Of a stretch of 64,000 nt of DNA, positions 1 to 64,000 are shown one piece after another; positions within the stretch are counted from its first letter, which is position 1; each line of letters opens with the position of its first letter. Where the stretch lies: positions 224,001 to 288,000 of the forward strand of contig CAWVVV010000003.1 in the NCBI GenBank assembly GCA_963933835.1, written 5' to 3'. A program made the position numbers and the translations under genes. The notes below the pieces were generated by a model. It did no database searches. It saw nothing but the letters and a program-made list of their open reading frames with translations, and had not been told where the DNA came from. This stretch comes from an uncultured Puniceicoccaceae bacterium (GTDB lineage: Bacteria; Verrucomicrobiota; Verrucomicrobiia; Opitutales; Oceanipulchritudinaceae).

Positions 1-625
1 TGATCGACTCGTGGCGAAGTGGATCGAATTCACCGCGGATGGTTCCATATAACCGGATCACATCAGGGTGCGACATACTATGAAACAAACCCGTCGCAGC
101 AGCATCCCGCAAAGTCTCGAAATAGGCAGTGATGAGTTCGTCATCGGTCTCAAAACCTCCGTTCAAAAACCAGTCGTGGTAGGCCGGCATGTGATGGTGC
201 ACTGAGCCCAAAACAAAATCGAAGGGATGCAAAGTGAGTATCTCCCCGATCGCATCCTGTATCGCTGGATTTGGAAATACCTCTCCTTCGATACCACAGA
301 GAACATCAACACCGAGCGCAGCGCCATACTCGCGCATCTCAGCGACTAGCTCTATATAAGCTGACAGTTCAGCTTCTCGCATCCGCATGCGACGCCCACC
401 AAAGGTAAGATCATCAAATGGCATGTGACAGGTGAAACAGATGCGGCTCAGCCCCCGCTCAGCCGCTCGATCAACATACGTCTTTGGCGCGCCGATCGCA
501 TGACCACACATCCACGTATGCATGTGGCAATCGAACCACGGAGTGTAGTCGAACTGAGAATCCTCAGACTCCACCTCGAACGGCGCGCGCGTCAGTTTTT
601 GGTAGAGCTTGTTAATGAAATTCAT
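1..625 (-). CDS. PHP-domain histidinol-phosphatase (HisJ family), runs off the window start
   Basis: Not in the ORF track. Manual minus-strand translation from ATG at 625 gives MNFINKL...FDCHMHTWMCGHAIG...AAERGLSRICFTCHMP...CGIEGE...FDFVLGSVHH...SHPD, which are the PHP metal-binding motifs. Confidence 0.85.
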   Translation of the reverse strand, partial: MNFINKLYQKLTRAPFEVESEDSQFDYTPWFDCHMHTWMCGHAIGAPKTYVDRAAERGLSRICFTCHMPFDDLTFGGRRMRMREAELSAYIELVAEMREYGAALGVDVLCGIEGEVFPNPAIQDAIGEILTLHPFDFVLGSVHHHMPAYHDWFLNGGFETDDELITAYFETLRDAAATGLFHSMSHPDVIRLYGTIRGEFDPLRHESI

Positions 626-670
626 ATTCGATGACAGAGACAGGATGAGAATAGATGAGCCTTGAGAAGC

Positions 671-1159
671 CTAGCGGTAGAGCAAGCAAACTGCCTGAGC
701 TGACATTCCCAAACCACGACCGATATCTCCCAATCGTTCATGAGTCGTCGCCTTGATTCCGATAACGTCCGCCGGCAGTCCAAGCGTCTGAGACAAGCAT
801 TGTTTCATCTCATCTAAATAGGGGGAGATTTTGGGGGCCTCGGCAACGAGCATGGCATCGAGATTTCCAATCGCCCACCCCAATGCAGCCACTTCTTCAG
901 CACAGCGCTTCAAGATTACTTGGGAGTCAATCCCCTCAATCGACGCGTCCGTGTTTGGAAAATAGTGCCCGATATCAGGCAAACCGGCGGCTCCTAATAT
1001 AGCATCCGAGAGTGCGTGGGATAAGACATCCGCATCCGAGTGCCCCTCCAATCCAACCTCAGAGGGGATTTCGACACCGCCGAGCACAAGCCTACGCCCT
1101 GCTACGAGGCGGTGAACGTCGTAGCCTAGGCCGACACGAAATGGTATCTTATTGCTCAT
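671..1159 (-). CDS. ispF: 2-C-methyl-D-erythritol 2,4-cyclodiphosphate synthase
   Basis: RVGLGYDVHRL, GHSDADVLSHA..DAILGA, DIGHYFP and IKATTHE motifs; likely start at MSNKIPF, overlapping the ispD stop. Confidence 0.95.
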   Translation of the reverse strand: MSNKIPFRVGLGYDVHRLVAGRRLVLGGVEIPSEVGLEGHSDADVLSHALSDAILGAAGLPDIGHYFPNTDASIEGIDSQVILKRCAEEVAALGWAIGNLDAMLVAEAPKISPYLDEMKQCLSQTLGLPADVIGIKATTHERLGDIGRGLGMSAQAVCLLYR

Positions 1160-1854
1160 TATATTTTCGCAGAGTCCAGAAGGTGGGCGGCCCAAGCAAG
1201 GTCTTCCGGTCGAGTAATTTTAGGATTCGGGTATTCATTTTCAAAAATCGTCACTCCATGCCCAAGGCGAGCGACCGCAGCAGCATCGTCCGTCAAAAGG
1301 ACAGACCGATCTGAATAACCCTCCTCGATCAGCTCACGCCGAAAAATCTGTGGCGTCTCCATCGCCCAAATGCGCGAACGATCAAGATCCTCCAACACAA
1401 CTTGAGCCGTCGAGCCGTCGGCTGGAATCCGCTTAATCGTGTCCGTCACACGGCGTCCCACCACAACTGCACCATCCGCTCTAGTGAGTTCGAGGGCGGC
1501 TAGGATCGTGCCACTCGTTATAAGCGGCCGGGCACCATCATGGATCGCGACATAGGCGGCATCGGCCGAAAGCACAGCGAGCCCCGCCCTTACGCTGTCA
1601 GCTCGCTCTACCCCGCCCCGTGTAAAGGCCACATCGACAAGTTCCATCCCATCGACCAGGGCACGAATCGCCGTTTCTTGATCATCGTCACGGCAGACAA
1701 ATATAAAGCGGCTAAACGCCTTCGTTTCGACAAAGGCACGGATCGAACGGAGCAAGACAGGCATACCAGCGAGATCCGCCAATAGTTTGTCCTCAACCGC
1801 GCCCCGCATCCGTGTGCCAGAACCTCCCGCTAATAAAATGACTTCCGAGCTCAT
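1159..1854 (-). CDS. ispD: 2-C-methyl-D-erythritol 4-phosphate cytidylyltransferase
   Basis: ILLAGGSGTRM, GGVERADSV, IHDGARP, ETPQIF, TDDA and NPKITRPEDL motifs. Confidence 0.95.
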   Translation of the reverse strand: MSSEVILLAGGSGTRMRGAVEDKLLADLAGMPVLLRSIRAFVETKAFSRFIFVCRDDDQETAIRALVDGMELVDVAFTRGGVERADSVRAGLAVLSADAAYVAIHDGARPLITSGTILAALELTRADGAVVVGRRVTDTIKRIPADGSTAQVVLEDLDRSRIWAMETPQIFRRELIEEGYSDRSVLLTDDAAAVARLGHGVTIFENEYPNPKITRPEDLAWAAHLLDSAKI

Positions 1855-1920
1855 AAACGTGAATGACTTTGACCACTCAAACAGGCCGCGCAACCTTGCT
1901 TCGACCTTAGACGCGAAAGA

Positions 1921-2823
1921 ATGCAGCTCCTCACCGAACCCTTATCCCCTAGCCTCCAGCGAGAGTGCCCTGCAAAAATAAACCTCCGCTTAGCTGTGCT
2001 CGGGAAGCGTGAGGACGGTTACCACGACCTGTCTTCTATTGTCGCCCCGATCAGTCTCTACGACCGGCTTGAGGCCGAATGGCTCCAAGGCGACAAGCCC
2101 GACACGCTAAGTATCCCCAACAGTGACCTCGATCCTGGGGAGTCCAATTTAGTCACTCGGGCACTTCAGGCCTTTCGCGCCGCCTATCCATTTCCAGGGC
2201 ACCTCAAGACCACCTTGCGGAAAGCTATCCCAAGCGGCGCGGGCCTCGGTGGAGGGAGCAGCGATGCTGCAGGCATGCTCCTGCTCCTCCAAGAGATGTG
2301 GGGGGACCCGCTGAAAGGTGCAGAGTTAAAAGCCATCGCGACAAAACTCGGTGCGGATGTGCCCTTTTTCCTCGCATCGACAACCGCACTGATGCGTGGG
2401 ATCGGCGACGAGCTCACCTTGCTTCCCGAACTGCACGACAAGCTAAAGGACGCTAAACTCTTTATTTTCAAACCCTCGTTCGGTATCTCCACAGCCTGGG
2501 CATACAAAGCCCTCGCCGAGCATTCGGCTTATCAAGACGCGAGCACCGAAGAGGCTTTGCTCTCTGCCGCCCTCGCAGGGGGGTCACCCTTCAAGCAACT
2601 TCCCTTTAATGCCTTTCGACACGTTGCAGACCGACGATTCCCGACCTTGCCTGTCCTCCTCGAAAAACTTCAGTCTTCCTTTTCAGTGACTCCGGAAATG
2701 AGCGGCAGCGGCAGCGCCTGCTTCACAGCCTACACGTGTGAGGAAGAGTGGCAAAAGATGGAGCACATGGTTAAGGAAGCATGGGGGGAAACCGCCTTTT
2801 GCGAAAAAGTCCATGTCGTTTAA
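1921..2823 (+). CDS. ispE: 4-diphosphocytidyl-2-C-methyl-D-erythritol kinase
   Basis: PAKINLRL, KREDGYHDL, IPSGAGLGGGSSDAA, LGADVPFF and MSGSGS motifs. Confidence 0.95.
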   Translation: MQLLTEPLSPSLQRECPAKINLRLAVLGKREDGYHDLSSIVAPISLYDRLEAEWLQGDKPDTLSIPNSDLDPGESNLVTRALQAFRAAYPFPGHLKTTLRKAIPSGAGLGGGSSDAAGMLLLLQEMWGDPLKGAELKAIATKLGADVPFFLASTTALMRGIGDELTLLPELHDKLKDAKLFIFKPSFGISTAWAYKALAEHSAYQDASTEEALLSAALAGGSPFKQLPFNAFRHVADRRFPTLPVLLEKLQSSFSVTPEMSGSGSACFTAYTCEEEWQKMEHMVKEAWGETAFCEKVHVV

Positions 2824-2937
2824 TTTCCTTGCCAACAAACGGCTAACTGCCTCCGGTGACCATCGGCTGTGTCGCTCTAGGCCTCCATCCCGATTGACGC
2901 GCTCACTAGAGCCTGTAAGCCTTTCCTACACGTCACC

Positions 2938-4698
2938 TTGCGAAATTCTAACGAAGAAATTGTGGTTCAAGGCATCGCTGCTTCCCCGGGAGTTGCGGTG
3001 GGCTCAGCCTGTGTCCTCTTAAAAAGCGAGTTAGAGATTCCCAAACACGAGGTTGCCCCAGAACATCGGGAAGACGAAATCGCTCGCTTCGAGGCTAGCC
3101 TCATGGAGACGCGACGGCAGATCAGTGAAATCCGCGCCGAGGTCGCTGAAAAAGTAGGCGAGAGTGAAGCGGCCATTTTCGACGCGCACCAACTCGTCCT
3201 CGAAGACCGAGCACTTATAGAAGAAGCGGTACGCGAAGTCGTGGAAGGCGGCTACAATATCGAGTATAGCTTCCACCGCGTCGCCAACCGCTATATTGAA
3301 GCCTTCTCGCAGATTGAGGACGAATACATCAAAGAGCGGGCCTCAGACATCAAAGACGTTACCCGGCGCCTCCTCTCAAATTTGATCGGGCGACAAGATG
3401 TCGTCATCGATGCAAGCCGCGCCACTGACATCATCGTCGCGGACGACGTCTCTCCATCCGAAGCCTCTCAGTTAGACCACGCTTCCCTCAAAGCAATCGC
3501 GACCGACCACGGAAGCCGAAACAGCCACACCGTAATCATGGCTCGATCGATGGGGGTCCCATGCGTGATCGGGCTCAAGGATCTGACAAGCCGCATCCAG
3601 CCGGAAGATGAAATCCTCGTCGATGGTTTTGACGGAATCGTCATTATCAATCCATCCGAGTCGTCACGCTACAAATACGGCCAGCTTCAGATCGAGCGTG
3701 ACCGCGTCACGAAGGTTTTTACCGACTCCAAATACGAGCCCGCCGCTACAAGCGATGGAACCGAATATCAGGTCATGCTCAATATCGAGGGGCACGAAAC
3801 CACAGAGCAGCTTCAAAGCAGCGGAGCTGGAGGGATCGGCCTTTTCCGGACCGAGAACCTGTTTCTCGGCCGCAAAGACTTCCCCGATGAAGAAGAGCAG
3901 TATGCGATCTACAAACGGGTCGCCGAGGCCGTTTCTCCGAAACCCGTCACGATCCGCACGCTCGACCTCGGTGGAGATAAAAACCCGCACAACAGTCTCT
4001 ACGGATATTCCGAGGCAAACCCATTCATGGGATACCGTGCGATTCGTTTTTGCTTAGATCATCCTACCGTTTTCAAAGCCCAGCTGAGGGCCATCTTGCG
4101 GGCCAGTGCGCACGGTAACATCCGCGTGCTCTACCCCATGATTGCTAGCTGCGAGGAACTGGTAAAAGCCAACTTCCTGCTCGAAGAGTGTAAAGAAGAG
4201 CTCAAGAGCGAAGGTGTCGCTTACGATGCTGAGATCGCGCGCGGATGTATGATCGAGATCCCTAGCGCCGCTGTCATCACTGACCTCCTCGCCGAGCACT
4301 GTGACTTTTTTAGCATCGGAACGAACGACCTCGTCCAGTATCTGCTCGCGGTTGATCGCGTGAACGAGCGGATCGCACACCTTTACAACCCTTGCCAACC
4401 TGCCGTATTGCGCTCGCTGAGCTTCATCTTTGCCTCCAGCCATCGAAAAAAGAAACCCGTCTCCGTCTGTGGAGAAATGGCCGGCGACCCCCTCTATGCT
4501 CCCCTCCTCCTCGGCCTAGGAGCGGACGAGCTCAGCGTTTCTCAAAGCTCCGTCGCTGAGGTTAAGTTCCTCATCCGCAAGCTATCCAAAGACAAACTCG
4601 TCGAAATCGCGAAAGAGCTCCAACATATGACGGATTCTGAGCTGATCGAGAAACGCCTCCTCGAGATCCACGATCAACTGGTTGCCGACGCCGTCTAA
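2938..4698 (+). CDS. ptsI: Phosphoenolpyruvate-protein phosphotransferase (PTS enzyme I)
   Basis: GIAASPG, phospho-His motif SHTVIMARS, GIGLFRTE, RTLDLGGDK, EANPFMGYRAIR, FSIGTNDL and VCGEMAGDP. Confidence 0.95.
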   Translation: MRNSNEEIVVQGIAASPGVAVGSACVLLKSELEIPKHEVAPEHREDEIARFEASLMETRRQISEIRAEVAEKVGESEAAIFDAHQLVLEDRALIEEAVREVVEGGYNIEYSFHRVANRYIEAFSQIEDEYIKERASDIKDVTRRLLSNLIGRQDVVIDASRATDIIVADDVSPSEASQLDHASLKAIATDHGSRNSHTVIMARSMGVPCVIGLKDLTSRIQPEDEILVDGFDGIVIINPSESSRYKYGQLQIERDRVTKVFTDSKYEPAATSDGTEYQVMLNIEGHETTEQLQSSGAGGIGLFRTENLFLGRKDFPDEEEQYAIYKRVAEAVSPKPVTIRTLDLGGDKNPHNSLYGYSEANPFMGYRAIRFCLDHPTVFKAQLRAILRASAHGNIRVLYPMIASCEELVKANFLLEECKEELKSEGVAYDAEIARGCMIEIPSAAVITDLLAEHCDFFSIGTNDLVQYLLAVDRVNERIAHLYNPCQPAVLRSLSFIFASSHRKKKPVSVCGEMAGDPLYAPLLLGLGADELSVSQSSVAEVKFLIRKLSKDKLVEIAKELQHMTDSELIEKRLLEIHDQLVADAV

Positions 4699-4721
4699 GT
4701 AAGTTGCCTCTTTAAAAGCGA

Positions 4722-5198
4722 ATGCCGTCGAAATCGCAGGTCATTGTAGTTTGCACTGGAAACAGCTGCCGCAGCCCCATGGGCGAACGACTTCTCGCAC
4801 ACGCCCTCGATGCCGAAGCCTCACCTCTAAAGGAAATCGAGGTGATTTCAGCCGGAGTCTCCGCCTTCCCAGGCGATCCCGCTTCTGCAAACTCGATCAA
4901 AGCACTCGAAAAGGTTGGGCTCGACCTGACGGACCACCGAACCCGCTCCTTCACCTCCTATTTATTAGAAAATACCGTCGCGATTTTTGTCATGACGGAA
5001 GGGCATCGCGCCATCATCGAGCGAAGTTTCCAAGAGCTCGAGCTACCGCCCGTCCTACTCTTTCGCGAACTAATGGACGGAGCAACAGACGTCCCAGATC
5101 CCTTTGGAGCGCACCTTGGAGCCTACATCGAAACTCGCGACGCGCTCGCCGAGGCTACCCCTTCACTCGTCAGCTGGTTGAAGAAAAACGTGCAGTGA
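4722..5198 (+). CDS. Low-molecular-weight protein tyrosine/arginine phosphatase
   Basis: P-loop CTGNSCRSPM and DVPDPFG. Confidence 0.9.
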   Translation: MPSKSQVIVVCTGNSCRSPMGERLLAHALDAEASPLKEIEVISAGVSAFPGDPASANSIKALEKVGLDLTDHRTRSFTSYLLENTVAIFVMTEGHRAIIERSFQELELPPVLLFRELMDGATDVPDPFGAHLGAYIETRDALAEATPSLVSWLKKNVQ

Positions 5199-5219
5199 CG
5201 TCGGCTTACCTAGGAGCGT

Positions 5220-6044
5220 CTATTTGAGCTCCACGACGATTGCCGTCAGGTTATCGCGACCCGATGCAGCGATGCCCTCCTTAATCAGGCGATCCGCTGC
5301 CACTTCATCAACGAGCCACGGCGGAGGCGTCCGCACAAGCGACTCGATGGACCGCTCGGAAAGACCGTCCGTAACCCCATCGCTGCAGAGAACAAGTTGG
5401 TCGCCCGGCTCATATTCGATCGCGCCAAGCTGAGGCGTAACGGTCGCCTGACCTCCACCTAAGACCTGCTGAAGCAAGTTTCGCCGAGGATGATAACGTG
5501 CTTCTGACGCGGTGATCTTACCTTGCTTCACCAGCCATGCTACGTGGGTGTGATCGGTTGAGGCCTGACGAATGCCTCCCGCCGAGGGCAAAAAGTAGAG
5601 GCGGCTATCGCCGACATGAGCAAAAAAGATTTTCTCCGGCGTCACCCAGCAAAGCGTCAAGGTCGCGCCCATCCCCTTCGTTTCCTCATAGGCGCTTCCC
5701 TGAAAGCGCATCTCGGCATGAATCTGCTCAAAAAGCGCCTCTAGAAAATCATGCCCACCGCGTTGGAAGCCGGCGGCCGCAAGCTTGAAGCTACTCTGCA
5801 TCAGCTCTGTGATCTTTCGCACCGCGATGCGACTAGCGAACTCGCCGGCATTCGCCCCGCCCATGCCATCACTCACCGCAAAGACGCAGTCGCCTTCGCC
5901 TAGGTTCGTGCTCCCTTCTTTCCCTAAGTAGCGAACCTCCTCACTATCAAAAGTCAGGGCGAGAAAAGCGTCTTCATTGTTTTTGCGAAACTTTCCTGGG
6001 TGCGACCAACCTGACCACGAGACTTCAATCGATTTTTCAGTCAT
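5220..6044 (-). CDS. PP2C-family Ser/Thr protein phosphatase
   Basis: RKNNEDA, VSDGMGGANAGEFAS, GMGATLT, HVGDSRLY, LCSDGV and GRDNLT motifs. Confidence 0.92.
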   Translation of the reverse strand: MTEKSIEVSWSGWSHPGKFRKNNEDAFLALTFDSEEVRYLGKEGSTNLGEGDCVFAVSDGMGGANAGEFASRIAVRKITELMQSSFKLAAAGFQRGGHDFLEALFEQIHAEMRFQGSAYEETKGMGATLTLCWVTPEKIFFAHVGDSRLYFLPSAGGIRQASTDHTHVAWLVKQGKITASEARYHPRRNLLQQVLGGGQATVTPQLGAIEYEPGDQLVLCSDGVTDGLSERSIESLVRTPPPWLVDEVAADRLIKEGIAASGRDNLTAIVVELK

Positions 6045-6481
6045 ACTTTGCGCTCCCAGTCTCCATCGTGTGTCGCTTCAACTTCTGCGAGAGTAAGCCC
6101 TTCGCCCGTTGAAAGAATGGTCGAAAACTCAAAATCGATCAGGCAAAAGCGGCCTTGGCGGGCGTCATATGTGACATTTCTTAAGAAGGCATCTTCATGG
6201 CGGACGCCAAATTGTTCCAGTTCAGCAAAAAGATTCTTCAGTTTTTCCTCCGAAAGCTTCCCCGCCATTTTCCCGCAATTTGTCGTAATGATCGTCAATG
6301 TCGGCTCATCGACATCGAGCAGCTTCGGCACAAAACCACAGCCATGCCGCTCTAAATAGCGCAATGCGCGGACTTCGTTCGCGAACCGAGCCTCCGCACA
6401 TGGCCCATGATACCGCTTCCTCACCCGACCATCATAGGTGATATGTACCGTGGCCTGCTTAGTATTTTTGATCTCTCGCAT
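6041..6481 (-). CDS. Minimal (146 aa) protein-kinase-like-fold protein
   Basis: VRKRY lysine, alphaC NEV, catalytic loop HEDAFLRN and IDFE; its stop overlaps the PP2C start (ATGA). Confidence 0.75.
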   Translation of the reverse strand: MREIKNTKQATVHITYDGRVRKRYHGPCAEARFANEVRALRYLERHGCGFVPKLLDVDEPTLTIITTNCGKMAGKLSEEKLKNLFAELEQFGVRHEDAFLRNVTYDARQGRFCLIDFEFSTILSTGEGLTLAEVEATHDGDWERKV

Positions 6482-6614
6482 GTATATTTTTAGCCAACTA
6501 GGGTCGAATATGATTGATTGGTCCGGTAGCTGCTGAATCTTAGTCGACTGCTGGACCAATCCTCCCGAATTGTCTCCGCTTCATTTAACAAAGACCCTAG
6601 ATACCCAAAAGAAA

Positions 6615-7628
6615 ATGTCTAAATACAAGCTCGAGTATATCTGGTTGGATGGCTACCAACCTGTTCCTAATCTTCGTGGCAAGACCCGCATTGCGAGTAA
6701 AGCCCCCAAAAGCCTCGCCGACCTCCCTGAGTGGGGATTTGACGGCAGCTCCACACAACAAGCTGATGGTGGAGACTCGGACTGTATCCTGAAGCCGGTT
6801 GCTTTCTACCCAGATGATGGACGCGACAATGGCTACATCGTCATGTGTGAAGTCATGCTTCCAAATGGTGATGCGCATCCAAGCAACTACCGCGCAACGA
6901 TCGTCGATGACGAAGACACATGGTTCGGCCTTGAGCAGGAATACTTCCTCTATCAAGACGGGCGCCCTCTCGGCTGGCCTGAAGAAGGGTTCCCCGCACC
7001 ACAGGGTGAATACTACACCGGTGTTGGCTTTGAAGCTGTTGGTTCGATCGCTCGTGCCATCGTCGAAGAGCACCTCGACCTCTGCCTCGCAGCAGGCATC
7101 AACCACGAAGGCATCAATGCTGAAGTGGCTAAAGGCCAGTGGGAATTCCAAGTCTTCGCTAAGGGTTCTAAGAAGTGCGCAGACGACATCTGGGTTTCGC
7201 GCTATATCCTCAATCGCCTCTGCGAAAAATACGAAATCTCAGTCAACTACGACTGTAAGCCTTTCGACGGCGACTGGAACGGTTCCGGTATGCACTGTAA
7301 CTTCTCCACGAAATTCATGCGTGAAACAGGTGGTAAAGACTACTTCCTCAAGCTCATGGATGCCTTCGAGAAGAATACCGACGAGCACATCGCTGCCTAC
7401 GGCCCAGACAATCACCTCCGTCTCACTGGTCTCCACGAGACTCAGTCGATCGACAAGTTCAGCTGGGGCATTGCTGACCGCGGTGCATCTGTCCGTGTTC
7501 CACATGCCTTCGTTAAGGATGATGCATACCAAGGTTACCTCGAAGATCGTCGTCCGAACTCGAAGGGTGATCCCTACCAAATCTGCTCACGCGTTCTCAA
7601 GACGATCGCTGAAGTTTCTACGAGCTAG
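6615..7628 (+). CDS. glnII: Glutamine synthetase type II
   Basis: LEYIWLDG, WGFDGSST, GLEQEY, GINAEVAKGQWEFQ, DWNGSGMHCNFS, RLTGLHET and GYLEDRRP; the ~337-aa size is typical of GSII. Confidence 0.92.
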   Translation: MSKYKLEYIWLDGYQPVPNLRGKTRIASKAPKSLADLPEWGFDGSSTQQADGGDSDCILKPVAFYPDDGRDNGYIVMCEVMLPNGDAHPSNYRATIVDDEDTWFGLEQEYFLYQDGRPLGWPEEGFPAPQGEYYTGVGFEAVGSIARAIVEEHLDLCLAAGINHEGINAEVAKGQWEFQVFAKGSKKCADDIWVSRYILNRLCEKYEISVNYDCKPFDGDWNGSGMHCNFSTKFMRETGGKDYFLKLMDAFEKNTDEHIAAYGPDNHLRLTGLHETQSIDKFSWGIADRGASVRVPHAFVKDDAYQGYLEDRRPNSKGDPYQICSRVLKTIAEVSTS

Positions 7629-7656
7629 TAGCGTTCTCAAAGCAGACCACTATTTC

Positions 7657-7689
7657 AAAGCGCTCTCCGTTTCGGAGGGCGCTTTTTTT
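7657..7689 (+). terminator. Rho-independent terminator after glnII (possibly bidirectional)
   Basis: AAAGCGCTCTCCG-TTT-CGGAGGGCGCTTT hairpin running into a T tract, between convergent genes. Confidence 0.85.
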
Positions 7690-7713
7690 GTACGCCGCAT
7701 GAGGCTTCAAGGT

Positions 7714-9267
7714 CTACGAAAGCTTGAGATTGTACTGCTCGATGCGCTTACGCAGCGTAGCCCGAGTGATACCAAGCAGAGCACTCGCCTTCACTTGATT
7801 CCCCTCCGTCTCCTTTAGAACACGCACCAACATGGCACGCTCCAAAGTCGGCAAAATTGGATCTTCGACCTGCTCGCGCACTGAGGCGTAAAGCAAATCG
7901 TAGACGCCTTCGAGATCGAGCTCTGCGCCGGCAGACTTCACCGACCCATCGGACACGTTCCCAGTCGGTATGGTCGAAGTAAGCTCCTGAGCCGCAGCGC
8001 TATCAGCACTTTCGGGTTTCAATTCAACCTGCTTCGCTTCTGCTGATGAAGCGGAGGTAGGCCCCTTTTTCGCGTTCACCACTGTGACCAGCTCGATCGG
8101 TAGATCGGAAGCAAGAATGCTATCTCCTTTGGCCATGACGGCAGAACGCTGAATTACATTTTCCAACTCGCGCACATTGCCAGGCCATGGGTAAGTGCAC
8201 AGGATATCGAGGGCATCCGATGACACCTGCCGCACCTTCGTCTTCCGTGACTTCTGCATGCGCTGGAGCATGAAATCAATCAGCGACGGGATATCGGAAG
8301 AGCGCTCCCAAAGCGAAGGCAAGCGAACCCGCATGACGTTCAGGCGGTAGTAAAGATCTTCGCGAAAAGTCTTTTTATCGACCATCTTTTCAAGGTCTTT
8401 GTTTGTCGCCGCAATGACGCGCACATCAACTTTGATCGGCTCGGAGCCACCCACGCGTTGAATTTCTCCCTCCTGAAGCGCGCGCAAAATCTTCGTCTGT
8501 GTCGAAAGCTCCATATCCCCGATTTCATCAAGAAAGAGGGTTCCGCCATCGCACTGTTCGAAACAACCACGGCGCTGCTGAGTCGCACCTGTGAATGAGC
8601 CTTTCTCGTGACCAAAGAGCTCGCTCTCGATCAGGTTCTCGGGAATCGCGGCACAATTCACCGCCATGAACGGATTGGCTGACCGGTGGCTGTGTTGCCA
8701 GATCGCCCGAGCGATAAGTTCTTTACCTGTTCCGCTCTCGCCCGTGATTAAAACCGTGACCTCGCTCACCGCGACTTGGCCGATCGCCTTAAAAACTTCC
8801 TGCATCGGCTCGGACTGACCGACGATGCCCTCCTTATAGTCCTCACTGTTCAGGAGCGGCGTGTAAGAGCCCTTCGACTCTACCAAGTCCCGGTGCGATG
8901 CGACCGCTTTTTCTACAAGTTCGAGAACTTTGCTCACATCAAAGGGTTTGATGATGTAATCGAAGGCGCCAAACTTCATTGCTTCGATCGCCGTCTGGGT
9001 CGTCCCAAAGGCCGTCATGAGGATGGTCATCGACTGTGGTGATGCCGAGCGCAGATGCTGAAGCGTCTCGATGCCGCCCATGCCCTCCATCCGATTATCA
9101 AGGAAGATGACCATTGGGTGCAGCTTCTCAGCAACTTTTATACCCTCCTCACCGCTGCTGGCGGTGGTGACTTGATAAGAGCGCGAAGCAAGAACACGCT
9201 CTAGGGAGTATCGTATCTCGGAATCATCGTCGATGATGAGGATCGTCGTATCAGCGGGGGAGCTCAT
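7714..9267 (-). CDS. Sigma-54-dependent response regulator (NtrC/AtoC family: REC-AAA+-Fis HTH)
   Basis: N-terminal REC domain; [39 protein letters not shown] and [11 protein letters not shown]-terminal [19 protein letters not shown]. Confidence 0.92.
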
Positions 9268-9401
9268 TATAAAAGTGCTCGGGAATTCACCCGTGCCGCG
9301 CATGCCTTGTCAATCCCTCTAAACCCACACTCTCATTTCCTCTCCAATCGACGTTGAGCCAAGGCTTGCGGTTTAGAATTAAATCGGTGAAATCTGGCAC
9401 C

Positions 9402-10625
9402 GTGGAAAGTCGCTGGTCCATACCTCTGGGACGTATTCTCGGGATTAAACTAGAGCTGCACTTTAGCTTCGCTCTAGTCCTCCTATTGATGGCTGGGAAC
9501 GGCTATCAAATTGATGGCTGGGCGGGTGCCATCGGTTACAGCCTCTATCTGGTATGTGGCTTCGCGTGCGTTGTGCTCCACGAGCTGGGCCATAGCTTAG
9601 TTGCACGCCACTATGGCATCCCTACTCTTCGGATTTGGCTGCTTCCCATCGGAGGCATGGCCGAACTCGCAGAAATGCCGCGCCGACCGCGCACCGAATT
9701 TCTCATTACGATTGCAGGCCCACTGGTTAACTTCGCCATCGTCCTCACTATTGGAGCGCTCTTTATCATCAACAACGCGAAGGGCCTTCTGCTCCTTAAC
9801 CCTCTGGCGATCGACAACGCGGTACAGTCCTACAGTGTCCTTGGGTTCGCGAGCGTGCTCTACCTTTGGAATATCGGAATGGGCTTCTTCAATCTGCTCC
9901 CGATTTTCCCAATGGATGGCGGGCGGATTCTGCGCTCTGTCCTCAACCATTTCACCAAAGACTATCTCAAGTCGACGCGTTGGACACTATGGGTCGGCAA
10001 ACCCATATTCTTTGTTCTGATTCTCGGAGCTGCCTACCAAGATAACTGGTTTTTGGCGCTCCTCCTCCTCTTTGTAATGTTTCTGGGAGAACTCGAGTGG
10101 CGCTTCGTGCGCCGACGTGAGCGCTACGTCGATCTCGCGATTGGAAATTTCACGGCAAGGACCTTCCATTGCTATCCCCGTGCTACGACAATTGCCGAGG
10201 CCATCGACATTATCCAATTTCACCAGCCACCGGAAATAGTATTAAGCAAAGGTGGCGAAGTAGCGGGCATCTTCACTTCGGCCGAAGTTCAACGACTCGC
10301 GGTCTTGCACCCCCTCGACCGGCCGCTCGCTGGACTCTTACCCGTTCCATCCGCCCTCCAGATGACGTGGTCACTTTCCATGCTCGGCCAACAGCTCGAA
10401 AGCCGCATCCCTCGAAGTTATCCAGTTTATCACCGTGAAGACCTCATCGGAGTTTTTCGCTCTGGGGATATTGATCGCCTCATGGATGTCCACCGCCTGC
10501 GCCTGCGTAGAAGCCAAGATACAATCGCCACAGGTGAATTAATTCCAGCGCTCGATCAAGGCACTCCACTCGAGACCCGCACACAGATTACGAGAACAAA
10601 GGAGTTCCCTTCCCCCCAGTCTTGA
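9402..10625 (+). CDS. Site-2 protease (M50 family) with degenerate CBS-like C-terminus
   Basis: HELGH, IAGPLVN and NLLPIFPMDGGRILR, plus several TM segments. Start uncertain (GTG 9402; the ORF opens at 9354). Confidence 0.88.
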   Translation: MESRWSIPLGRILGIKLELHFSFALVLLLMAGNGYQIDGWAGAIGYSLYLVCGFACVVLHELGHSLVARHYGIPTLRIWLLPIGGMAELAEMPRRPRTEFLITIAGPLVNFAIVLTIGALFIINNAKGLLLLNPLAIDNAVQSYSVLGFASVLYLWNIGMGFFNLLPIFPMDGGRILRSVLNHFTKDYLKSTRWTLWVGKPIFFVLILGAAYQDNWFLALLLLFVMFLGELEWRFVRRRERYVDLAIGNFTARTFHCYPRATTIAEAIDIIQFHQPPEIVLSKGGEVAGIFTSAEVQRLAVLHPLDRPLAGLLPVPSALQMTWSLSMLGQQLESRIPRSYPVYHREDLIGVFRSGDIDRLMDVHRLRLRRSQDTIATGELIPALDQGTPLETRTQITRTKEFPSPQS

Positions 10626-10666
10626 CATGGCGTCAATCTCTTCCAACCTTCCGACTTTTTCCTTGG

Positions 10667-10743
10667 GACAGCGTAGCTCAGTTGGTTAGAGCGAAGGACT
10701 CATAAGCCTTAGGTCGGCGGTTCAACTCCGCCCGCTGTCACCA
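10667..10743 (+). tRNA. tRNA with CAT anticodon (elongator Met or Ile2)
   Basis: Acceptor stem GACAGCG/CGCTGTC-A-CCA, D arm TAGCTCAGTTGGTTAGAGC, anticodon loop CTCATAA, T arm GGCGG-TTCAACT-CCGCC. Confidence 0.95.
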
Positions 10744-10941
10744 TTTTACCCAGGCTATCAAGCGGGTAAGTCGCTGAGTGGGATCTAGCCTCACGAACGT
10801 CTCAACGGAAGCCACCAGGGCCTTTCTTTAGAAGATAAGCCGTGCCATTGGCGACTCAGCATCCCAGCCTAAGTCGTCCTCTTCTCTAAGGCATCCTTTC
10901 AAACTGCCCCATACATGCCTTTTCATCTTTGTTTTTAAATA

Positions 10942-10986
10942 TTTCTTGCAAACTATGAAATGCATGTTTTCTTGTTCTTAAAGAAA
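10942..10986. promoter_or_regulatory. Two tandem palindromes TTTCTT-N7-A(T/A)GAAA, candidate operator of the downstream XRE regulator
   Basis: 10942-10960 TTTCTTgcaaactATGAAA and 10968-10986 TTTCTTgttcttaAAGAAA, immediately upstream of ATG 10997. Confidence 0.45.
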
Positions 10987-10996
10987 ATACTGCCCC

Positions 10997-11533
10997 ATGT
11001 CCCTGACTAAACCTACTTTCGACTTTTCTCCCCTTCGCGGCCTTCGTAAACGTGAAGGCATGACAATTGAGCAAGTCTCGGATCGAAGCGGTGTATCGGT
11101 TGCCGTTATTTCGAAAATCGAGCGCAATAAAAACTCTGCTGAGCTAGATACCCTCTACCGCATCGGGCGTGTTTTTGGAATGAATGCGGCTGACATGATC
11201 AGCCTCGCGGAGTCTCCTTTCGCTCATCGCGCAACAGAAAGCGATCATACCAACGGCGGATTTTCCTTTCGCCATGTGAACTATTCCAACGTGCGTGCGA
11301 TTCACGCCACGGCCTCGGCAGGCGCCGCAATCTCTAGTCCTGAGATTCATCGTGACGACCATGAACTCTGCTGGGTCTTAACGGGACGACTGTGTATCAC
11401 CCTGCCACATGAAGAAGTGAATTTGAATGCAGGCGAGAGCCTTCAATTTGACGCCGTCTTTGAGCACACCTACAAAGCAATCACCGATTGCGAACTCATC
11501 CTCATGCACGTGCGTAAAGAAAACCGCTACTAA
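10997..11533 (+). CDS. XRE-family HTH transcriptional regulator with cupin domain
   Basis: LRGLRKREGMTIEQVSDRSGVSVAVISKIER HTH; cupin motif H..DHELCWVLTG...LNAGESLQFDAVFEHTY. Confidence 0.9.
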   Translation: MSLTKPTFDFSPLRGLRKREGMTIEQVSDRSGVSVAVISKIERNKNSAELDTLYRIGRVFGMNAADMISLAESPFAHRATESDHTNGGFSFRHVNYSNVRAIHATASAGAAISSPEIHRDDHELCWVLTGRLCITLPHEEVNLNAGESLQFDAVFEHTYKAITDCELILMHVRKENRY

Positions 11534-11553
11534 GCTCGCCGCCTTTCCCCTTT

Positions 11554-11836
11554 ATGATGAAGAACCTCGACCGCTGCGCGATCCATACAATGACCACCAA
11601 GGCATGGGATCTACCCACTGCCTGTTCAAAATTTTCAGCTGCCGGTGTCAAAGGCGTTGGCGTCTGGCGTCAGTGGCTTGAAGGCCGCAGCCTCGCCGAA
11701 TCTAAGAGCTATCTCGATGACAACGGGCTCACTCCAGTCTCTCTCGTCCGTGGCGGATTCTTTACCGCAAAGACACCCGAGCTCCGCCAAGCCGCGATCG
11801 ACGAAAACAAAAAGTGCCTTGATGAAGCTGCCGCTT
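11554..11836 (+). pseudogene. Truncated sugar-phosphate isomerase/epimerase (xylose-isomerase-like TIM barrel), N-terminal third only
   Basis: AIHTMTTKAW...GVGVWR...LTPVSLVRGGFF...AIDENKKCLDEAAA matches the family N-terminus; after ~11836 the frame runs into unrelated low-information sequence. Confidence 0.75.
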
Positions 11837-11921
11837 TTTCTATCCAAGACTTTGATCCCTTACCAAAAAATATTCCAAAGCTTGATTCCCCACCCTTATC
11901 GGCACCATTCTTCAACTTTCG

Positions 11922-12143
11922 ATGTCTTCATCCAACTCACCTCAAGCATCCAGTGAAATCGCCATTCAGGCGGATCTGAAGCATCTTGCCTCTCTCAAAG
12001 CAGATGCTCAAGGCGACATCGACTGGTCGCTCATCGAGGCCAATCTAAAGCGTTCGCCTGAGGAACGGATCAAGTCGTGCCAAGAAGCCATCACTCAAGT
12101 CTCACTCCTTCAGACAGCAATGAGACAGGCAACCCATGGCTGA
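11922..12143 (+). CDS. Small helical protein, partner of the downstream nucleotidyltransferase (antitoxin-like)
   Basis: IDWSLIEANLKRSPEERI motif; 8-bp overlap with the next gene. Confidence 0.6.
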   Translation: MSSSNSPQASSEIAIQADLKHLASLKADAQGDIDWSLIEANLKRSPEERIKSCQEAITQVSLLQTAMRQATHG

Positions 12144-12624
12144 TCTCATCGGTCTCCTAAAAAGGCTCGCCGCTGCCGAAGTTGATTTCGTCCTCGTCGG
12201 GGGACTTGCAGCCGTCACCCACGGATCGTCTCTCCTCACTCAAGACGTCGATGTCTGCATTCGCCTTGGCGCCGAAAATCTTGCGCGCATTCAGAACGCT
12301 TTAAAAGACCTCAAGCCTGTCCACCGAATGTCTCATCAAGAGCGGCCCTTCTCCGATGAACCTGCTGTTCTCAACACCTTTAAAAACATCTATCTAGATA
12401 CCGAGATTGGACAGCTAGACTGCCTCGGTACAATTTTGGGACTGGGAGACTGTGATGCCGTTCAGGCATCGAGCATTCAGATTCAGCTCGGTGATCATAC
12501 GGTCCACGTTCTCTCCATCGATGGCCTCATTACTGCAAAATCTGCGCTTAACCGCGACCGCGATATCGAGGCTGTTAAACAGCTCAAAGAGATCAAAAAA
12601 CGCCAATCGCCTCCTACGATATAG
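12136..12624 (+). CDS. Pol-beta-superfamily nucleotidyltransferase (AbiEii/DUF6036-like)
   Basis: FVLVGGLAAVTHG...TQDVD, third Asp in GQLD, C-terminal LITAKSALNRDRD. Confidence 0.8.
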   Translation: MADLIGLLKRLAAAEVDFVLVGGLAAVTHGSSLLTQDVDVCIRLGAENLARIQNALKDLKPVHRMSHQERPFSDEPAVLNTFKNIYLDTEIGQLDCLGTILGLGDCDAVQASSIQIQLGDHTVHVLSIDGLITAKSALNRDRDIEAVKQLKEIKKRQSPPTI

Positions 12625-12768
12625 GGCCACGGGTGTAGTCTTCTTTAAAGCCGCTGAAGAACTGCACTGGAGGGACAGGCTCCTCCATACTTAATCTCTA
12701 CATAATTGGAATTACGTTAAAAAGTCAGTCTTCAATAGGAGATTTCCTCTGAGCAGCTCAAACCTTTC

Positions 12769-12798
12769 AGCGGCAGTTCCGGCAACGGAGCTGCCGCT
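12769..12798 (+). terminator. Stable GNRA-capped hairpin between convergent genes (terminator-like)
   Basis: AGCGGCAGTTCCG-GCAA-CGGAGCTGCCGCT, 13-bp stem; only a weak T tract follows. Confidence 0.5.
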
Positions 12799-12838
12799 TA
12801 TTAATGCCCAGGTCTAGCCACAAAGGCTTATCGACCAC

Positions 12839-14317
12839 CTAACCGACCGTCGCGTTGCGCTTCTCAACGAGCCACTTGTCTACTTTATTGGATACGATAA
12901 CTCCGTAGTTAATTGTCCCTAGCCAACCGCTCATAATGATGCCGACGGAGCCGGCATGGTAGAGACCTGTCAATTGATCAGGCAGCGCCTGTGAGACTTT
13001 AAGGCCTTCAAATTTCGTCCCGAAGGACGTTCCACCGATATGGCGCACATAGCGATTCACCGTCCGCGGTGTTGCGGCTTCGATATGATCAATCTTTTCG
13101 CGCACATCAGGAATGTAGCGCTCCAAGGCCTTTAGAGAGCTTTCGATAAGCCACTGTTTTTCGGTCTCATAGTCTTCGTCTGAAAGTTTCGCCCAGTCGT
13201 CCCACTGTGCATTGATCGAGGCGACGATAGCGTAGCGCGGTTCCTTCGTATGCGGGCGCGTATCTGGGTAGTAGACTGAGAACGTGCGGCTGCTGGAACG
13301 CATTCCAGTGAGCTCATCCATTGTGAAGTCTTCTGCTTCCGAAGTAAAAACGAGGTCGCCGATAAACGGGATACTCTCCCCTTTCCTGATCCCCATGTAG
13401 ACTTGGCAGGAGCTTGTATTCACACGCACGGCCTTCGCCTCTTCGAGATATTCCGGCGTAAATTTCTCCTCACCCGCGAGACGCAAAATGGTGTTCTTCA
13501 CATTCGCATTTGAAACAACGGCCTTACAGCGGATGAAACGCTCGGGCATCTCCTCGCCGGTATTCTGGCTTTGTGCACGCACCCCGACGACCTCTTGTTT
13601 TCCATCCTCACCAAGCTCTGTTACTACCTCTTTCACGAGGGAGCATTTCCGCAGTTCAACACCGTTTTGCTTCAACTCGGTCTGCATCATCTTCACGAGC
13701 GTATCAGTGCCCCCTTTGAAGATGAAGACACCTTTGTTCATGAAGTTGGAGAAGACGATCCCATAGGTGATCGCCGGATCCTTCGTCGATGAACCGTTGG
13801 CGTAACTGATCGGTTCCATCAGGAGTCGGTGCACATCATTGCGGCCAGGGAAAAACTCTTCGAAGAGTTCGCCCGTTGTTTGCGAATCGTCATCGTAGAA
13901 ATTCATCGAAGCGAGGCGCGCAAAGAAGGCCTCCACTTGTTCCTTTTCGATCCCAAAGTCCTCGGTCAGAACACGGATAAAATCAACCTTATCAAAGGTC
14001 GTCTTCACGTTCATCTGTGGATTGATGAAACGCACATCATCGAGCTGCTCGATCCGGTCTGCGATTTCGCGCGTCCAGTACTTACGGCAGCTCTTGATCA
14101 TCCCATGCGGGAATCCATGTAAGGAAATATCAAATACATGACTACCTGGACGCTTGAACCAAGTTGCGAGTCCACCAAACTGATAATGGTGCTCAAGGCA
14201 GAGAACCTTGTGCCCAGCCTTCGCTAGGACATTGGCGCTTGTCAGCCCACCTAGCCCTGAGCCGATGACCACGACGTCGTATTCCTCTTCAACTCCATCT
14301 AACCAATCTTTTGCCAT
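12839..14317 (-). CDS. Phytoene-desaturase-family FAD-dependent oxidoreductase
   Basis: [16 protein letters not shown]ossmann motif, [15 protein letters not shown]...FGTK and GLYHAGS. Confidence 0.8.
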
Positions 14318-14401
14318 ATCGTAAGCACTAGGCGTCGCCCATTCGCCCGCGATCGGCAAGCGGAAAGGCACAGTGAGGCTCAGTCCACGGGAATCGAAGC
14401 C

Positions 14402-16795
14402 CTATTGAGTCTTACCCGCGACGTCCGTAATAGCCTGCTCTTCCTCAGGGCGGCCCGTTTCACTACAGTATTCCGCGAAGCCCTCCAGACCTTTGCTTCG
14501 GCCAACCACGTAGACGACATCGCCGCCACGCAGCATGAGATCGGGCCGCGGTGAAGTGATGCGCTCTTCACCCCGCTGCAGACCAATCACGCTGACACCG
14601 AAACGCTTCCGCACATCCACGCCCGCCAGCGTATTTCCATCGACCGAGGAGTTAGGCAAAACGTAGAGCGGTCGGAAATCGATCTCTGGCTTCTCTTCAG
14701 ATTCTCCACCAGTGTCGCGCGTCTGCCGCACGATTCCCTCGGCAGCTAAAAGTTGCTCGGAGTCACCAAGGAGAATGAGCACATCTCCGGGGAAAAGTGG
14801 TGTATCTGGACTAGGGTCAAAGACCTCTAGATCGTCGCGGCTAAGGCCGATCACGGTTGCACCCGAATCATCGCGGATACGCGTATCTCGGATGCGGCAA
14901 CCGGCGAGATCCGAATGCGCGGGCACCACGATCTCGCGCACTTCGACCTCCCATGGATATTTCTCCCGAATCTCCGACATAACAGCCTCTCGGTGGTGTT
15001 CTTCGGCGACCTGCACGTGCTCGCGAAAACTATCCATGAAGAGCAATTCTAGGCTCTGATTAAAACGTGCCAACCGGCGCCAAAAGACGACCCCGATGAC
15101 GACGATAAAGACGACAACGATCGCAAGCAGGCTCTTTGCCGGAAGCCAAGGTGAGGCAAAGGAAACATAGAAACCGCCGACCACAAACGAGCTCAGAACC
15201 AAACTCAGGCCGTTGAAGAGATTGCGCATCCGTCCCTGAAGAATGGGTTCTTCATCACGCGTTTCAAAGAGCGCCTCGGTCATGCGGTAGAGAAGCTGAT
15301 TGAGGCTCGCTATGATCGTGAAAAGGAATGGTGCGAGGCAGAGTGCGATAAAGAGCCAGAGGCAGAGCAAAACGACACCGGCGTAGGACTCAGCTATAAG
15401 TTCCGTCGAACTGACATGCCTCGCCGTGAAGAATCCACCGATAAGGACAGCATTCTGCAGAAGGAAGTAAGCGAAGATTCGGCTCAGCGGCTGGCGAATT
15501 TCTTGCAGGATACGGTTCCGCCCCAGTTGCGTAACACTGTGCTCAATCAACTCGTGATAGAATGTCCCAAAGCGCTGCAGGCGAGCCGGTATCTTCAGCG
15601 CGATAAAATCTGCCACATCCCCAGAATGCTTTGTCAGAAAAGGGGTTAGCAGGATCGTCACAAACGCGACTCCGTAAGCCAGACTCGCCATCTCGCGCAT
15701 CGCCGGATCATCGCCGACTAGGCTCAAACCAAGGCTCGCGATGATGAAGCTAAACTCGCCGATTTGTGCCTTCGCTACTCCCGCCCGAAAACTCGTCCGC
15801 GCTGGTTGTCCTGAGAGAAAGAGTCCAAGCCAGCAGCTTGTAATCTTTCCAAATACAACAAGCAGTGCCACGAGCAGGACCCAACCGATATTCGCGATGA
15901 TAGCCAGCGGATCCATGAGCATGCCGACGGTGACAAAAAACACTGCGCTGAAAAGATCGTGCAAGGGGCGGTGAACGTGCTCCAGATCCTTCGAGTGGGG
16001 TGTCTGCGCAAGCATTGCACCCGCGAGAAACGCTCCGAGCGCTGGTGAGAAATTCAGCTTAAGCGCCAGCACACTGACCCCAAGAACAAGCCCGAGGCTG
16101 AAGATCGTGCTGACCTCGTGGTTATCGTCGTCTCGGCAGAGAAACTTCAACACCCTTGGTGCAAGAATCCGGCCCACCGTAAAAACTGCGAAGACGAAGA
16201 CGCCCATAAAAAAGATCACAAGCCACGCCGCATCCCATTCAAACTGTCGCGTGACGGCCGTTCCCGTCAGGATAACGAGCAGCACAACCGCCAGGATGTC
16301 CTCCATTACGAGGATACCGATCGCGAGCTGCGCGTGAGGCATCTTCATGCGGTTTTGGTCATTCAACACCTTGACCGTTACCATCGAAGAACTGATCGCT
16401 AGAAGGCTCCCGAGGAACAGTGCTTCAATCGAAGACCAGCCAAAGAGCGATGCGACGACATGGGCTAGATAGATCATCCCGATGGTCTGAAGCATCAGCG
16501 CCAGCAAGGTCGGCCAGAGGAGGGATTTTAGCCGCCTCAAATCAAATTCGAGCCCGATAAAGAAGAGTAGAAAGATGATCCCCAGCTCACTCAGCTCTTG
16601 GATCGACCCGAACTCCTGCACAACCGAGGGAAGGCCGATCTTACCGCCGAGAAGGATCCCTGCGAGGAGGTAGCCAAAGATCGCTGGCAGGCGCAGCCAT
16701 TGAAAAAGCAGAAGAACCATCGCCGCCGCGAAAACGACAATCCCTAAGTCCGAAACAAGCGATCCCCCAGCCGAAGCTGCTAATACCAAAACCAT
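14402..16795 (-). CDS. CPA2-family cation:proton antiporter with two C-terminal TrkA-C (RCK-C) domains
   Basis: LSELGIIFLLFFIGLEF, AISSS, GILVMEDI, LGAFLAG, FFVTVG and AQIGEFSFI; two TrkA-C repeats. Start uncertain. Confidence 0.88.
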   Translation of the reverse strand: MVLVLAASAGGSLVSDLGIVVFAAAMVLLLFQWLRLPAIFGYLLAGILLGGKIGLPSVVQEFGSIQELSELGIIFLLFFIGLEFDLRRLKSLLWPTLLALMLQTIGMIYLAHVVASLFGWSSIEALFLGSLLAISSSMVTVKVLNDQNRMKMPHAQLAIGILVMEDILAVVLLVILTGTAVTRQFEWDAAWLVIFFMGVFVFAVFTVGRILAPRVLKFLCRDDDNHEVSTIFSLGLVLGVSVLALKLNFSPALGAFLAGAMLAQTPHSKDLEHVHRPLHDLFSAVFFVTVGMLMDPLAIIANIGWVLLVALLVVFGKITSCWLGLFLSGQPARTSFRAGVAKAQIGEFSFIIASLGLSLVGDDPAMREMASLAYGVAFVTILLTPFLTKHSGDVADFIALKIPARLQRFGTFYHELIEHSVTQLGRNRILQEIRQPLSRIFAYFLLQNAVLIGGFFTARHVSSTELIAESYAGVVLLCLWLFIALCLAPFLFTIIASLNQLLYRMTEALFETRDEEPILQGRMRNLFNGLSLVLSSFVVGGFYVSFASPWLPAKSLLAIVVVFIVVIGVVFWRRLARFNQSLELLFMDSFREHVQVAEEHHREAVMSEIREKYPWEVEVREIVVPAHSDLAGCRIRDTRIRDDSGATVIGLSRDDLEVFDPSPDTPLFPGDVLILLGDSEQLLAAEGIVRQTRDTGGESEEKPEIDFRPLYVLPNSSVDGNTLAGVDVRKRFGVSVIGLQRGEERITSPRPDLMLRGGDVVYVVGRSKGLEGFAEYCSETGRPEEEQAITDVAGKTQ

Positions 16796-17068
16796 ATGCC
16801 TATCGATAGTAGCCAACTCGGACTTGGCAAATGCTTCTACTCGTAGAGCTGAATAAGCCCAGTTTTCGCAAATAAAGACATCCCTCTACGGAATTGTAAC
16901 TATCTAACGCTCAGTAGGTAACTGATTTGTAACGAAAGGCTGTTTTTGTCTGGCAAGACTGTTAATTAGATGTTCATAACTTTTCAAAAGCAGGCGTAAG
17001 GCTGTGTCAAATCAGTCGTTTCATCAGCTTAGTTAGACCCGTATGGTCGAAGTGTTCAGTCTCTCAAA

Positions 17069-18330
17069 GTGGGTAAAAACGAGAAAGATAAGCTTCAGGA
17101 TATCCTAAGGCAGCGAGACAAGTATGAGTCGCTGGGGGTTCTCGCGGGCGGCATAGCCCATGACTTTAGAAATTATCTTTCAGGCATTGTAAGCCAAGCC
17201 GAAGTCGCTCGAGACCATTTAAACAAGCAAATTGAGGGCGACAGCCAAGTGGCAGAAGAGGCGCTCGACACCATTTTAAACTCGGCCAAATAAGCCGGTG
17301 AGCTCGTTCGCCGCCTCCTCGCCTTCAGTGACCCCGGAGCACTCATAGAGCCAGTCCCTGTCGACCTTCACCGCGAAGTCCGGACCGTCTCTGCCGCTTG
17401 GTCGACACAGGCCCTACTGACACGGTCCGAGTCATCAATGACCCCGACCCATCAGAGTTGTGGATATCTTCCTTTCCCTACGCCCTCCAGCAAGTCTGCC
17501 TGAACCTCATTGTAAATGCTTCCGATGCTATCGGCGAGCGCGGTGGATTTGTTCGCGTTGAAACCGTACCGCACACCCTGAAGGTGACGCGAACGACGCG
17601 CGACGGTCGCGATCTGCTTCCCGGTGACTACGCCGCTATTCGGGTGATCGACAACGGGCCCGGGATTCCGGATGCCGTTCAGCGCAAAATTTTCGATCCA
17701 TTCTTTTCCACCAAAGGCCGCAACGATCGCAATGGTCTCGGTCTCGCGATGGTTCGACAAATCATCGAGGAAACGGGCGGCGACATCACTTTTGAGTCCG
17801 CTCTAGGGATTGGCACTCGTTTCGAGATCATCATCCCGATCGTTGACTCGCACGGCGAAGATTTCGCAGAAGACGCTGAGGTCGCTCCCATTCCGAGCAC
17901 GCCAGAACTCCATCCGAGTGAAGACGAACGCACCTCATCGAGTGTTCTTTTTCTCGAGGACGATCCGACTATTTCAGAAGGAGCCCGCATTATTCTGGAA
18001 AGCTGCGGATTTCGCGTAGAGCACTACGATAATGGCAACGACGGTCTGCTCGCACTCGAGCGGGAAGGAGCGCACTTCGACATCGTGCTCTGCGACTTCC
18101 ACCTCACTGACATGGATGCGACTGAATTCATCCGGAAAGCCGTCGCTAAAGGCATTGAGAAAAGATTTGTCCTCGTAACCGGCAGCCTCAATCACACCAA
18201 AAGCATTGCTCCGGAAGAAGCCTACATCGAAGAGATTTTCGAGAAGTCCATTAGCTACTTCACGGTCGCACGACGTCTCCACGCAATCTTGGGCAACGAA
18301 GACATCAAAATCCCCGAATTCGCGGTCTAA
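17069..18330 (+). pseudogene. Hybrid sensor histidine kinase (HisKA-HATPase-REC), disrupted
   Basis: H-box LGVLAGGIAHDFRN, then in-frame TAA at 17291-17293, after which AGELVRRLLAFS continues. A frameshift near 17390 leads into the frame with NLIVNASDA, DNGPGI, FDPFFSTK, GLGL and a REC domain. Confidence 0.8.
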
Positions 18331-18341
18331 AACCTTCGCGC

Positions 18342-19496
18342 CTACTCGGCACGCTCGATCGCGAATCGCCGCATTCCTTCCGCCACAAATGCAGCATAGA
18401 CGCGCGGTAAGGACGCGCGCTCAACGCCATCAATGAGGCGAGTATCCGAATAGTCACCGAGGCTTCCCCACGGATAGACCTCTTCTGAATTCAAGACCCA
18501 TGGTTCCAGATAAACAACCGGAGCCCTGAAGAGGCGCGCCGCCATCAGATTTCGACCCCAGACAAAGGGATTGTCATTCACTCGCACAGCATTCGAACGA
18601 GTGTAGTTAAAAGGCTCCAGACCTGTCGCCTCCGCCATCGACAATGCTACAGCAGAAGCAATCCCGAGCTCGATTTCGTGAAAACCAGCGAGCCAGCGAC
18701 GAGCCAGAAACAGCCGTTGCTCCTCACTCGCCAGCTCATCATCGAGGTAGGCCCCGTTCACGAGCACATGCCCATGATTCCCATCCACAAAAGAGTAGTT
18801 TTCAGGGTCGGGCCACGTTGAGGCGTTCACATGCATGGCAAAGACGACATGCGCTCCCCAGTTTTCAAGTTTACGGCCGCGCTCTCGGATATCCTCTCGT
18901 AGGAAAAGACGCCGAGTCTGGACCTCCGTCAAAGTGCTCCCTTCCTTCGCTGCCTCTCTGACAAAATCTTCCGGGCGCAAGGGCGTCACCGGACCAACAC
19001 TATCTCTGAGGAGCAGAACCTCAGCCCCCATCGACTGTAGTAAAGATTTTAGGTGAAATGCCGCTGCCAAAACCAAATCGCCTTCCTGCGCAACCGGTCC
19101 ATCGCCAATTCGAAACGAACGCGATTCCATCGGACCCCATTCACCGCCCAAATGCCCCGGATCGAGGGCGATCTTCCAACCCTCCAATGCCTTGTAAGCG
19201 CTTGTGATGGGTGACTCCGGCAACGTCACTTCCCAATCCGGCAGCGACGCCTCAAGCGCGCCAATTGCTTCTGTAGAGAAACGTGCCTCGAAGTCCTCAT
19301 CGCTGCTACGGAACCAGTCTTCAGCTGTCGGATCCGTTGCGTAGACCCTAAAGAGTTCCTCGACCTGTTCGGCCGATACGGAGATCTCCAAATCAGAGAG
19401 CGCCTTCCACTCGCTCCCTTCTGAGGCGATCACCGTGGGGCTCGAAAGGGTATATCCGAGTAAGAGGAAAATAACTACAGTAGAAGGAAATCGCAT
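18342..19496 (-). CDS. Secreted N-acetylmuramoyl-L-alanine amidase-like protein (Amidase_3 fold)
   Basis: Signal peptide; IALDPGHLGG, QEGDL, MHVNA and YLEP zinc/catalytic residues. Confidence 0.7.
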   Translation of the reverse strand: MRFPSTVVIFLLLGYTLSSPTVIASEGSEWKALSDLEISVSAEQVEELFRVYATDPTAEDWFRSSDEDFEARFSTEAIGALEASLPDWEVTLPESPITSAYKALEGWKIALDPGHLGGEWGPMESRSFRIGDGPVAQEGDLVLAAAFHLKSLLQSMGAEVLLLRDSVGPVTPLRPEDFVREAAKEGSTLTEVQTRRLFLREDIRERGRKLENWGAHVVFAMHVNASTWPDPENYSFVDGNHGHVLVNGAYLDDELASEEQRLFLARRWLAGFHEIELGIASAVALSMAEATGLEPFNYTRSNAVRVNDNPFVWGRNLMAARLFRAPVVYLEPWVLNSEEVYPWGSLGDYSDTRLIDGVERASLPRVYAAFVAEGMRRFAIERAE

Positions 19497-19589
19497 ACTT
19501 ATAAAAATCCAAGGAGGAGTGACCGAGCCCTGCAAGATTTATGCACCGCTTGCATCGCAGCCATCTCTTCGTAATTGTATAGGTATTAA

Positions 19590-20672
19590 ATGGAATGGCT
19601 TGTGCAAATCATCGCTGCCTTCTGGCAATTGAGTGAAGAAATGGCGCCCTATCTCCTCCTCGGATTTGGGTGCGCCGCTCTCCTACGCTGCGTGGTGACG
19701 GATGAAACCGTGCAACGCCACCTCGGCCAAGGCGGCTGGCGCCAGACCGTTAAAGCCTCCCTCATTGGCGTCCCACTGCCCCTCTGCTCCTGCGGCATCA
19801 TCCCCGTCGCGGCATCACTGCGCGAACAAGGCGGGAGTCCTGGAGCCGTCACCTCCTTCACTGCTTCGACCCCGCAGACAGGCGTTGACAGCATCCTCGC
19901 CACCGGCGCCCTCCTCAGTTGGCCTTTTGCCGCCATCCGCGTCGTCGTTGCCTTCATTAGCGGCGTCCTCGCTGGCACCCTCGTCGATCGCTTCGCCAGC
20001 TCAAAGCCTTCCTCCTCATCTTCCTCCTCCCAATCAAAGCCTTGTTGTTCTACTCCAGAACCCGAGCCCACCTGCTGCTCCACCCCCACCCCTGAGTCCG
20101 AGCCACTTTCATCAACCACCACTCAACATTCATCTTTCAAAGAGGCTCTCCACTTCGGGTTCGTCCGCTTGCCTTCCGATATAGGTGGCTCGCTCCTGCT
20201 CGGGCTTTTCCTAGCGGGCGTGCTTACGGTCTTACTCCCGAACGATCTTTCTGGGAGCCCATGGACGACCGGTGCCCTCGCCTACCTGATCACGACCGCC
20301 GCGGCCATCCCACTCTATGTCTGCTCCACCGGCTCTATCCCGATGGCATACGCTCTTCTCCACGCCGGCTTTAGCCCCGGCGCCGCGCTCATCTTTCTGA
20401 TCGCTGGGCCAGCGACAAACACAGCCACGATCACCGCCCTCACCAAGATGCTCGGTTCCAAAGCCGTCGCCCTCTACCTCGCAGCCATCATCCTCACCGC
20501 ATGGGTCAGTGCTGCCATCATCGACAAGTTCGGAGGCGTCATCCCGATCAACCACGGCCACGAGCAGATGGACATGAACACCGCATGGTGGAAAACAGCC
20601 TCGGCCGTCCTTCTTTTTGCCCTCCTTCTCTGGGGGCCTATCCAATCTCGGATTAAAACAAAACTGTCATGA
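19590..20672 (+). CDS. DUF318/ArsP-like permease (SO_0444-type metal transporter) with Cys-Cys linker
   Basis: GVPLPLCSCGIIP, TPQTGVDS, IPLYVCSTGSIP and FLIAGPATN; internal CCST repeats. Confidence 0.85.
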   Translation: MEWLVQIIAAFWQLSEEMAPYLLLGFGCAALLRCVVTDETVQRHLGQGGWRQTVKASLIGVPLPLCSCGIIPVAASLREQGGSPGAVTSFTASTPQTGVDSILATGALLSWPFAAIRVVVAFISGVLAGTLVDRFASSKPSSSSSSSQSKPCCSTPEPEPTCCSTPTPESEPLSSTTTQHSSFKEALHFGFVRLPSDIGGSLLLGLFLAGVLTVLLPNDLSGSPWTTGALAYLITTAAAIPLYVCSTGSIPMAYALLHAGFSPGAALIFLIAGPATNTATITALTKMLGSKAVALYLAAIILTAWVSAAIIDKFGGVIPINHGHEQMDMNTAWWKTASAVLLFALLLWGPIQSRIKTKLS

Positions 20673-21135
20673 AAATCCTACGATATTTCGTAATCACTTT
20701 TCTATCCCTTACGGCACTTAACTGCGTAGCGGCGCCAACAAAAGCGCTCGTTGATAGCGTCCTTCCCACCTACTTTGACGCCCAAGAGGCCCTCGCCGAC
20801 GACGACCTCAAAGCCGCTCAAGCCGATGGGGAAAAGCTCCTCGCCATCGCGGCAACCGAATCAGCTTTCGTTAGCTTCACTGAAAGCCTCGAATCCATGC
20901 TCGCGACCGATGATCTCGAAAAGGGCGCGCCGAGTTCCTCAAGCTCAGCAATCTCTTCATCCCGATGGTCGAAGCCGCCGGCACCAGCACTGACGTCTAT
21001 GTCGCCTACTGCCCGATGGCTTTTGGCTACACCGGAGGCACTTGGCTCCAAGCCAATAACAAGGTCCTCAACCCCTACCAAGGCTCCCGTATGCTCCATT
21101 GCGGCGCGATCCAGCGGAAGATCGAGAAGGAGTAA
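20669..21135 (+). pseudogene. DUF3347-family periplasmic metal-associated protein with a 1-nt frameshift
   Basis: YFDAQEALADDD in the annotated frame. After ~20925 the shifted frame reads AEFLKLSN...YCPMAFGYTGGTWLQ...NPYQGSRMLHCG to TAA at 21133-21135. Confidence 0.8.
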
Positions 21136-21343
21136 GGCTCCACTTATTTTCCTTGGCATTTAGATCAAACGATAAACCCTTTAGAGCCTTCTCTTTGGGG
21201 AAAGGAATGAAGCAAGCTTAGAACACCGTAGCCAGAAGGCGGTCTAAGTGAGCTGAGTCTCCCTCTGTTGCGGTTGCTGGATCGGTTTCGCCGACTTCCA
21301 AATACTTTGACTCTCATTTTCTTTAGACAAAACTTCCATTTCT

Positions 21344-24300
21344 ATGTCCGTATCTCAGAAATCTCCGCTCGGCTGGCCGAAACCCCAAGGTCTTTGGCAT
21401 CCATCCCGCGAAAAAGACGCATGCGGCGTTGGCTTCATCGCTCACCTCAAAGGCAAGCGCTCCCACGATATCATCCAGAAGACGCTCACGATGAACGAGC
21501 ATATGGATCACCGTGGTGCTAGCGGCTCGGATCCGGCAACGGGCGATGGCGCGGGCATATTTGTCCAAATACCCGACAAATTCCTCCGCAAGGAAATGGG
21601 CAAGCAAGGGATCGAACTGCCCCCCGAGGGCTCTTACGGCTCCGGACTCGTCTTCCTCTCGCCCGAAACGAGCGAACGCGAAGCGGCCATGCAGGTCTAT
21701 GAACATGTCATCCGTGAGGAAGGACAGAAGTTCATCGGCTGGCGCAGGGTCCCGGTCAAAAGCGAAATCCTCGGCAAAACCTCCGGTCGCTACGAGCCGA
21801 AGATCAAGCAGGTATTCATCGAGAAGAGCGCCGACATCACCGACCCGATGGAATTCGAGCGGAAGCTCTACATCATCCGCCGCCGCGTCGCCTACTGGAT
21901 CGCGCACAACGAACAACCGTTTAAGTTCTCGGATGTTCACGGCAACAAGTCCAACTCGTTCCCAGGTAAGGATTACCACTACATCACCAACCTTTCTGCC
22001 CGCACGATGGTTTATAAGGGCATGCTGACCCCGTGTCAGTTGGCTGAATATTTCCCAGATTTACATGACCCGGATTTCGAGTCTGCGCTCGCGCTGATGC
22101 ACACTCGATTTTCCACCAATACTTTCCCTAGTTGGTCCCGTGCCCACCCGAACCGCTTCATCGCCCACAACGGCGAAATCAACACGGTCATTGGCAATTC
22201 CAACTTCATGAAGGCGCGCGAATCGCTCTGCCAAAGCGAGCACTTCGGCGAGCACATCGAGCAGATCTTTCCCGTCATCAATGAAGATGGCTCGGACTCC
22301 GCCCGCTTGGACAATGCCCTCGAGTTCATGCATTTCGGCGGCTACGACCTCGTGCATGCCATGATGATGATGATCCCAGAGCCTTGGGAACGTCACACCA
22401 TGATGGATGAGGAAAAGAAGGCCTTCTACGAATACCACGCCTGCTTGATGGAGCCTTGGGACGGCCCCGCTTCGATTACTTTCTCGGACGGACAGCAAAT
22501 CGGCGCCGTGCTCGACCGCAATGGCCTGCGTCCGAGCCGCTACTATGTTACCAATGACGACCTCGTCATCATGGCCTCAGAAGTTGGCGTTATCCCTGAC
22601 ATCGATCCCCTCACCGTGATCGAAAAGGGCCGCCTACAACCTGGCCGCATGTTCCTCGTGGACATGAAAGAAGGTCGCATCGTGCCCGACGAGGAAATCA
22701 AGAAGCGTGTCTACTCCGCCAAGCCTTATCAGAAATGGCTCAGCGACAACCGCATCTTCCTTAAGGACCTGCCGAACCCCAAAGCCGAGAAATCCGTCGA
22801 GGAAGAACGCATCCTCGAGCGCCAAATCGCTTTTGGGTACACTTACGAAGATCTCCGCGCCCTGCTCGGACCCACTGCTACCAGCGGTGTGCAACCGATC
22901 GCGTCGATGGGTAATGACACCCCGCTCGCGGTCCTCTCGGACAAGCCGAAGCACCTTTATCAGTATTTCAAACAGATCTTCGCCCAGGTCACCAACCCGG
23001 CGCTCGACTGCATCCGCGAGGAACTCGTCACCTCCACGGAAACCTTTATCGGCTCCGAGGGCAACCTGCTCGAACCCGGACCGAAGAGCTGTCGCATGGT
23101 CCGTCTCGACAACCCGCTCATTGACAACACCCAACTCGCGAAACTGCGCGAGATCACAGAAGACGGGTTCAAGGCCACCACGCTCAACGCCCTCTTCCCC
23201 GCCGACAGCGATGGCAAGAGCCTCGAAGACGCCTTAAGCGAACTCTGCGCCGGCGCCGACCAAGCCATTACAGACGGACATAATATTCTAATTATCTCCG
23301 ACCGTAATATCGACAAGGACAACGCCGCGCTCCCAACCCTGCTCGCGATGGGCGCTATCCACGAGCACCTCGTCGATGCTGGCACCCGCACCCGCGTCTC
23401 GATCGTTCTCGAATCCGGAGAAGCCCGCGAAGTCCATCATTTTGCCACCCTCATCGGCTTCGGAGCGGATGCGATCAACCCTTACATGGCCTTCGAATCT
23501 CTGCATCAGATGATTCGGGATGACATGATCGACATCGAGCTCGACAAGGCAGTTTACAACTTCATCAAGGGATCGATCAAAGGCGTCGTCAAGACGATGG
23601 CCAAGATGGGTATCTCCACTGTCGCCTCCTACCGTGGCGCACAGATCTTCGAAACGATTGGCCTCAATTCCGATCTGGTGAACAAGTATTTCACCGGCAC
23701 CTCCGCCCGTTGTGAAGGCTCGGGCCTCACGCAGATCGCCGAGGAATCCCTCATCCGCCACCGCGCCGCATTCCCAGACCGCCACATCGAAGTCGATGAT
23801 CAGGCGCTCGACTCCGGCGGCATGTATCAATGGCGCAAAGATGGTGAATACCACCTCTTCAACCCAGAAACGATTCACCTTCTCCAGAAGGCCGTCCGCA
23901 CCGGCAGCTACGAAGTTTACAAGCAATACGCTCAGAAGGTGAATGACCAAGGCGAGAACCTATCAACCCTCCGTGGCTTGATGAAGTTCCGCAGCAACCG
24001 TAAGCCCGTCCCGATCGACGAGGTCGAACCGATTGAAGCCATCACTAAGCGCTTCAAGACCGGTGCGATGTCCTACGGCTCCATTTCGCAGGAAGCCCAC
24101 GAGACCCTCGCCATCGCGATGAACCGTATCGGCGGCAAGTCGAACACCGGTGAAGGTGGCGAAGATCCAGAACGCTTTAAAACGATGGAGAATGGTGACA
24201 GCAAACGCTCCGCCATCAAACAGGTCGCGTCCGGCCGCTTCGGCGTCACCGGCGAATACCTCGTCAATGCCGACGAGATCCAAATCAAGATTTCTCAGGG

Positions 24301-26014
24301 CGCTAAGCCCGGCGAAGGGGGCGAACTCCCTGGCTCCAAGGTCTATCCATGGGTTGCCAAAGTTCGCCACTCCACTCCCGGCGTTGGACTCGTTTCCCCG
24401 CCTCCGCACCATGACATCTACTCGATCGAAGACCTCGCTGAGTTGATCCATGACCTGAAGAACTCCAACCCGCGCGCCCGCATCAACGTGAAGCTCGTCG
24501 CCGAAGTTGGAGTCGGAACCATCGCCGCTGGTGTCGCCAAGGCGCACGCCGACGTCATCCTCATCGCAGGCCACGACGGCGGAACCGGTGCATCCCCTGC
24601 CTCGTCCATCTACAATGCGGGTGCCCCATGGGAACTCGGCCTTGCGGAGACGAACCAGATTCTACTCCTCAACGACCTGCGCAGCCGCGTCGTTCTCGAA
24701 ACAGACGGCCAACTCAAGACCGGCCGCGATGTCGCGATCGCCGCCCTCCTCGGTGCAGAGGAATACGGCTTCGCTACCGCCCCACTCGTCAGCATGGGTT
24801 GCCTCATGATGCGCGTCTGCCAGAAGAACACCTGCCCAGTCGGCGTCGCCACCCAGAACCCCGAGCTTCGGAAGAATTTCACCGGCAAGCCCGAGCACGT
24901 CGTCAATTTCATGCGCTTCATCGCAGAAGAATTGCGCGAGCACATGGCCGCATACGGTTTCCGTACGATCAATGAAATGGTCGGCCATGTCGAATGCCTC
25001 GACGCCGCCGCCGCCGCCGATCACTGGAAGGCCAAGGGCGTCGATCTCACATCGATCTTCCACAAGCCCGATGTCGACGACAACGTCGGCTCCTACTGCC
25101 AGCAAGAGCAGGATCACGGCCTCGATGTCGCGCTCGATAACACCCATTTGCTCGCGCTCTGTAGACCCGCCATCGAACGTGGCGAAAAAGTCCGCGCCGA
25201 GCTCCCGATCACGAACATCAACCGCGTCGTCGGGACCATCACCGGCAGCGAAATCAGTCGCAAATACGGTAGCGCGGGTCTGCCCGAGGACACGATCGAA
25301 CTCAAGTTTAACGGTAGCGCCGGCCAATCCTTCGCCGCCTTCACGCCTCCCGGCATGACCTTCACCCTCGAGGGCGATGCCAACGACTACGTCGGCAAAG
25401 GCCTCTCCGGTGCCAAGATCGTGATCTATCCGCCAAAGGGCTCCCTCTTCGTCCCCGAGGATAACATCCTCATCGGCAACGTTGCCTTTTACGGAGCCAC
25501 CCTCGGAGAAGCCTACATCAACGGCATCGCCGGCGAGCGCTTCTGCGTCCGCAACTCCGGTGTTAAGACCGTTGTCGAAGGTGTTGGCGACCACGGCTGC
25601 GAATACATGACCGGCGGCCAAGTCATCGTGCTTGGCTCGACTGGGCGTAACTTCGCTGCGGGCATGTCCGGCGGTGTAGCCTACGTTTACGACATCGACG
25701 GCAAGTTTGAGGATCGCCTCAACCACAGCATGGTGAACCTCTATCGCCTCGTTGAATGCGGCGACGAAGACATCGCCAGCGTCAAAGCTGAGATCGAAAA
25801 ACACCTCGCCCTTACTGGCTCGAACCGCGCCAAGGAAATCCTCGATAACTGGGACCGCGAACTTCCTAAGTTCCACAAGGTCTTCCCGCGCGACTACGAA
25901 CGCATGCTCGCATGTTTCAAGAAAGTCGAAGAGCAGGGACTCTCCGGAGACGAGGCAGCGATGGCCGCCTTCGAGCAAAACATGGCGGATACCTCACGCG
26001 TCGGCGGCAACTAG
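21344..26014 (+). CDS. gltB: Glutamate synthase large subunit
   Basis: [65 protein letters not shown] and GXGXG domain. Confidence 0.97.
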
Positions 26015-26055
26015 TAGCGATCACTTCAATTCAAAACCTTTAATACCTTATCATC

Positions 26056-27552
26056 ATGGGCAAACCCACAGGATTCCTTGAAATCAAGCGGCAGACCGAT
26101 TCTGAAACCGCACCCCTCGAGCGCATCAAAAACTGGAGTGAATTCAAAATCCACGGCGATCCGAAAGAACGTGCCGCCCAAGGCGCACGTTGCATGGATT
26201 GCGGCACTCCTTTTTGCCACACGGGTCACATCGTGTCCGGCATGGCTAGCGGCTGCCCGATCAACAACCTGATCCCAGAGTGGAACGACCTCATCTTCCG
26301 TGGTCGTTGGAAGGAAGCGATTGAGCGCCTTCATAAGACGAACAACTTCCCTGAGTTCACCGGCCGCGTCTGCCCCGCTCCTTGCGAAGGCTCATGCGTG
26401 CTCAGTGTGATCGAGCCCGCCGTCACAATTAAGAACAACGAGCAGGCCATCACCGACCGCGCTTGGGACGAAGGTTGGATCAAAGCCAACGCTCCCGCTT
26501 CACGCACCGGCAAGAAGGTCGCCGTCATCGGCTCCGGCCCTGCCGGCCTCTCCGCTGCCGACCAGCTCAACCAAGCCGGACACAGCGTCACCGTTTTCGA
26601 GCGTGAAGACCGCATTGGCGGCCTCCTCATGTATGGTATCCCCAACATGAAACTCGAAAAGGAGGGAGTCGTCACCCGCCGCGTCAACATGATGCGCGAG
26701 GAAGGCATTGAATTTAAAACCGGCATCTTCATCGGCAAGGACTCCAAGTGGACCGCTGAGAAGCTCCGTAAGGACTTTGAAGCCACCGTGCTCTGTTGCG
26801 GTGCTACCCTTGGCCGTGATCTCCCGATCGAGAACCGTGACGCCGAGGGCGTGCACCTCGCGATGGAGTTCCTCACGACCAACACGCGCCACCAGCTCGA
26901 CAACAAGTTCAACGGCACCAATCCGGAGCTCAATGCCACCGGCAAAGACGTCGTCGTCATCGGTGGTGGTGATACCGGCACCGACTGCGTAGGTACCAGC
27001 CTGCGTCATGGCTGCAAAAGCGTCGTCCAACTTGAAATCATGCCACAGCCGCCAATGGAGCGCGCTGAAAACAACCCGTGGCCGGAATGGCCTAAGGTTT
27101 ACAAAATGGACTACGGCCAAGAAGAAGCCGCCGCCAAGCAAGGTCAGGACCCCCGCTCCTACCTCGTGCAGACCAAGCAATTTATCAAGGACGATGCCGG
27201 TAAGCTTACAGGCCTCGAAATCTGTGAAATCGAATGGGGCAAAGACGACCAAGGTCGCTTCATCCCACAGGAAAAAGAAGGCACCGCCCGCGTCATTCCC
27301 GCTCAACTTTGCCTCCTCGCGATGGGCTTCCTCGGACCGGAACAAGAGATCGTTGACAAGTTCGCCCTCGAGACCGACCCACGCTCCAACGTCAAAGCCG
27401 AGCACGAGAAATACACCACCAATGTCCCAGGCGTCTTTGCCGCCGGTGACATGCGCCGTGGTCAATCCCTCGTCGTCTGGGCCATCAATGAAGGCCGCGG
27501 CGCCGCCCGCGAATGCGACCGCTTCCTCATGGGCGCAACTAACTTGCCGTAA
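26056..27552 (+). CDS. gltD: Glutamate synthase small subunit
   Basis: [44 protein letters not shown] and [14 protein letters not shown]. Confidence 0.97.
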
Positions 27553-27577
27553 GCTGACGGCAACCGCTTTGCCCCTC

Positions 27578-27691
27578 TCCAGAGCACTCAGCAGCGCACT
27601 CTACCTGGAGGAAACGGCTCCGCCGGTCCGCCGTCGCCCTACCCTAAAAACACGCCCAAAGGTAGGGATGGCTGTCCCCAGCCGCACGCAG
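27578..27691. repeat. Cluster of GTAG-type REP-like palindromes
   Basis: Plus-strand GGTAGGGATGGCTG-TCCC-CAGCCGCACGCAG (27661-27691); two more GGTAG-initiated imperfect palindromes on the minus strand starting at 27643 and 27605. Confidence 0.6.
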
Positions 27692-27797
27692 CGCTGCTCC
27701 ATAAGCGCGCCCTCAATGCCGACTATAGTCGGCTGCTCATCTAAAGGCTTGCACCGATCTACTAAATAATAGAGCGTAGCGTGACGTTTTATTATAT

Positions 27798-28346
27798 ATG
27801 CCTTCTGAATTGGACAATGAATGGATTCAAAAAGCTCTCCGCCGTCTTGGCGAGCTGGGGATAGCTGCGGGCATCCAGATCGAACTCAATATCTACGGAG
27901 GCTCCGCCATGATTCTCGCCTACCAGATCGGGCGTAGAACAAAAGACGTCGACGCCATCTTCACCCCGCGCGAAGAGGTTCTAAAGCTTTCTAAACAAGT
28001 CGCTGTCGAGCTCTCGCTCGATGAGTCCTGGTTGAATGACGAGGTGAAGGTCTTCGTCGCACCATTTGAGCAGAAACGCCTCCTTCCCCTCGAGTTCGAA
28101 GGCCTACGTATCCAGGTACCGACCGCGAATTACCTTCTGACGATGAAAGCCTTGGCCGCACGTCGACCAGCACCCGGCTATCCCGGCGACCACAGCGATC
28201 TCGTTTTTCTCATCCGAAAATTGGAAATCCACTCTGTTAAGGAAATTCAGGAAACAATCGATAAGCACTTCCCTGACGATGTCCTCCCCACCGACAAAGC
28301 GATCTATCTGGAAGAAATCATCGAGGAGGTTTGGTCCAATGAATAA
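27798..28346 (+). CDS. DUF6036/AbiEii-like nucleotidyltransferase
   Basis: IYGGSAMIL...RRTKDVDA, SWLNDEV, YLLTMKALAARR and DHSDL. Confidence 0.8.
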   Translation: MPSELDNEWIQKALRRLGELGIAAGIQIELNIYGGSAMILAYQIGRRTKDVDAIFTPREEVLKLSKQVAVELSLDESWLNDEVKVFVAPFEQKRLLPLEFEGLRIQVPTANYLLTMKALAARRPAPGYPGDHSDLVFLIRKLEIHSVKEIQETIDKHFPDDVLPTDKAIYLEEIIEEVWSNE

Positions 28347-28866
28347 CGAAGCTCCCAGTCGCTGGCCACGCACTCTCGCCGAAGTGGCCGCATTTAGCCA
28401 AAGTCTAGAAGACTTCGGACGCTACCTCCGCGAATGGGAACACTCGATCTCGCGCAAAGGCGTGCACAGTCGCCCCGGCCTCAGGAAAGCCCTCGCCGAC
28501 GAACCCATTGTATTAGAAAATAAATACACTGGCGGTGATATCGCCGACGCCTACCTGGCCGCCCTTGCAGAATGGCTCGTCCGCAAGCACGCGCTCAAAG
28601 AGATCGACTGGCCCAAAGATCCTAACCGCTACACCGAGCAAGCCTGGTGGGCAAACGGCTTTCAAGCCTCCCTCCTCGCCAGCACCCCAGCCTCTTTTCG
28701 CACGCGTAATCTTTTCACCATTCCGCACGACCCCTTCAAATCCCGCCGCGGACGCCCGCCCGTCACTGAAGAACAAAAACGCGAAAAACAAAGAGTCCGC
28801 CAAAAACGCTACCGCGATCACACGCGCGAGCTCCTCCAAATAGCCCGACAATTGGGGCACAGCTAA
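28339..28866 (+). CDS. Partner protein of the nucleotidyltransferase (antitoxin-like) with basic C-terminal helix
   Basis: Overlaps the upstream stop; DAYLAALAEWL, TPASFRTRNLF and C-terminal RRGRPP...KQRVRQKRYR. Confidence 0.65.
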   Translation: MNNEAPSRWPRTLAEVAAFSQSLEDFGRYLREWEHSISRKGVHSRPGLRKALADEPIVLENKYTGGDIADAYLAALAEWLVRKHALKEIDWPKDPNRYTEQAWWANGFQASLLASTPASFRTRNLFTIPHDPFKSRRGRPPVTEEQKREKQRVRQKRYRDHTRELLQIARQLGHS

Positions 28867-28887
28867 GAGCGAATTTCATGCTCAACA

Positions 28888-29043
28888 ACTGCGGTCGGTT
28901 GGGGACAACCGACCCTACCCTAAACCCTGTTATCCTGAACATCCTGTCCAGCCATGTAGAAAACCCTCTGTGCCTCTGTGCCTCCGTGAGAAATCTATCT
29001 CTTTACTACTGCGGTCGGTTAGGGACAACCGACCCTACCCTAA
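28888..29043 (-). repeat. Two 36-bp GTAG-type REP copies with a 120-bp period
   Basis: ACTGCGGTCGGTT(G/A)GGGACAACCGACCCTACCCTAA at 28888-28923 and 29008-29043 (one mismatch); the reverse complement is GTAG followed by a GGTCGGTT/AACCGACC hairpin. Confidence 0.8.
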
Positions 29044-31854
29044 GGTCTCGAGCAGGCGCTTGATCTCGTCGCGCTTGGCTTGAGTCTCGGCGAGTTGTTT
29101 GCGGGCGCCTTCGACGACTGCAGGCGGGGCGCTGTTGACGAATTTTTCGTTCTTCAACTTGCCTTCACCGGCACGGATGCCGCCTTCGAGTTTTTGTAGT
29201 TCTTTTTCAAGACGCGTGCGTTCGGCATCGACATCAATCGAGCCGGAGAGGTCGACGAAGACGGAACCCAGATTTGTCACTGAAGCAGGCATGCCTTCGG
29301 GAGCAGCGGACTCAATCGAGATCTTTGCTACCGGGATAAGGCTGAGGAGCATCTCCTCATTCTTCGTCAGCGCATCGCGGGAAGCATCGCTTTCTGGAAC
29401 GACGTAAAGATCGACATCCTTTTTATTTGCGAGGCGATACTGTGCTTTGAGAGCACGGGCGCGGGTGATGAATTCTTTAAGCGATTCGAGTTCATTCGCT
29501 GTTGTATCTGAAATCTCAATACCTTGGGCCTTGAGGCCCGCTTCAATCTCGTCGGCTTTCGCCACGCGATTATCTTGAAGGAGCTTGCCTTCGACGGCGA
29601 AGCCGAGCCCTTGGAAGAGCTCTTCAGTGATGAAAGGCAGAACTGGATGCAGGAGTAAGAGTCCCTGACGCAGAACGAGGTCGATGACGGCGAGGGCGTT
29701 GTCTCGATTCGCTTCGTCGCGCAGGCGTGGCTTTACGATCTCAACATACCAGTCGCAATAGTCGCTCCAGAGGAAGGCGTAGAGCTGCTCGCAGTATTGC
29801 GGCATCTCATAGCGCTCGAAGTTGCCTTCGATCTTACGCGTCGTCTCGATGAGGCGGGCGAGGATCCAGCGGTCAGCGGTTTCGAGCTGGGCAGGATCAA
29901 TGCGAGCAAACTGGCTCTCGAAGTCACTGCTTTTCACTACATCGCCACTCATCTGACGGAAGCGGATGGCGTTCCAAAGTTTATTACAGAAGTTGCGTCC
30001 GAGTTCTGAGGACGGCACGTCGATGCTTTCTCCATCCTTCGCCGGAGTGAACTTGTAGAGGATGTCTTGCCCGCTTGGCGCGAGACTGACGACGCCCCAG
30101 CGCATGGCATCGGCACCATACTTCTCGATGATCTCAAGCGGATCGGGTGAGTTGCCCAAGCTCTTCGACATCTTGCGGCCTTTGCCATCGCGAATAAGGC
30201 CGGTCATGTAGACGTCCTTAAACGGAATACGCTCTGCGAGCTGTTCATCGGTGAGGGTTTCGCTCGCCTCTCCTTTGAATTCGAGCCCCGCGATGATCAT
30301 GCGGGCGACCCAGAGGAAGATAATATCAAAGCCCGTCACGAGGACGCTTGTCGGGTAGAAGTAAGCGAGCTCTTTGGCTCCTTCGCCGTTTTCTTCCGGC
30401 CAGCCAAAGTTTGCTAGGCACCAGAGCCATGATGAGGCCCAGGTATCCAAAACATCATTCTCCTGCTCCCAGTTCTCGGGATCACTTGGGCCATCGACGG
30501 AGACGTGGACGAGCTCAGGATTCTGATAATCGGCTTCAGTCCAAGCGGAGCGATCACTCCCCTTCTTATACCAGACCGGAATGCGGTGCCCCCACCAAAG
30601 TTGGCGGCTGATGCACCAGTCGATCTTGTCGTTCTGCATCGTATCGAGCCAATGCATGTAAGTCTTTTCCCAGCGCTTGGGGTGGAACTGGATGATGCCT
30701 TTTTCGACGACCTGCTTGGCTTCTTCGACCTTCGGGTAGCGCATCCACCATTGTTGGGTGAGACGCGGCTCAACCGGCACGCCACCGCGCTCGGAGTAGC
30801 CGACGCTGTTTTCGTAGGCTTCGGTTTCGACGAGGAGTCCGAGTTCTTCGAGCTTCGCGATCGCTTTTTTGCGGGCTACGAAGCGATCGAGGCCGGCAAA
30901 GTCTTCTCCCGCTATGGCGCTGAGGGTGCCGTCGGGATTGAGGACGTCGATGATTGGCAGGTCGTGGCGTTGGCCGATCTCAAAGTCGACCGAGTCGTGC
31001 GCAGGCGTGACCTTGAGGCAACCGGTGCCAAATTCGCGGTCAACTGCCTCGTCACCAACGATAGGAATTTCTTCGCGTGGGAACGGGCGCCAAATTGTCT
31101 TTCCGATGAGATGCTGATAACGCTCGTCCTCAGGGTGAACCGCCACAGCGGTGTCGCCCATGATTGTCTCTGGACGCGTCGTCGAGATCTCCAAGTGCGT
31201 GCGCTTCACTCCATCGGGACCGGTGGACGGCTCGGCAAGCTCGTAGCGCATCTTGTAGAAGGAACCTTTCTGCGGACGCATGAGGACCTCTTCATTGCTG
31301 AGCGCAGTCTGGTCTTTCGGGCACCAGTTACTCATGCGTAGACCGCGGTAGAGGTAGCCGCGCTCGTAGAGTTTCACGAAGGCCGCTAGAACCGCTTTCG
31401 CATAGCTCTCATCGAGGGTGAAGCTCTGGCGATCCCAGTCGCAGGAAGCACCGAGTTTCTGGAGCTGATTAAAGATGATGCCGCCGTGCTCTTCCTTCCA
31501 CTTCCAAACTTCGTCGACAAACTTTTCGCGCCCGAGGTCGCGGCGATCGATGCCCTCTTCCTTCAGCTTCTTCTCGACCCGAGATTGCGTCGCAATGCCA
31601 GCGTGGTCGGTCCCGGGGTACCAGAGCGCCGACTTTCCTTCCAAGCGGGCACGGCGGGTAAAGATGTCCTGAAGGGTGTTGTTCAGGATGTGTCCCATGT
31701 GCAGAATCCCCGTCACATTCGGCGGCGGAATCATAATCGCGTGCGGCTCACGCTCGTCGTCGACAGTGGCCGCGAAGGCTTTTTGGCGGAGCCATTCGGC
31801 ATACCAGCGGTCTTCTACAGCAGAGGGGTCGTATGTTTTGGCGATTTCGGACAT
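29035..31854 (-). CDS. valS: Valine--tRNA ligase
   Basis: PPPNVTGILHMGH, DWCISRQLWWGHRIP, KMSKS and C-terminal coiled coil FVNSAP. Confidence 0.98.
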   Translation of the reverse strand: MSEIAKTYDPSAVEDRWYAEWLRQKAFAATVDDEREPHAIMIPPPNVTGILHMGHILNNTLQDIFTRRARLEGKSALWYPGTDHAGIATQSRVEKKLKEEGIDRRDLGREKFVDEVWKWKEEHGGIIFNQLQKLGASCDWDRQSFTLDESYAKAVLAAFVKLYERGYLYRGLRMSNWCPKDQTALSNEEVLMRPQKGSFYKMRYELAEPSTGPDGVKRTHLEISTTRPETIMGDTAVAVHPEDERYQHLIGKTIWRPFPREEIPIVGDEAVDREFGTGCLKVTPAHDSVDFEIGQRHDLPIIDVLNPDGTLSAIAGEDFAGLDRFVARKKAIAKLEELGLLVETEAYENSVGYSERGGVPVEPRLTQQWWMRYPKVEEAKQVVEKGIIQFHPKRWEKTYMHWLDTMQNDKIDWCISRQLWWGHRIPVWYKKGSDRSAWTEADYQNPELVHVSVDGPSDPENWEQENDVLDTWASSWLWCLANFGWPEENGEGAKELAYFYPTSVLVTGFDIIFLWVARMIIAGLEFKGEASETLTDEQLAERIPFKDVYMTGLIRDGKGRKMSKSLGNSPDPLEIIEKYGADAMRWGVVSLAPSGQDILYKFTPAKDGESIDVPSSELGRNFCNKLWNAIRFRQMSGDVVKSSDFESQFARIDPAQLETADRWILARLIETTRKIEGNFERYEMPQYCEQLYAFLWSDYCDWYVEIVKPRLRDEANRDNALAVIDLVLRQGLLLLHPVLPFITEELFQGLGFAVEGKLLQDNRVAKADEIEAGLKAQGIEISDTTANELESLKEFITRARALKAQYRLANKKDVDLYVVPESDASRDALTKNEEMLLSLIPVAKISIESAAPEGMPASVTNLGSVFVDLSGSIDVDAERTRLEKELQKLEGGIRAGEGKLKNEKFVNSAPPAVVEGARKQLAETQAKRDEIKRLLETLG

Positions 31855-32006
31855 GGTCTGAAAGGGGCTTAAAAGAAGCCGAAAAGAGAGTTCTTCCCAG
31901 CTCAGTAGGTCAACGGGAAACGCTAGGGGGGCAATCTAAGGGAAGGAGAAACAATCCGGCTACTCTTCCGTCTTGCCCCACGCCCGCACAACCCCAGCGT
32001 GAGGCG

Positions 32007-32732
32007 ATGGATAGCACCGAAGTGCGGCTACAAAAGTATCTCGCGGACCAAGGCATCGCCTCCCGCCGCCAAGCAGAAACTTTCATCGAAGAAGGGCGCG
32101 TGCGCGTGAACGGCCAACGCGCTAAACTCGGGACGAAAGTCACCGCGGGCAAAGATGAGGTCGTCTTCGATGGCAATCTGATTGGTCACATCCAGCAGAA
32201 GCCCGTCGTTCTCGCTTTGAACAAACCGAAGGGCCTTCTCTGTAGCCACCGCGATCCGTATCACAAGCGGACGATATATGACCTCATTCCTCCGCCCTTC
32301 AGCGAGCAACGTCTCTTCTGCGCTGGACGCCTCGACAAGGAGAGCGAAGGCCTGATCATCATCACAAACGACGGCGCACTCGTTCACCGCCTGACCCACC
32401 CTTCGAGCCAAATCATCAAACGCTATAAGGTGACTCTCGATAAAGACTTCAACGAGAAGCACACGCGCAACCTGCTCGAAGGCATCACCTGGGAGGGCGA
32501 ACGCCTGAAGGTAGAGAAGGTCCTTCCCGATCGCCACGTCGGCTGCCAAAACCAACTCGAACTCCACCTCCACCACGGGAAGAAACGTGAGATCCGCCGC
32601 CTCATGGTCGCACTCGGTTACGATGTGCAGCGTCTCCAACGCTTCCAAATTGGAAATCTCGGGGTGAAGGGCATCAGCAAGGGACAAGTCAAAGTCCTCC
32701 GCAAATCGGATATCGATCGATTATTCAATTGA
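32007..32732 (+). CDS. S4-domain rRNA pseudouridine synthase (RsuA/RluB family)
   Basis: RLQKYLA..GIASRR, LNKPKG, GRLDKESEGL and GKKREIRR. Confidence 0.9.
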   Translation: MDSTEVRLQKYLADQGIASRRQAETFIEEGRVRVNGQRAKLGTKVTAGKDEVVFDGNLIGHIQQKPVVLALNKPKGLLCSHRDPYHKRTIYDLIPPPFSEQRLFCAGRLDKESEGLIIITNDGALVHRLTHPSSQIIKRYKVTLDKDFNEKHTRNLLEGITWEGERLKVEKVLPDRHVGCQNQLELHLHHGKKREIRRLMVALGYDVQRLQRFQIGNLGVKGISKGQVKVLRKSDIDRLFN

Positions 32733-32773
32733 ACTGAACAAAGCTTCACGACACACTTTTAAAACCTTTCCCA

Positions 32774-33601
32774 ATGAGAACTCTGTCCTTCATCACCCTC
32801 TTTGCCACGATCACACTTTTGGCTTCAGCGGTTCAGGCGGTGCCTGTATCGCTCTATGCAACCCCGAATGAGTCGAGCCGCGTTATCGCCGTCGCAGAGC
32901 CAGGCTCAAGCAGCCTAGAACACAGCCAAAAGGTCTCGGAGCTTCCGGGTTGGAACTTTGCCGCTTACACTGGACCGATCACCGGTTATGTTGCGCTCGC
33001 CGATGTCGATGACTCCGGAAAACCAACCCTTGGCGCTCCCCTCCTCCTCGAGCCTAGCAGCGATGCCGAATCGATCGCATCCATTTTCCCCAGCGATGAG
33101 GTCTTGATCGAGACAAGTTCAAACCCAGAGTTCTTTCTCGTCACTTTTCAATCCTCGATCGGCCTCTACTATTCTGACCAACAACCCGTTGAAGTTATCA
33201 TCGTGGATGATGTCGTCGGCACAGTGGATACACCACCCGCAGTGGAAACCCCTGTGATAGAAGCGCCTGCAGTTGCAACGCCCGCAGAGGTCAAAGTGCC
33301 AGCGCCCACTGCACCTCCAGGACCGAAGCAAAAACCCACTCTAGTGGATACGTCCTTCACCCTGCGCGGCACCCTTCAGACCAAAATCTCTTCGTTCTAT
33401 TTCTTTGCCCCTCGTCATCGCTATCTGCTGAAGGACGACGATGGATCCCGCCTCGCGTGGCTCGAAATTGACAACGCGGTGCTGGCTCGACCGCTATCGT
33501 CCCTCATTGGCAAAGAAGTCGTCATCTATGGCGATCGAAAGCTGCTCCCTGAAAGCAGGGGTGCTTACATCGCGGTTCGAAGCATCCGCATCGCTTTCTA
33601 G
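32774..33601 (+). CDS. Secreted hypothetical protein (SH3-like N-terminal repeats, Pro-rich linker)
   Basis: Signal peptide; two LYATP/LLLEP SH3b-like segments; Pro/Ala/Thr-rich linker. Confidence 0.6.
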   Translation: MRTLSFITLFATITLLASAVQAVPVSLYATPNESSRVIAVAEPGSSSLEHSQKVSELPGWNFAAYTGPITGYVALADVDDSGKPTLGAPLLLEPSSDAESIASIFPSDEVLIETSSNPEFFLVTFQSSIGLYYSDQQPVEVIIVDDVVGTVDTPPAVETPVIEAPAVATPAEVKVPAPTAPPGPKQKPTLVDTSFTLRGTLQTKISSFYFFAPRHRYLLKDDDGSRLAWLEIDNAVLARPLSSLIGKEVVIYGDRKLLPESRGAYIAVRSIRIAF

Positions 33602-33702
33602 GATAGCTAAACTTTTTCAGGCAGTTACAAAAGTAGGCACCTCATTCTTTGTTTAGGACAGAGAAGAGAGCCCACGCACAGGCTTCGTCTAAAGTTATTC
33701 AT

Positions 33703-34587
33703 ATGAACGTAATTAGTGGTAAAACCATCTCTCAAAGTATCTTCAACGAGATCAAAGACTGTGTCAGCCAGCTGGATGGGCGTCCGCCAGCGGTGGCCTT
33801 TATTCGAGTTGGTGACGATCCAGCGTCCGTTTCCTACGTCCGCACGAAGGAAAAGCGGGCAATTGAAGTCGGGATCAAGTCACTCATGCACTTGCTCCCG
33901 GAAACAATCAGCCAAGAGGAGCTATTTGCCGTCATCGACGAGCTAAATGCAGACGAGACGATCGATGGGATCCTCGTACAGGCCCCGCTCCCGAGCCATC
34001 TCGACGAACGCGCCACCTTCAACCGCGTCTTACCGGACAAAGACGTCGACGGCTTCAACAGCGCCAATCTCGGCCGCCTTGTGCAAGACGATCCAGACGG
34101 ATTTATCGCCTGCACCCCAGCGGGCGTCGTAGAGATGATCAAACGCAGCGGCATCGAAACTACGGGTCGCCACGTCGTCGTGCTCGGCCGAAGTCTCATC
34201 GTTGGAAAGCCCGCAGCCCTCCTTTTCATGCGCAAAGGCGCTTTCGCAGATGCGACCGTGACGGTCTGCCACTCACGCACCCAGAACCTAGCAGAGATCA
34301 CAAAAAAGGCAGATATCCTCATCGCGGCGATAGGAAGACCTCATTTTGTCACTGCGGATATGGTTAAAGAGGGAGCCGTGGTGGTCGATGTTGGAATCAA
34401 TCGTGTTGATGCACCTGAAACAGCAAAAGGTTACAAAGTCGTAGGAGATGTTGATTATGACGCTGTGGCCCCGAAAACATCACATATCACTCCCGTCCCT
34501 GGCGGGGTTGGTCTAATGACAGTGGCCATGCTCATGGCTAACACCTTCAAAGCGTACCAGCTCCATACCGCCGCCCTGAAAACATAA
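33703..34587 (+). CDS. folD: Bifunctional methylene-THF dehydrogenase/cyclohydrolase
   Basis: VGDDPASVSYV, KDVDGF, CTPAG, GRSLIVGKP and ITPVPGGVG. Confidence 0.96.
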   Translation: MNVISGKTISQSIFNEIKDCVSQLDGRPPAVAFIRVGDDPASVSYVRTKEKRAIEVGIKSLMHLLPETISQEELFAVIDELNADETIDGILVQAPLPSHLDERATFNRVLPDKDVDGFNSANLGRLVQDDPDGFIACTPAGVVEMIKRSGIETTGRHVVVLGRSLIVGKPAALLFMRKGAFADATVTVCHSRTQNLAEITKKADILIAAIGRPHFVTADMVKEGAVVVDVGINRVDAPETAKGYKVVGDVDYDAVAPKTSHITPVPGGVGLMTVAMLMANTFKAYQLHTAALKT

Positions 34588-34593
34588 AACTCA

Positions 34594-35778
34594 GTGAAAA
34601 CTCCTTCCAAAGTCCTCGTCGTTGACGACCAGCCCGTAAATGTAAAACTTCTCCAACGTAAATTGGAGCGCGTGGGCATGAGTGTCGTCACTGCATTTCG
34701 AGGGGAGCAAGCACTCAAACTTGCTAAGGAAGAGCTGCCAGACATTATCCTTCTCGACATCATGATGCCTGAAGTGGACGGATTTGAAGTCTGGCGTCGG
34801 CTCAAAGAGAAGAAGTCAACCAAGTCGATCCCAGTCATCTTTATCACTGCGAAGACATCTCGTGAGGGTAAACTGAAGGGTCTAGATACAGGCGCTGCAG
34901 ACTACATTACAAAACCGATCGACCTCGACGAAACGATCGCTCGGATCAATGCGCAGCTTAAAATCCAGCAAAACCACAAAGAGAATCTAAACCTGCAGAA
35001 CCGCCTCAGTGAGATGCGCAAGCAGGCTGCCGTCGGCCATGTTGTCGAAGGGATTGCTCACAATTTAAATAATCTCCTTGGGGTCGTCGTTGGCTACCTC
35101 GATCTCATGCGTAACTCTTTCGATTCGAAAGAACGTTTCGACCGCAGCTCTGACCAGCTCGACAGTGGCGTAAAGCGCTTGGTGGAGATCGTTCGCCAGC
35201 TCACGACAGTGGCTGAGTTCGATGAAGTCAGAAAGTCACCCCACTCCCTCGAAGTCATCGTCGAGAACGGCATTCAACGCTTTCATCAGGAAACGGGGAT
35301 ACACCATCCCGTGAAGCTCACGATGCGCGATCTGGACATGGACATCGATACGAACGCTGAGATGCTCGAAGACACCGTCGTCCGACTGCTTACTAATTCG
35401 TGGGAGAGCTATGAGCGCTTGCCGGAAGTGCCGGAAACACGGCCACTCAATATCGAGGTAGCGATGTCTAGCTATTTGGATAAACCGGCTGCACTGATCC
35501 AAATCATCGACGAAGGCTGCGGACTTCCCGAAGATATGTTGGAAAACGTCTTTGATCCATTTGTCACCACCGACCCAGCTGTTGGGCGTGGCATGGGAAT
35601 GACAATTGCACGTCACTCAATTCGCTCCCTTGGCGGTGATATCCATATCTCAAACCAGCCGACCGGCGCCGCCATCGTTGCGATCAAGCATCCCTTGGGT
35701 ATTGATGACAAACCATCGATGGTGGACGTCGTCTCAGGCAAAGCGCAGGTAAATCTGCCCGTCAGCAACCGCTTTTAG
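34594..35778 (+). CDS. Response regulator-histidine kinase hybrid (REC-HisKA-HATPase)
   Basis: VLVVDD, LLDIMMP, GIAHNLNN, DEGCG, FDPFVT and GMGM. Confidence 0.88.
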   Translation: MKTPSKVLVVDDQPVNVKLLQRKLERVGMSVVTAFRGEQALKLAKEELPDIILLDIMMPEVDGFEVWRRLKEKKSTKSIPVIFITAKTSREGKLKGLDTGAADYITKPIDLDETIARINAQLKIQQNHKENLNLQNRLSEMRKQAAVGHVVEGIAHNLNNLLGVVVGYLDLMRNSFDSKERFDRSSDQLDSGVKRLVEIVRQLTTVAEFDEVRKSPHSLEVIVENGIQRFHQETGIHHPVKLTMRDLDMDIDTNAEMLEDTVVRLLTNSWESYERLPEVPETRPLNIEVAMSSYLDKPAALIQIIDEGCGLPEDMLENVFDPFVTTDPAVGRGMGMTIARHSIRSLGGDIHISNQPTGAAIVAIKHPLGIDDKPSMVDVVSGKAQVNLPVSNRF

Positions 35779-35851
35779 AAGCGCGCTGGGGAGAACCCAA
35801 CGCGAAAGGTGCCTTGCCAGTCGGGGCATTCTTAACAATAGTCTCACTGAT

Positions 35852-36664
35852 ATGAAATCAGGAGAGCAGCTCGGCTTCATAGGTTCAGGCCGCATGGCGC
35901 AAGCCATGATCAAAGGGATTCTCGAAAACGCTTATTGCGCACCCGATCAAATCCGATGCACCAGCGCGACGGATGGAACAGGAGAAGCCGCAGCGACACG
36001 TTTTGGCATTTCATACACGCCTGATCTCGACGCGCTCGTCGATCCCAGCGATACGCTCATCCTCGCGATTAAACCGCAGCAGCTGAATGACCTTCCGAGC
36101 TCTATTGCAGAGGACACGCAGGGCAAGTTGATCGTCTCGATCCTTGCAGGCACTCCGCTCAAAAAGCTCCAAGCGACCTTTCCAAAAGCACGCAACATCG
36201 TCCGCGCGATGCCCAACACACCGGGCATGATCGGGCATGGGGTGACTGCTTATGCTTCGGCAAACACCCTCAGTGAAACTGACGACAGTATCGCCGTCGG
36301 ACTCCTCGGGGCCCTAGGAAAACTCATTTCCCTGCCGGAAGATAAGCTGGACGCTGTCACCGGCGTGAGCGGAAGCGGACCAGCCTACCTCTTTGAATTT
36401 GTCGCAGCCCTCCGCGACGGTGGTATCGCAGCTGGGCTCGACAGCGAGACAGCCTATACCCTCGCTCTGGAAACGACGCGAGGCGCTGCCGAACTGCTCA
36501 AACAAGTACCTGAGACACCCGAGCAACATCGCGACTGGGTGAGCTCTCCCGGAGGCACGACGCTCGCTGGGCTAGGCGTAATGAAAAGCCACGACGTTCG
36601 CCAAATTCTGAAAGACACCGTTCTCGCAGCCGCCGCCCGCTCGAAAGAGCTCGCGCAGGATTAA
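35852..36664 (+). CDS. proC: Pyrroline-5-carboxylate reductase
   Basis: GFIGSGRMA, LAIKPQ, RAMPNTP, TGVSGSGPAY and VSSPGGTT. Confidence 0.96.
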   Translation: MKSGEQLGFIGSGRMAQAMIKGILENAYCAPDQIRCTSATDGTGEAAATRFGISYTPDLDALVDPSDTLILAIKPQQLNDLPSSIAEDTQGKLIVSILAGTPLKKLQATFPKARNIVRAMPNTPGMIGHGVTAYASANTLSETDDSIAVGLLGALGKLISLPEDKLDAVTGVSGSGPAYLFEFVAALRDGGIAAGLDSETAYTLALETTRGAAELLKQVPETPEQHRDWVSSPGGTTLAGLGVMKSHDVRQILKDTVLAAAARSKELAQD

Positions 36665-37437
36665 AGGTCGAGATCAACGCCCACTGGGCAGTGGTCGCTT
36701 CCCATCACATCCGGCCAGATAAAGGCGTCCTTCAAATTCGGGCGCAGTGCTTCTGACAAGCAAACGTAGTCGATTCTCCACCCGACATTTCTAGAGCGTG
36801 CACCCATCCGGTAGCTCCACCAAGTGTAGTGATCAGGCTCATCTGGATGCAGCTCGCGGAAGCTATCGATAAAACCCGCCTTAAAGTGTCCTGAAAGTTC
36901 ACTACGTTCTTCATCGGTGAAGCCGGCGTTCTTTCGATTCGTTTTCGGATTCCTCAAATCGATCTCCTCGTAGGCAACATTGAGGTCACCGCAGAAAACC
37001 AGTGGCTTCTTAGCTGAAAGGGCCGAGCAATATTTACGAAATTTCTTGTCCCAAGTTTGCGTCCGAAACTCGAGCCGCGCGAGCTCGTTACCCGAATTTG
37101 GGGTATACACATTGAGGAGGTAAAAGTCATCGAATTCCGCGGTAATCACCCTGCCCTCTGCATCCCCTTCGGCCTCGCCAATGCCAGTCCAGACTGAGAT
37201 CGGTGCAACGCGTGTGGCAACCAGCGTACCTGAGTAGCCTAGCTTGTTAGCCGAGTTCCAAAACACCTGATAGCCCTCCGGCCAATCAAACTCAACCTGC
37301 TCGGCTCGCGCCTTGATTTCTTGCAGGCAAATCACGTCAGCGTCGGCCTTCGCGACAAAGTCAGCAAAGCCCTTCCCGATGGCAGCCCTCAGGCCATTCA
37401 CATTCCAGCTCACAATACGCATACCTTCGAGGCTCAT
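36661..37437 (-). CDS. xth: Exodeoxyribonuclease III / AP endonuclease
   Basis: SWNVNGLRA, CLQEIK, EGRVI, VYTPN, GDLNVA, YTWWSYR, GWRIDY and SDHCP. Confidence 0.93.
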   Translation of the reverse strand: MSLEGMRIVSWNVNGLRAAIGKGFADFVAKADADVICLQEIKARAEQVEFDWPEGYQVFWNSANKLGYSGTLVATRVAPISVWTGIGEAEGDAEGRVITAEFDDFYLLNVYTPNSGNELARLEFRTQTWDKKFRKYCSALSAKKPLVFCGDLNVAYEEIDLRNPKTNRKNAGFTDEERSELSGHFKAGFIDSFRELHPDEPDHYTWWSYRMGARSRNVGWRIDYVCLSEALRPNLKDAFIWPDVMGSDHCPVGVDLDL

Positions 37438-37530
37438 CGAGCCCTCCCTCAAAGCAAGGGTTATCGGCACTTTTTGAAAAGATGAGACACTTGCTATTAC
37501 GATGCCGGCACGTTTGTCTGGATAAGAACT

Positions 37531-37845
37531 ATGATCCTAACAAATTTGGAAACCGTCCCTGGTAAAAATATCCTGGCACATTACGGACTGGTGTCGGGCA
37601 ACACGGTACGAGCAAAGCACGTTGGTAGGGACATCGCTGCGAGCCTCAAAAACATCGTCGGAGGCGAGCTCAAAGGTTACACAGAACTTCTTGAAGACTC
37701 GCGCAAAGAAGCAACCGCGCGCATGTCCGAGCAGGCGACAGCACTTGGAGCGAACGCCGTCATCAATATACGCTTTTCCACCTCCGCCGTGGCCCAAGGC
37801 GCCTCCGAACTCTACGTCTACGGCACTGCCGTAAGCGTCGAATAA
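37531..37845 (+). CDS. YbjQ (UPF0145) family protein
   Basis: GRDIAASLKNIVGGELKGYTELL, GANAV and YGTAV. Confidence 0.9.
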   Translation: MILTNLETVPGKNILAHYGLVSGNTVRAKHVGRDIAASLKNIVGGELKGYTELLEDSRKEATARMSEQATALGANAVINIRFSTSAVAQGASELYVYGTAVSVE

Positions 37846-37870
37846 GGACCAGAAACGAATCACGCGAACG

Positions 37871-38344
37871 ATGTCTACTGGACTCCTCATTGCCCTCGCC
37901 TATGGCATACCGCTGATCTTAGCCGTCGGTGGCTTGATCATCGGAACGATTCTTGAGCGGCGCCACTTCGTCTCGATACGTGAACGCGAAGCTCGCTTTC
38001 TACATTGCCCAGCGATAACGAGCAAACACTGGGACGCATCCCGAACCGTCGACGCAAGCACGATCGTTTCGGCATCGACGGTTGTTTCTCTCGATTACTT
38101 TAAGCGCATTCTAGCTAACTTAAGAAACCTCTTTGGAGGGCGTGTTCGCTCCTACGAAACCCTCATGGATCGCGCAAAACGCGAAGCGATTCTTCGCCTC
38201 CACGAGGCTTCACCTGAATGCGAGATCATCCTTAACCTCCGTATTCAAACCACTACGATCGTATCCGTGCACAACCGCGGCAAAGGTATCGGCGGTATTG
38301 AGGTCCTCGCATACGGTACCGCTGTGCGTTATACGGCTGTTTAA
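37871..38344 (+). CDS. Membrane-anchored YbjQ-family protein
   Basis: N-terminal TM; DYFKR..LRNLFGGRVRSYETLMDRAKREA and EVLAYGTAV. Confidence 0.85.
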   Translation: MSTGLLIALAYGIPLILAVGGLIIGTILERRHFVSIREREARFLHCPAITSKHWDASRTVDASTIVSASTVVSLDYFKRILANLRNLFGGRVRSYETLMDRAKREAILRLHEASPECEIILNLRIQTTTIVSVHNRGKGIGGIEVLAYGTAVRYTAV

Positions 38345-38986
38345 ATGAAGTTCGTCCAACGTCCGCTTGGCGAAGCCACTGAAGTGAACAGTGGAGGCGG
38401 CATAGGTTCAAAAATTCGCGAGATTGCGACCCTCGGTGGTCTAGCACTCCTCACCCTCCTCGGTCTCTTTTTTGTCGTTAGCTGGATCACTGATGCAGTC
38501 GTTTACCGACTTTCACCGCAAAGAGAAGCCAAGCTCTTTGCCTTCTACGGCGACACCTTCACGGGGGATATTCAGGTTCCGGAAGCACTCGAGGCAAAAT
38601 GGTCAAAAGCACACGAACTCCTCGATGAACTCGTCGCCGCATCCGATCTCGGCGAGATCAATTTCAAGCTGGGATATCTCGCATCAGAGGAACCCAATGC
38701 CCTCGCTGTCCCCGGAGGCTCAATCGTTCTAACTCAAGGCCTCCTCAAGGGCGTCGAAAGTGACATTGGCCTCGCCTTCGTCCTCGAGCACTCCCGCGAG
38801 CGCGAAGCGGCAGCCGATGCCTACGCGATCGCCCTCCTTGAAAAGACTTATGAGACGACAGAAGGTGCCGGGGAACTCTTTCGGCTACTCGAAGAAACGA
38901 ATGATCTACCTGGCTGGGCCTACATGTTCGCAACCCATCCCGATAACCTCGAGCGCTTGAAGAAACTCGCCAAAGATACGCAATAA
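38345..38986 (+). pseudogene. M48-family metallopeptidase with an in-frame deletion of the HEXXH region
   Basis: PNALAVPGGSIVLTQGLL...LAFVL joins directly to HSREREAAAD, then THPD..ER; the HExGH helix and the following segment are absent. Confidence 0.75.
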
Positions 38987-39091
38987 AACGGAGACCAAAC
39001 GGGGTGTTTCACCTAATTCGTGCTTGATCCTAAATGACATAAGCGCCATAAAAGGCATTTCTCTGTCTAAAATATCTGTATAGGAACTGTC

Positions 39092-39918
39092 ATGAAACAC
39101 GCCCCGATTCTCTCCCTCTCTGTCTTTCTCGCCGCCTCTGCTGCAACGTCCGTTAGCGCCACCATTATGATGACGCCGGTGCAAAACGGCACCTTCGGGA
39201 GCTCCAGTGATGGCACCTATACCGACTTTGCCTTTGGGCCTACTATTTTGGCGGGCAAGACCAAATCAGCGGCTTTAAGAAATTCGATTCATCACTAGGC
39301 ACCCTCACAAGCGTCCTCCTCTCTTTCACTTACACAGCGTCAGCAGACACCTCCCTAGAAGTCTATGCGGTTGGACCGGACATCCCGTTTGGTGACGGTT
39401 TCTTTGCCTCTTATTTCTCGGATGTTCAAACCGACGTGATCTACGGCCCTTCGAATACTTCATTCGGCCATTCAGCAGTGACGCACGGCTTTAGTCTCAC
39501 CGGCGGCTACATTGATGGCGACGTTGACGATTTTGTTTTCTTCGACCCGAACGAAGGTGATGATGTTTTAGTGGCTTTCGACGGATCCCACGATGCTGCT
39601 GGACCAGACACCGCAAACGGTCAAATCGATCCTGCAGCCTCATTTTTCTTCGCGAATGATTTCGTCGGATCACCAACCGAAGAAGTAGATACCCTTTTCG
39701 CTGGTTTCTACTTAGAGGCTATTGATGGTTTTGATGCAGACACCTCGCTCGACCCAAACACGGTCTTTGTTGACGTAGGCGTCATGATGGACGCAGGCAC
39801 CGCTACACTCCAATATGTTTACGATGATGGTATTGGCGCTATCCCAGAACCTGCCACCGCCAGCGCACTCTTCGGCCTGATCGCACTGGGCGGGATGATT
39901 ACGCGCCGGCGGCGCTAA
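39092..39918 (+). pseudogene. PEP-CTERM protein (choice-of-anchor E-like) with a frameshift near 39240
   Basis: Signal peptide in the first frame; the second frame reads YYFGGQDQISGFKKFDSSLGTLTSVLLSF... continuously to IPEPATASALFGLIALGGMITRRRR. Confidence 0.8.
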
Positions 39919-39939
39919 GCTAAAGCGACCCCCTCGGCT

Positions 39940-40521
39940 TCAATGAGCCGTATCAAACTTTGAAGCGGGTAACTTGGCCCGTTTCTTGTTTTTCAGCCTC
40001 TTCGCTAGCTTCAGCCACTGTGCCTGCGACACGATGTAGCCAACGCAACTAGGCTTTCCACAGCGGCATGTATGATCGAGGAAATGCTCGATATCGTACC
40101 CGTAATCGAAGGAGATCTCTTCGCCTTTGCGAATGTCGCTCAAGGCATAGAGGTAGAGCCGACCATCTTCATCGATCATCTCGGCATTCGGCTCACAGGT
40201 GTGGTTGATCAGTCGTGCTGGATTCCACTCCTTGTCCCCGTCGAGATCATGCGTCTCATCGAGGTCAAAAATGTAGACGGAAGCCCCACCTGTATGTTGC
40301 GACGTTTCGAAGAGCTCATTGCCTCGGCGATTCGACTCCTCTTTGTCGATGAGTTCACCGCGGTATTCAATGATCTTGCTCCCTAGACGAAGGTTTCGGG
40401 AGGTAAAGACGCCCCGTCCATGGATCTTGGAAAAGCGGATCTCACAAAAGGCGTTCACCGGTCGTGGTGAGGGCTGCTGAAAGTGATTCGAAAGCATCGG
40501 ACTGTTTTTCTGTGGGCTCAT
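39940..40521 (-). CDS. SET-domain lysine methyltransferase with post-SET Cys motif
   Basis: SKIHGRGVF, IIEYRGE, ARLINHTCEPN, GEEISFDY and CRCGKPSCVG. Confidence 0.9.
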   Translation of the reverse strand: MSPQKNSPMLSNHFQQPSPRPVNAFCEIRFSKIHGRGVFTSRNLRLGSKIIEYRGELIDKEESNRRGNELFETSQHTGGASVYIFDLDETHDLDGDKEWNPARLINHTCEPNAEMIDEDGRLYLYALSDIRKGEEISFDYGYDIEHFLDHTCRCGKPSCVGYIVSQAQWLKLAKRLKNKKRAKLPASKFDTAH

Positions 40522-40597
40522 TCGACGGGGGCAAGTTCGGAATCAAATCATCATCGGTAAACTTGCTTTAGAAATAAAAGCCCCTAGCCTCCAGAAA

Positions 40598-40948
40598 ATG
40601 TCAGAAACGACTGCAAAAGAGATTGTCGATGAGGCCACCTTTGAGTTTACGATCGGAAATCACACCGAGGCGCTCGAACTGCTCAAACGGGCAATCAGCC
40701 TTGATAACGACTGCTTCGATGCTTGGCTCGCCAAGACCGAAGTCCACTTCGACTTGAGAGACCTAGACGAAGCGCTCAGCGCGGGTGAAACGGCGCTCAA
40801 ATTGAAGCCTGAAGACGTCCATATTCAAACAAGCCTCTCTCGTATTTGGATGGAACGGGGCGACAAAGATAAAGCAGAACACTACGGCGCACAAGCACGT
40901 CTCAAAGGCTGGAAAGTCGAACTTCAGTCAGATTCCGAAGAGTCCTAA
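40598..40948 (+). CDS. TPR-repeat protein
   Basis: Consecutive TPR helices (ALELLKRAISLD..., ALSAGETALKLKP). Confidence 0.75.
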   Translation: MSETTAKEIVDEATFEFTIGNHTEALELLKRAISLDNDCFDAWLAKTEVHFDLRDLDEALSAGETALKLKPEDVHIQTSLSRIWMERGDKDKAEHYGAQARLKGWKVELQSDSEES

Positions 40949-41023
40949 GGACCGAATCCTCAGATAATTAACCCTCGACGAAAGCAGCTTCGATCCATTC
41001 GATAATGCGCTTCCCCGTTCACT

Positions 41024-42025
41024 ATGGCCACTGAAACACCGGAATTTATTCTCGAATTTGAAAGACCCCTGCGCGACCTCCAACGCCAGCTCGATGCTTT
41101 GCGCGTAACCTCAAAGGAACACTCCTTCGACGTCTCAAAAGAGGTCGCTGCGATCGAAGAACGGATCGAGGAAACAAAGCGTAACATTTACTCGAATCTG
41201 AGCCCGTGGCACCGCGTTCAACTTTCCCGCCACCCAAAGCGCCCATTCTCCTTGGATTACATCAAACTGATGTTTGAAGACTTCCAAGAGTTGCACGGCG
41301 ATAGGGTTTTCGGCGACGACCAAGCCCTTATTGGAGGCACCGCTTCTTTCGATGGGGAACCCGTCATGATCATCGCCCAACAAAAGGGTCGAGACGTGAA
41401 GGAAAACCTCCAGCGCAACTTCGGCATGCCCCACCCTGAGGGCTACCGCAAAGCTCTCCGCCTTTTCCAACTCGCCGAAAAGTTTAAACTCCCGGTGATT
41501 TGCTTTATCGATACAAAAGCTGCCTACGCAGGTGTCGGTTCGGAAGAGCGCCACGTAAGCGAGGCGATCGCGCGCAATCTTCGAGAAATGTCGATGCTCG
41601 GCGTTCCAATCGTAGGAGCCATCCTCGGCGAAGGTGGCAGTGGCGGCGCACTTGGTATCGCGGTCGTCGACCGTCTTCTCGTCCTCGAGCATGCCTACTA
41701 CTCAGTCATCCCACCTGAAGGCTGTGCAGCCATTCTTTGGCGTAATCGCGCCTTCGCAGAACAAGCCGCAGACGCCCTCAAGCTGGGCGCCCGTGAGCTG
41801 ATCAAACAGGGTATCGCTGACCTGGTTGTTGAAGAACCTCTCGGAGGTGCCCATCGCGATCCGGCAGCTGCTGCCAAAGAGCTTAAAAAGCAGATCACGA
41901 AGCAACTCAATGCGCTCAAGAAGCTGTCTAAAAAGAAGCTCCTCGACGAGCGGTACAATAAATACCGCCAAATGGGTAAATATACTGAGGAAACGATCCG
42001 CTCCCTCAGCGCAGCACAGTCTTAG
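41024..42025 (+). CDS. accA: Acetyl-CoA carboxylase carboxyltransferase alpha subunit
   Basis: LEFERP, RHPKRP, ELHGDR, FGMPHPEGYRKALR, GEGGSGGAL and YSVIPPEGCAAIL. Confidence 0.97.
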   Translation: MATETPEFILEFERPLRDLQRQLDALRVTSKEHSFDVSKEVAAIEERIEETKRNIYSNLSPWHRVQLSRHPKRPFSLDYIKLMFEDFQELHGDRVFGDDQALIGGTASFDGEPVMIIAQQKGRDVKENLQRNFGMPHPEGYRKALRLFQLAEKFKLPVICFIDTKAAYAGVGSEERHVSEAIARNLREMSMLGVPIVGAILGEGGSGGALGIAVVDRLLVLEHAYYSVIPPEGCAAILWRNRAFAEQAADALKLGARELIKQGIADLVVEEPLGGAHRDPAAAAKELKKQITKQLNALKKLSKKKLLDERYNKYRQMGKYTEETIRSLSAAQS

Positions 42026-42248
42026 AGGCGGGTCTTAACCTGTCTACTGAATAGGCCGTCGATCGACAGTCATTCAGCATCCTCAGATCGCATATATGAG
42101 ATGCCCACTAGGGCTTTCGCTCTAAGTCTTTCTACTTAGATCACGATCGTGCATTCATTAGATGCACTTGGAATAAGCTTCAATTGTGAACAAACGAAGC
42201 CCGATGCTTATATAAAGCCCTGCGAGGACGATATATTCATCAACGGCT

Positions 42249-42704
42249 ATGCTTCTGTATTCCAACACCAAAGTCCTCATTATCGAGGACGAAGAGATGT
42301 TTCGTACCATCCTGGTTCGCTACTGCCAGATGTGGGACTACTCGGTCGTGGGATCCTGCGACAATGGGCGGGATGGTCTCATCCAAACGGTACGCCTCCA
42401 GCCGGAGCTTGTTTTGATCGATATTGATATGCCTGAATACGATGGCCTAGACGTCATCGCAGCTATCCAGCTGAAAGCACCGCCGACCAAAACGATGATC
42501 ATTACGAACACCTCAAATGGCATGAATCTTCCAAAGGCGCTCAAGCTGAACGTCAGCAGCATCATCGATAAACGCACTGATTCCTTCGATAACATCGGGA
42601 AGGTGATCCCCGATGTGCTCGCTGGGAAGAAATACTTTTCGCCGACGGTCCGTGACGCCGTCCGGCGCCTCTACCCTGAGAGTGTGTCCGTCGGTACTCT
42701 ATAG
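42249..42704 (+). CDS. Stand-alone NarL-like receiver-domain protein (no HTH)
   Basis: VLIIEDE, LIDIDMP..DG; ends shortly after the GKKYFSP linker. Confidence 0.8.
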   Translation: MLLYSNTKVLIIEDEEMFRTILVRYCQMWDYSVVGSCDNGRDGLIQTVRLQPELVLIDIDMPEYDGLDVIAAIQLKAPPTKTMIITNTSNGMNLPKALKLNVSSIIDKRTDSFDNIGKVIPDVLAGKKYFSPTVRDAVRRLYPESVSVGTL

Positions 42705-43478
42705 CACGACGCGCAGGCCATCGTAAGCGAGTTCAACCTTTGGCGGTAGAACCGCACTAAAACGGTCGTGGTCGACCATGTAGGTCATATGGGTAAAGTA
42801 GGTTGCCTTGCCTTCGAGATCCGCCGCCGTAGCAAGCGCCTCATCGATCGTCATATGCGTCGGGTGTTCCATCGGGCGCAATGCATCGAGCACAATCAAA
42901 TCTGCCTCATGCGCAAGAGCTCTGCCCTCCTCCGGGACACGCTTGCAATCTGTGAAATAGGCCAGGCGCTTACCGGTTGCGTTCTCTTCAAAAACAAGTC
43001 CGAGCACGTCGACGTTTCCATGCGGAAGCAGACACTTTTTTACGGTCCCTCCAGGCAGCTCCAAAACTGAAGGCATTTCATGGAGCTTAAAAGCGGGGTA
43101 TCCGCGTGAAGCCGGTCGATCACCGATGGCGTAGGGGAATATCGCGCGGACGCGACCAAGCCCAGCCTCTGTCGAGTAGACAGGAAGTGCGCGCCCATCG
43201 CGCAAATCGATAAACCGGCGCAGATCATCCATCCCTGCGATATGATCCGCATGCCCGTGCGTAAGAATGAACGTATCGACTTTTTCGATACGGTTTTGAA
43301 TACACTGGAGTCGGAGTTCTGGCGCGGCATCGATTTGGATGTGGTGACTACCCATAATAACGTGCGCGCTCGTACGCGTCCGCCAGTTGCGCTTATCCTC
43401 AAGGTCGAGCCCCTTTGAATCATGCGCGATCATCGGAACTCCTTGAGATGTACCAGTGCCTAAGAAAACGATCTCCAT
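42699..43478 (-). CDS. MBL-fold metallo-hydrolase (PhnP-like)
   Basis: FLGTGTSQGVP, THGHADHIAGMDDLR, YFTD, HPTH and LAYDGL. Confidence 0.88.
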   Translation of the reverse strand: MEIVFLGTGTSQGVPMIAHDSKGLDLEDKRNWRTRTSAHVIMGSHHIQIDAAPELRLQCIQNRIEKVDTFILTHGHADHIAGMDDLRRFIDLRDGRALPVYSTEAGLGRVRAIFPYAIGDRPASRGYPAFKLHEMPSVLELPGGTVKKCLLPHGNVDVLGLVFEENATGKRLAYFTDCKRVPEEGRALAHEADLIVLDALRPMEHPTHMTIDEALATAADLEGKATYFTHMTYMVDHDRFSAVLPPKVELAYDGLRVVL

Positions 43479-43650
43479 TAACGACCTCATCGAGGCAAAG
43501 GCTCAGCCAATGAGCAAAGCCGAATTTTGATATTTTCGCCCCACCCACGCCAAAGCCAATGCAGCAATAGCTCGCGCTTGTATATTTCAGCCCGCAACGA
43601 CACCATCGCTAGGCTCGCCGAGGGCGCCTGACACTTAGGCTAGATAACCT

Positions 43651-44517
43651 CTAGATCTTCGTTCCGCGCTCACGTGCGACGGTGTGGAAATCTCCAAGCA
43701 AGACCTTCGTCAGTTCGCCCACAACGCCAGACCCGAGCTTACGATCATCCATTTCGACGACTGGAATCACCTCTGCGGCTGTCCCCGTGAGGAACATTTC
43801 GTCACAGGTCCAGAGCTCGTAACGGGTCAGATTCTTTTCAGAAATCTTCATTCCGCGCGCTTCCATCAAGTCAATCACCGCACCGCGAGTGATCCCCTTC
43901 AATGCACCGGCAAAAAACGGTGGAGTGAACCATTCATCGCCCTGGCGAATAAATAGGTTGTCGCCCGTACACTCGGCAACGAAACCGTCATCGTTCAACA
44001 TCACGGCCTCGAGGCAGCCCGCGGAGATGGCTTCCATCTTCGCGAGGATATTATTCAGATAATTCAGGCTCTTAACCATCGGAGGGAGCGCAGCCGGATT
44101 GATCCGCCGTGTCGCCGCCGTCACGATTTTGAGGCCCTTCTCGTAGTATTCCTCTGGATACAGTGTAATCTTGTCTGCGATGATAAAGTGGGACGGCTTC
44201 TTGCAGGTAAACGGGTTGATTCCCAGATTACCGACGCCACGAGTGATAACCTGACGGATGTAGCCGTCACGAAGCCCATTCACCCGACAAGCCTCACAGA
44301 CCGCCTCCTTCAACTCTTCGCGCGACCAAGGCAGGTCTAGCCGAATCGCCTTCGCCGAAAGCTCAAGACGATCGATATGCTCGTCCAGCATGAAGACGTT
44401 TCCGTCGTAAAGACGGATACCCTCGAAGACACCATCGCCATAGAGCAAGCCATGGTCGAAAACCGAAATTTTCGCATCCGCTTCATCCACAAATTCGCCA
44501 TCTAGAAAGACCTTCAT
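43651..44517 (-). CDS. ilvE: Branched-chain amino acid aminotransferase
   Basis: ISVFDHGLLYGDGVFEGIR, KSLNYLNN, ECTGDN, LKGITR and FLTGTAAE. Confidence 0.95.
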   Translation of the reverse strand: MKVFLDGEFVDEADAKISVFDHGLLYGDGVFEGIRLYDGNVFMLDEHIDRLELSAKAIRLDLPWSREELKEAVCEACRVNGLRDGYIRQVITRGVGNLGINPFTCKKPSHFIIADKITLYPEEYYEKGLKIVTAATRRINPAALPPMVKSLNYLNNILAKMEAISAGCLEAVMLNDDGFVAECTGDNLFIRQGDEWFTPPFFAGALKGITRGAVIDLMEARGMKISEKNLTRYELWTCDEMFLTGTAAEVIPVVEMDDRKLGSGVVGELTKVLLGDFHTVARERGTKI

Positions 44518-44672
44518 AAGTCGCCCAAGGTGAACAGCCCTCGCCCGCATGTCTAGCCGATTGACAACATCCTCCAGATTTGAGAGTTTAGTCGGCTTGT
44601 TCTTTGAGAAGGTCATATACCTTCATCACACAGCGTCATTCTTCCGTTACCTGCTTTTATGTCAAAAAAAAG

Positions 44673-45024
<352 letters not shown>

Positions 45025-45028
45025 TTTT

Positions 45029-45953
45029 AAGCGGCATACAGGGCCACTAGCCCTCATTCCTGCTCTTATCCAGTCAACTCATTGCTGGATTTGGAAGCGT
45101 AGATGTTCATACCATCGCTACGCCAACCCATCTATCCAACCTCGCTACAATCGGCCCCGCCGAAGACGCGCCCCTCCCAAATTCCTTTCGCGAAAGTGAT
45201 CTCGAAGCCGGTTGGTATTTCGAAGAGAATTTCGGCTACTACTACGCCACCTCTGAAGTCCGTGGAGGCGCCACAACCACCGGCTGGATCTATTCTCCAT
45301 GGACCGATTGGGCCTATATGCTCCCCCGAGCAGCCAATGGCAGTTTCTGGCTCTGGCACCTTGAACTGGGCTGGTGTTTCATGGGCGCCGATGTCGCCGA
45401 CTACATTTGGCTCAGCTCCGCCGGTGAATGGATCTTTTTCATCAACGACGACCCGACCGCCGCCTACTACTACAGCTTTGCCCACAATCGCTGGACCGCC
45501 TTCAGTGAGGTTCCTGCGGTCAACTTGCGAGGCTTCGATCAGTTCGTAACCGATATTTTTAATGAGGGCGTCGAAACGTATCAAATCACCCCGAATGCAG
45601 CAGGCACGGGAGGCACGTTTTCAATCAGCGGAACAGAAACATTAGGTTTAGATACCGCCAGCATCACCTTCTCGGGAACGTTCTATTTCGCCCTCCCGAG
45701 CCCGACCTCAGGCCAAGCCTCCCTCGTATTCGATATCACAAACTACGCTATAGAAGTGAGGCCCTTTAGGGGTCAGAAAATCACCTTCAATGGGACTGCC
45801 CAACAGTTCTACAACAGCTATGGGCAAACACTTCCCGACGAGCTCGAATTCAATTTGATCTTCGACCGTAAATCCAGCGGCAGCTACACCGCCGCCGCCA
45901 AATTCAATAGCACTAACCTCCTATTTGAAGACGGATCCTTCGGCCTTGAATAG
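45029..45953 (+). pseudogene. Secreted Trp-rich-repeat protein lacking a proper start
   Basis: The frame of ORF 45318 is open back to 45051 (…LLLSSQLIAG…AGWYFEENFGYYY…GWIYSPWTDWAY…FWLWHLELGW…). A signal-peptide-like KRHTGPLALI lies upstream in another frame with no ATG. Confidence 0.6.
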
Positions 45954-46049
45954 CCTTCGCCGCTTCTAGGCGAGAAGTAGCTAAATCCATCCCGAGAATT
46001 TTCCCATTCTCGATTCTTGTGCTAGCGTTCCTCTATGAAGCTCTACTAG

Positions 46050-48293
<2,244 letters not shown>

Positions 48294-48324
48294 GCGAGCA
48301 GGTTCATTCCATAGCACATTTCAC

Positions 48325-48357
48325 AGCCTGATGCTCATTTGAGCATCAGGCTTTTTT
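48325..48357 (+). terminator. Rho-independent terminator after katG
   Basis: AGCCTGATGCTCA-TT-TGAGCATCAGGCT followed by a T tract. Confidence 0.88.
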
Positions 48358-49776
48358 CTACTCACTAAGGTCGCGGCGCATATAGCGACCGAAGGCTTTC
48401 ATCACCCAAAGATGAAGGACTGCCTGCGTGGCATTGTAGAACAGCCACGGCAGCCGCGGACGATAGCCGTGAATCGCCGTCAAGAGGACCTTCCCGCCAA
48501 GGACCTGACGGAATTCGAACCGTCCAAGTGCTTCAGCATTCGCATCCGCAAGCAGGCCTCCAACGATGTAGTAGGAATCAAGATGCTCACTGCTCAGCTC
48601 CTCACTGCGGCGTAGAGAAAACAGCGGCGCCTTTAATCCAAACAATCGAATGTCACGATCGTTTCCTGACATATCAACCCGAACAAGACCTTTAAAGAAC
48701 CTGCCCAGCCACTCGAAATAGACCTCCGCACATTCAGCTGTACTTTGGGAGTGAGGCAGGTGAACTCGCTGGACTGATCGCACTCTCCGAGCCTCTCGAA
48801 TCAGCTTATTATCCTGCTTCTGCGTCCGCTCCCTTTGGTTCGGAAGCACTTGCCCGTTGTCATCAATTGAACGCTTAAGGGCGTCTTCAAATCCTTCTGC
48901 ACTGACCGAAACCTTCTCTTGCAAAGGATTAGGACGAAGGTCGAGGTCGTGTTTCAAGCTATCAACCAATGGCCCGGTGAGGGAGCGTGGACTTCCACTG
49001 AACAACTGAATCCAGAGCTTCGAAATCGAAGTCGAACGTATTGGGATGGGAATAAAGAAACGCCTCCGCCCCAGCACTGCGGCGCAACGCTGGATCATTT
49101 CTCCGTAGGTCAAAGGTTCCGGGTAACCAATGTCGTAGCTCCCTTGAGCAAAGCTTGAATCCTTCAGCGTAATCTCAAAAGCCCGAACCACGTCATCAAT
49201 CGAAATAAAGTAAGTGCGTGAATGAAGCCAACGTGGAAGCAACATCACTGGGAGGCGTCTCACGAGGTTGACCAGCATCCGCAAAGACGAACCTCCAGGC
49301 CCCACGATAATTCCCGCACGTAAAACCGTCACCGGGGTAGGATAACTCCGGAGCGTTTGTTCGACTTCATCCCGACTACGGAGATGGCCTGAGCGTTCTC
49401 CACTTGCCTCAGGTTGAAGCCCTCCAAGATAGATCAACCGTTTCACCCCACTGGCTGCGGCTGCGCGGGCGAAATTGTCTGCCAGAAGCAGGTCCAAGTC
49501 CTCAAAATTGCTCTGATTCAGTCGAGAAGATGGCAGCATCGAATGGACCAGATAAATAGCATAATCGGCCCCTTTCAAAGCATCCGTCATTTCTCGCAGT
49601 GAAAAGAGATCACAACGTATCCAACGCTCTGCCTTGTCGTTGGCCGTCGTTGAAGCACGCGTCGTGGAGCGGGTCAGCGCTATCAGGTCGTAATCCGCCC
49701 GAAGGTTTTCACGGAGAGAGGACCCGACAAAGCCTGAGGCACCTGCGAGCACTACGGTTGGGCGTTTATCTATCAT
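48358..49776 (-). CDS. NAD(P)-binding epimerase-like protein (YbjT-like) with C-terminal extension
   Basis: LAGASGFVG, AIYLVHSM, IYLGGL, HLRSRDEVE and LRAGIIVGPGGSS. Confidence 0.8.
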   Translation of the reverse strand: MIDKRPTVVLAGASGFVGSSLRENLRADYDLIALTRSTTRASTTANDKAERWIRCDLFSLREMTDALKGADYAIYLVHSMLPSSRLNQSNFEDLDLLLADNFARAAAASGVKRLIYLGGLQPEASGERSGHLRSRDEVEQTLRSYPTPVTVLRAGIIVGPGGSSLRMLVNLVRRLPVMLLPRWLHSRTYFISIDDVVRAFEITLKDSSFAQGSYDIGYPEPLTYGEMIQRCAAVLGRRRFFIPIPIRSTSISKLWIQLFSGSPRSLTGPLVDSLKHDLDLRPNPLQEKVSVSAEGFEDALKRSIDDNGQVLPNQRERTQKQDNKLIREARRVRSVQRVHLPHSQSTAECAEVYFEWLGRFFKGLVRVDMSGNDRDIRLFGLKAPLFSLRRSEELSSEHLDSYYIVGGLLADANAEALGRFEFRQVLGGKVLLTAIHGYRPRLPWLFYNATQAVLHLWVMKAFGRYMRRDLSE

Positions 49777-49890
49777 AAAAATGCCCCTGAAGAGCGTCTT
49801 AACACTGCATTGATAGTGAATCCCATAAGAGTCTTTAGGCAATCGCCATCATTCGTTTGTCTATTCTACAGAATACCTTGAAGTTGAAAA

Positions 49891-50232
49891 ATGCTTCCTT
49901 TGCTCATCGGGTTCTCTGCGCTGTCATTTTTCGGTTACGGACTGGCATGCATCTGGTCTCCGCATATGCAGATCGAGTTCACCCGCTACGGCCTTGCACG
50001 CTTCCGCGTAATGGTTGGCACACTACAGGTCTTGGGCGCTATTGGCTTACTAGTAGGACACGCTTATCCCCTAGTTACTCTGCTCGCCTCTGCCGGTCTC
50101 GCGCTCCAAATGCTTCTCGGGGTCGGCGTTCGGATTAAAATCAAAGATTCGATCCTCCAGACGACACCCGCGTTCGCTTACTTTCTGCTCAATAGCTACA
50201 TCGCGGTGGAGACCGTTCGGCTTAGCTTCTAA
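49891..50232 (+). CDS. DoxX-family membrane protein
   Basis: EFTRYGL...VGTLQVLGAIGLL...QMLLGVGVRIKIKD. Confidence 0.75.
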   Translation: MLPLLIGFSALSFFGYGLACIWSPHMQIEFTRYGLARFRVMVGTLQVLGAIGLLVGHAYPLVTLLASAGLALQMLLGVGVRIKIKDSILQTTPAFAYFLLNSYIAVETVRLSF

Positions 50233-50591
50233 AGCACAACTAGAGCTAGAGCCATCACAAGCATCAGGGTGGCCGGAAGTGAGCGCTTGGCTGGATCTTT
50301 GATTTTCAAATGCATTCCAATCGCACCAAGCATCAAGATGACGAGCAAACCAGCTGCCGGCTGAACTACCGGTTGATACCAAATCCCTGCAATCAAAGCC
50401 AAAGCGATCGCCAACTTCAAAAAGCCAACGACCCACACCATTAAAGGCGGCAGCCCATAGGCCAAAAACTCATCCCGCATACAGGTCGAATCCCCTCCCC
50501 GATAGGCAGTCGATTTTTTGTAACGGAGCATCCAGACATTCAAGAGACCACCTGCCACGACGACTTGAAGAGCAATTTTTAAGTATTCCAT
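50229..50591 (-). CDS. DoxX-family membrane protein
   Basis: LNVWMLR...YRGG...EFLAYGLP...MLGAIGMHLKIKDP. Confidence 0.8.
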   Translation of the reverse strand: MEYLKIALQVVVAGGLLNVWMLRYKKSTAYRGGDSTCMRDEFLAYGLPPLMVWVVGFLKLAIALALIAGIWYQPVVQPAAGLLVILMLGAIGMHLKIKDPAKRSLPATLMLVMALALVVL

Positions 50592-50756
50592 AAGCTTACT
50601 ATCTCACACTATTCTAGTCACACCAACCAAAGACTGGAAATTTACCCGTCGACCGAGGCGAACAAAAGCCCCCTGCCCAGAAGGATACACTTAAGTGAGT
50701 GTCGGGCCGCTTTTGAAACAGAACTCAGGCAAATCCGGCAGCGCTCAGCGACCGAC

Positions 50757-51158
50757 CTACTTCGCTAGCTCTTCAAGAATCTCGTAGCGCTTAAGAATAT
50801 CCTGCTCTGAACATTCGCAGAGATGCTCGGCCCTTTCGGGGTCTCGACGTTTGAGCATCTGGAAGCGCCCTTCGTTCGCCATAAACTCGGCGAGACTGAT
50901 CTTTGGCCTCTTTGAATCCAAGCGGAGAAGCGGTTGTCCATTTTCCTTCTTACGCGGATCAAACCGGTAGAGGGGATGCACGCCCGCGTCGACGGCCGCC
51001 TTTTGGTGGAAAAGGCCATCATCCAACCCGAAACCATGCGAGACACAATGGGCATAAGCGATAATGAGCGAAGGGCCCTCATAACTGGCGGCCTCGTTAA
51101 AGGCCTGCACGGTCTGCGTATCCTTCGCGCCTAGCGCAACTTGAGCGACATAGATGTG
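50757..51158 (-). pseudogene. C-terminal fragment of pyruvate:ferredoxin (flavodoxin) oxidoreductase (NifJ-type)
   Basis: HIYVAQVALGAKDTQTVQAFNEAASYEGPSLIIAYAHCVSHG...PLYRFDPR...LDSK...EGRF; homology starts abruptly at 51158 next to AT-rich DNA. Confidence 0.85.
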
Positions 51159-51483
51159 CTATTTTGCGCTTTATGACTTTTTTCCATACTGAGCCTATTT
51201 TGAATACCACTCGTTTAAACCAACTGCTTGCTACTATACATCAAACGCTATTGAAGGTATCCAAGCTGCAACCCTTCAAGCAATTTCTAAATATTAGGAG
51301 GTTAGAGTATCAGCAGAACACAAATAGTCTGCTGTGAGCAGGCTTAAACTCGAGTAAGCTGAAGGAAATACTATTCCTGCCGAATTCCTGTCAAAACAGG
51401 TGCATCGAAACGACTATCCCTTGCAACCCACTGCAAAGAATACCGGCATAAACACTATGCAAGCCACTATTTATCAGGGGCCA

Positions 51484-51513
51484 ACGCGGTTTCGACTCCC
51501 GCCACCTCCACCA
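51484..51513 (+). repeat. att repeat: second copy of the tmRNA 3' end
   Basis: 30 bp with one mismatch to 44993-45022. Confidence 0.92.
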
Positions 51514-51559
51514 CCTCAAACCATAAAATGCTGATTATTAGCATCTTATGGATCACATA

Positions 51560-51588
51560 GTGGCGAGTTAAAAACCCGCCACCTTTTT
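51560..51588 (+). terminator. Terminator downstream of the att copy
   Basis: GTGGCGAGTT-AAA-AACCCGCCAC followed by CTTTTT; preceded by a second hairpin at 51521-51551. Confidence 0.55.
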
Positions 51589-51869
51589 CTTGCAGGGGCA
51601 ATTTTTCATTTTGTATTTAACTCTAAATCAAGGACTTAAAGCCTTATTTACACTTAAGGATATCTGATTCAACTCCAAGGGACTAAATCTTGGGCTTAAT
51701 TATGGTGTCCCTATATATGTCCCATTTCGACAACGATTTGAAGGCATTACAATTCGTGCTTTCTGACTAGGAAACTAGGTAATTAAGTCAGATGATGAAT
51801 TTGACTTAACGCGTTCAGAGGATTTATCCGGTAATCCACTACTAATTGATTACCAGAACTGCTTCGCTG

Positions 51870-52004
51870 CGCGGTATTCATGTTTTGGCGATGGACCGGG
51901 AGTTTATCGGAAAAGATTGGTTTCGGTGGCTCAATCGTAAGGCCATCGGCTACATTGCCCAAATCAAAAGCAATACGATCATCAGTAATCAACACGCAAG
52001 ATAA
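51870..52004 (+). pseudogene. IS4-family transposase remnant
   Basis: Manual translation RGIHVLAMDREFIGKDWFRWLNRKAIGYIAQIKSNTII contains the DREF catalytic-Asp motif of IS4-type DDE transposases. Confidence 0.65.
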
Positions 52005-52090
52005 CAAAAAGTATAAAGTGTCTCATCGAATCGGCATGACACCTTTTACAGCACTGCATAGCTTAAATGCTTGACCGAGCACCTCCTCCT

Positions 52091-52111
52091 TATTGAAAGT
52101 GACTTTCATGA
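52091..52111. promoter_or_regulatory. Zur/Fur-box-like 7-1-7 palindrome
   Basis: TATTGAAAGTGACTTTCATGA contains the perfect TGAAAGT-G-ACTTTCA (52094-52108) abutting the leader ATG. Confidence 0.65.
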
Positions 52112-52491
52112 AGAGAGGAAGAAAGACGAAGTATACAAGAACCGCATCACCTGCGCGGCGCTGGGCTTCGGCTTTAATGGTAGTGCTCTTGCTAACCTTG
52201 TCTTTCGCAAGCGTCAGCCCGATCTTACATGATTGGCTTAATGCGGGCAACTCCTGCGAATCGGTTTGCAGCAGCGAATCGCATGGTTCTACGGAGGACC
52301 AAACCGTCCACGTCTGCGCGGTAGAAATTTTTGGAATGGGCGCGGACTGTCCATCTTCGATAGAGATTCCATCCGCAGCTTTGATCGAGGTCGCACAACT
52401 CTCGTCTTATTATAATTCAACTTGGGATGAGAAGAGTGTCCGCTCCCGCTGTGCACGTGCCCCACCGATTGAAAGTGTCGTTACCGCTTAG
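52108..52491 (+). CDS. DUF2946-like secreted leader peptide with Cys/His motifs and C-terminal RAPP arrest motif
   Basis: Basic N-terminus plus hydrophobic signal; LHDWL, CESVC, HVC; ends CARAPPIESVVTA; 79 bp upstream of a TonB-dependent receptor. Confidence 0.75.
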   Translation: MKRGRKTKYTRTASPARRWASALMVVLLLTLSFASVSPILHDWLNAGNSCESVCSSESHGSTEDQTVHVCAVEIFGMGADCPSSIEIPSAALIEVAQLSSYYNSTWDEKSVRSRCARAPPIESVVTA

Positions 52492-52570
52492 TCTCTAAGC
52501 ACTACACTCACCGTACCTATGCTGTGAGTGTTACTTCAACAACAACTTTCAACAACAACTTTCAATAACT

Positions 52571-54661
52571 ATGCACAGCTTTATAAAAAAAAGCGGCCTC
52601 TTTGCCTGCGCCGCTCTTCTCACGAATATCACCCAAGCAGATCAACTTGATTCCGATTATGTTTACGTACTAGACGAATACATTATATCAGCGGGTCCCT
52701 TACCACGTCAGATTGAGGACTATTCCAATCCTTTCACCGCTCTCGATACTGATGCGATTCGCCAAGAGTCCGGCGGCACACTCGGCGAATTACTAGATGG
52801 GCAACCAGGTGTTACTTCAACCAGCTTTGGAGCTGGAGCCAGTCGCCCCATTATCCGTGGTTTCGATGCCGCTCGTGTCCGAATTCTGGAGTCGGGCCTA
52901 GGTTCACTCGATGTTTCTGAGACCAGCCCCGATCATGCAGTTTCCGTTGAGCCACTGCTCACGAAACGTATTGAGATACTGCGTGGTCCTTCCACATTGC
53001 TTTACGGCAGCTCGGCCATCGGCGGCGTGGTCAATGTAGTTGGCCGCGAAATCCCACGTGTTCCGGTCGATCCGAAAGGCTACGAAGGTGCCTTCGAGAC
53101 ACGCTATGACACCGTCTCCGAAGGAGAGACTTACCTCGGCTATGGCACAGTTGGCGGTGAGAATTGGGCCTTTGGAGTATCGGGACTAACTCGGAAAACT
53201 GAAAATTATGAAATCCCTGGAGAAGCCGAAGCTTTCCACGAAGAAGAAGCACATGAGGAAGACGACCACGAGGAGGAAGCATCCGGCGACACACTGGAGA
53301 ACAGTTTCGTCGAAAATGATTTTATCTCAGTGGGCGGCACTTGGTTCTTCGGAGAACAAAGCTACCTCGGCGCATCTTTTTCATCCTATGACGCTTTTTA
53401 CGGAGTGCCGGGACATGGGCACCACGAGGAGGAAGCGCATGATGACCATGAAGAGGAAGATCATCACGAAGAAGAAGAAGGCGTCGCTATCGATCTGGAA
53501 CGAAAGCGTTTCGATCTGGAATTGGCGCTTTTTGAGCCGATCGATTGGATCGAAGCTGTTCGCATCCGTTTCGGCTACACCGACTACGAGCACCTTGAGA
53601 ACGAAGGTGACGAGATGGGTACTGTTTTCCAACGTGACGGCTGGGAGTTTCGAGCCGAAGCCGCACACCATGAATGGACATTTATCGACGAAGGAATCTT
53701 CGGGATCGATATTTCGGACACTCGTTTTGAAGCAATCGGGGAAGAGGGCGCTGCCTTCGGCCCACCAACTGAAACGCGCAATCAGGCATTTTTCATTAGT
53801 GAGCAGATTCACCAAGATAAAATGCACTACGAGTTCGGCGGCCGGCTGGAAGCCCAACAAATCGACGCAGAGGGCGGCTTATCTGATTATAGTGGACTCG
53901 CCCTTAGCTTGGCCGCTGGACTCATCTATGAAATCGATGAAAATAACTCTCTTGCGCTCTCCTTACAACGCTCGCAACGGAACCCAACCTCTTCTGAACT
54001 CTATGCCAACGGTGCCCACTTGGCTACCAGCCAGTTCGAAATTGGCGATGCAGACCTTGAGCTTGAAACTGCATATGGAGTCGATCTAAGCTATCGACAC
54101 AGTAATTCAGTTTGGAATACCCGCCTCTCAGTCTTCTATACTTACTTCGAAGATTATATCTTCGCAGAGGCGACCGGTGCTGAAGAAGACGAACTAGCGG
54201 TCTTTGCATTTACTGCTTTAGATGCATCTTTCTATGGGCTCGAAGCTGAACTGGAATACCTGCTGATCGACAGCAGTGATATCCAATTCAAAATTGGATT
54301 ACTGGGCGATTTCGTGAAAACTGAAAACCACTCAGCGAAAGATGCACTTCCCCGAACACCTCCACTTCGTATCGGAGGAAAGGTCCGTCTGATTCACGGC
54401 AACTGGGACACTGGAGTAATCTTACGTCACGCTTTTGAGCAGAACGACACCGCACCGCTTGAAACAGAAACTGATGGATACACCGAACTCCAAGCGGACC
54501 TGTCATATACCTTCGACTTAAGCAATGACATGGATTTCACGCTATTTGTTCGTGCAGACAATCTATTAGACGAAGAGATCCGCCCGCACACATCCTTCCT
54601 CAAAGATGATGTGCTGCTCTCTGGCCGTAATTTCACGCTAGGCGCTCGGTTGGAGTTCTAA
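52571..54661 (+). CDS. TonB-dependent receptor, ZnuD-like, with His/Glu-rich loops
   Basis: Plug SFGAGASRPIIRG...SPDHAV...IEILRGPSTLLYGS; HEEEAHEEDDH and GHGHHEEEAHDDH tracts; HLAT; HTSFLK...GRNFTLGARLEF. Confidence 0.9.
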   Translation: MHSFIKKSGLFACAALLTNITQADQLDSDYVYVLDEYIISAGPLPRQIEDYSNPFTALDTDAIRQESGGTLGELLDGQPGVTSTSFGAGASRPIIRGFDAARVRILESGLGSLDVSETSPDHAVSVEPLLTKRIEILRGPSTLLYGSSAIGGVVNVVGREIPRVPVDPKGYEGAFETRYDTVSEGETYLGYGTVGGENWAFGVSGLTRKTENYEIPGEAEAFHEEEAHEEDDHEEEASGDTLENSFVENDFISVGGTWFFGEQSYLGASFSSYDAFYGVPGHGHHEEEAHDDHEEEDHHEEEEGVAIDLERKRFDLELALFEPIDWIEAVRIRFGYTDYEHLENEGDEMGTVFQRDGWEFRAEAAHHEWTFIDEGIFGIDISDTRFEAIGEEGAAFGPPTETRNQAFFISEQIHQDKMHYEFGGRLEAQQIDAEGGLSDYSGLALSLAAGLIYEIDENNSLALSLQRSQRNPTSSELYANGAHLATSQFEIGDADLELETAYGVDLSYRHSNSVWNTRLSVFYTYFEDYIFAEATGAEEDELAVFAFTALDASFYGLEAELEYLLIDSSDIQFKIGLLGDFVKTENHSAKDALPRTPPLRIGGKVRLIHGNWDTGVILRHAFEQNDTAPLETETDGYTELQADLSYTFDLSNDMDFTLFVRADNLLDEEIRPHTSFLKDDVLLSGRNFTLGARLEF

Positions 54662-54694
54662 GTAGAGCGAGTCGCAAAAAAAATCTTCTTTAAG

Positions 54695-54730
54695 AGGAGT
54701 TCGCAAGAATGCTTGCGAACTCCTTTTTTT
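54695..54730 (+). terminator. Rho-independent terminator after the receptor
   Basis: AGGAGTTCGCAAG-AATG-CTTGCGAACTCCT followed by a T tract. Confidence 0.85.
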
Positions 54731-54751
54731 CGGGTAAAATGAGCCGCTATA

Positions 54752-55189
54752 ATGCCCCTCAAAAAGACAGAGCTTTTAGAAGTTATCATAGATCGCCTAA
54801 AGTTAAGCGGCGGCCGCATGACGAAAAAGCGCGAGCGCATCCTCGGTGCTTTACTGACCTTTGATCACCCCGCTACTGCTGAAGAAATCCGCGAACGGGC
54901 AGAGTTACCCCCCTCGGACTTGGTGACAGTCTATCGAAATCTCGAAACCTTTGAATCGATCAACTCGCTCCAACGGATTCCGCTCGAAAACGGCACTCAG
55001 ATTTTTGAGCTGACTGCACCTGGAGAGCACTACCACCATCTCATTTGCCGCGAGTGCCACAAAGCCGAACGCTTGGACGTCTGCGTAGGCAAAGAATTGA
55101 TCCACAATGCAAAAGCACGCGGCTACTCACAAATTTCCCATATCATGGAAGTCTACGGCGTCTGCGAAAGCTGCGAAAGCCCAGCCTAA
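54752..55189 (+). CDS. Fur-family transcriptional repressor (probably Zur)
   Basis: RMTKKR, TVYRNL, EHYHHLICRECH and YGVCESC; zinc-uptake context. Confidence 0.88.
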   Translation: MPLKKTELLEVIIDRLKLSGGRMTKKRERILGALLTFDHPATAEEIRERAELPPSDLVTVYRNLETFESINSLQRIPLENGTQIFELTAPGEHYHHLICRECHKAERLDVCVGKELIHNAKARGYSQISHIMEVYGVCESCESPA

Positions 55190-55299
55190 ACGGCAAACCT
55201 TGACCTCGCATAATTCAAAGACTTTTACCCAAGAAGCTTAGACACTCCGATCGCTATACACACTTCTCGCCTCATTACTGAATAAGGGTGGGGTAAAAA

Positions 55300-55788
55300 T
55301 TAGTGTGAACATTGGCTCTTCCGGCAGAGGCGAAAGTTCCTTACATGAGCTCCCGCGAGGAAGAGGCCACCGATAGTATTAATCCAGGCTCCCGCATTTA
55401 ACGGTAGAGGCTCTTCAGAGAGATCACGCGAACAGCTTGAGCAGCTGTGCACACAAGTCGCTTCAACGCCATCATGTGCTGCCGCATATTGACGCTCATG
55501 TATGAGCGCAAAAATCAGAAGACTCAAGCCGACAGCACTCAACGCTGCGACCCACTTATCTTTATGCTTACGGCAGCCCATAAACATGGCGAAACCCGTC
55601 GTTGGCAGCACCAGTAGCAACATCCAAAGGTGGAAATCCTCATGCACGAAAAAGCTCGTGGCTACAATCGGGAGCAGCACCAACAAAACCGGCGTTAATA
55701 AACAATGTACCGCGCAGACTGTTGCCATCCCAATTGCAAGATGATCGAGCCAGCCATGTGTACGACAACTATTTTGAGCGCTATTCAT
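55300..55788 (-). CDS. MerC-domain membrane protein with His/Cys-rich loop
   Basis: WLDHLAI..ATVCAVHCL, EDFH, GCRKH, AHVRNFRLC; extra HDG..CVHSCSSC loop. Confidence 0.82.
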   Translation of the reverse strand: MNSAQNSCRTHGWLDHLAIGMATVCAVHCLLTPVLLVLLPIVATSFFVHEDFHLWMLLLVLPTTGFAMFMGCRKHKDKWVAALSAVGLSLLIFALIHERQYAAAHDGVEATCVHSCSSCSRDLSEEPLPLNAGAWINTIGGLFLAGAHVRNFRLCRKSQCSH

Positions 55789-55818
55789 AGTATTCACAGG
55801 TAAGTCAGCACTGGGCGC

Positions 55819-55839
55819 TAATGCAAGTCTCTTTCGATA
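55819..55839. promoter_or_regulatory. Degenerate second Zur-box-like site upstream of the MerC-domain gene
   Basis: TAATGCAAGTCTCTTTCGATA aligns with the 52091-52111 site. Confidence 0.4.
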
Positions 55840-56254
55840 AAATATTGCGCAATCCCTTCTCTCAAACCCAAGATGATCCTGATCGGAATAGCACTCCCAT
55901 CACTGCCCCCGCACACACACGGGTGCAGCGGTTTTTCCATTGCTTTCAGATGTAACTGCACAGTCTGCGCAGTACCCATCCCTTGGCTTCAACATATCCA
56001 ATCGAGCGCAAATCCAGGAGATACGTAACTTTACAGAGTTGCTTCCGCAGATTCTGTTCATTCAAAAGAAATAGAATCAATTATGGCCTCAATCCCGGCT
56101 TTCATCGCTTCGGGCAGTTTATCTCATTGATTGGATATCTTAGACAGTCTGGGACAGTCCCTGCCAAAGCGTTGTGTCCCTATGTGTGTCCCAACTACTT
56201 GACTAAAGCCACAAGTGTATTGAATTTCAATGCTTTGTGAATTCAAGTTGAAGA

Positions 56255-56282
56255 GTTCGACTCCCGCCACCTCCACCATTTT
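56255..56282 (+). repeat. att repeat: third copy of the tmRNA 3' end
   Basis: GTTCGACTCCCGCCACCTCCACCATTTT is identical to the ssrA end plus its first downstream Ts. Confidence 0.92.
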
Positions 56283-56355
56283 AACAAAGCGATTATCGGC
56301 TCAAACAGGCTTGAAACGATAAGCGGGGCGTTGAGCTACTATGCTCCACAGATCG

Positions 56356-57546
56356 CTAGCTATTGAGGTTATAGAGGGTCGCTCCCTGCGCCAGAGAGGT
56401 CGTGAAGATGTTTGGCTCGTAGTCGAAGGCAGCCATAAACCGCGTCATCATCGCCTTCTCCACCGCATCGGCTGAGTCCTTGCGAACAAGCGCGACACAA
56501 CTACCGCCAAAGCCGCCGCCGGTCATTCGACAGCCGGCAACGCCATCGAGCTCCTGAGCTGTGGCTGCGATGAAATCGAGTTCTTTGCAGCTGACTTGAA
56601 AGTCGGCGCGCAGAGATAGGTGACTACCATTGAGCAAAGTTCCAAAGGTATCGATCGAGCCGCGCTTGAGGGCTTGGACTGCCTTTTGGGTCCGATCGAC
56701 CTCCGTCACAACATGGCGCACGTAGCGGCCAAGCTCTTCATCGATGAGCGCGTGCTCCAGCGCTCCAGCGAGTTTCTCAATAGGCAGATGGCCGAGAAAC
56801 TTAAGTCCGAGGATGTCTGCCGCCTTATCACAGCCCTGACGGCGCTTGGCATACTCGCCATCGACGAGGGCATGCGTCACCCGCGAATCGATGATCATTA
56901 CAGTCCAATCAGGGAAATCAAAAGGCGTTAAGGCCGACGTCTCAAATTCACAGTTCAGCAAAAGCAGGTGATCTCTCTCACAATTTAGAACCGCCGCCTG
57001 ATCCATAATGCCACAAGGGACGCCCGCGAAATCGCGCTCTGCCATCTGGCAAATCTTCGCCAGCGCCATGCGATCCATTGTCTTTCCTGCGAGCTCCAGG
57101 CAAAGTAGCGCGAAAGCCGCCTCAAGGGCAGCACTACTACTCAGGCCCCCACCGATCGGAATCGTCGAGTCCACATAAGCATCGAATCCAGTCGTCTCGA
57201 CGCCAGCCTCAGTCATCCCAGCTAAGACGCCCTTCACATAGCGCTCCCAACCCTCGTCCCCGACAGCAAGATCATCTAGTTTGAATTCAATCGCGTCGGT
57301 AAACCCTTTCGCAGTCAAACGCACGACGCCGTCTGTGCGTGGACTCGCCAAAACCAGTAGATGCTTGTCGATCGCAGCGGGCAGGACATTGCCACCGTTA
57401 TAGTCGACGTGTTCACCGATTAGATTCACGCGACCCGGGGCGATAACAGCGATCTCAGGCTCAACATTCCAACGAAGCTTCATCCGCTCTAGGGCATCAG
57501 CAAAAATCGGCGAAGAGAGTATCAGACTATTCGGTTTTTCAGTCAC
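56356..57546 (-). CDS. galK: Galactokinase
   Basis: APGRVNLIGEHVDYNGG, PIGGGLSSSAA, CGIMDQ and RMTGGGFGG. Start uncertain. Confidence 0.95.
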   Translation of the reverse strand: MTEKPNSLILSSPIFADALERMKLRWNVEPEIAVIAPGRVNLIGEHVDYNGGNVLPAAIDKHLLVLASPRTDGVVRLTAKGFTDAIEFKLDDLAVGDEGWERYVKGVLAGMTEAGVETTGFDAYVDSTIPIGGGLSSSAALEAAFALLCLELAGKTMDRMALAKICQMAERDFAGVPCGIMDQAAVLNCERDHLLLLNCEFETSALTPFDFPDWTVMIIDSRVTHALVDGEYAKRRQGCDKAADILGLKFLGHLPIEKLAGALEHALIDEELGRYVRHVVTEVDRTQKAVQALKRGSIDTFGTLLNGSHLSLRADFQVSCKELDFIAATAQELDGVAGCRMTGGGFGGSCVALVRKDSADAVEKAMMTRFMAAFDYEPNIFTTSLAQGATLYNLNS

Positions 57547-57879
57547 GGTTAGGGTTGATTTAAAGGAACCCGACAAATCATTCCGACGGAATCGGTAAAA
57601 TTCAATCATCCAACTTCAGAAAACCACCTCAAGTAGATACGAGCTAGAAGGAGCTGACTATCCAAGTGTCATAGGGAAGTATCTTTCTCCTCCCAATAAT
57701 GTGAATCACTAGCGTGCAGAGTATATCCTTTTTCGAGTTCGTCCCAACAGCGTTCCCAACTGTGTTAAAAGTGAATCCGTCGACGTTAGCGGGGTGATGA
57801 TGCCAGCATATTCATAAGGCGTAAACCTGCATCTCGGCGCTTTCCTTTTACCCTAATATTGGATAGCCTGATAATCGTC

Positions 57880-58818
57880 ATGATTAGCCCATCCCATATC
57901 CTCTCTTACAGCTTTCTCGCCTTTACGGGCCTTGTTTCCCCTCTTTCAGCTCAAATCACCTTCTCGATCGATGGAGGGAGCGCCGTGCCCCCTTTCAGTT
58001 CGGCAGATCTCATCGGTCCGGGACCGGCATTGATCCTAAAGGGTTCATCCATCGGCGTCGAAGTGAATGCCTTTCCCTATGGCCGCCACCCCATTGATGC
58101 AGAGCTCGGAACTCCCTATTTCAGTGTCATTCCGGGTTCTACGGGGGCGCCAGGTTCGGCTGTTGCAGCTGAGTTTTTGAAAGGTGGCGATGAGCCAGCC
58201 GATGTCTACGGCGCAATCATCGGCAGTATGACCAACTTTTAAGCTTGGGACGGAGACGGCTCGTCCGCCCCCTTCCTCGGTCTTCCCGAACCCTCGATGG
58301 CAAATGTGGACGCCTAGGACATGCGGCCAACTATCCCATTTGGAGTCGGCACGGGACTCTACTGGTCCGTCGATGCTGCATCTACTTTTTTGCTTCCTTA
58401 CTCTACTGGAGGGACCGAAGCCGATATCTGGTTCAGCCCTCCGGTCGTTGATTTTGCTGATATGCCCGCGCTCTATGCGCCCGCCGTTGCCCTTGGACTG
58501 GCGGCGGGGGACGACATCAACGCACTCGTCGTGATCGATGATGGATCCGCTGGTTTCTCGATAGCTACCAATCTGGTTTTCTTATCCCTCGCCACCGGGT
58601 CGCCAACGCTTCTGGCATTGGGCGTGGGGCCTGAAGACGTTTTGATTGTTGGCGGCGGGGCGGCGTTGAGCCTCGCTCTTCCGGGTGCAGCCATCGGCTT
58701 GGCTCCCGGCGACGATCTGAATGCACTCGATTTCCACATCGTGCCTGAACCCGCGCTCCTCACCCTAATGGGTAGCCTTCTCGTTCTATTTACCGCGGTC
58801 CAACGTCGACGGATTTAA
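57880..58818 (+). pseudogene. PEP-CTERM protein interrupted by two in-frame stops
   Basis: A single reading frame from the signal peptide to VPEPALLTL...RRRI, with TAA at 58240-58242 and TAG at 58315-58317; repeated DDINAL/DDLNALD motifs. Confidence 0.82.
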
Positions 58819-59027
58819 AAGAGCGGACATACGCACAATAGTAGTATTTCGATAAGGCTACATGTGTACTGATCAACCGGATACAGTTGAGCCGTAATTA
58901 AAAACAAGATGACTGCCGTGCGCCGGTCCAAGATGGGATCAAACCATCAGCGCATTGAAACGTATCCACAGGATCGCTACAGATAGCTAGCCCCTTAGGA
59001 TTGTTCGTCGAAGAAGACGACCTCGGT

Positions 59028-59074
59028 GCCCTTACGGCCCAGCTTAGTCTTGCAGAGTTTGCCCGTGGGTTGTC
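59028..59074 (-). repeat. Displaced duplicate of the rsmH-like gene 3' end
   Basis: 47 bp with 4 mismatches to 60670-60716; encodes DNPRANSARLSWAVRA versus DNPRASSAKLRWAVRA. Confidence 0.85.
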
Positions 59075-59224
59075 CAAAAAGTAGTTAAATAGTCCAATTA
59101 AGCCCTATTTATTGGTTCCTAGCAGTCACTACTCTCCCGTAAAGCGGCGTTCTAAACGGCAAATTCCTTGCCTTTTCACCGCCTATGTCTTGTCGCTCAT
59201 CATTGTCACTTTCCTTTCATCGCC

Positions 59225-60631
59225 ATGACTGAGCCTACAGCACAAAAGATCCTTTCCACCTACGAAAAGACCCTCGCGATCAATCTTGATCCGGAAACCT
59301 ACGGCGTTTTTGCGGAGATCGGGGCTGGTCAGGAGACGACCAACTGGTTCTTTCGGGTCTCAGCCAGCGCGGGAACGGTCGCCAAATCGATCTCGGCCTA
59401 TGACATGACGATGAGTGACGCGCTCTATGGGAAAGCCCAGCGCTACGTATCGCAGGAGCGACTTCGCTCGATGCTGGCCTACGAGTACGATCTGCTCGAT
59501 CAGCGACTAGGGCCAGAACGCGGCGCGAAATCGACCTTCTTTTCCTTCTGCAACACTGTGAGGGCGCGTGGCTACCGTGACACGGCCGAATGCCACGGGT
59601 GGCTCGGAGTGCGTTTTCAACTCAAGCCCGAAACGCCCCCCTGTGAGATCGTCCTCCACCTGCGCCTGCTTGACGAATCCAACGCCGATCAAATGGATGC
59701 ACTCGGGAAAGTCGGGGTGAATCTCATCTATGCCGCTTTTTATCACCGCGAGAGTCTCGGCACCTTTGTCCAATCGCTGGCGGACAACCTTAACAGCGAC
59801 CAGGTCGAAGTCGATATGCTCCGCTTCGATGGCGAGGGCTTCCAGCATATCGACAACCGCCTCTGCGCGCTCGAGCTCCTCCAGTGCGGCCTGACAAACG
59901 CCGCGATGTTCAACAAGGACGGCGAGGTCGTGCAGGCAGCCGACGCGCTCTACAAGCGCCCTATTTTGTTACTACGAGGCAGTTTCAATCCTGTCCTAAA
60001 ACTCCACCTCGACATGATCCACCAGGCCAGTTCGGTCTTCAGCCAGGTGATGGATGCGAAGCAGCACGAGCGCGCCATCGAGCTCTGCGAAATCAGCACG
60101 AAGAATCTCTTAAGGGACGGCGCCCTCGACCATGAAGAATTCCTCAACCGCGCCGACGCCCTACAGAGCCTCGGAAAAACCGTCCTCGTCTCAAGCAGCG
60201 CAGAGTTTCACCGCATCGCGACCTATCTCAGCCGTTACACCGCTGAGCCGATTGGGATCATCCTGAGCATAGGCCTACTCAATGAGCTCTTTAAGGGCAA
60301 GTGGTCAGAGAACCTCTCTGGTGGCATCCTCGAATCCTTTGGTCGGCTCTTTAAAAACGGCGTCCAGCTCTTCGTCTACCCTTGGCACAACACCCGTAGT
60401 AAAGAATTGGTGACAGCTGATAGCTTTAAGGCACCCGAGAACTGGCAACACTTCTACCAGCACCTCATCCAAAATACTCGCGTGCGTTCGATCGGCGTAG
60501 GTGACCCTACGCTCCTTTCCAACACAGGTCGCAAGGTGCTCGACATGATCCATTCCGGCGACACCGAATGGGAGAAGTGGGTCCCTGATGAGGCGCACTC
60601 AATGGTCCGCCGCCAGATCGAGAAGAGCTAG
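59225..60631 (+). CDS. CinA-C-like plus nucleotidyltransferase (NadD/NadM-like) fusion protein of unknown function
   Basis: FAEIGAGQE...AGTVAKSISAYDM..SDALYG...RYVS in the N-terminal part; RGSFNPV..LH (HIGH-like) in the C-terminal part. Confidence 0.65.
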   Translation: MTEPTAQKILSTYEKTLAINLDPETYGVFAEIGAGQETTNWFFRVSASAGTVAKSISAYDMTMSDALYGKAQRYVSQERLRSMLAYEYDLLDQRLGPERGAKSTFFSFCNTVRARGYRDTAECHGWLGVRFQLKPETPPCEIVLHLRLLDESNADQMDALGKVGVNLIYAAFYHRESLGTFVQSLADNLNSDQVEVDMLRFDGEGFQHIDNRLCALELLQCGLTNAAMFNKDGEVVQAADALYKRPILLLRGSFNPVLKLHLDMIHQASSVFSQVMDAKQHERAIELCEISTKNLLRDGALDHEEFLNRADALQSLGKTVLVSSSAEFHRIATYLSRYTAEPIGIILSIGLLNELFKGKWSENLSGGILESFGRLFKNGVQLFVYPWHNTRSKELVTADSFKAPENWQHFYQHLIQNTRVRSIGVGDPTLLSNTGRKVLDMIHSGDTEWEKWVPDEAHSMVRRQIEKS

Positions 60632-60665
60632 ACGAGCCAGCCCACGAACAACGGCAGTGCTACCT

Positions 60666-61706
60666 CTACGCCCTTACGGCCCAGCGTAGTTTTGCAGAGC
60701 TTGCCCGAGGGTTGTCGTGCTGCTCGTTGAAGGAGGCGCGGATGACGTCGTCGCTGATCGCACTGTAGCTTCCATCGGCTAGACCCGCTTTGAAGGCTTT
60801 TTTCACCCGACGATCCTCTCCGCTGTGAAAGGTCAGAACAGCAACGCGTCCGCCGGACCTGAGGCAGTCTGGCAGCCCGAGCAACCAGCGGTCGAGAACT
60901 TGAAATTCATCATTCACCGCAATACGGAGCGCCTGAAAAACACGACGCTGAGTGAGTCTGAGCCGATCGTCGTCAATAGAGCTTGGTAGGGCCTGCGCGA
61001 TGGCGCGTGCGAGCTCTCCAGTGGTCTCAATTACCTGATGGGCCAAGGCGCTTGCTAGACGTGCGGCATCGGGCTCATCGGCATTTTCACTCAACAGCTG
61101 CGCGAGTTCCGCTTCGCTCGATTTGGCGATCAAGGTGCTGGCTGACAGTCCCTTCTTCGGGTTCATTCGCATATCGAGCGGCCCTTGGTGTTTAAAGCTG
61201 AACCCCCGTGCTGGATTATCGACCTGCATCGAAGACACCCCTAGGTCGGCGAGAATGGCACCCGCACCATCGGCCCAGCCAATTTTAGTCAGCACGGCGC
61301 GCAGGGCGACAAAGTTGGTGCGTTCGCAATGGAGGGTTTCTGCTGGAAACCCAGCTGCACGCAGACGCTTCTCCGTTTTGGGCAACTCGATGGGATCTTG
61401 ATCCACTCCGAGCAAGCAGCCACTGGGCTGCACAGCCTTCAAAAGTTCTACAGCGTGACCTCCATAACCGAGGGTGCAGTCGACCACCCGCTCACCCGCT
61501 TTGACCGAGAGTGCCTGCAAGATCTCACCGATCATGATCGGCACATGTTGGCCGGCAGGAGTTTTCCCACCCGCGAGCACATGAGCTACAGTGTCTGTGT
61601 AGCGCTCAGGATTGAACTCTTTGTATTTATCCTCAAAGCGCTGTGGGTGCTTACCCTTGTAACGCACTCGGCGCTTGTGTGGTTCAGGCGTCTCCTCGCT
61701 TGCCAT
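60666..61706 (-). CDS. rsmH: 16S rRNA m4C1402 methyltransferase (RsmH/MraW-type)
   Basis: HVPIM, VDCTLGYGGH, DLGVSSMQ, RGFSF, PLDMRM, FQALRIAVN, FHSGEDR and NPRASSAKLR; N-terminal HKRRVRY extension. Confidence 0.88.
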   Translation of the reverse strand: MASEETPEPHKRRVRYKGKHPQRFEDKYKEFNPERYTDTVAHVLAGGKTPAGQHVPIMIGEILQALSVKAGERVVDCTLGYGGHAVELLKAVQPSGCLLGVDQDPIELPKTEKRLRAAGFPAETLHCERTNFVALRAVLTKIGWADGAGAILADLGVSSMQVDNPARGFSFKHQGPLDMRMNPKKGLSASTLIAKSSEAELAQLLSENADEPDAARLASALAHQVIETTGELARAIAQALPSSIDDDRLRLTQRRVFQALRIAVNDEFQVLDRWLLGLPDCLRSGGRVAVLTFHSGEDRRVKKAFKAGLADGSYSAISDDVIRASFNEQHDNPRASSAKLRWAVRA

Positions 61707-61772
61707 ATGCCCAGAACATGAGGGACGGACTCTGAGCAGCAAGCGGAATGGGGGTGCAATTAATCCACCGTC

Positions 61773-63011
61773 TTAGGGAAGCAGTCGCGATCTTTCCTCT
61801 GCGGTTGGGAGGGCGCAGGCACCTTTGGGGAAGATGCGAAGACGATTGGCCGCGATGAGGCCGTAGATGCGGTCTCGGAGAAAGAGGGGGACAACGCGGC
61901 CCAGCCATCCGAAAGGACGCCAGAATCCGCCTATGTCTGTGAGCGCTTTGAGCACCGCATTAGATTTGATCTGCTGCATCGAGTTTTTGCCATCGTCGAT
62001 GTAGTAGACTATGGTAGAAAGATCGCTACTGTTACGGAGTTCCTCTGGCAATTTATTCGATGCCATTTCACCTTGGAGAGGTGCGTATTTTAAGATGCCC
62101 GCAGTATCCGCCTCCATCAGAAATTTTACCGAATTGGTGCACAGCCCACATTCACCATCATAGAAGATGATACGCTGTATCGTGTCCTTTTTCGCTCGAA
62201 ACCAATCCGGATCAAAAACGAAGAGATGGATCAAGACCATGGCTGCGGTGAGATCGAGAAAGTCGACGACGAGTAAAATCCCACCATGCATGCCTAGCAT
62301 CAGGGTCCAGATCGCGAGGCGACCTCTCCGGAAGAATGATAGCGGGACAAAGAGAATTTCACCGGCGAGCGAGAGCCATGTCATGCCCTTAATAAGCGGC
62401 AGTGGTAGGTTTACAATGATCTCTCTAAAAACACCTGGGCGCGCCAATGGGTTTTCAGCCAAATGTAGTAAGGTGGTGCCATCGAGCCAGCTTGGGCTAC
62501 CCAGTTTGATAATGCCGCTGAAGCTATAGTCGAAGGCTAATAGGCACCAAGCAGTCCAATAGACTCCCGCAGGATAAAACCATTTCTTTGCGTCCGCTTC
62601 ACCTAAGCGAAGGGCTTCGTGGCTTGGAATTAAGAGACTAAGCATCAGCATCAGCCCGGTGTAGCCAAGCGAAGGGTTGGCGATCAAAGGATTGCGGCAG
62701 AAGAGGACGGCCCAGACATAAAGTGCAACGAAAGCCGCGATTTTTCGCCTCCATCCCAGAAGTATTGCCGCGGAACATACGGTTGCGACACTGAGTAGAA
62801 TGCTGGCTACAAGTGGCGTATCCGCTAACCAAAATGGGCTAGGAAGGATCTTAAAGAGTGGGCTCAGGGAAGGATCTCCGAGGGTGCCTTCTTTGCTGAA
62901 CAACTCACCCGCATAGGGAATCAAGAGGGCAAAATGCCAGAACAGATAGCTTCCCAGCAAAATCCTGAAGAACGTAAATTGCCAGCGTGAGATATTTTTT
63001 AATCCAAACAT
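61773..63011 (-). CDS. HTTM-like membrane protein fused to a DCC (DUF393) thiol-disulfide oxidoreductase domain
   Basis: FRILLG, multi-TM region with YSFSGIIKL.SPSWLDG and MHGGI; C-terminal FYDGECGLC...APLQ...RDRIY.LIAANR. Confidence 0.78.
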   Translation of the reverse strand: MFGLKNISRWQFTFFRILLGSYLFWHFALLIPYAGELFSKEGTLGDPSLSPLFKILPSPFWLADTPLVASILLSVATVCSAAILLGWRRKIAAFVALYVWAVLFCRNPLIANPSLGYTGLMLMLSLLIPSHEALRLGEADAKKWFYPAGVYWTAWCLLAFDYSFSGIIKLGSPSWLDGTTLLHLAENPLARPGVFREIIVNLPLPLIKGMTWLSLAGEILFVPLSFFRRGRLAIWTLMLGMHGGILLVVDFLDLTAAMVLIHLFVFDPDWFRAKKDTIQRIIFYDGECGLCTNSVKFLMEADTAGILKYAPLQGEMASNKLPEELRNSSDLSTIVYYIDDGKNSMQQIKSNAVLKALTDIGGFWRPFGWLGRVVPLFLRDRIYGLIAANRLRIFPKGACALPTAEERSRLLP

Positions 63012-63487
63012 GGCGGTGTGAATGTCCAGTGGTCATCCCGACCTATGGTCTTCGTTTCGATTTGAATAGAAATAGAAGAATATTCCGGGCCGATCTTTAA
63101 TTCTTCACGCAAAGGTCCATTGAAGCCGTAGCAGAAAACGCTTTGCCAAAGTGGGTCTGGTAAACGCGGTGCATAGCTCAGGGCCGCGCCATAAACATTG
63201 CGGCGATTGTAGGGCCCTTTAAGTTGCTGATAAAACTGGGGAGTGACTTCGCGCAACTCGGTCGTTCCATCCGGTTTGTGGAGGATCAAACTAAAGCGTG
63301 CCGCGTAGGTTTCGAAGCCGTCGACATCTGAAAAGACCTTTGTGTATGGAGCGAATCCATAGGCGGCGCCGAGACCGCGCAGGGCTGGCATCTTCAGGAG
63401 GGTGCCGGCGAATTGCAGGCTTCCAAGGCATAGAATCGCGATCGCGCACCAGCCGATCCATTTCGGGCATTCAGGGCGTTCACTCAT
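62999..63487 (-). CDS. Membrane-anchored hypothetical protein
   Basis: N-terminal TM; APYTKVFS and GPYNRRNVYGAALSYAP; overlaps both neighbours. Confidence 0.7.
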   Translation of the reverse strand: MSERPECPKWIGWCAIAILCLGSLQFAGTLLKMPALRGLGAAYGFAPYTKVFSDVDGFETYAARFSLILHKPDGTTELREVTPQFYQQLKGPYNRRNVYGAALSYAPRLPDPLWQSVFCYGFNGPLREELKIGPEYSSISIQIETKTIGRDDHWTFTPPCLD

Positions 63488-64000
63488 CGCTACTTCTGGT
63501 TTCGGCTTCCGCTCTTTGCCGGGACTCGGTACAGGCCCATTTCTTTTTGCAGCCGATACAGGTTGGCAAGAGGTGCAGTGGTGAAACGGACGCAGCATTT
63601 TTAGCATTCACGTCACGAAATGCGAGCATGTCGTCGAAGCGGTCTTCGCGCCAGTCGTCGTAGCCGAATTGTGTTAACTTGCTACTACGCCCGTTCTGAA
63701 AAGTTCCAAAAAGCAGATCCCAAATCGGAAGGTCAGCGAAATTTTTCGTATGCCGGTGATACTCGTGGTGTATCCGATGTGACTCCGGACGTTGGAAGAG
63801 ATACCCCAGCTTTTCCGGCGTGCGTATATTCCAATGATAAAAATATTCTGCCACTGCGGTGAAGAACACGTAGAGCGCCCCGCCGGGGATACTCAAACCA
63901 AAGAGGCTGTAGACGATGAGTGAACTCAAGACAGAGTTGATCGCAATTTCAACCGGGTGTTTATAAAACGAAGTGAGTATCTCGATACGCCGAGGCGAAT
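63480..64000 (-). CDS. Sterol desaturase / fatty-acid hydroxylase family protein (5' end outside the window)
   Basis: TSFYKHP, FYHWN, HRIHH and NFADLPIWDLLFGT His-box motifs; C-terminal CIGCKKKWAC. Confidence 0.85.
   Translation of the reverse strand, partial: SPRRIEILTSFYKHPVEIAINSVLSSLIVYSLFGLSIPGGALYVFFTAVAEYFYHWNIRTPEKLGYLFQRPESHRIHHEYHRHTKNFADLPIWDLLFGTFQNGRSSKLTQFGYDDWREDRFDDMLAFRDVNAKNAASVSPLHLLPTCIGCKKKWACTESRQRAEAETRSSDE

Follow-up and report, generated by a model that had tools for sequence, protein, structure and literature searches.

Within the literature examined, metal sensing by an arrest peptide has been established experimentally for copper only (CruR, PMC9426467; CutF), and according to the CruR paper, no riboswitch has been described for zinc or copper (PMC9426467). 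CruR (Bp2923; DUF2946/PF11162) is encoded before BfrG/CrtA in Bordetella pertussis and acts through Rho (PMC9426467). Its C90 and C93 lie 49 and 46 residues before R139 (PMC9426467), and its arrest was shown in PMC12992588. CutF precedes CutO in Rhodobacter capsulatus, where stalling opens an mRNA stem (bioRxiv 10.1101/2022.11.11.516240, 10.1101/2025.02.05.636593). Across Gram-negative bacteria, upstream ORFs (uORFs) ending in RAPP have been reported ahead of TonB receptor genes, almost always with a signal sequence, and upstream context also affects arrest at RAPP (PMC12992588). The main text of that paper contains neither "zinc" nor "stem-loop," and no ligand was tested for the TonB-related class (PMC12992588).

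Here we analyzed a stretch of 64,000 nucleotides (the window) from an uncultured Puniceicoccaceae bacterium, in which a small ORF with a C-terminal RAPP motif precedes the gene for a ZnuD-like TonB-dependent receptor. On balance, we favor the reading that leader and receptor gene form a translational attenuator that senses metal, similar in kind to CruR and CutF, with zinc as the most likely metal. The switch is probably a variant of those shown so far for copper alone and would be on when the metal is scarce.

The leader and its receptor gene

The leader ORF (52108..52491, + strand) encodes 127 amino acids with an export signal, a PxxH motif, an acidic linker, an HxC motif, and RAPP. The hydrophobic helix at approximately residues 15 to 36 reads as an export signal by its sequence, and A34 within it is present in 33 of 34 homologues. 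The predicted RAPP arrest motif (52456..52467, + strand) is followed by IESVVTA and TAG, placing it seven codons from the stop; these coordinates agree throughout with those of the earlier note. The R and both P residues are invariant in 34/34 homologues, and a RAPP-type motif lies 1 to 9 codons from the stop in 72/72 leaders. Its forms at the 72 loci are RAPP (36), RGPP (28), RDPP (4), RSPP (3), and RLPP (1), almost all of which were found in PMC12992588 to cause arrest or to be partly permissive for it.

Candidate metal-ligand codons (52228..52317, + strand) were identified from the column counts of an alignment of 34 leader homologues (A1), which has no conserved stretch of 7 to 10 columns and hence was unusable for locus scans. 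H41 (codon at 52228) and C70 (52315) are each present in 34/34 homologues and H68 (52309) in 31/34. The earlier note had proposed a longer list of His and Cys ligands: H41, H68, and C70 held up as conserved, C50 (22/34) and C54 (29/34), which form a separate CXXXC motif (CESVC), are semi-conserved, and H59 (4/34) and C81 (3/34) proved to be rare. A further family histidine, His45 (32/34), is Asn in the present leader; the only other homologue without it is the closest relative, P0003 (matching the L149 leader), and both loci carry the operator described below. At the place corresponding to CXXC, the leader reads HVCAVE; CXXC occurs in 3/72 leaders and HxC in 44/72. The spacing from C70 to the Arg of the arrest motif is 47 residues here, 46 to 48 in 34/34 homologues, and 46 to 49 in 69/72 leaders. 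At this distance C70 would sit outside the ribosome, given the length of the exit tunnel.

Of 301 Opitutales genomes, 71 contain the leader family, and a ZnuD-like gene lies downstream at 72 of 79 leader loci. A cultured relative, Thalassobacterium maritimum, has a homologous leader-receptor pair (L148). A single-protein search of genome contigs returned no relatives of the leader, and a word-index protein search returned two matches only. The AlphaFold model of the leader was poor (pLDDT 68, pTM 0.34) and had no fold match in the PDB.

The receptor gene (52571..54661, + strand) encodes a ZnuD-like TonB-dependent receptor of 696 residues, in which two His/acidic tracts occur (residues 223 and 284). 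NF038289 (ZnuD) is its best family by far, with an E value of 5.6e-135, and ZnuD (PDB 4rdr) is its sole PDB match at E<=1e-10 (E 3.8e-57); the copper-type family TIGR01778 reached only E 4e-14. The receptor resembles ZnuD in its His-rich tracts and in matching plug and barrel segments but differs in that its score of 452 bits is less than half the curated cut-off of 950. A copper-type receptor is the best family at 1 of 79 leader loci (L084, a weak family member; TIGR01778 E 3e-48), and at another locus (L089) a ZnuA-family gene belongs to the operon that begins with the leader. The receptor tree was a quick tree.

Leader and receptor gene lie on the same strand with a gap of 79 nt, and we infer that they share one transcript. 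Neither a sigma-70-type promoter nor an intrinsic terminator was detected between them, where site counts were at chance level. Upstream of the leader, a consensus scan found no full promoter; a possible -35-like hexamer is located at 52071..52076 (+ strand), and TTGAC recurs approximately 372 to 383 nt upstream of RAPP in many homologues. An Rfam search of 50500-56500 gave no riboswitch, the sole match being a tmRNA 3' fragment. In two RNA runs, in which only 7 to 9% of words were present, no contig covered the leader or the receptor, an uninformative outcome.

The cluster is carried by a 4.8-kb islet bordered by direct repeats of a tmRNA 3' end (51491..51513 on the left and 56256..56278 on the right, both + strand). 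This 23-mer is identical at 45000-45022, the end of the intact tmRNA (44673-45022), and its chance expectation is 0. The leader-receptor cluster was probably acquired horizontally.

The stem over the receptor start

The earlier note had proposed that the nucleotides behind RAPP pair with those before the receptor start, that this stem can be extended, and that it encloses two inner hairpins. Positions 52468-52476 are indeed exactly complementary to 52558-52566, with the 3' arm ending 4 nt before the ATG at 52571, and the extension (52477-52482/52551-52556) and both hairpins (52486-52500 and 52504-52531) appear in the predicted fold. The 5' arm of this closing stem (52468..52482, + strand) would be covered by a ribosome halted at RAPP, and the hairpins joining the arms (52486..52531, + strand) have pair probabilities of mostly 0.95 to 1.0. 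In homologues, inner hairpins are also present, with unrelated sequences. The 5' arms of two extra helices (52428..52455, + strand; most pair probabilities 0.7 to 0.99) precede the closing stem. One helix (52448-52455/52572-52579) takes in the last two bases (U and G) of the start codon along with codons 2 and 3; the other pairs 52428-52443 with 52608-52622. Both helices, like the tandem duplication and the lack of a Shine-Dalgarno sequence described below, go beyond the earlier note. The fold of 52440-52590 has a predicted energy of -40.3 kcal/mol (z -5.77), and 0 of 200 shuffled sequences were equally stable.

The receptor start has no Shine-Dalgarno sequence. It follows a C/A-rich, G-free initiation region (52538..52566, + strand) that contains the 3' arm (52551-52566) and a 13-nt tandem duplication (52538-52550 = 52551-52563), the two registers of which are used at 0.89 and 0.11. 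Among the partner genes, 2/72 starts have an SD-like 4-mer before them and 70/72 do not.

Conservation of the stem was assessed by an alignment-free pairing test because 24 distant loci could not be aligned in the 3' arm by MAFFT. The cognate duplex energy was -11.5 kcal/mol, versus -5.9 kcal/mol under permutation, with 0/10000 permutations as low; kinship among the genomes makes these permutation values, and the Fisher values, overstatements. At least six of the expected pairs were present at 39 of 62 non-redundant loci, compared to 8 of 150 control gene pairs; the 23 loci below this threshold include 6 of the 8 in family f23. Relative to the end of RAPP, cognate pairing was maximal between -3 and +15, under the stalled-ribosome footprint, and shifting the 5' window up by 15 nt or down by 9 nt abolished the excess. 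Across 17 close loci aligned with MAFFT without fitting, double-sided changes occurred in 7 of 10 pairs, and the covariation score was reached by 0/500 shuffles. Where the covarying stem is present, it mostly stops 3 to 7 nt short of the start codon. The stem is thus kept with compensatory changes and is locked to the stall position.

In folding models, opening the start region cost 12.6 to 13.1 kcal/mol in the free RNA, 1.5 to 4.2 kcal/mol with one stalled ribosome, and 9.2 to 9.7 kcal/mol with a terminating ribosome. The models bear out the earlier suggestion that a stalled ribosome masks the 5' arm and frees the start, since the start opens with a stalled but not with a terminating ribosome. 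The costs for leaderless loci (2.8 to 9.4; n = 6) overlapped those for leader-bearing loci (3.0 to 15.6; n = 20) in windows of unequal size, and this comparison hence gives no support. Covariation, position lock, and folding models together support a RAPP leader that is coupled to the receptor start through a long-range stem.

A putative operator at the leader start

A putative Fur-family-type palindromic operator with a perfect 7-1-7 core (52091..52111) overlaps the leader start codon, and a second copy (55819..55839) lies before a convergent gene for a MerC-domain membrane protein (55300..55797, - strand; PF03203 E 5.6e-26). The operator pattern was drawn by eye from Gibbs and EM outputs and then run on control windows. 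No motif emerged from the Gibbs sampling, which was applied to upstream DNA. Palindromic EM ran the operator together with the -35 hexamer, and its score was higher in a control window of coding sequence. The pattern occurs in 10/69 leader upstream windows versus 0/69, 0/71, 0/67, and 0/65 control windows. A matrix built without the 52091..52111 site ranks that site second in the genome, and 55819..55839 is the top genome-wide match of a matrix from other genomes. The other perfect 7-1-7 match in the genome (C7:3040) is inside an unrelated ORF, and no such box was near the FeoB-like gene among the matches listed. In relatives, similar boxes precede MerC-type genes, and the palindrome is also found before choice-of-anchor M genes; MerC-domain neighbors were confirmed in six relatives (L118, L124, L125, L128, L132, and L133).

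The candidate binder of the palindrome is a Fur-family regulator encoded in the cluster (54752..55189, + strand; PF01475 E 5e-18), for which no NCBIfam subfamily cut-off was reached. A Fur-family gene occupies the same position in L118, L122, L124, and L125. In its family consensus, the palindrome is similar to the Desulfovibrio Zur box, and the present copy is nearer to the published delta-proteobacterial Fur box (2 mismatches) than to the published Zur box. The earlier note had placed the leader under Zur repression. A palindrome does overlap the leader start, but such layering is not general, with the palindrome at 11 of 76 leader loci, and the regulator could be assigned to the Fur family but not to Zur. 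Because the palindrome precedes these 11 of 76 leader-bearing loci versus 19 of 43 leaderless receptor loci, where it lies directly before the receptor, leader and operator look partly interchangeable. Of the indirect arguments, this apparent exchange is the strongest one that the metal is zinc and that the switch is off when the metal is replete.

Proposed mechanism, alternatives, and comparison with known systems

By analogy with CruR and ApdA/ApdP, the ribosome would stall with the RAPP prolines in the P and A sites. In the folding models, the stalled ribosome would cover approximately 52447-52477, and with it the 5' arms, leaving the SD-less start single stranded so that the receptor is made. 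Plentiful metal would bind His41, His68, and Cys70 of the nascent chain; folding or export would free the chain, and the ribosome would finish and leave, allowing the stem to close over the start. At this locus, a Fur-family repressor, probably the product of the neighboring gene, would also bind the palindrome at the leader start. Stall-controlled opening of the receptor start is highly probable. Given such opening, relief of the stall by metal is quite likely, and given both, zinc is the likely metal over others on the strength of the context. A bolder reading, rather less likely than not, pictures the system as a His/His/Cys nascent leader that reads zinc during export and gates an SD-free start through the RAPP stall and that would have been swapped across Opitutales with a repressor operator (leader only, operator only, or both) as exchangeable zinc sensors.

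A chance structure beside an ordinary small exported protein is very improbable. A/U-rich arms pair readily, as the control pairs that pass the threshold illustrate, but the stability of the fold and the fixed Cys-to-RAPP spacing speak against this explanation, and the position-locked covariation already contradicts it. Control through Rho, the published mechanism of CruR (PMC9426467), is unlikely. In that case, the stalled ribosome would shield a C-rich Rho site or maintain coupling, its release would terminate transcription before the receptor, and the stem would be secondary or would expose RNA to Rho. Two Rho-like genes, which score 470 and 428 bits and thus fall short of the TIGR00767 cut-off of 509, are present in the genome, C exceeds G in 52501-52600 (12 to 4 within 52526-52575), and in family f38 the stem ends short of the start (stem in 0/12; the arm pairs 22 to 31 nt before the start). 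However, the C-rich stretch is the paired 3' arm itself and spans only about 30 nt, and the end of the covarying stem so close to the start points to initiation control. Rho and initiation control can act jointly.

The same switch could answer another signal, either Ni, Co, Mn, Cu, or Fe or, as in SecM/Apd-type peptides, export or disulfide formation. His/Cys sites do not specify a metal, His-rich leaders are tied to Ni/Co genes in the CutF paper, the present operator is close to a Fur box, the L084 leader precedes a copper-type receptor, and the export signal is conserved. Nevertheless, the partners are overwhelmingly ZnuD-like rather than sec, yidC, or copper genes, CXXC is rare among the leaders, and the Zur-like consensus and the lack of a box near the FeoB-like gene among the matches listed point the same way; we regard another signal as doubtful, no more and no less so than Rho. 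Less probable still is a leader that in this genome is a constitutive or decaying stall keeping the start open while the operator senses metal. The loss of His45 in two operator-bearing leaders would fit, as would family f23, with its many operators, few stems, and degenerate motifs, and one copy of the duplicated 3' arm could stay unpaired. Against this, the ligands H41, H68, and C70 are intact here, as are their spacing to RAPP, RAPP itself, and the stem; L038 and L049 have both operator and intact stem (L038 with both His kept), and 65 of 76 leader loci are without the operator pattern and would otherwise be without visible control.

The literature searched yielded no described post-transcriptional zinc sensor for outer-membrane uptake, and the leader family, if it senses zinc, would be one. 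It also suggests how initiation could be gated without a Shine-Dalgarno sequence. The 72 natural leader-partner pairs, with their stem anchored where the ribosome would stall, and the leaderless orthologues, which serve as natural controls, make questions left open by PMC12992588 testable, namely, whether the downstream gene is regulated by arrest and what ends the arrest. The system is less novel than the earlier note supposed, since RAPP-TonB leaders have been reported (PMC12992588) and stall-driven stem opening has been published for CutF; supplementary lists of CutF-like or RAPP uORFs may already include members of the family.

The leader shares with DUF2946/CruR a C-terminal RAPP, a spacing of about 45 residues from site to RAPP, and an N-terminal export signal (hydrophobic helix). 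The leader has no Pfam match at E<=1, and a PF11162 genome search misses this locus; weak PF11162 matches occur in 8/34 homologues (best E 0.0015), and DUF2946 members make up 12% of one Atlas cluster at 0.95. Judging from these sequences, there is remote kinship between the families. The leader does not qualify as a DUF2946 member, with no PF11162 match, no CXXC, and no copper-homeostasis operon.

Like CruR, the leader is a small upstream ORF with an export signal, a Cys site that precedes a C-terminal RAPP by approximately 45 to 49 residues, and a TonB-dependent receptor as the partner gene, and the same polarity (stall = on) would apply. It differs in having HxC and PxxH in place of CXXC, no Pfam match, and a ZnuD-like partner rather than a copper transporter. 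The covarying stem on the receptor start suggests initiation control, whereas CruR acts via Rho, and a Fur-family-type operator is found here, whereas the cruR promoter is without a Fur site (PMC12914433). The TonB-related RAPP uORFs of PMC12992588, as well as ApdA and ApdP, share the motif class and its C-terminal position; ApdA and ApdP differ in monitoring the Sec/YidC machinery. The broad rules for CutF-like leaders (<150 aa, PP in the last 15 residues, signal peptide, same-strand gene within 1 kb) describe this leader as well (127 aa, 7 residues after PP, 79-nt gap). As with CutF, an exported nascent leader is followed by a short intergenic region, and in silico a stall opens a stem over the next initiation site. 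CutF has a PPP stall, EF-P dependence, more stalling with copper, a detoxifying oxidase as partner, and a stem that hides a Shine-Dalgarno sequence, whereas the present family has RAPP, an importer partner, a presumably opposite polarity, and starts that nearly all (70/72) do without an SD-like 4-mer.

The leader, its fold and the predicted switch

The 127-aa leader (52108-52491, plus strand), as read from the sequence, ends in RAPP-IESVVTA-stop, with RAPP encoded at 52456-52467. As the earlier note had stated, the nine bases that follow the Pro-Pro codons are the exact complement of 52558-52566, which lies four bases 5' of the receptor ATG, and the fold is closed by two inner hairpins. For 52440-52590 the predicted folding energy is -40.3 kcal/mol (z = -5.77), and 0/200 shuffles were equally stable. 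A helix that the note overlooked (52448-52455/52572-52579) takes in part of the start codon together with codons 2 and 3, and another (52428-52443/52608-52622) extends the fold further still. The 3' arm of the stem contains a 13-nt tandem duplication. No Rfam family except a tmRNA end was found in 50500-56500, and the leader had no match in Pfam or NCBIfam.

With a footprint that extends 16 nt beyond the P-site codon, a ribosome stalled at RAPP would cover ~52447-52477. In folding models, free RNA needs 12.6-13.1 kcal/mol to open 52551-52583; the cost is 9.2-9.7 kcal/mol when a ribosome occupies the stop codon, 1.5-4.2 kcal/mol with one stalled ribosome and 1.2-1.4 kcal/mol with two. The RNAfold check proposed earlier confirmed a stable fold, but blocking no more than 52455-52480 still left 9.3 kcal/mol to be paid because the start-codon helix survives. 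An SD-like 4-mer preceded the partner start in just 2/72 pairs, and the genome is SD-poor overall (87/684 long ORFs, with crude starts).

Conservation of the leader family and the stem

A search of 1.84 billion representatives returned 35 proteins. The query was aligned with 33 relatives (n = 34), excluding a longer prediction for the query's own gene and two matches, of 175 aa and 1337 aa. P38, H41, C70, R117, P119 and P120 were invariant; A34, H45 and H68 were nearly so, the window's leader having Asn at 45. Of the ligands proposed earlier, C50 (22/34) and C54 (29/34) were partly kept, and H59 (4/34) and C81 (3/34) were rarely kept. Weak DUF2946 matches were seen in 8/34 members (best E = 0.0015). 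The leader profile matched 71/301 genomes of the order Opitutales and 39/301 of a phylum sample, just 3 of those 39 lying outside the order. At the 79 leader loci examined, the next gene was a ZnuD-like receptor in 72 and another gene in 6, and one locus met the contig end. The six non-ZnuD partners comprise four further TonB receptors, of which one is nearest to the copper type, and two genes without annotation; a ZnuA-family gene follows one of the latter.

Similar ORFs occur elsewhere. Outside the phylum, RAPP- or RGPP-ended ORFs precede ZnuD-like receptors in Kordiimonas (locus L158, two in tandem) and Vicinamibacteraceae (L160). In the window's own genome, contig C2 carries a second leader-like ORF (347720-348109, minus strand; 129 aa, export signal, CGYC, C-terminus GPPPRLA) before a Met/His-rich exported protein; it is likely a copper-type CutF-like leader. 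Eight leader promoters (L032, L035, L047, L072, L069, L078, L083 and L093) share TTGAC, ~8-9 nt and a TATAAT- or CATAAT-like hexamer, a spacing that differs from sigma-70.

The stem was assessed in 72 leader-partner pairs with partner starts chosen by hand; seven of the 79 loci were left out as near duplicates, as frameshifted, for want of RxPP close to the stop or because the start was unclear. In 43/72, at least six expected pairs join the 21 nt at the RxPP end to the 33 nt that run up to the start codon. With close copies removed, 39/62 passed, compared with 8/150 control pairs (the first 150 of 193 same-strand gene pairs of the window's genome). Mean cognate duplex energy was -11.5 kcal/mol versus -5.9 kcal/mol with permuted partners, and 0/10000 permutations were as low, a figure overstated since kin are not independent. 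The excess over GC-matched partners was largest when the 5' window spanned -3 to +15 relative to the RxPP end, and it was absent at -15 and at +9. Covariation among homologues, which the earlier note had proposed to check, took the form of position-locked compensatory changes. A plain MAFFT alignment covering 17 close loci has pairing in 72.9% of cells and double-sided changes in 7/10 pairs; the covariation score was reached by 0/500 shuffles, with the register picked from the same alignment, and changed pairs counted by themselves did not exceed the shuffles (59/500).

Fourteen loci found later via the receptor gave a leader match in 8 and the stem in 8/8 (one a repeat of L041). Among four more from the phylum search, one had the stem, one a stem ending further upstream, and two lacked RxPP. 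By family, the stem was present in 13/13 (f34), 2/8 (f23) and 0/12 (f38); in the ten f38 folds inspected, pairing of the arm mostly falls 22-31 nt upstream of the start. In this variant (L043-L062) the closing stem ends at that distance, usually with a small GCAGG/CCTGC-type hairpin next. These comparisons indicate that the stem is under selection, though not universal in the family, and that the leader-stem unit is a real, selected regulatory element.

The receptor cluster and its operator

The 696-aa protein downstream of the leader (52571-54661, plus strand) is a TonB-dependent receptor. ZnuD is its best family (E = 5.6e-135; 452 bits against a cut-off of 950) and its sole PDB relative at E <= 1e-10. 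A Fur-family gene follows directly, and then a convergent MerC-domain gene. The named relatives of the receptor place the lineage, since 12/14 loci are Verrucomicrobiota (Opitutales, Coraliomargaritaceae). The order leader, receptor, Fur-family, MerC-type recurs in several f34 genomes, and a quick tree nests the receptor among f34 sequences (support 96), apart from the sequences of f1, the family to which it belongs. Exact copies of the last 23 nt of the tmRNA (51491-51513 and 56256-56278) border the cluster downstream of the intact tmRNA, and GC is 48% in the islet versus 54% in the genome. The cluster was likely gained horizontally.

Two tandem islets lie at the tmRNA 3' end (45023-51513 and 51514-56278), each closed by an exact 23-nt repeat, and the second holds the metal-uptake cluster. 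The first includes a gene (46086-48293) that we take to be catalase-peroxidase-like; a short broken reading frame at 51870-52000 resembles an IS4-type transposase fragment. The 150 nt that precede the second tmRNA repeat (51364-51514) are 79% alike to 2069-2220 of contig C7 and may be what is left of an attachment site. In the A-run after the receptor stop, an extra A appears at 54675 in two public runs. The 1.94-Mb genome has two Rho-like genes (contig C1, 47802-49205; C4, 195938-196990).

A perfect 7-1-7 palindrome (52091-52111) overlaps the leader start. The pattern drawn from the upstream sets occurred in 10/69 leader promoter windows and in 0 of four control window sets. A matrix built without the leader-start site ranked the MerC-domain gene site first and the leader-start site second genome-wide. 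Five other genomes contain four exact matches, all of them ahead of ZnuD-like receptors, MerC-type or choice-of-anchor M genes; one-mismatch matches lie in mixed contexts. The consensus resembles the Desulfovibrio Zur box, and the window's copy differs at two positions from the delta-proteobacterial Fur box (excerpts of PMC545781). We class the palindrome as an operator of Fur-family type, probably zinc-linked; Zur in PVC genomes has been argued for in a similarly indirect manner (excerpts of PMC10957091). The repressor would be a Fur-family protein, probably the product of the neighbouring gene. The operator's left half (52093-52102) and the stem's 5' arm (52468-52477) share an identical 10-mer, probably by coincidence because the arms differ in homologues. 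Choice-of-anchor M proteins, candidate zinc-scavenging surface proteins, adjoin ZnuD-like receptors in L011, L022, L029, L119 and L187, mostly divergently and with the palindrome in common.

Leader and operator were compared at 119 distinct ZnuD-like receptor loci whose upstream DNA was long enough, in a sampling that favoured leader loci. By the profile and pattern used, both were present in 11, the leader only in 65, the operator only in 19 and neither in 24 (Fisher p = 0.0008, kin not being independent). Chance accounts for the operator pattern in 0.8% of windows, and the pattern is unbiased towards leaderless loci because it was drawn from leader-bearing ones. Among the "neither" loci, two from outside the order do carry RAPP-ended ORFs, which escaped the profile, and some show near-miss boxes. 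Four close orthologues, which occupy the rmuC-adjacent site also used by leader-bearing relatives, lack a leader and show an operator 45-83 nt upstream of the receptor. In a fast tree, leaderless receptors fall at about three distinct positions among the closest relatives. Leader and operator thus appear exchangeable in part, which is the best evidence that the leader would answer the repressor's signal, in the same direction.

Comparison with known arrest leaders

According to excerpts of PMC12992588, RAPP uORFs precede TonB receptors throughout Gram-negative bacteria, and in ApdA, ApdP and CruR the two RAPP prolines occupy the P and A sites. Searches of the literature, mainly of open-access main texts, turned up no description of a zinc-sensing arrest leader. 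In Caulobacter, a DUF2946 gene heads a Zur-activated efflux operon, with no leader mechanism in the portion of PMC4176598 consulted. His-rich CutF relatives have been proposed for Ni/Co (excerpts of the bioRxiv CutF papers).

CruR is a DUF2946 leader with CXXC and RAPP in which copper relieves arrest and Rho terminates before the TonB transporter (excerpts of PMC9426467). In CutF, stalling is favoured by copper and opens a stem that covers the cutO ribosome-binding site (excerpts of bioRxiv 2022.11.11.516240 and 2025.02.05.636593). The window's leader, in contrast to DUF2946 members, has neither the Pfam match nor CXXC. The leader-stem unit would work like CruR and CutF, through stalling at RAPP with release by metal, presumably zinc. 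The element is likened to CutF in its stem-opening mechanism and most likely has the polarity of CruR.
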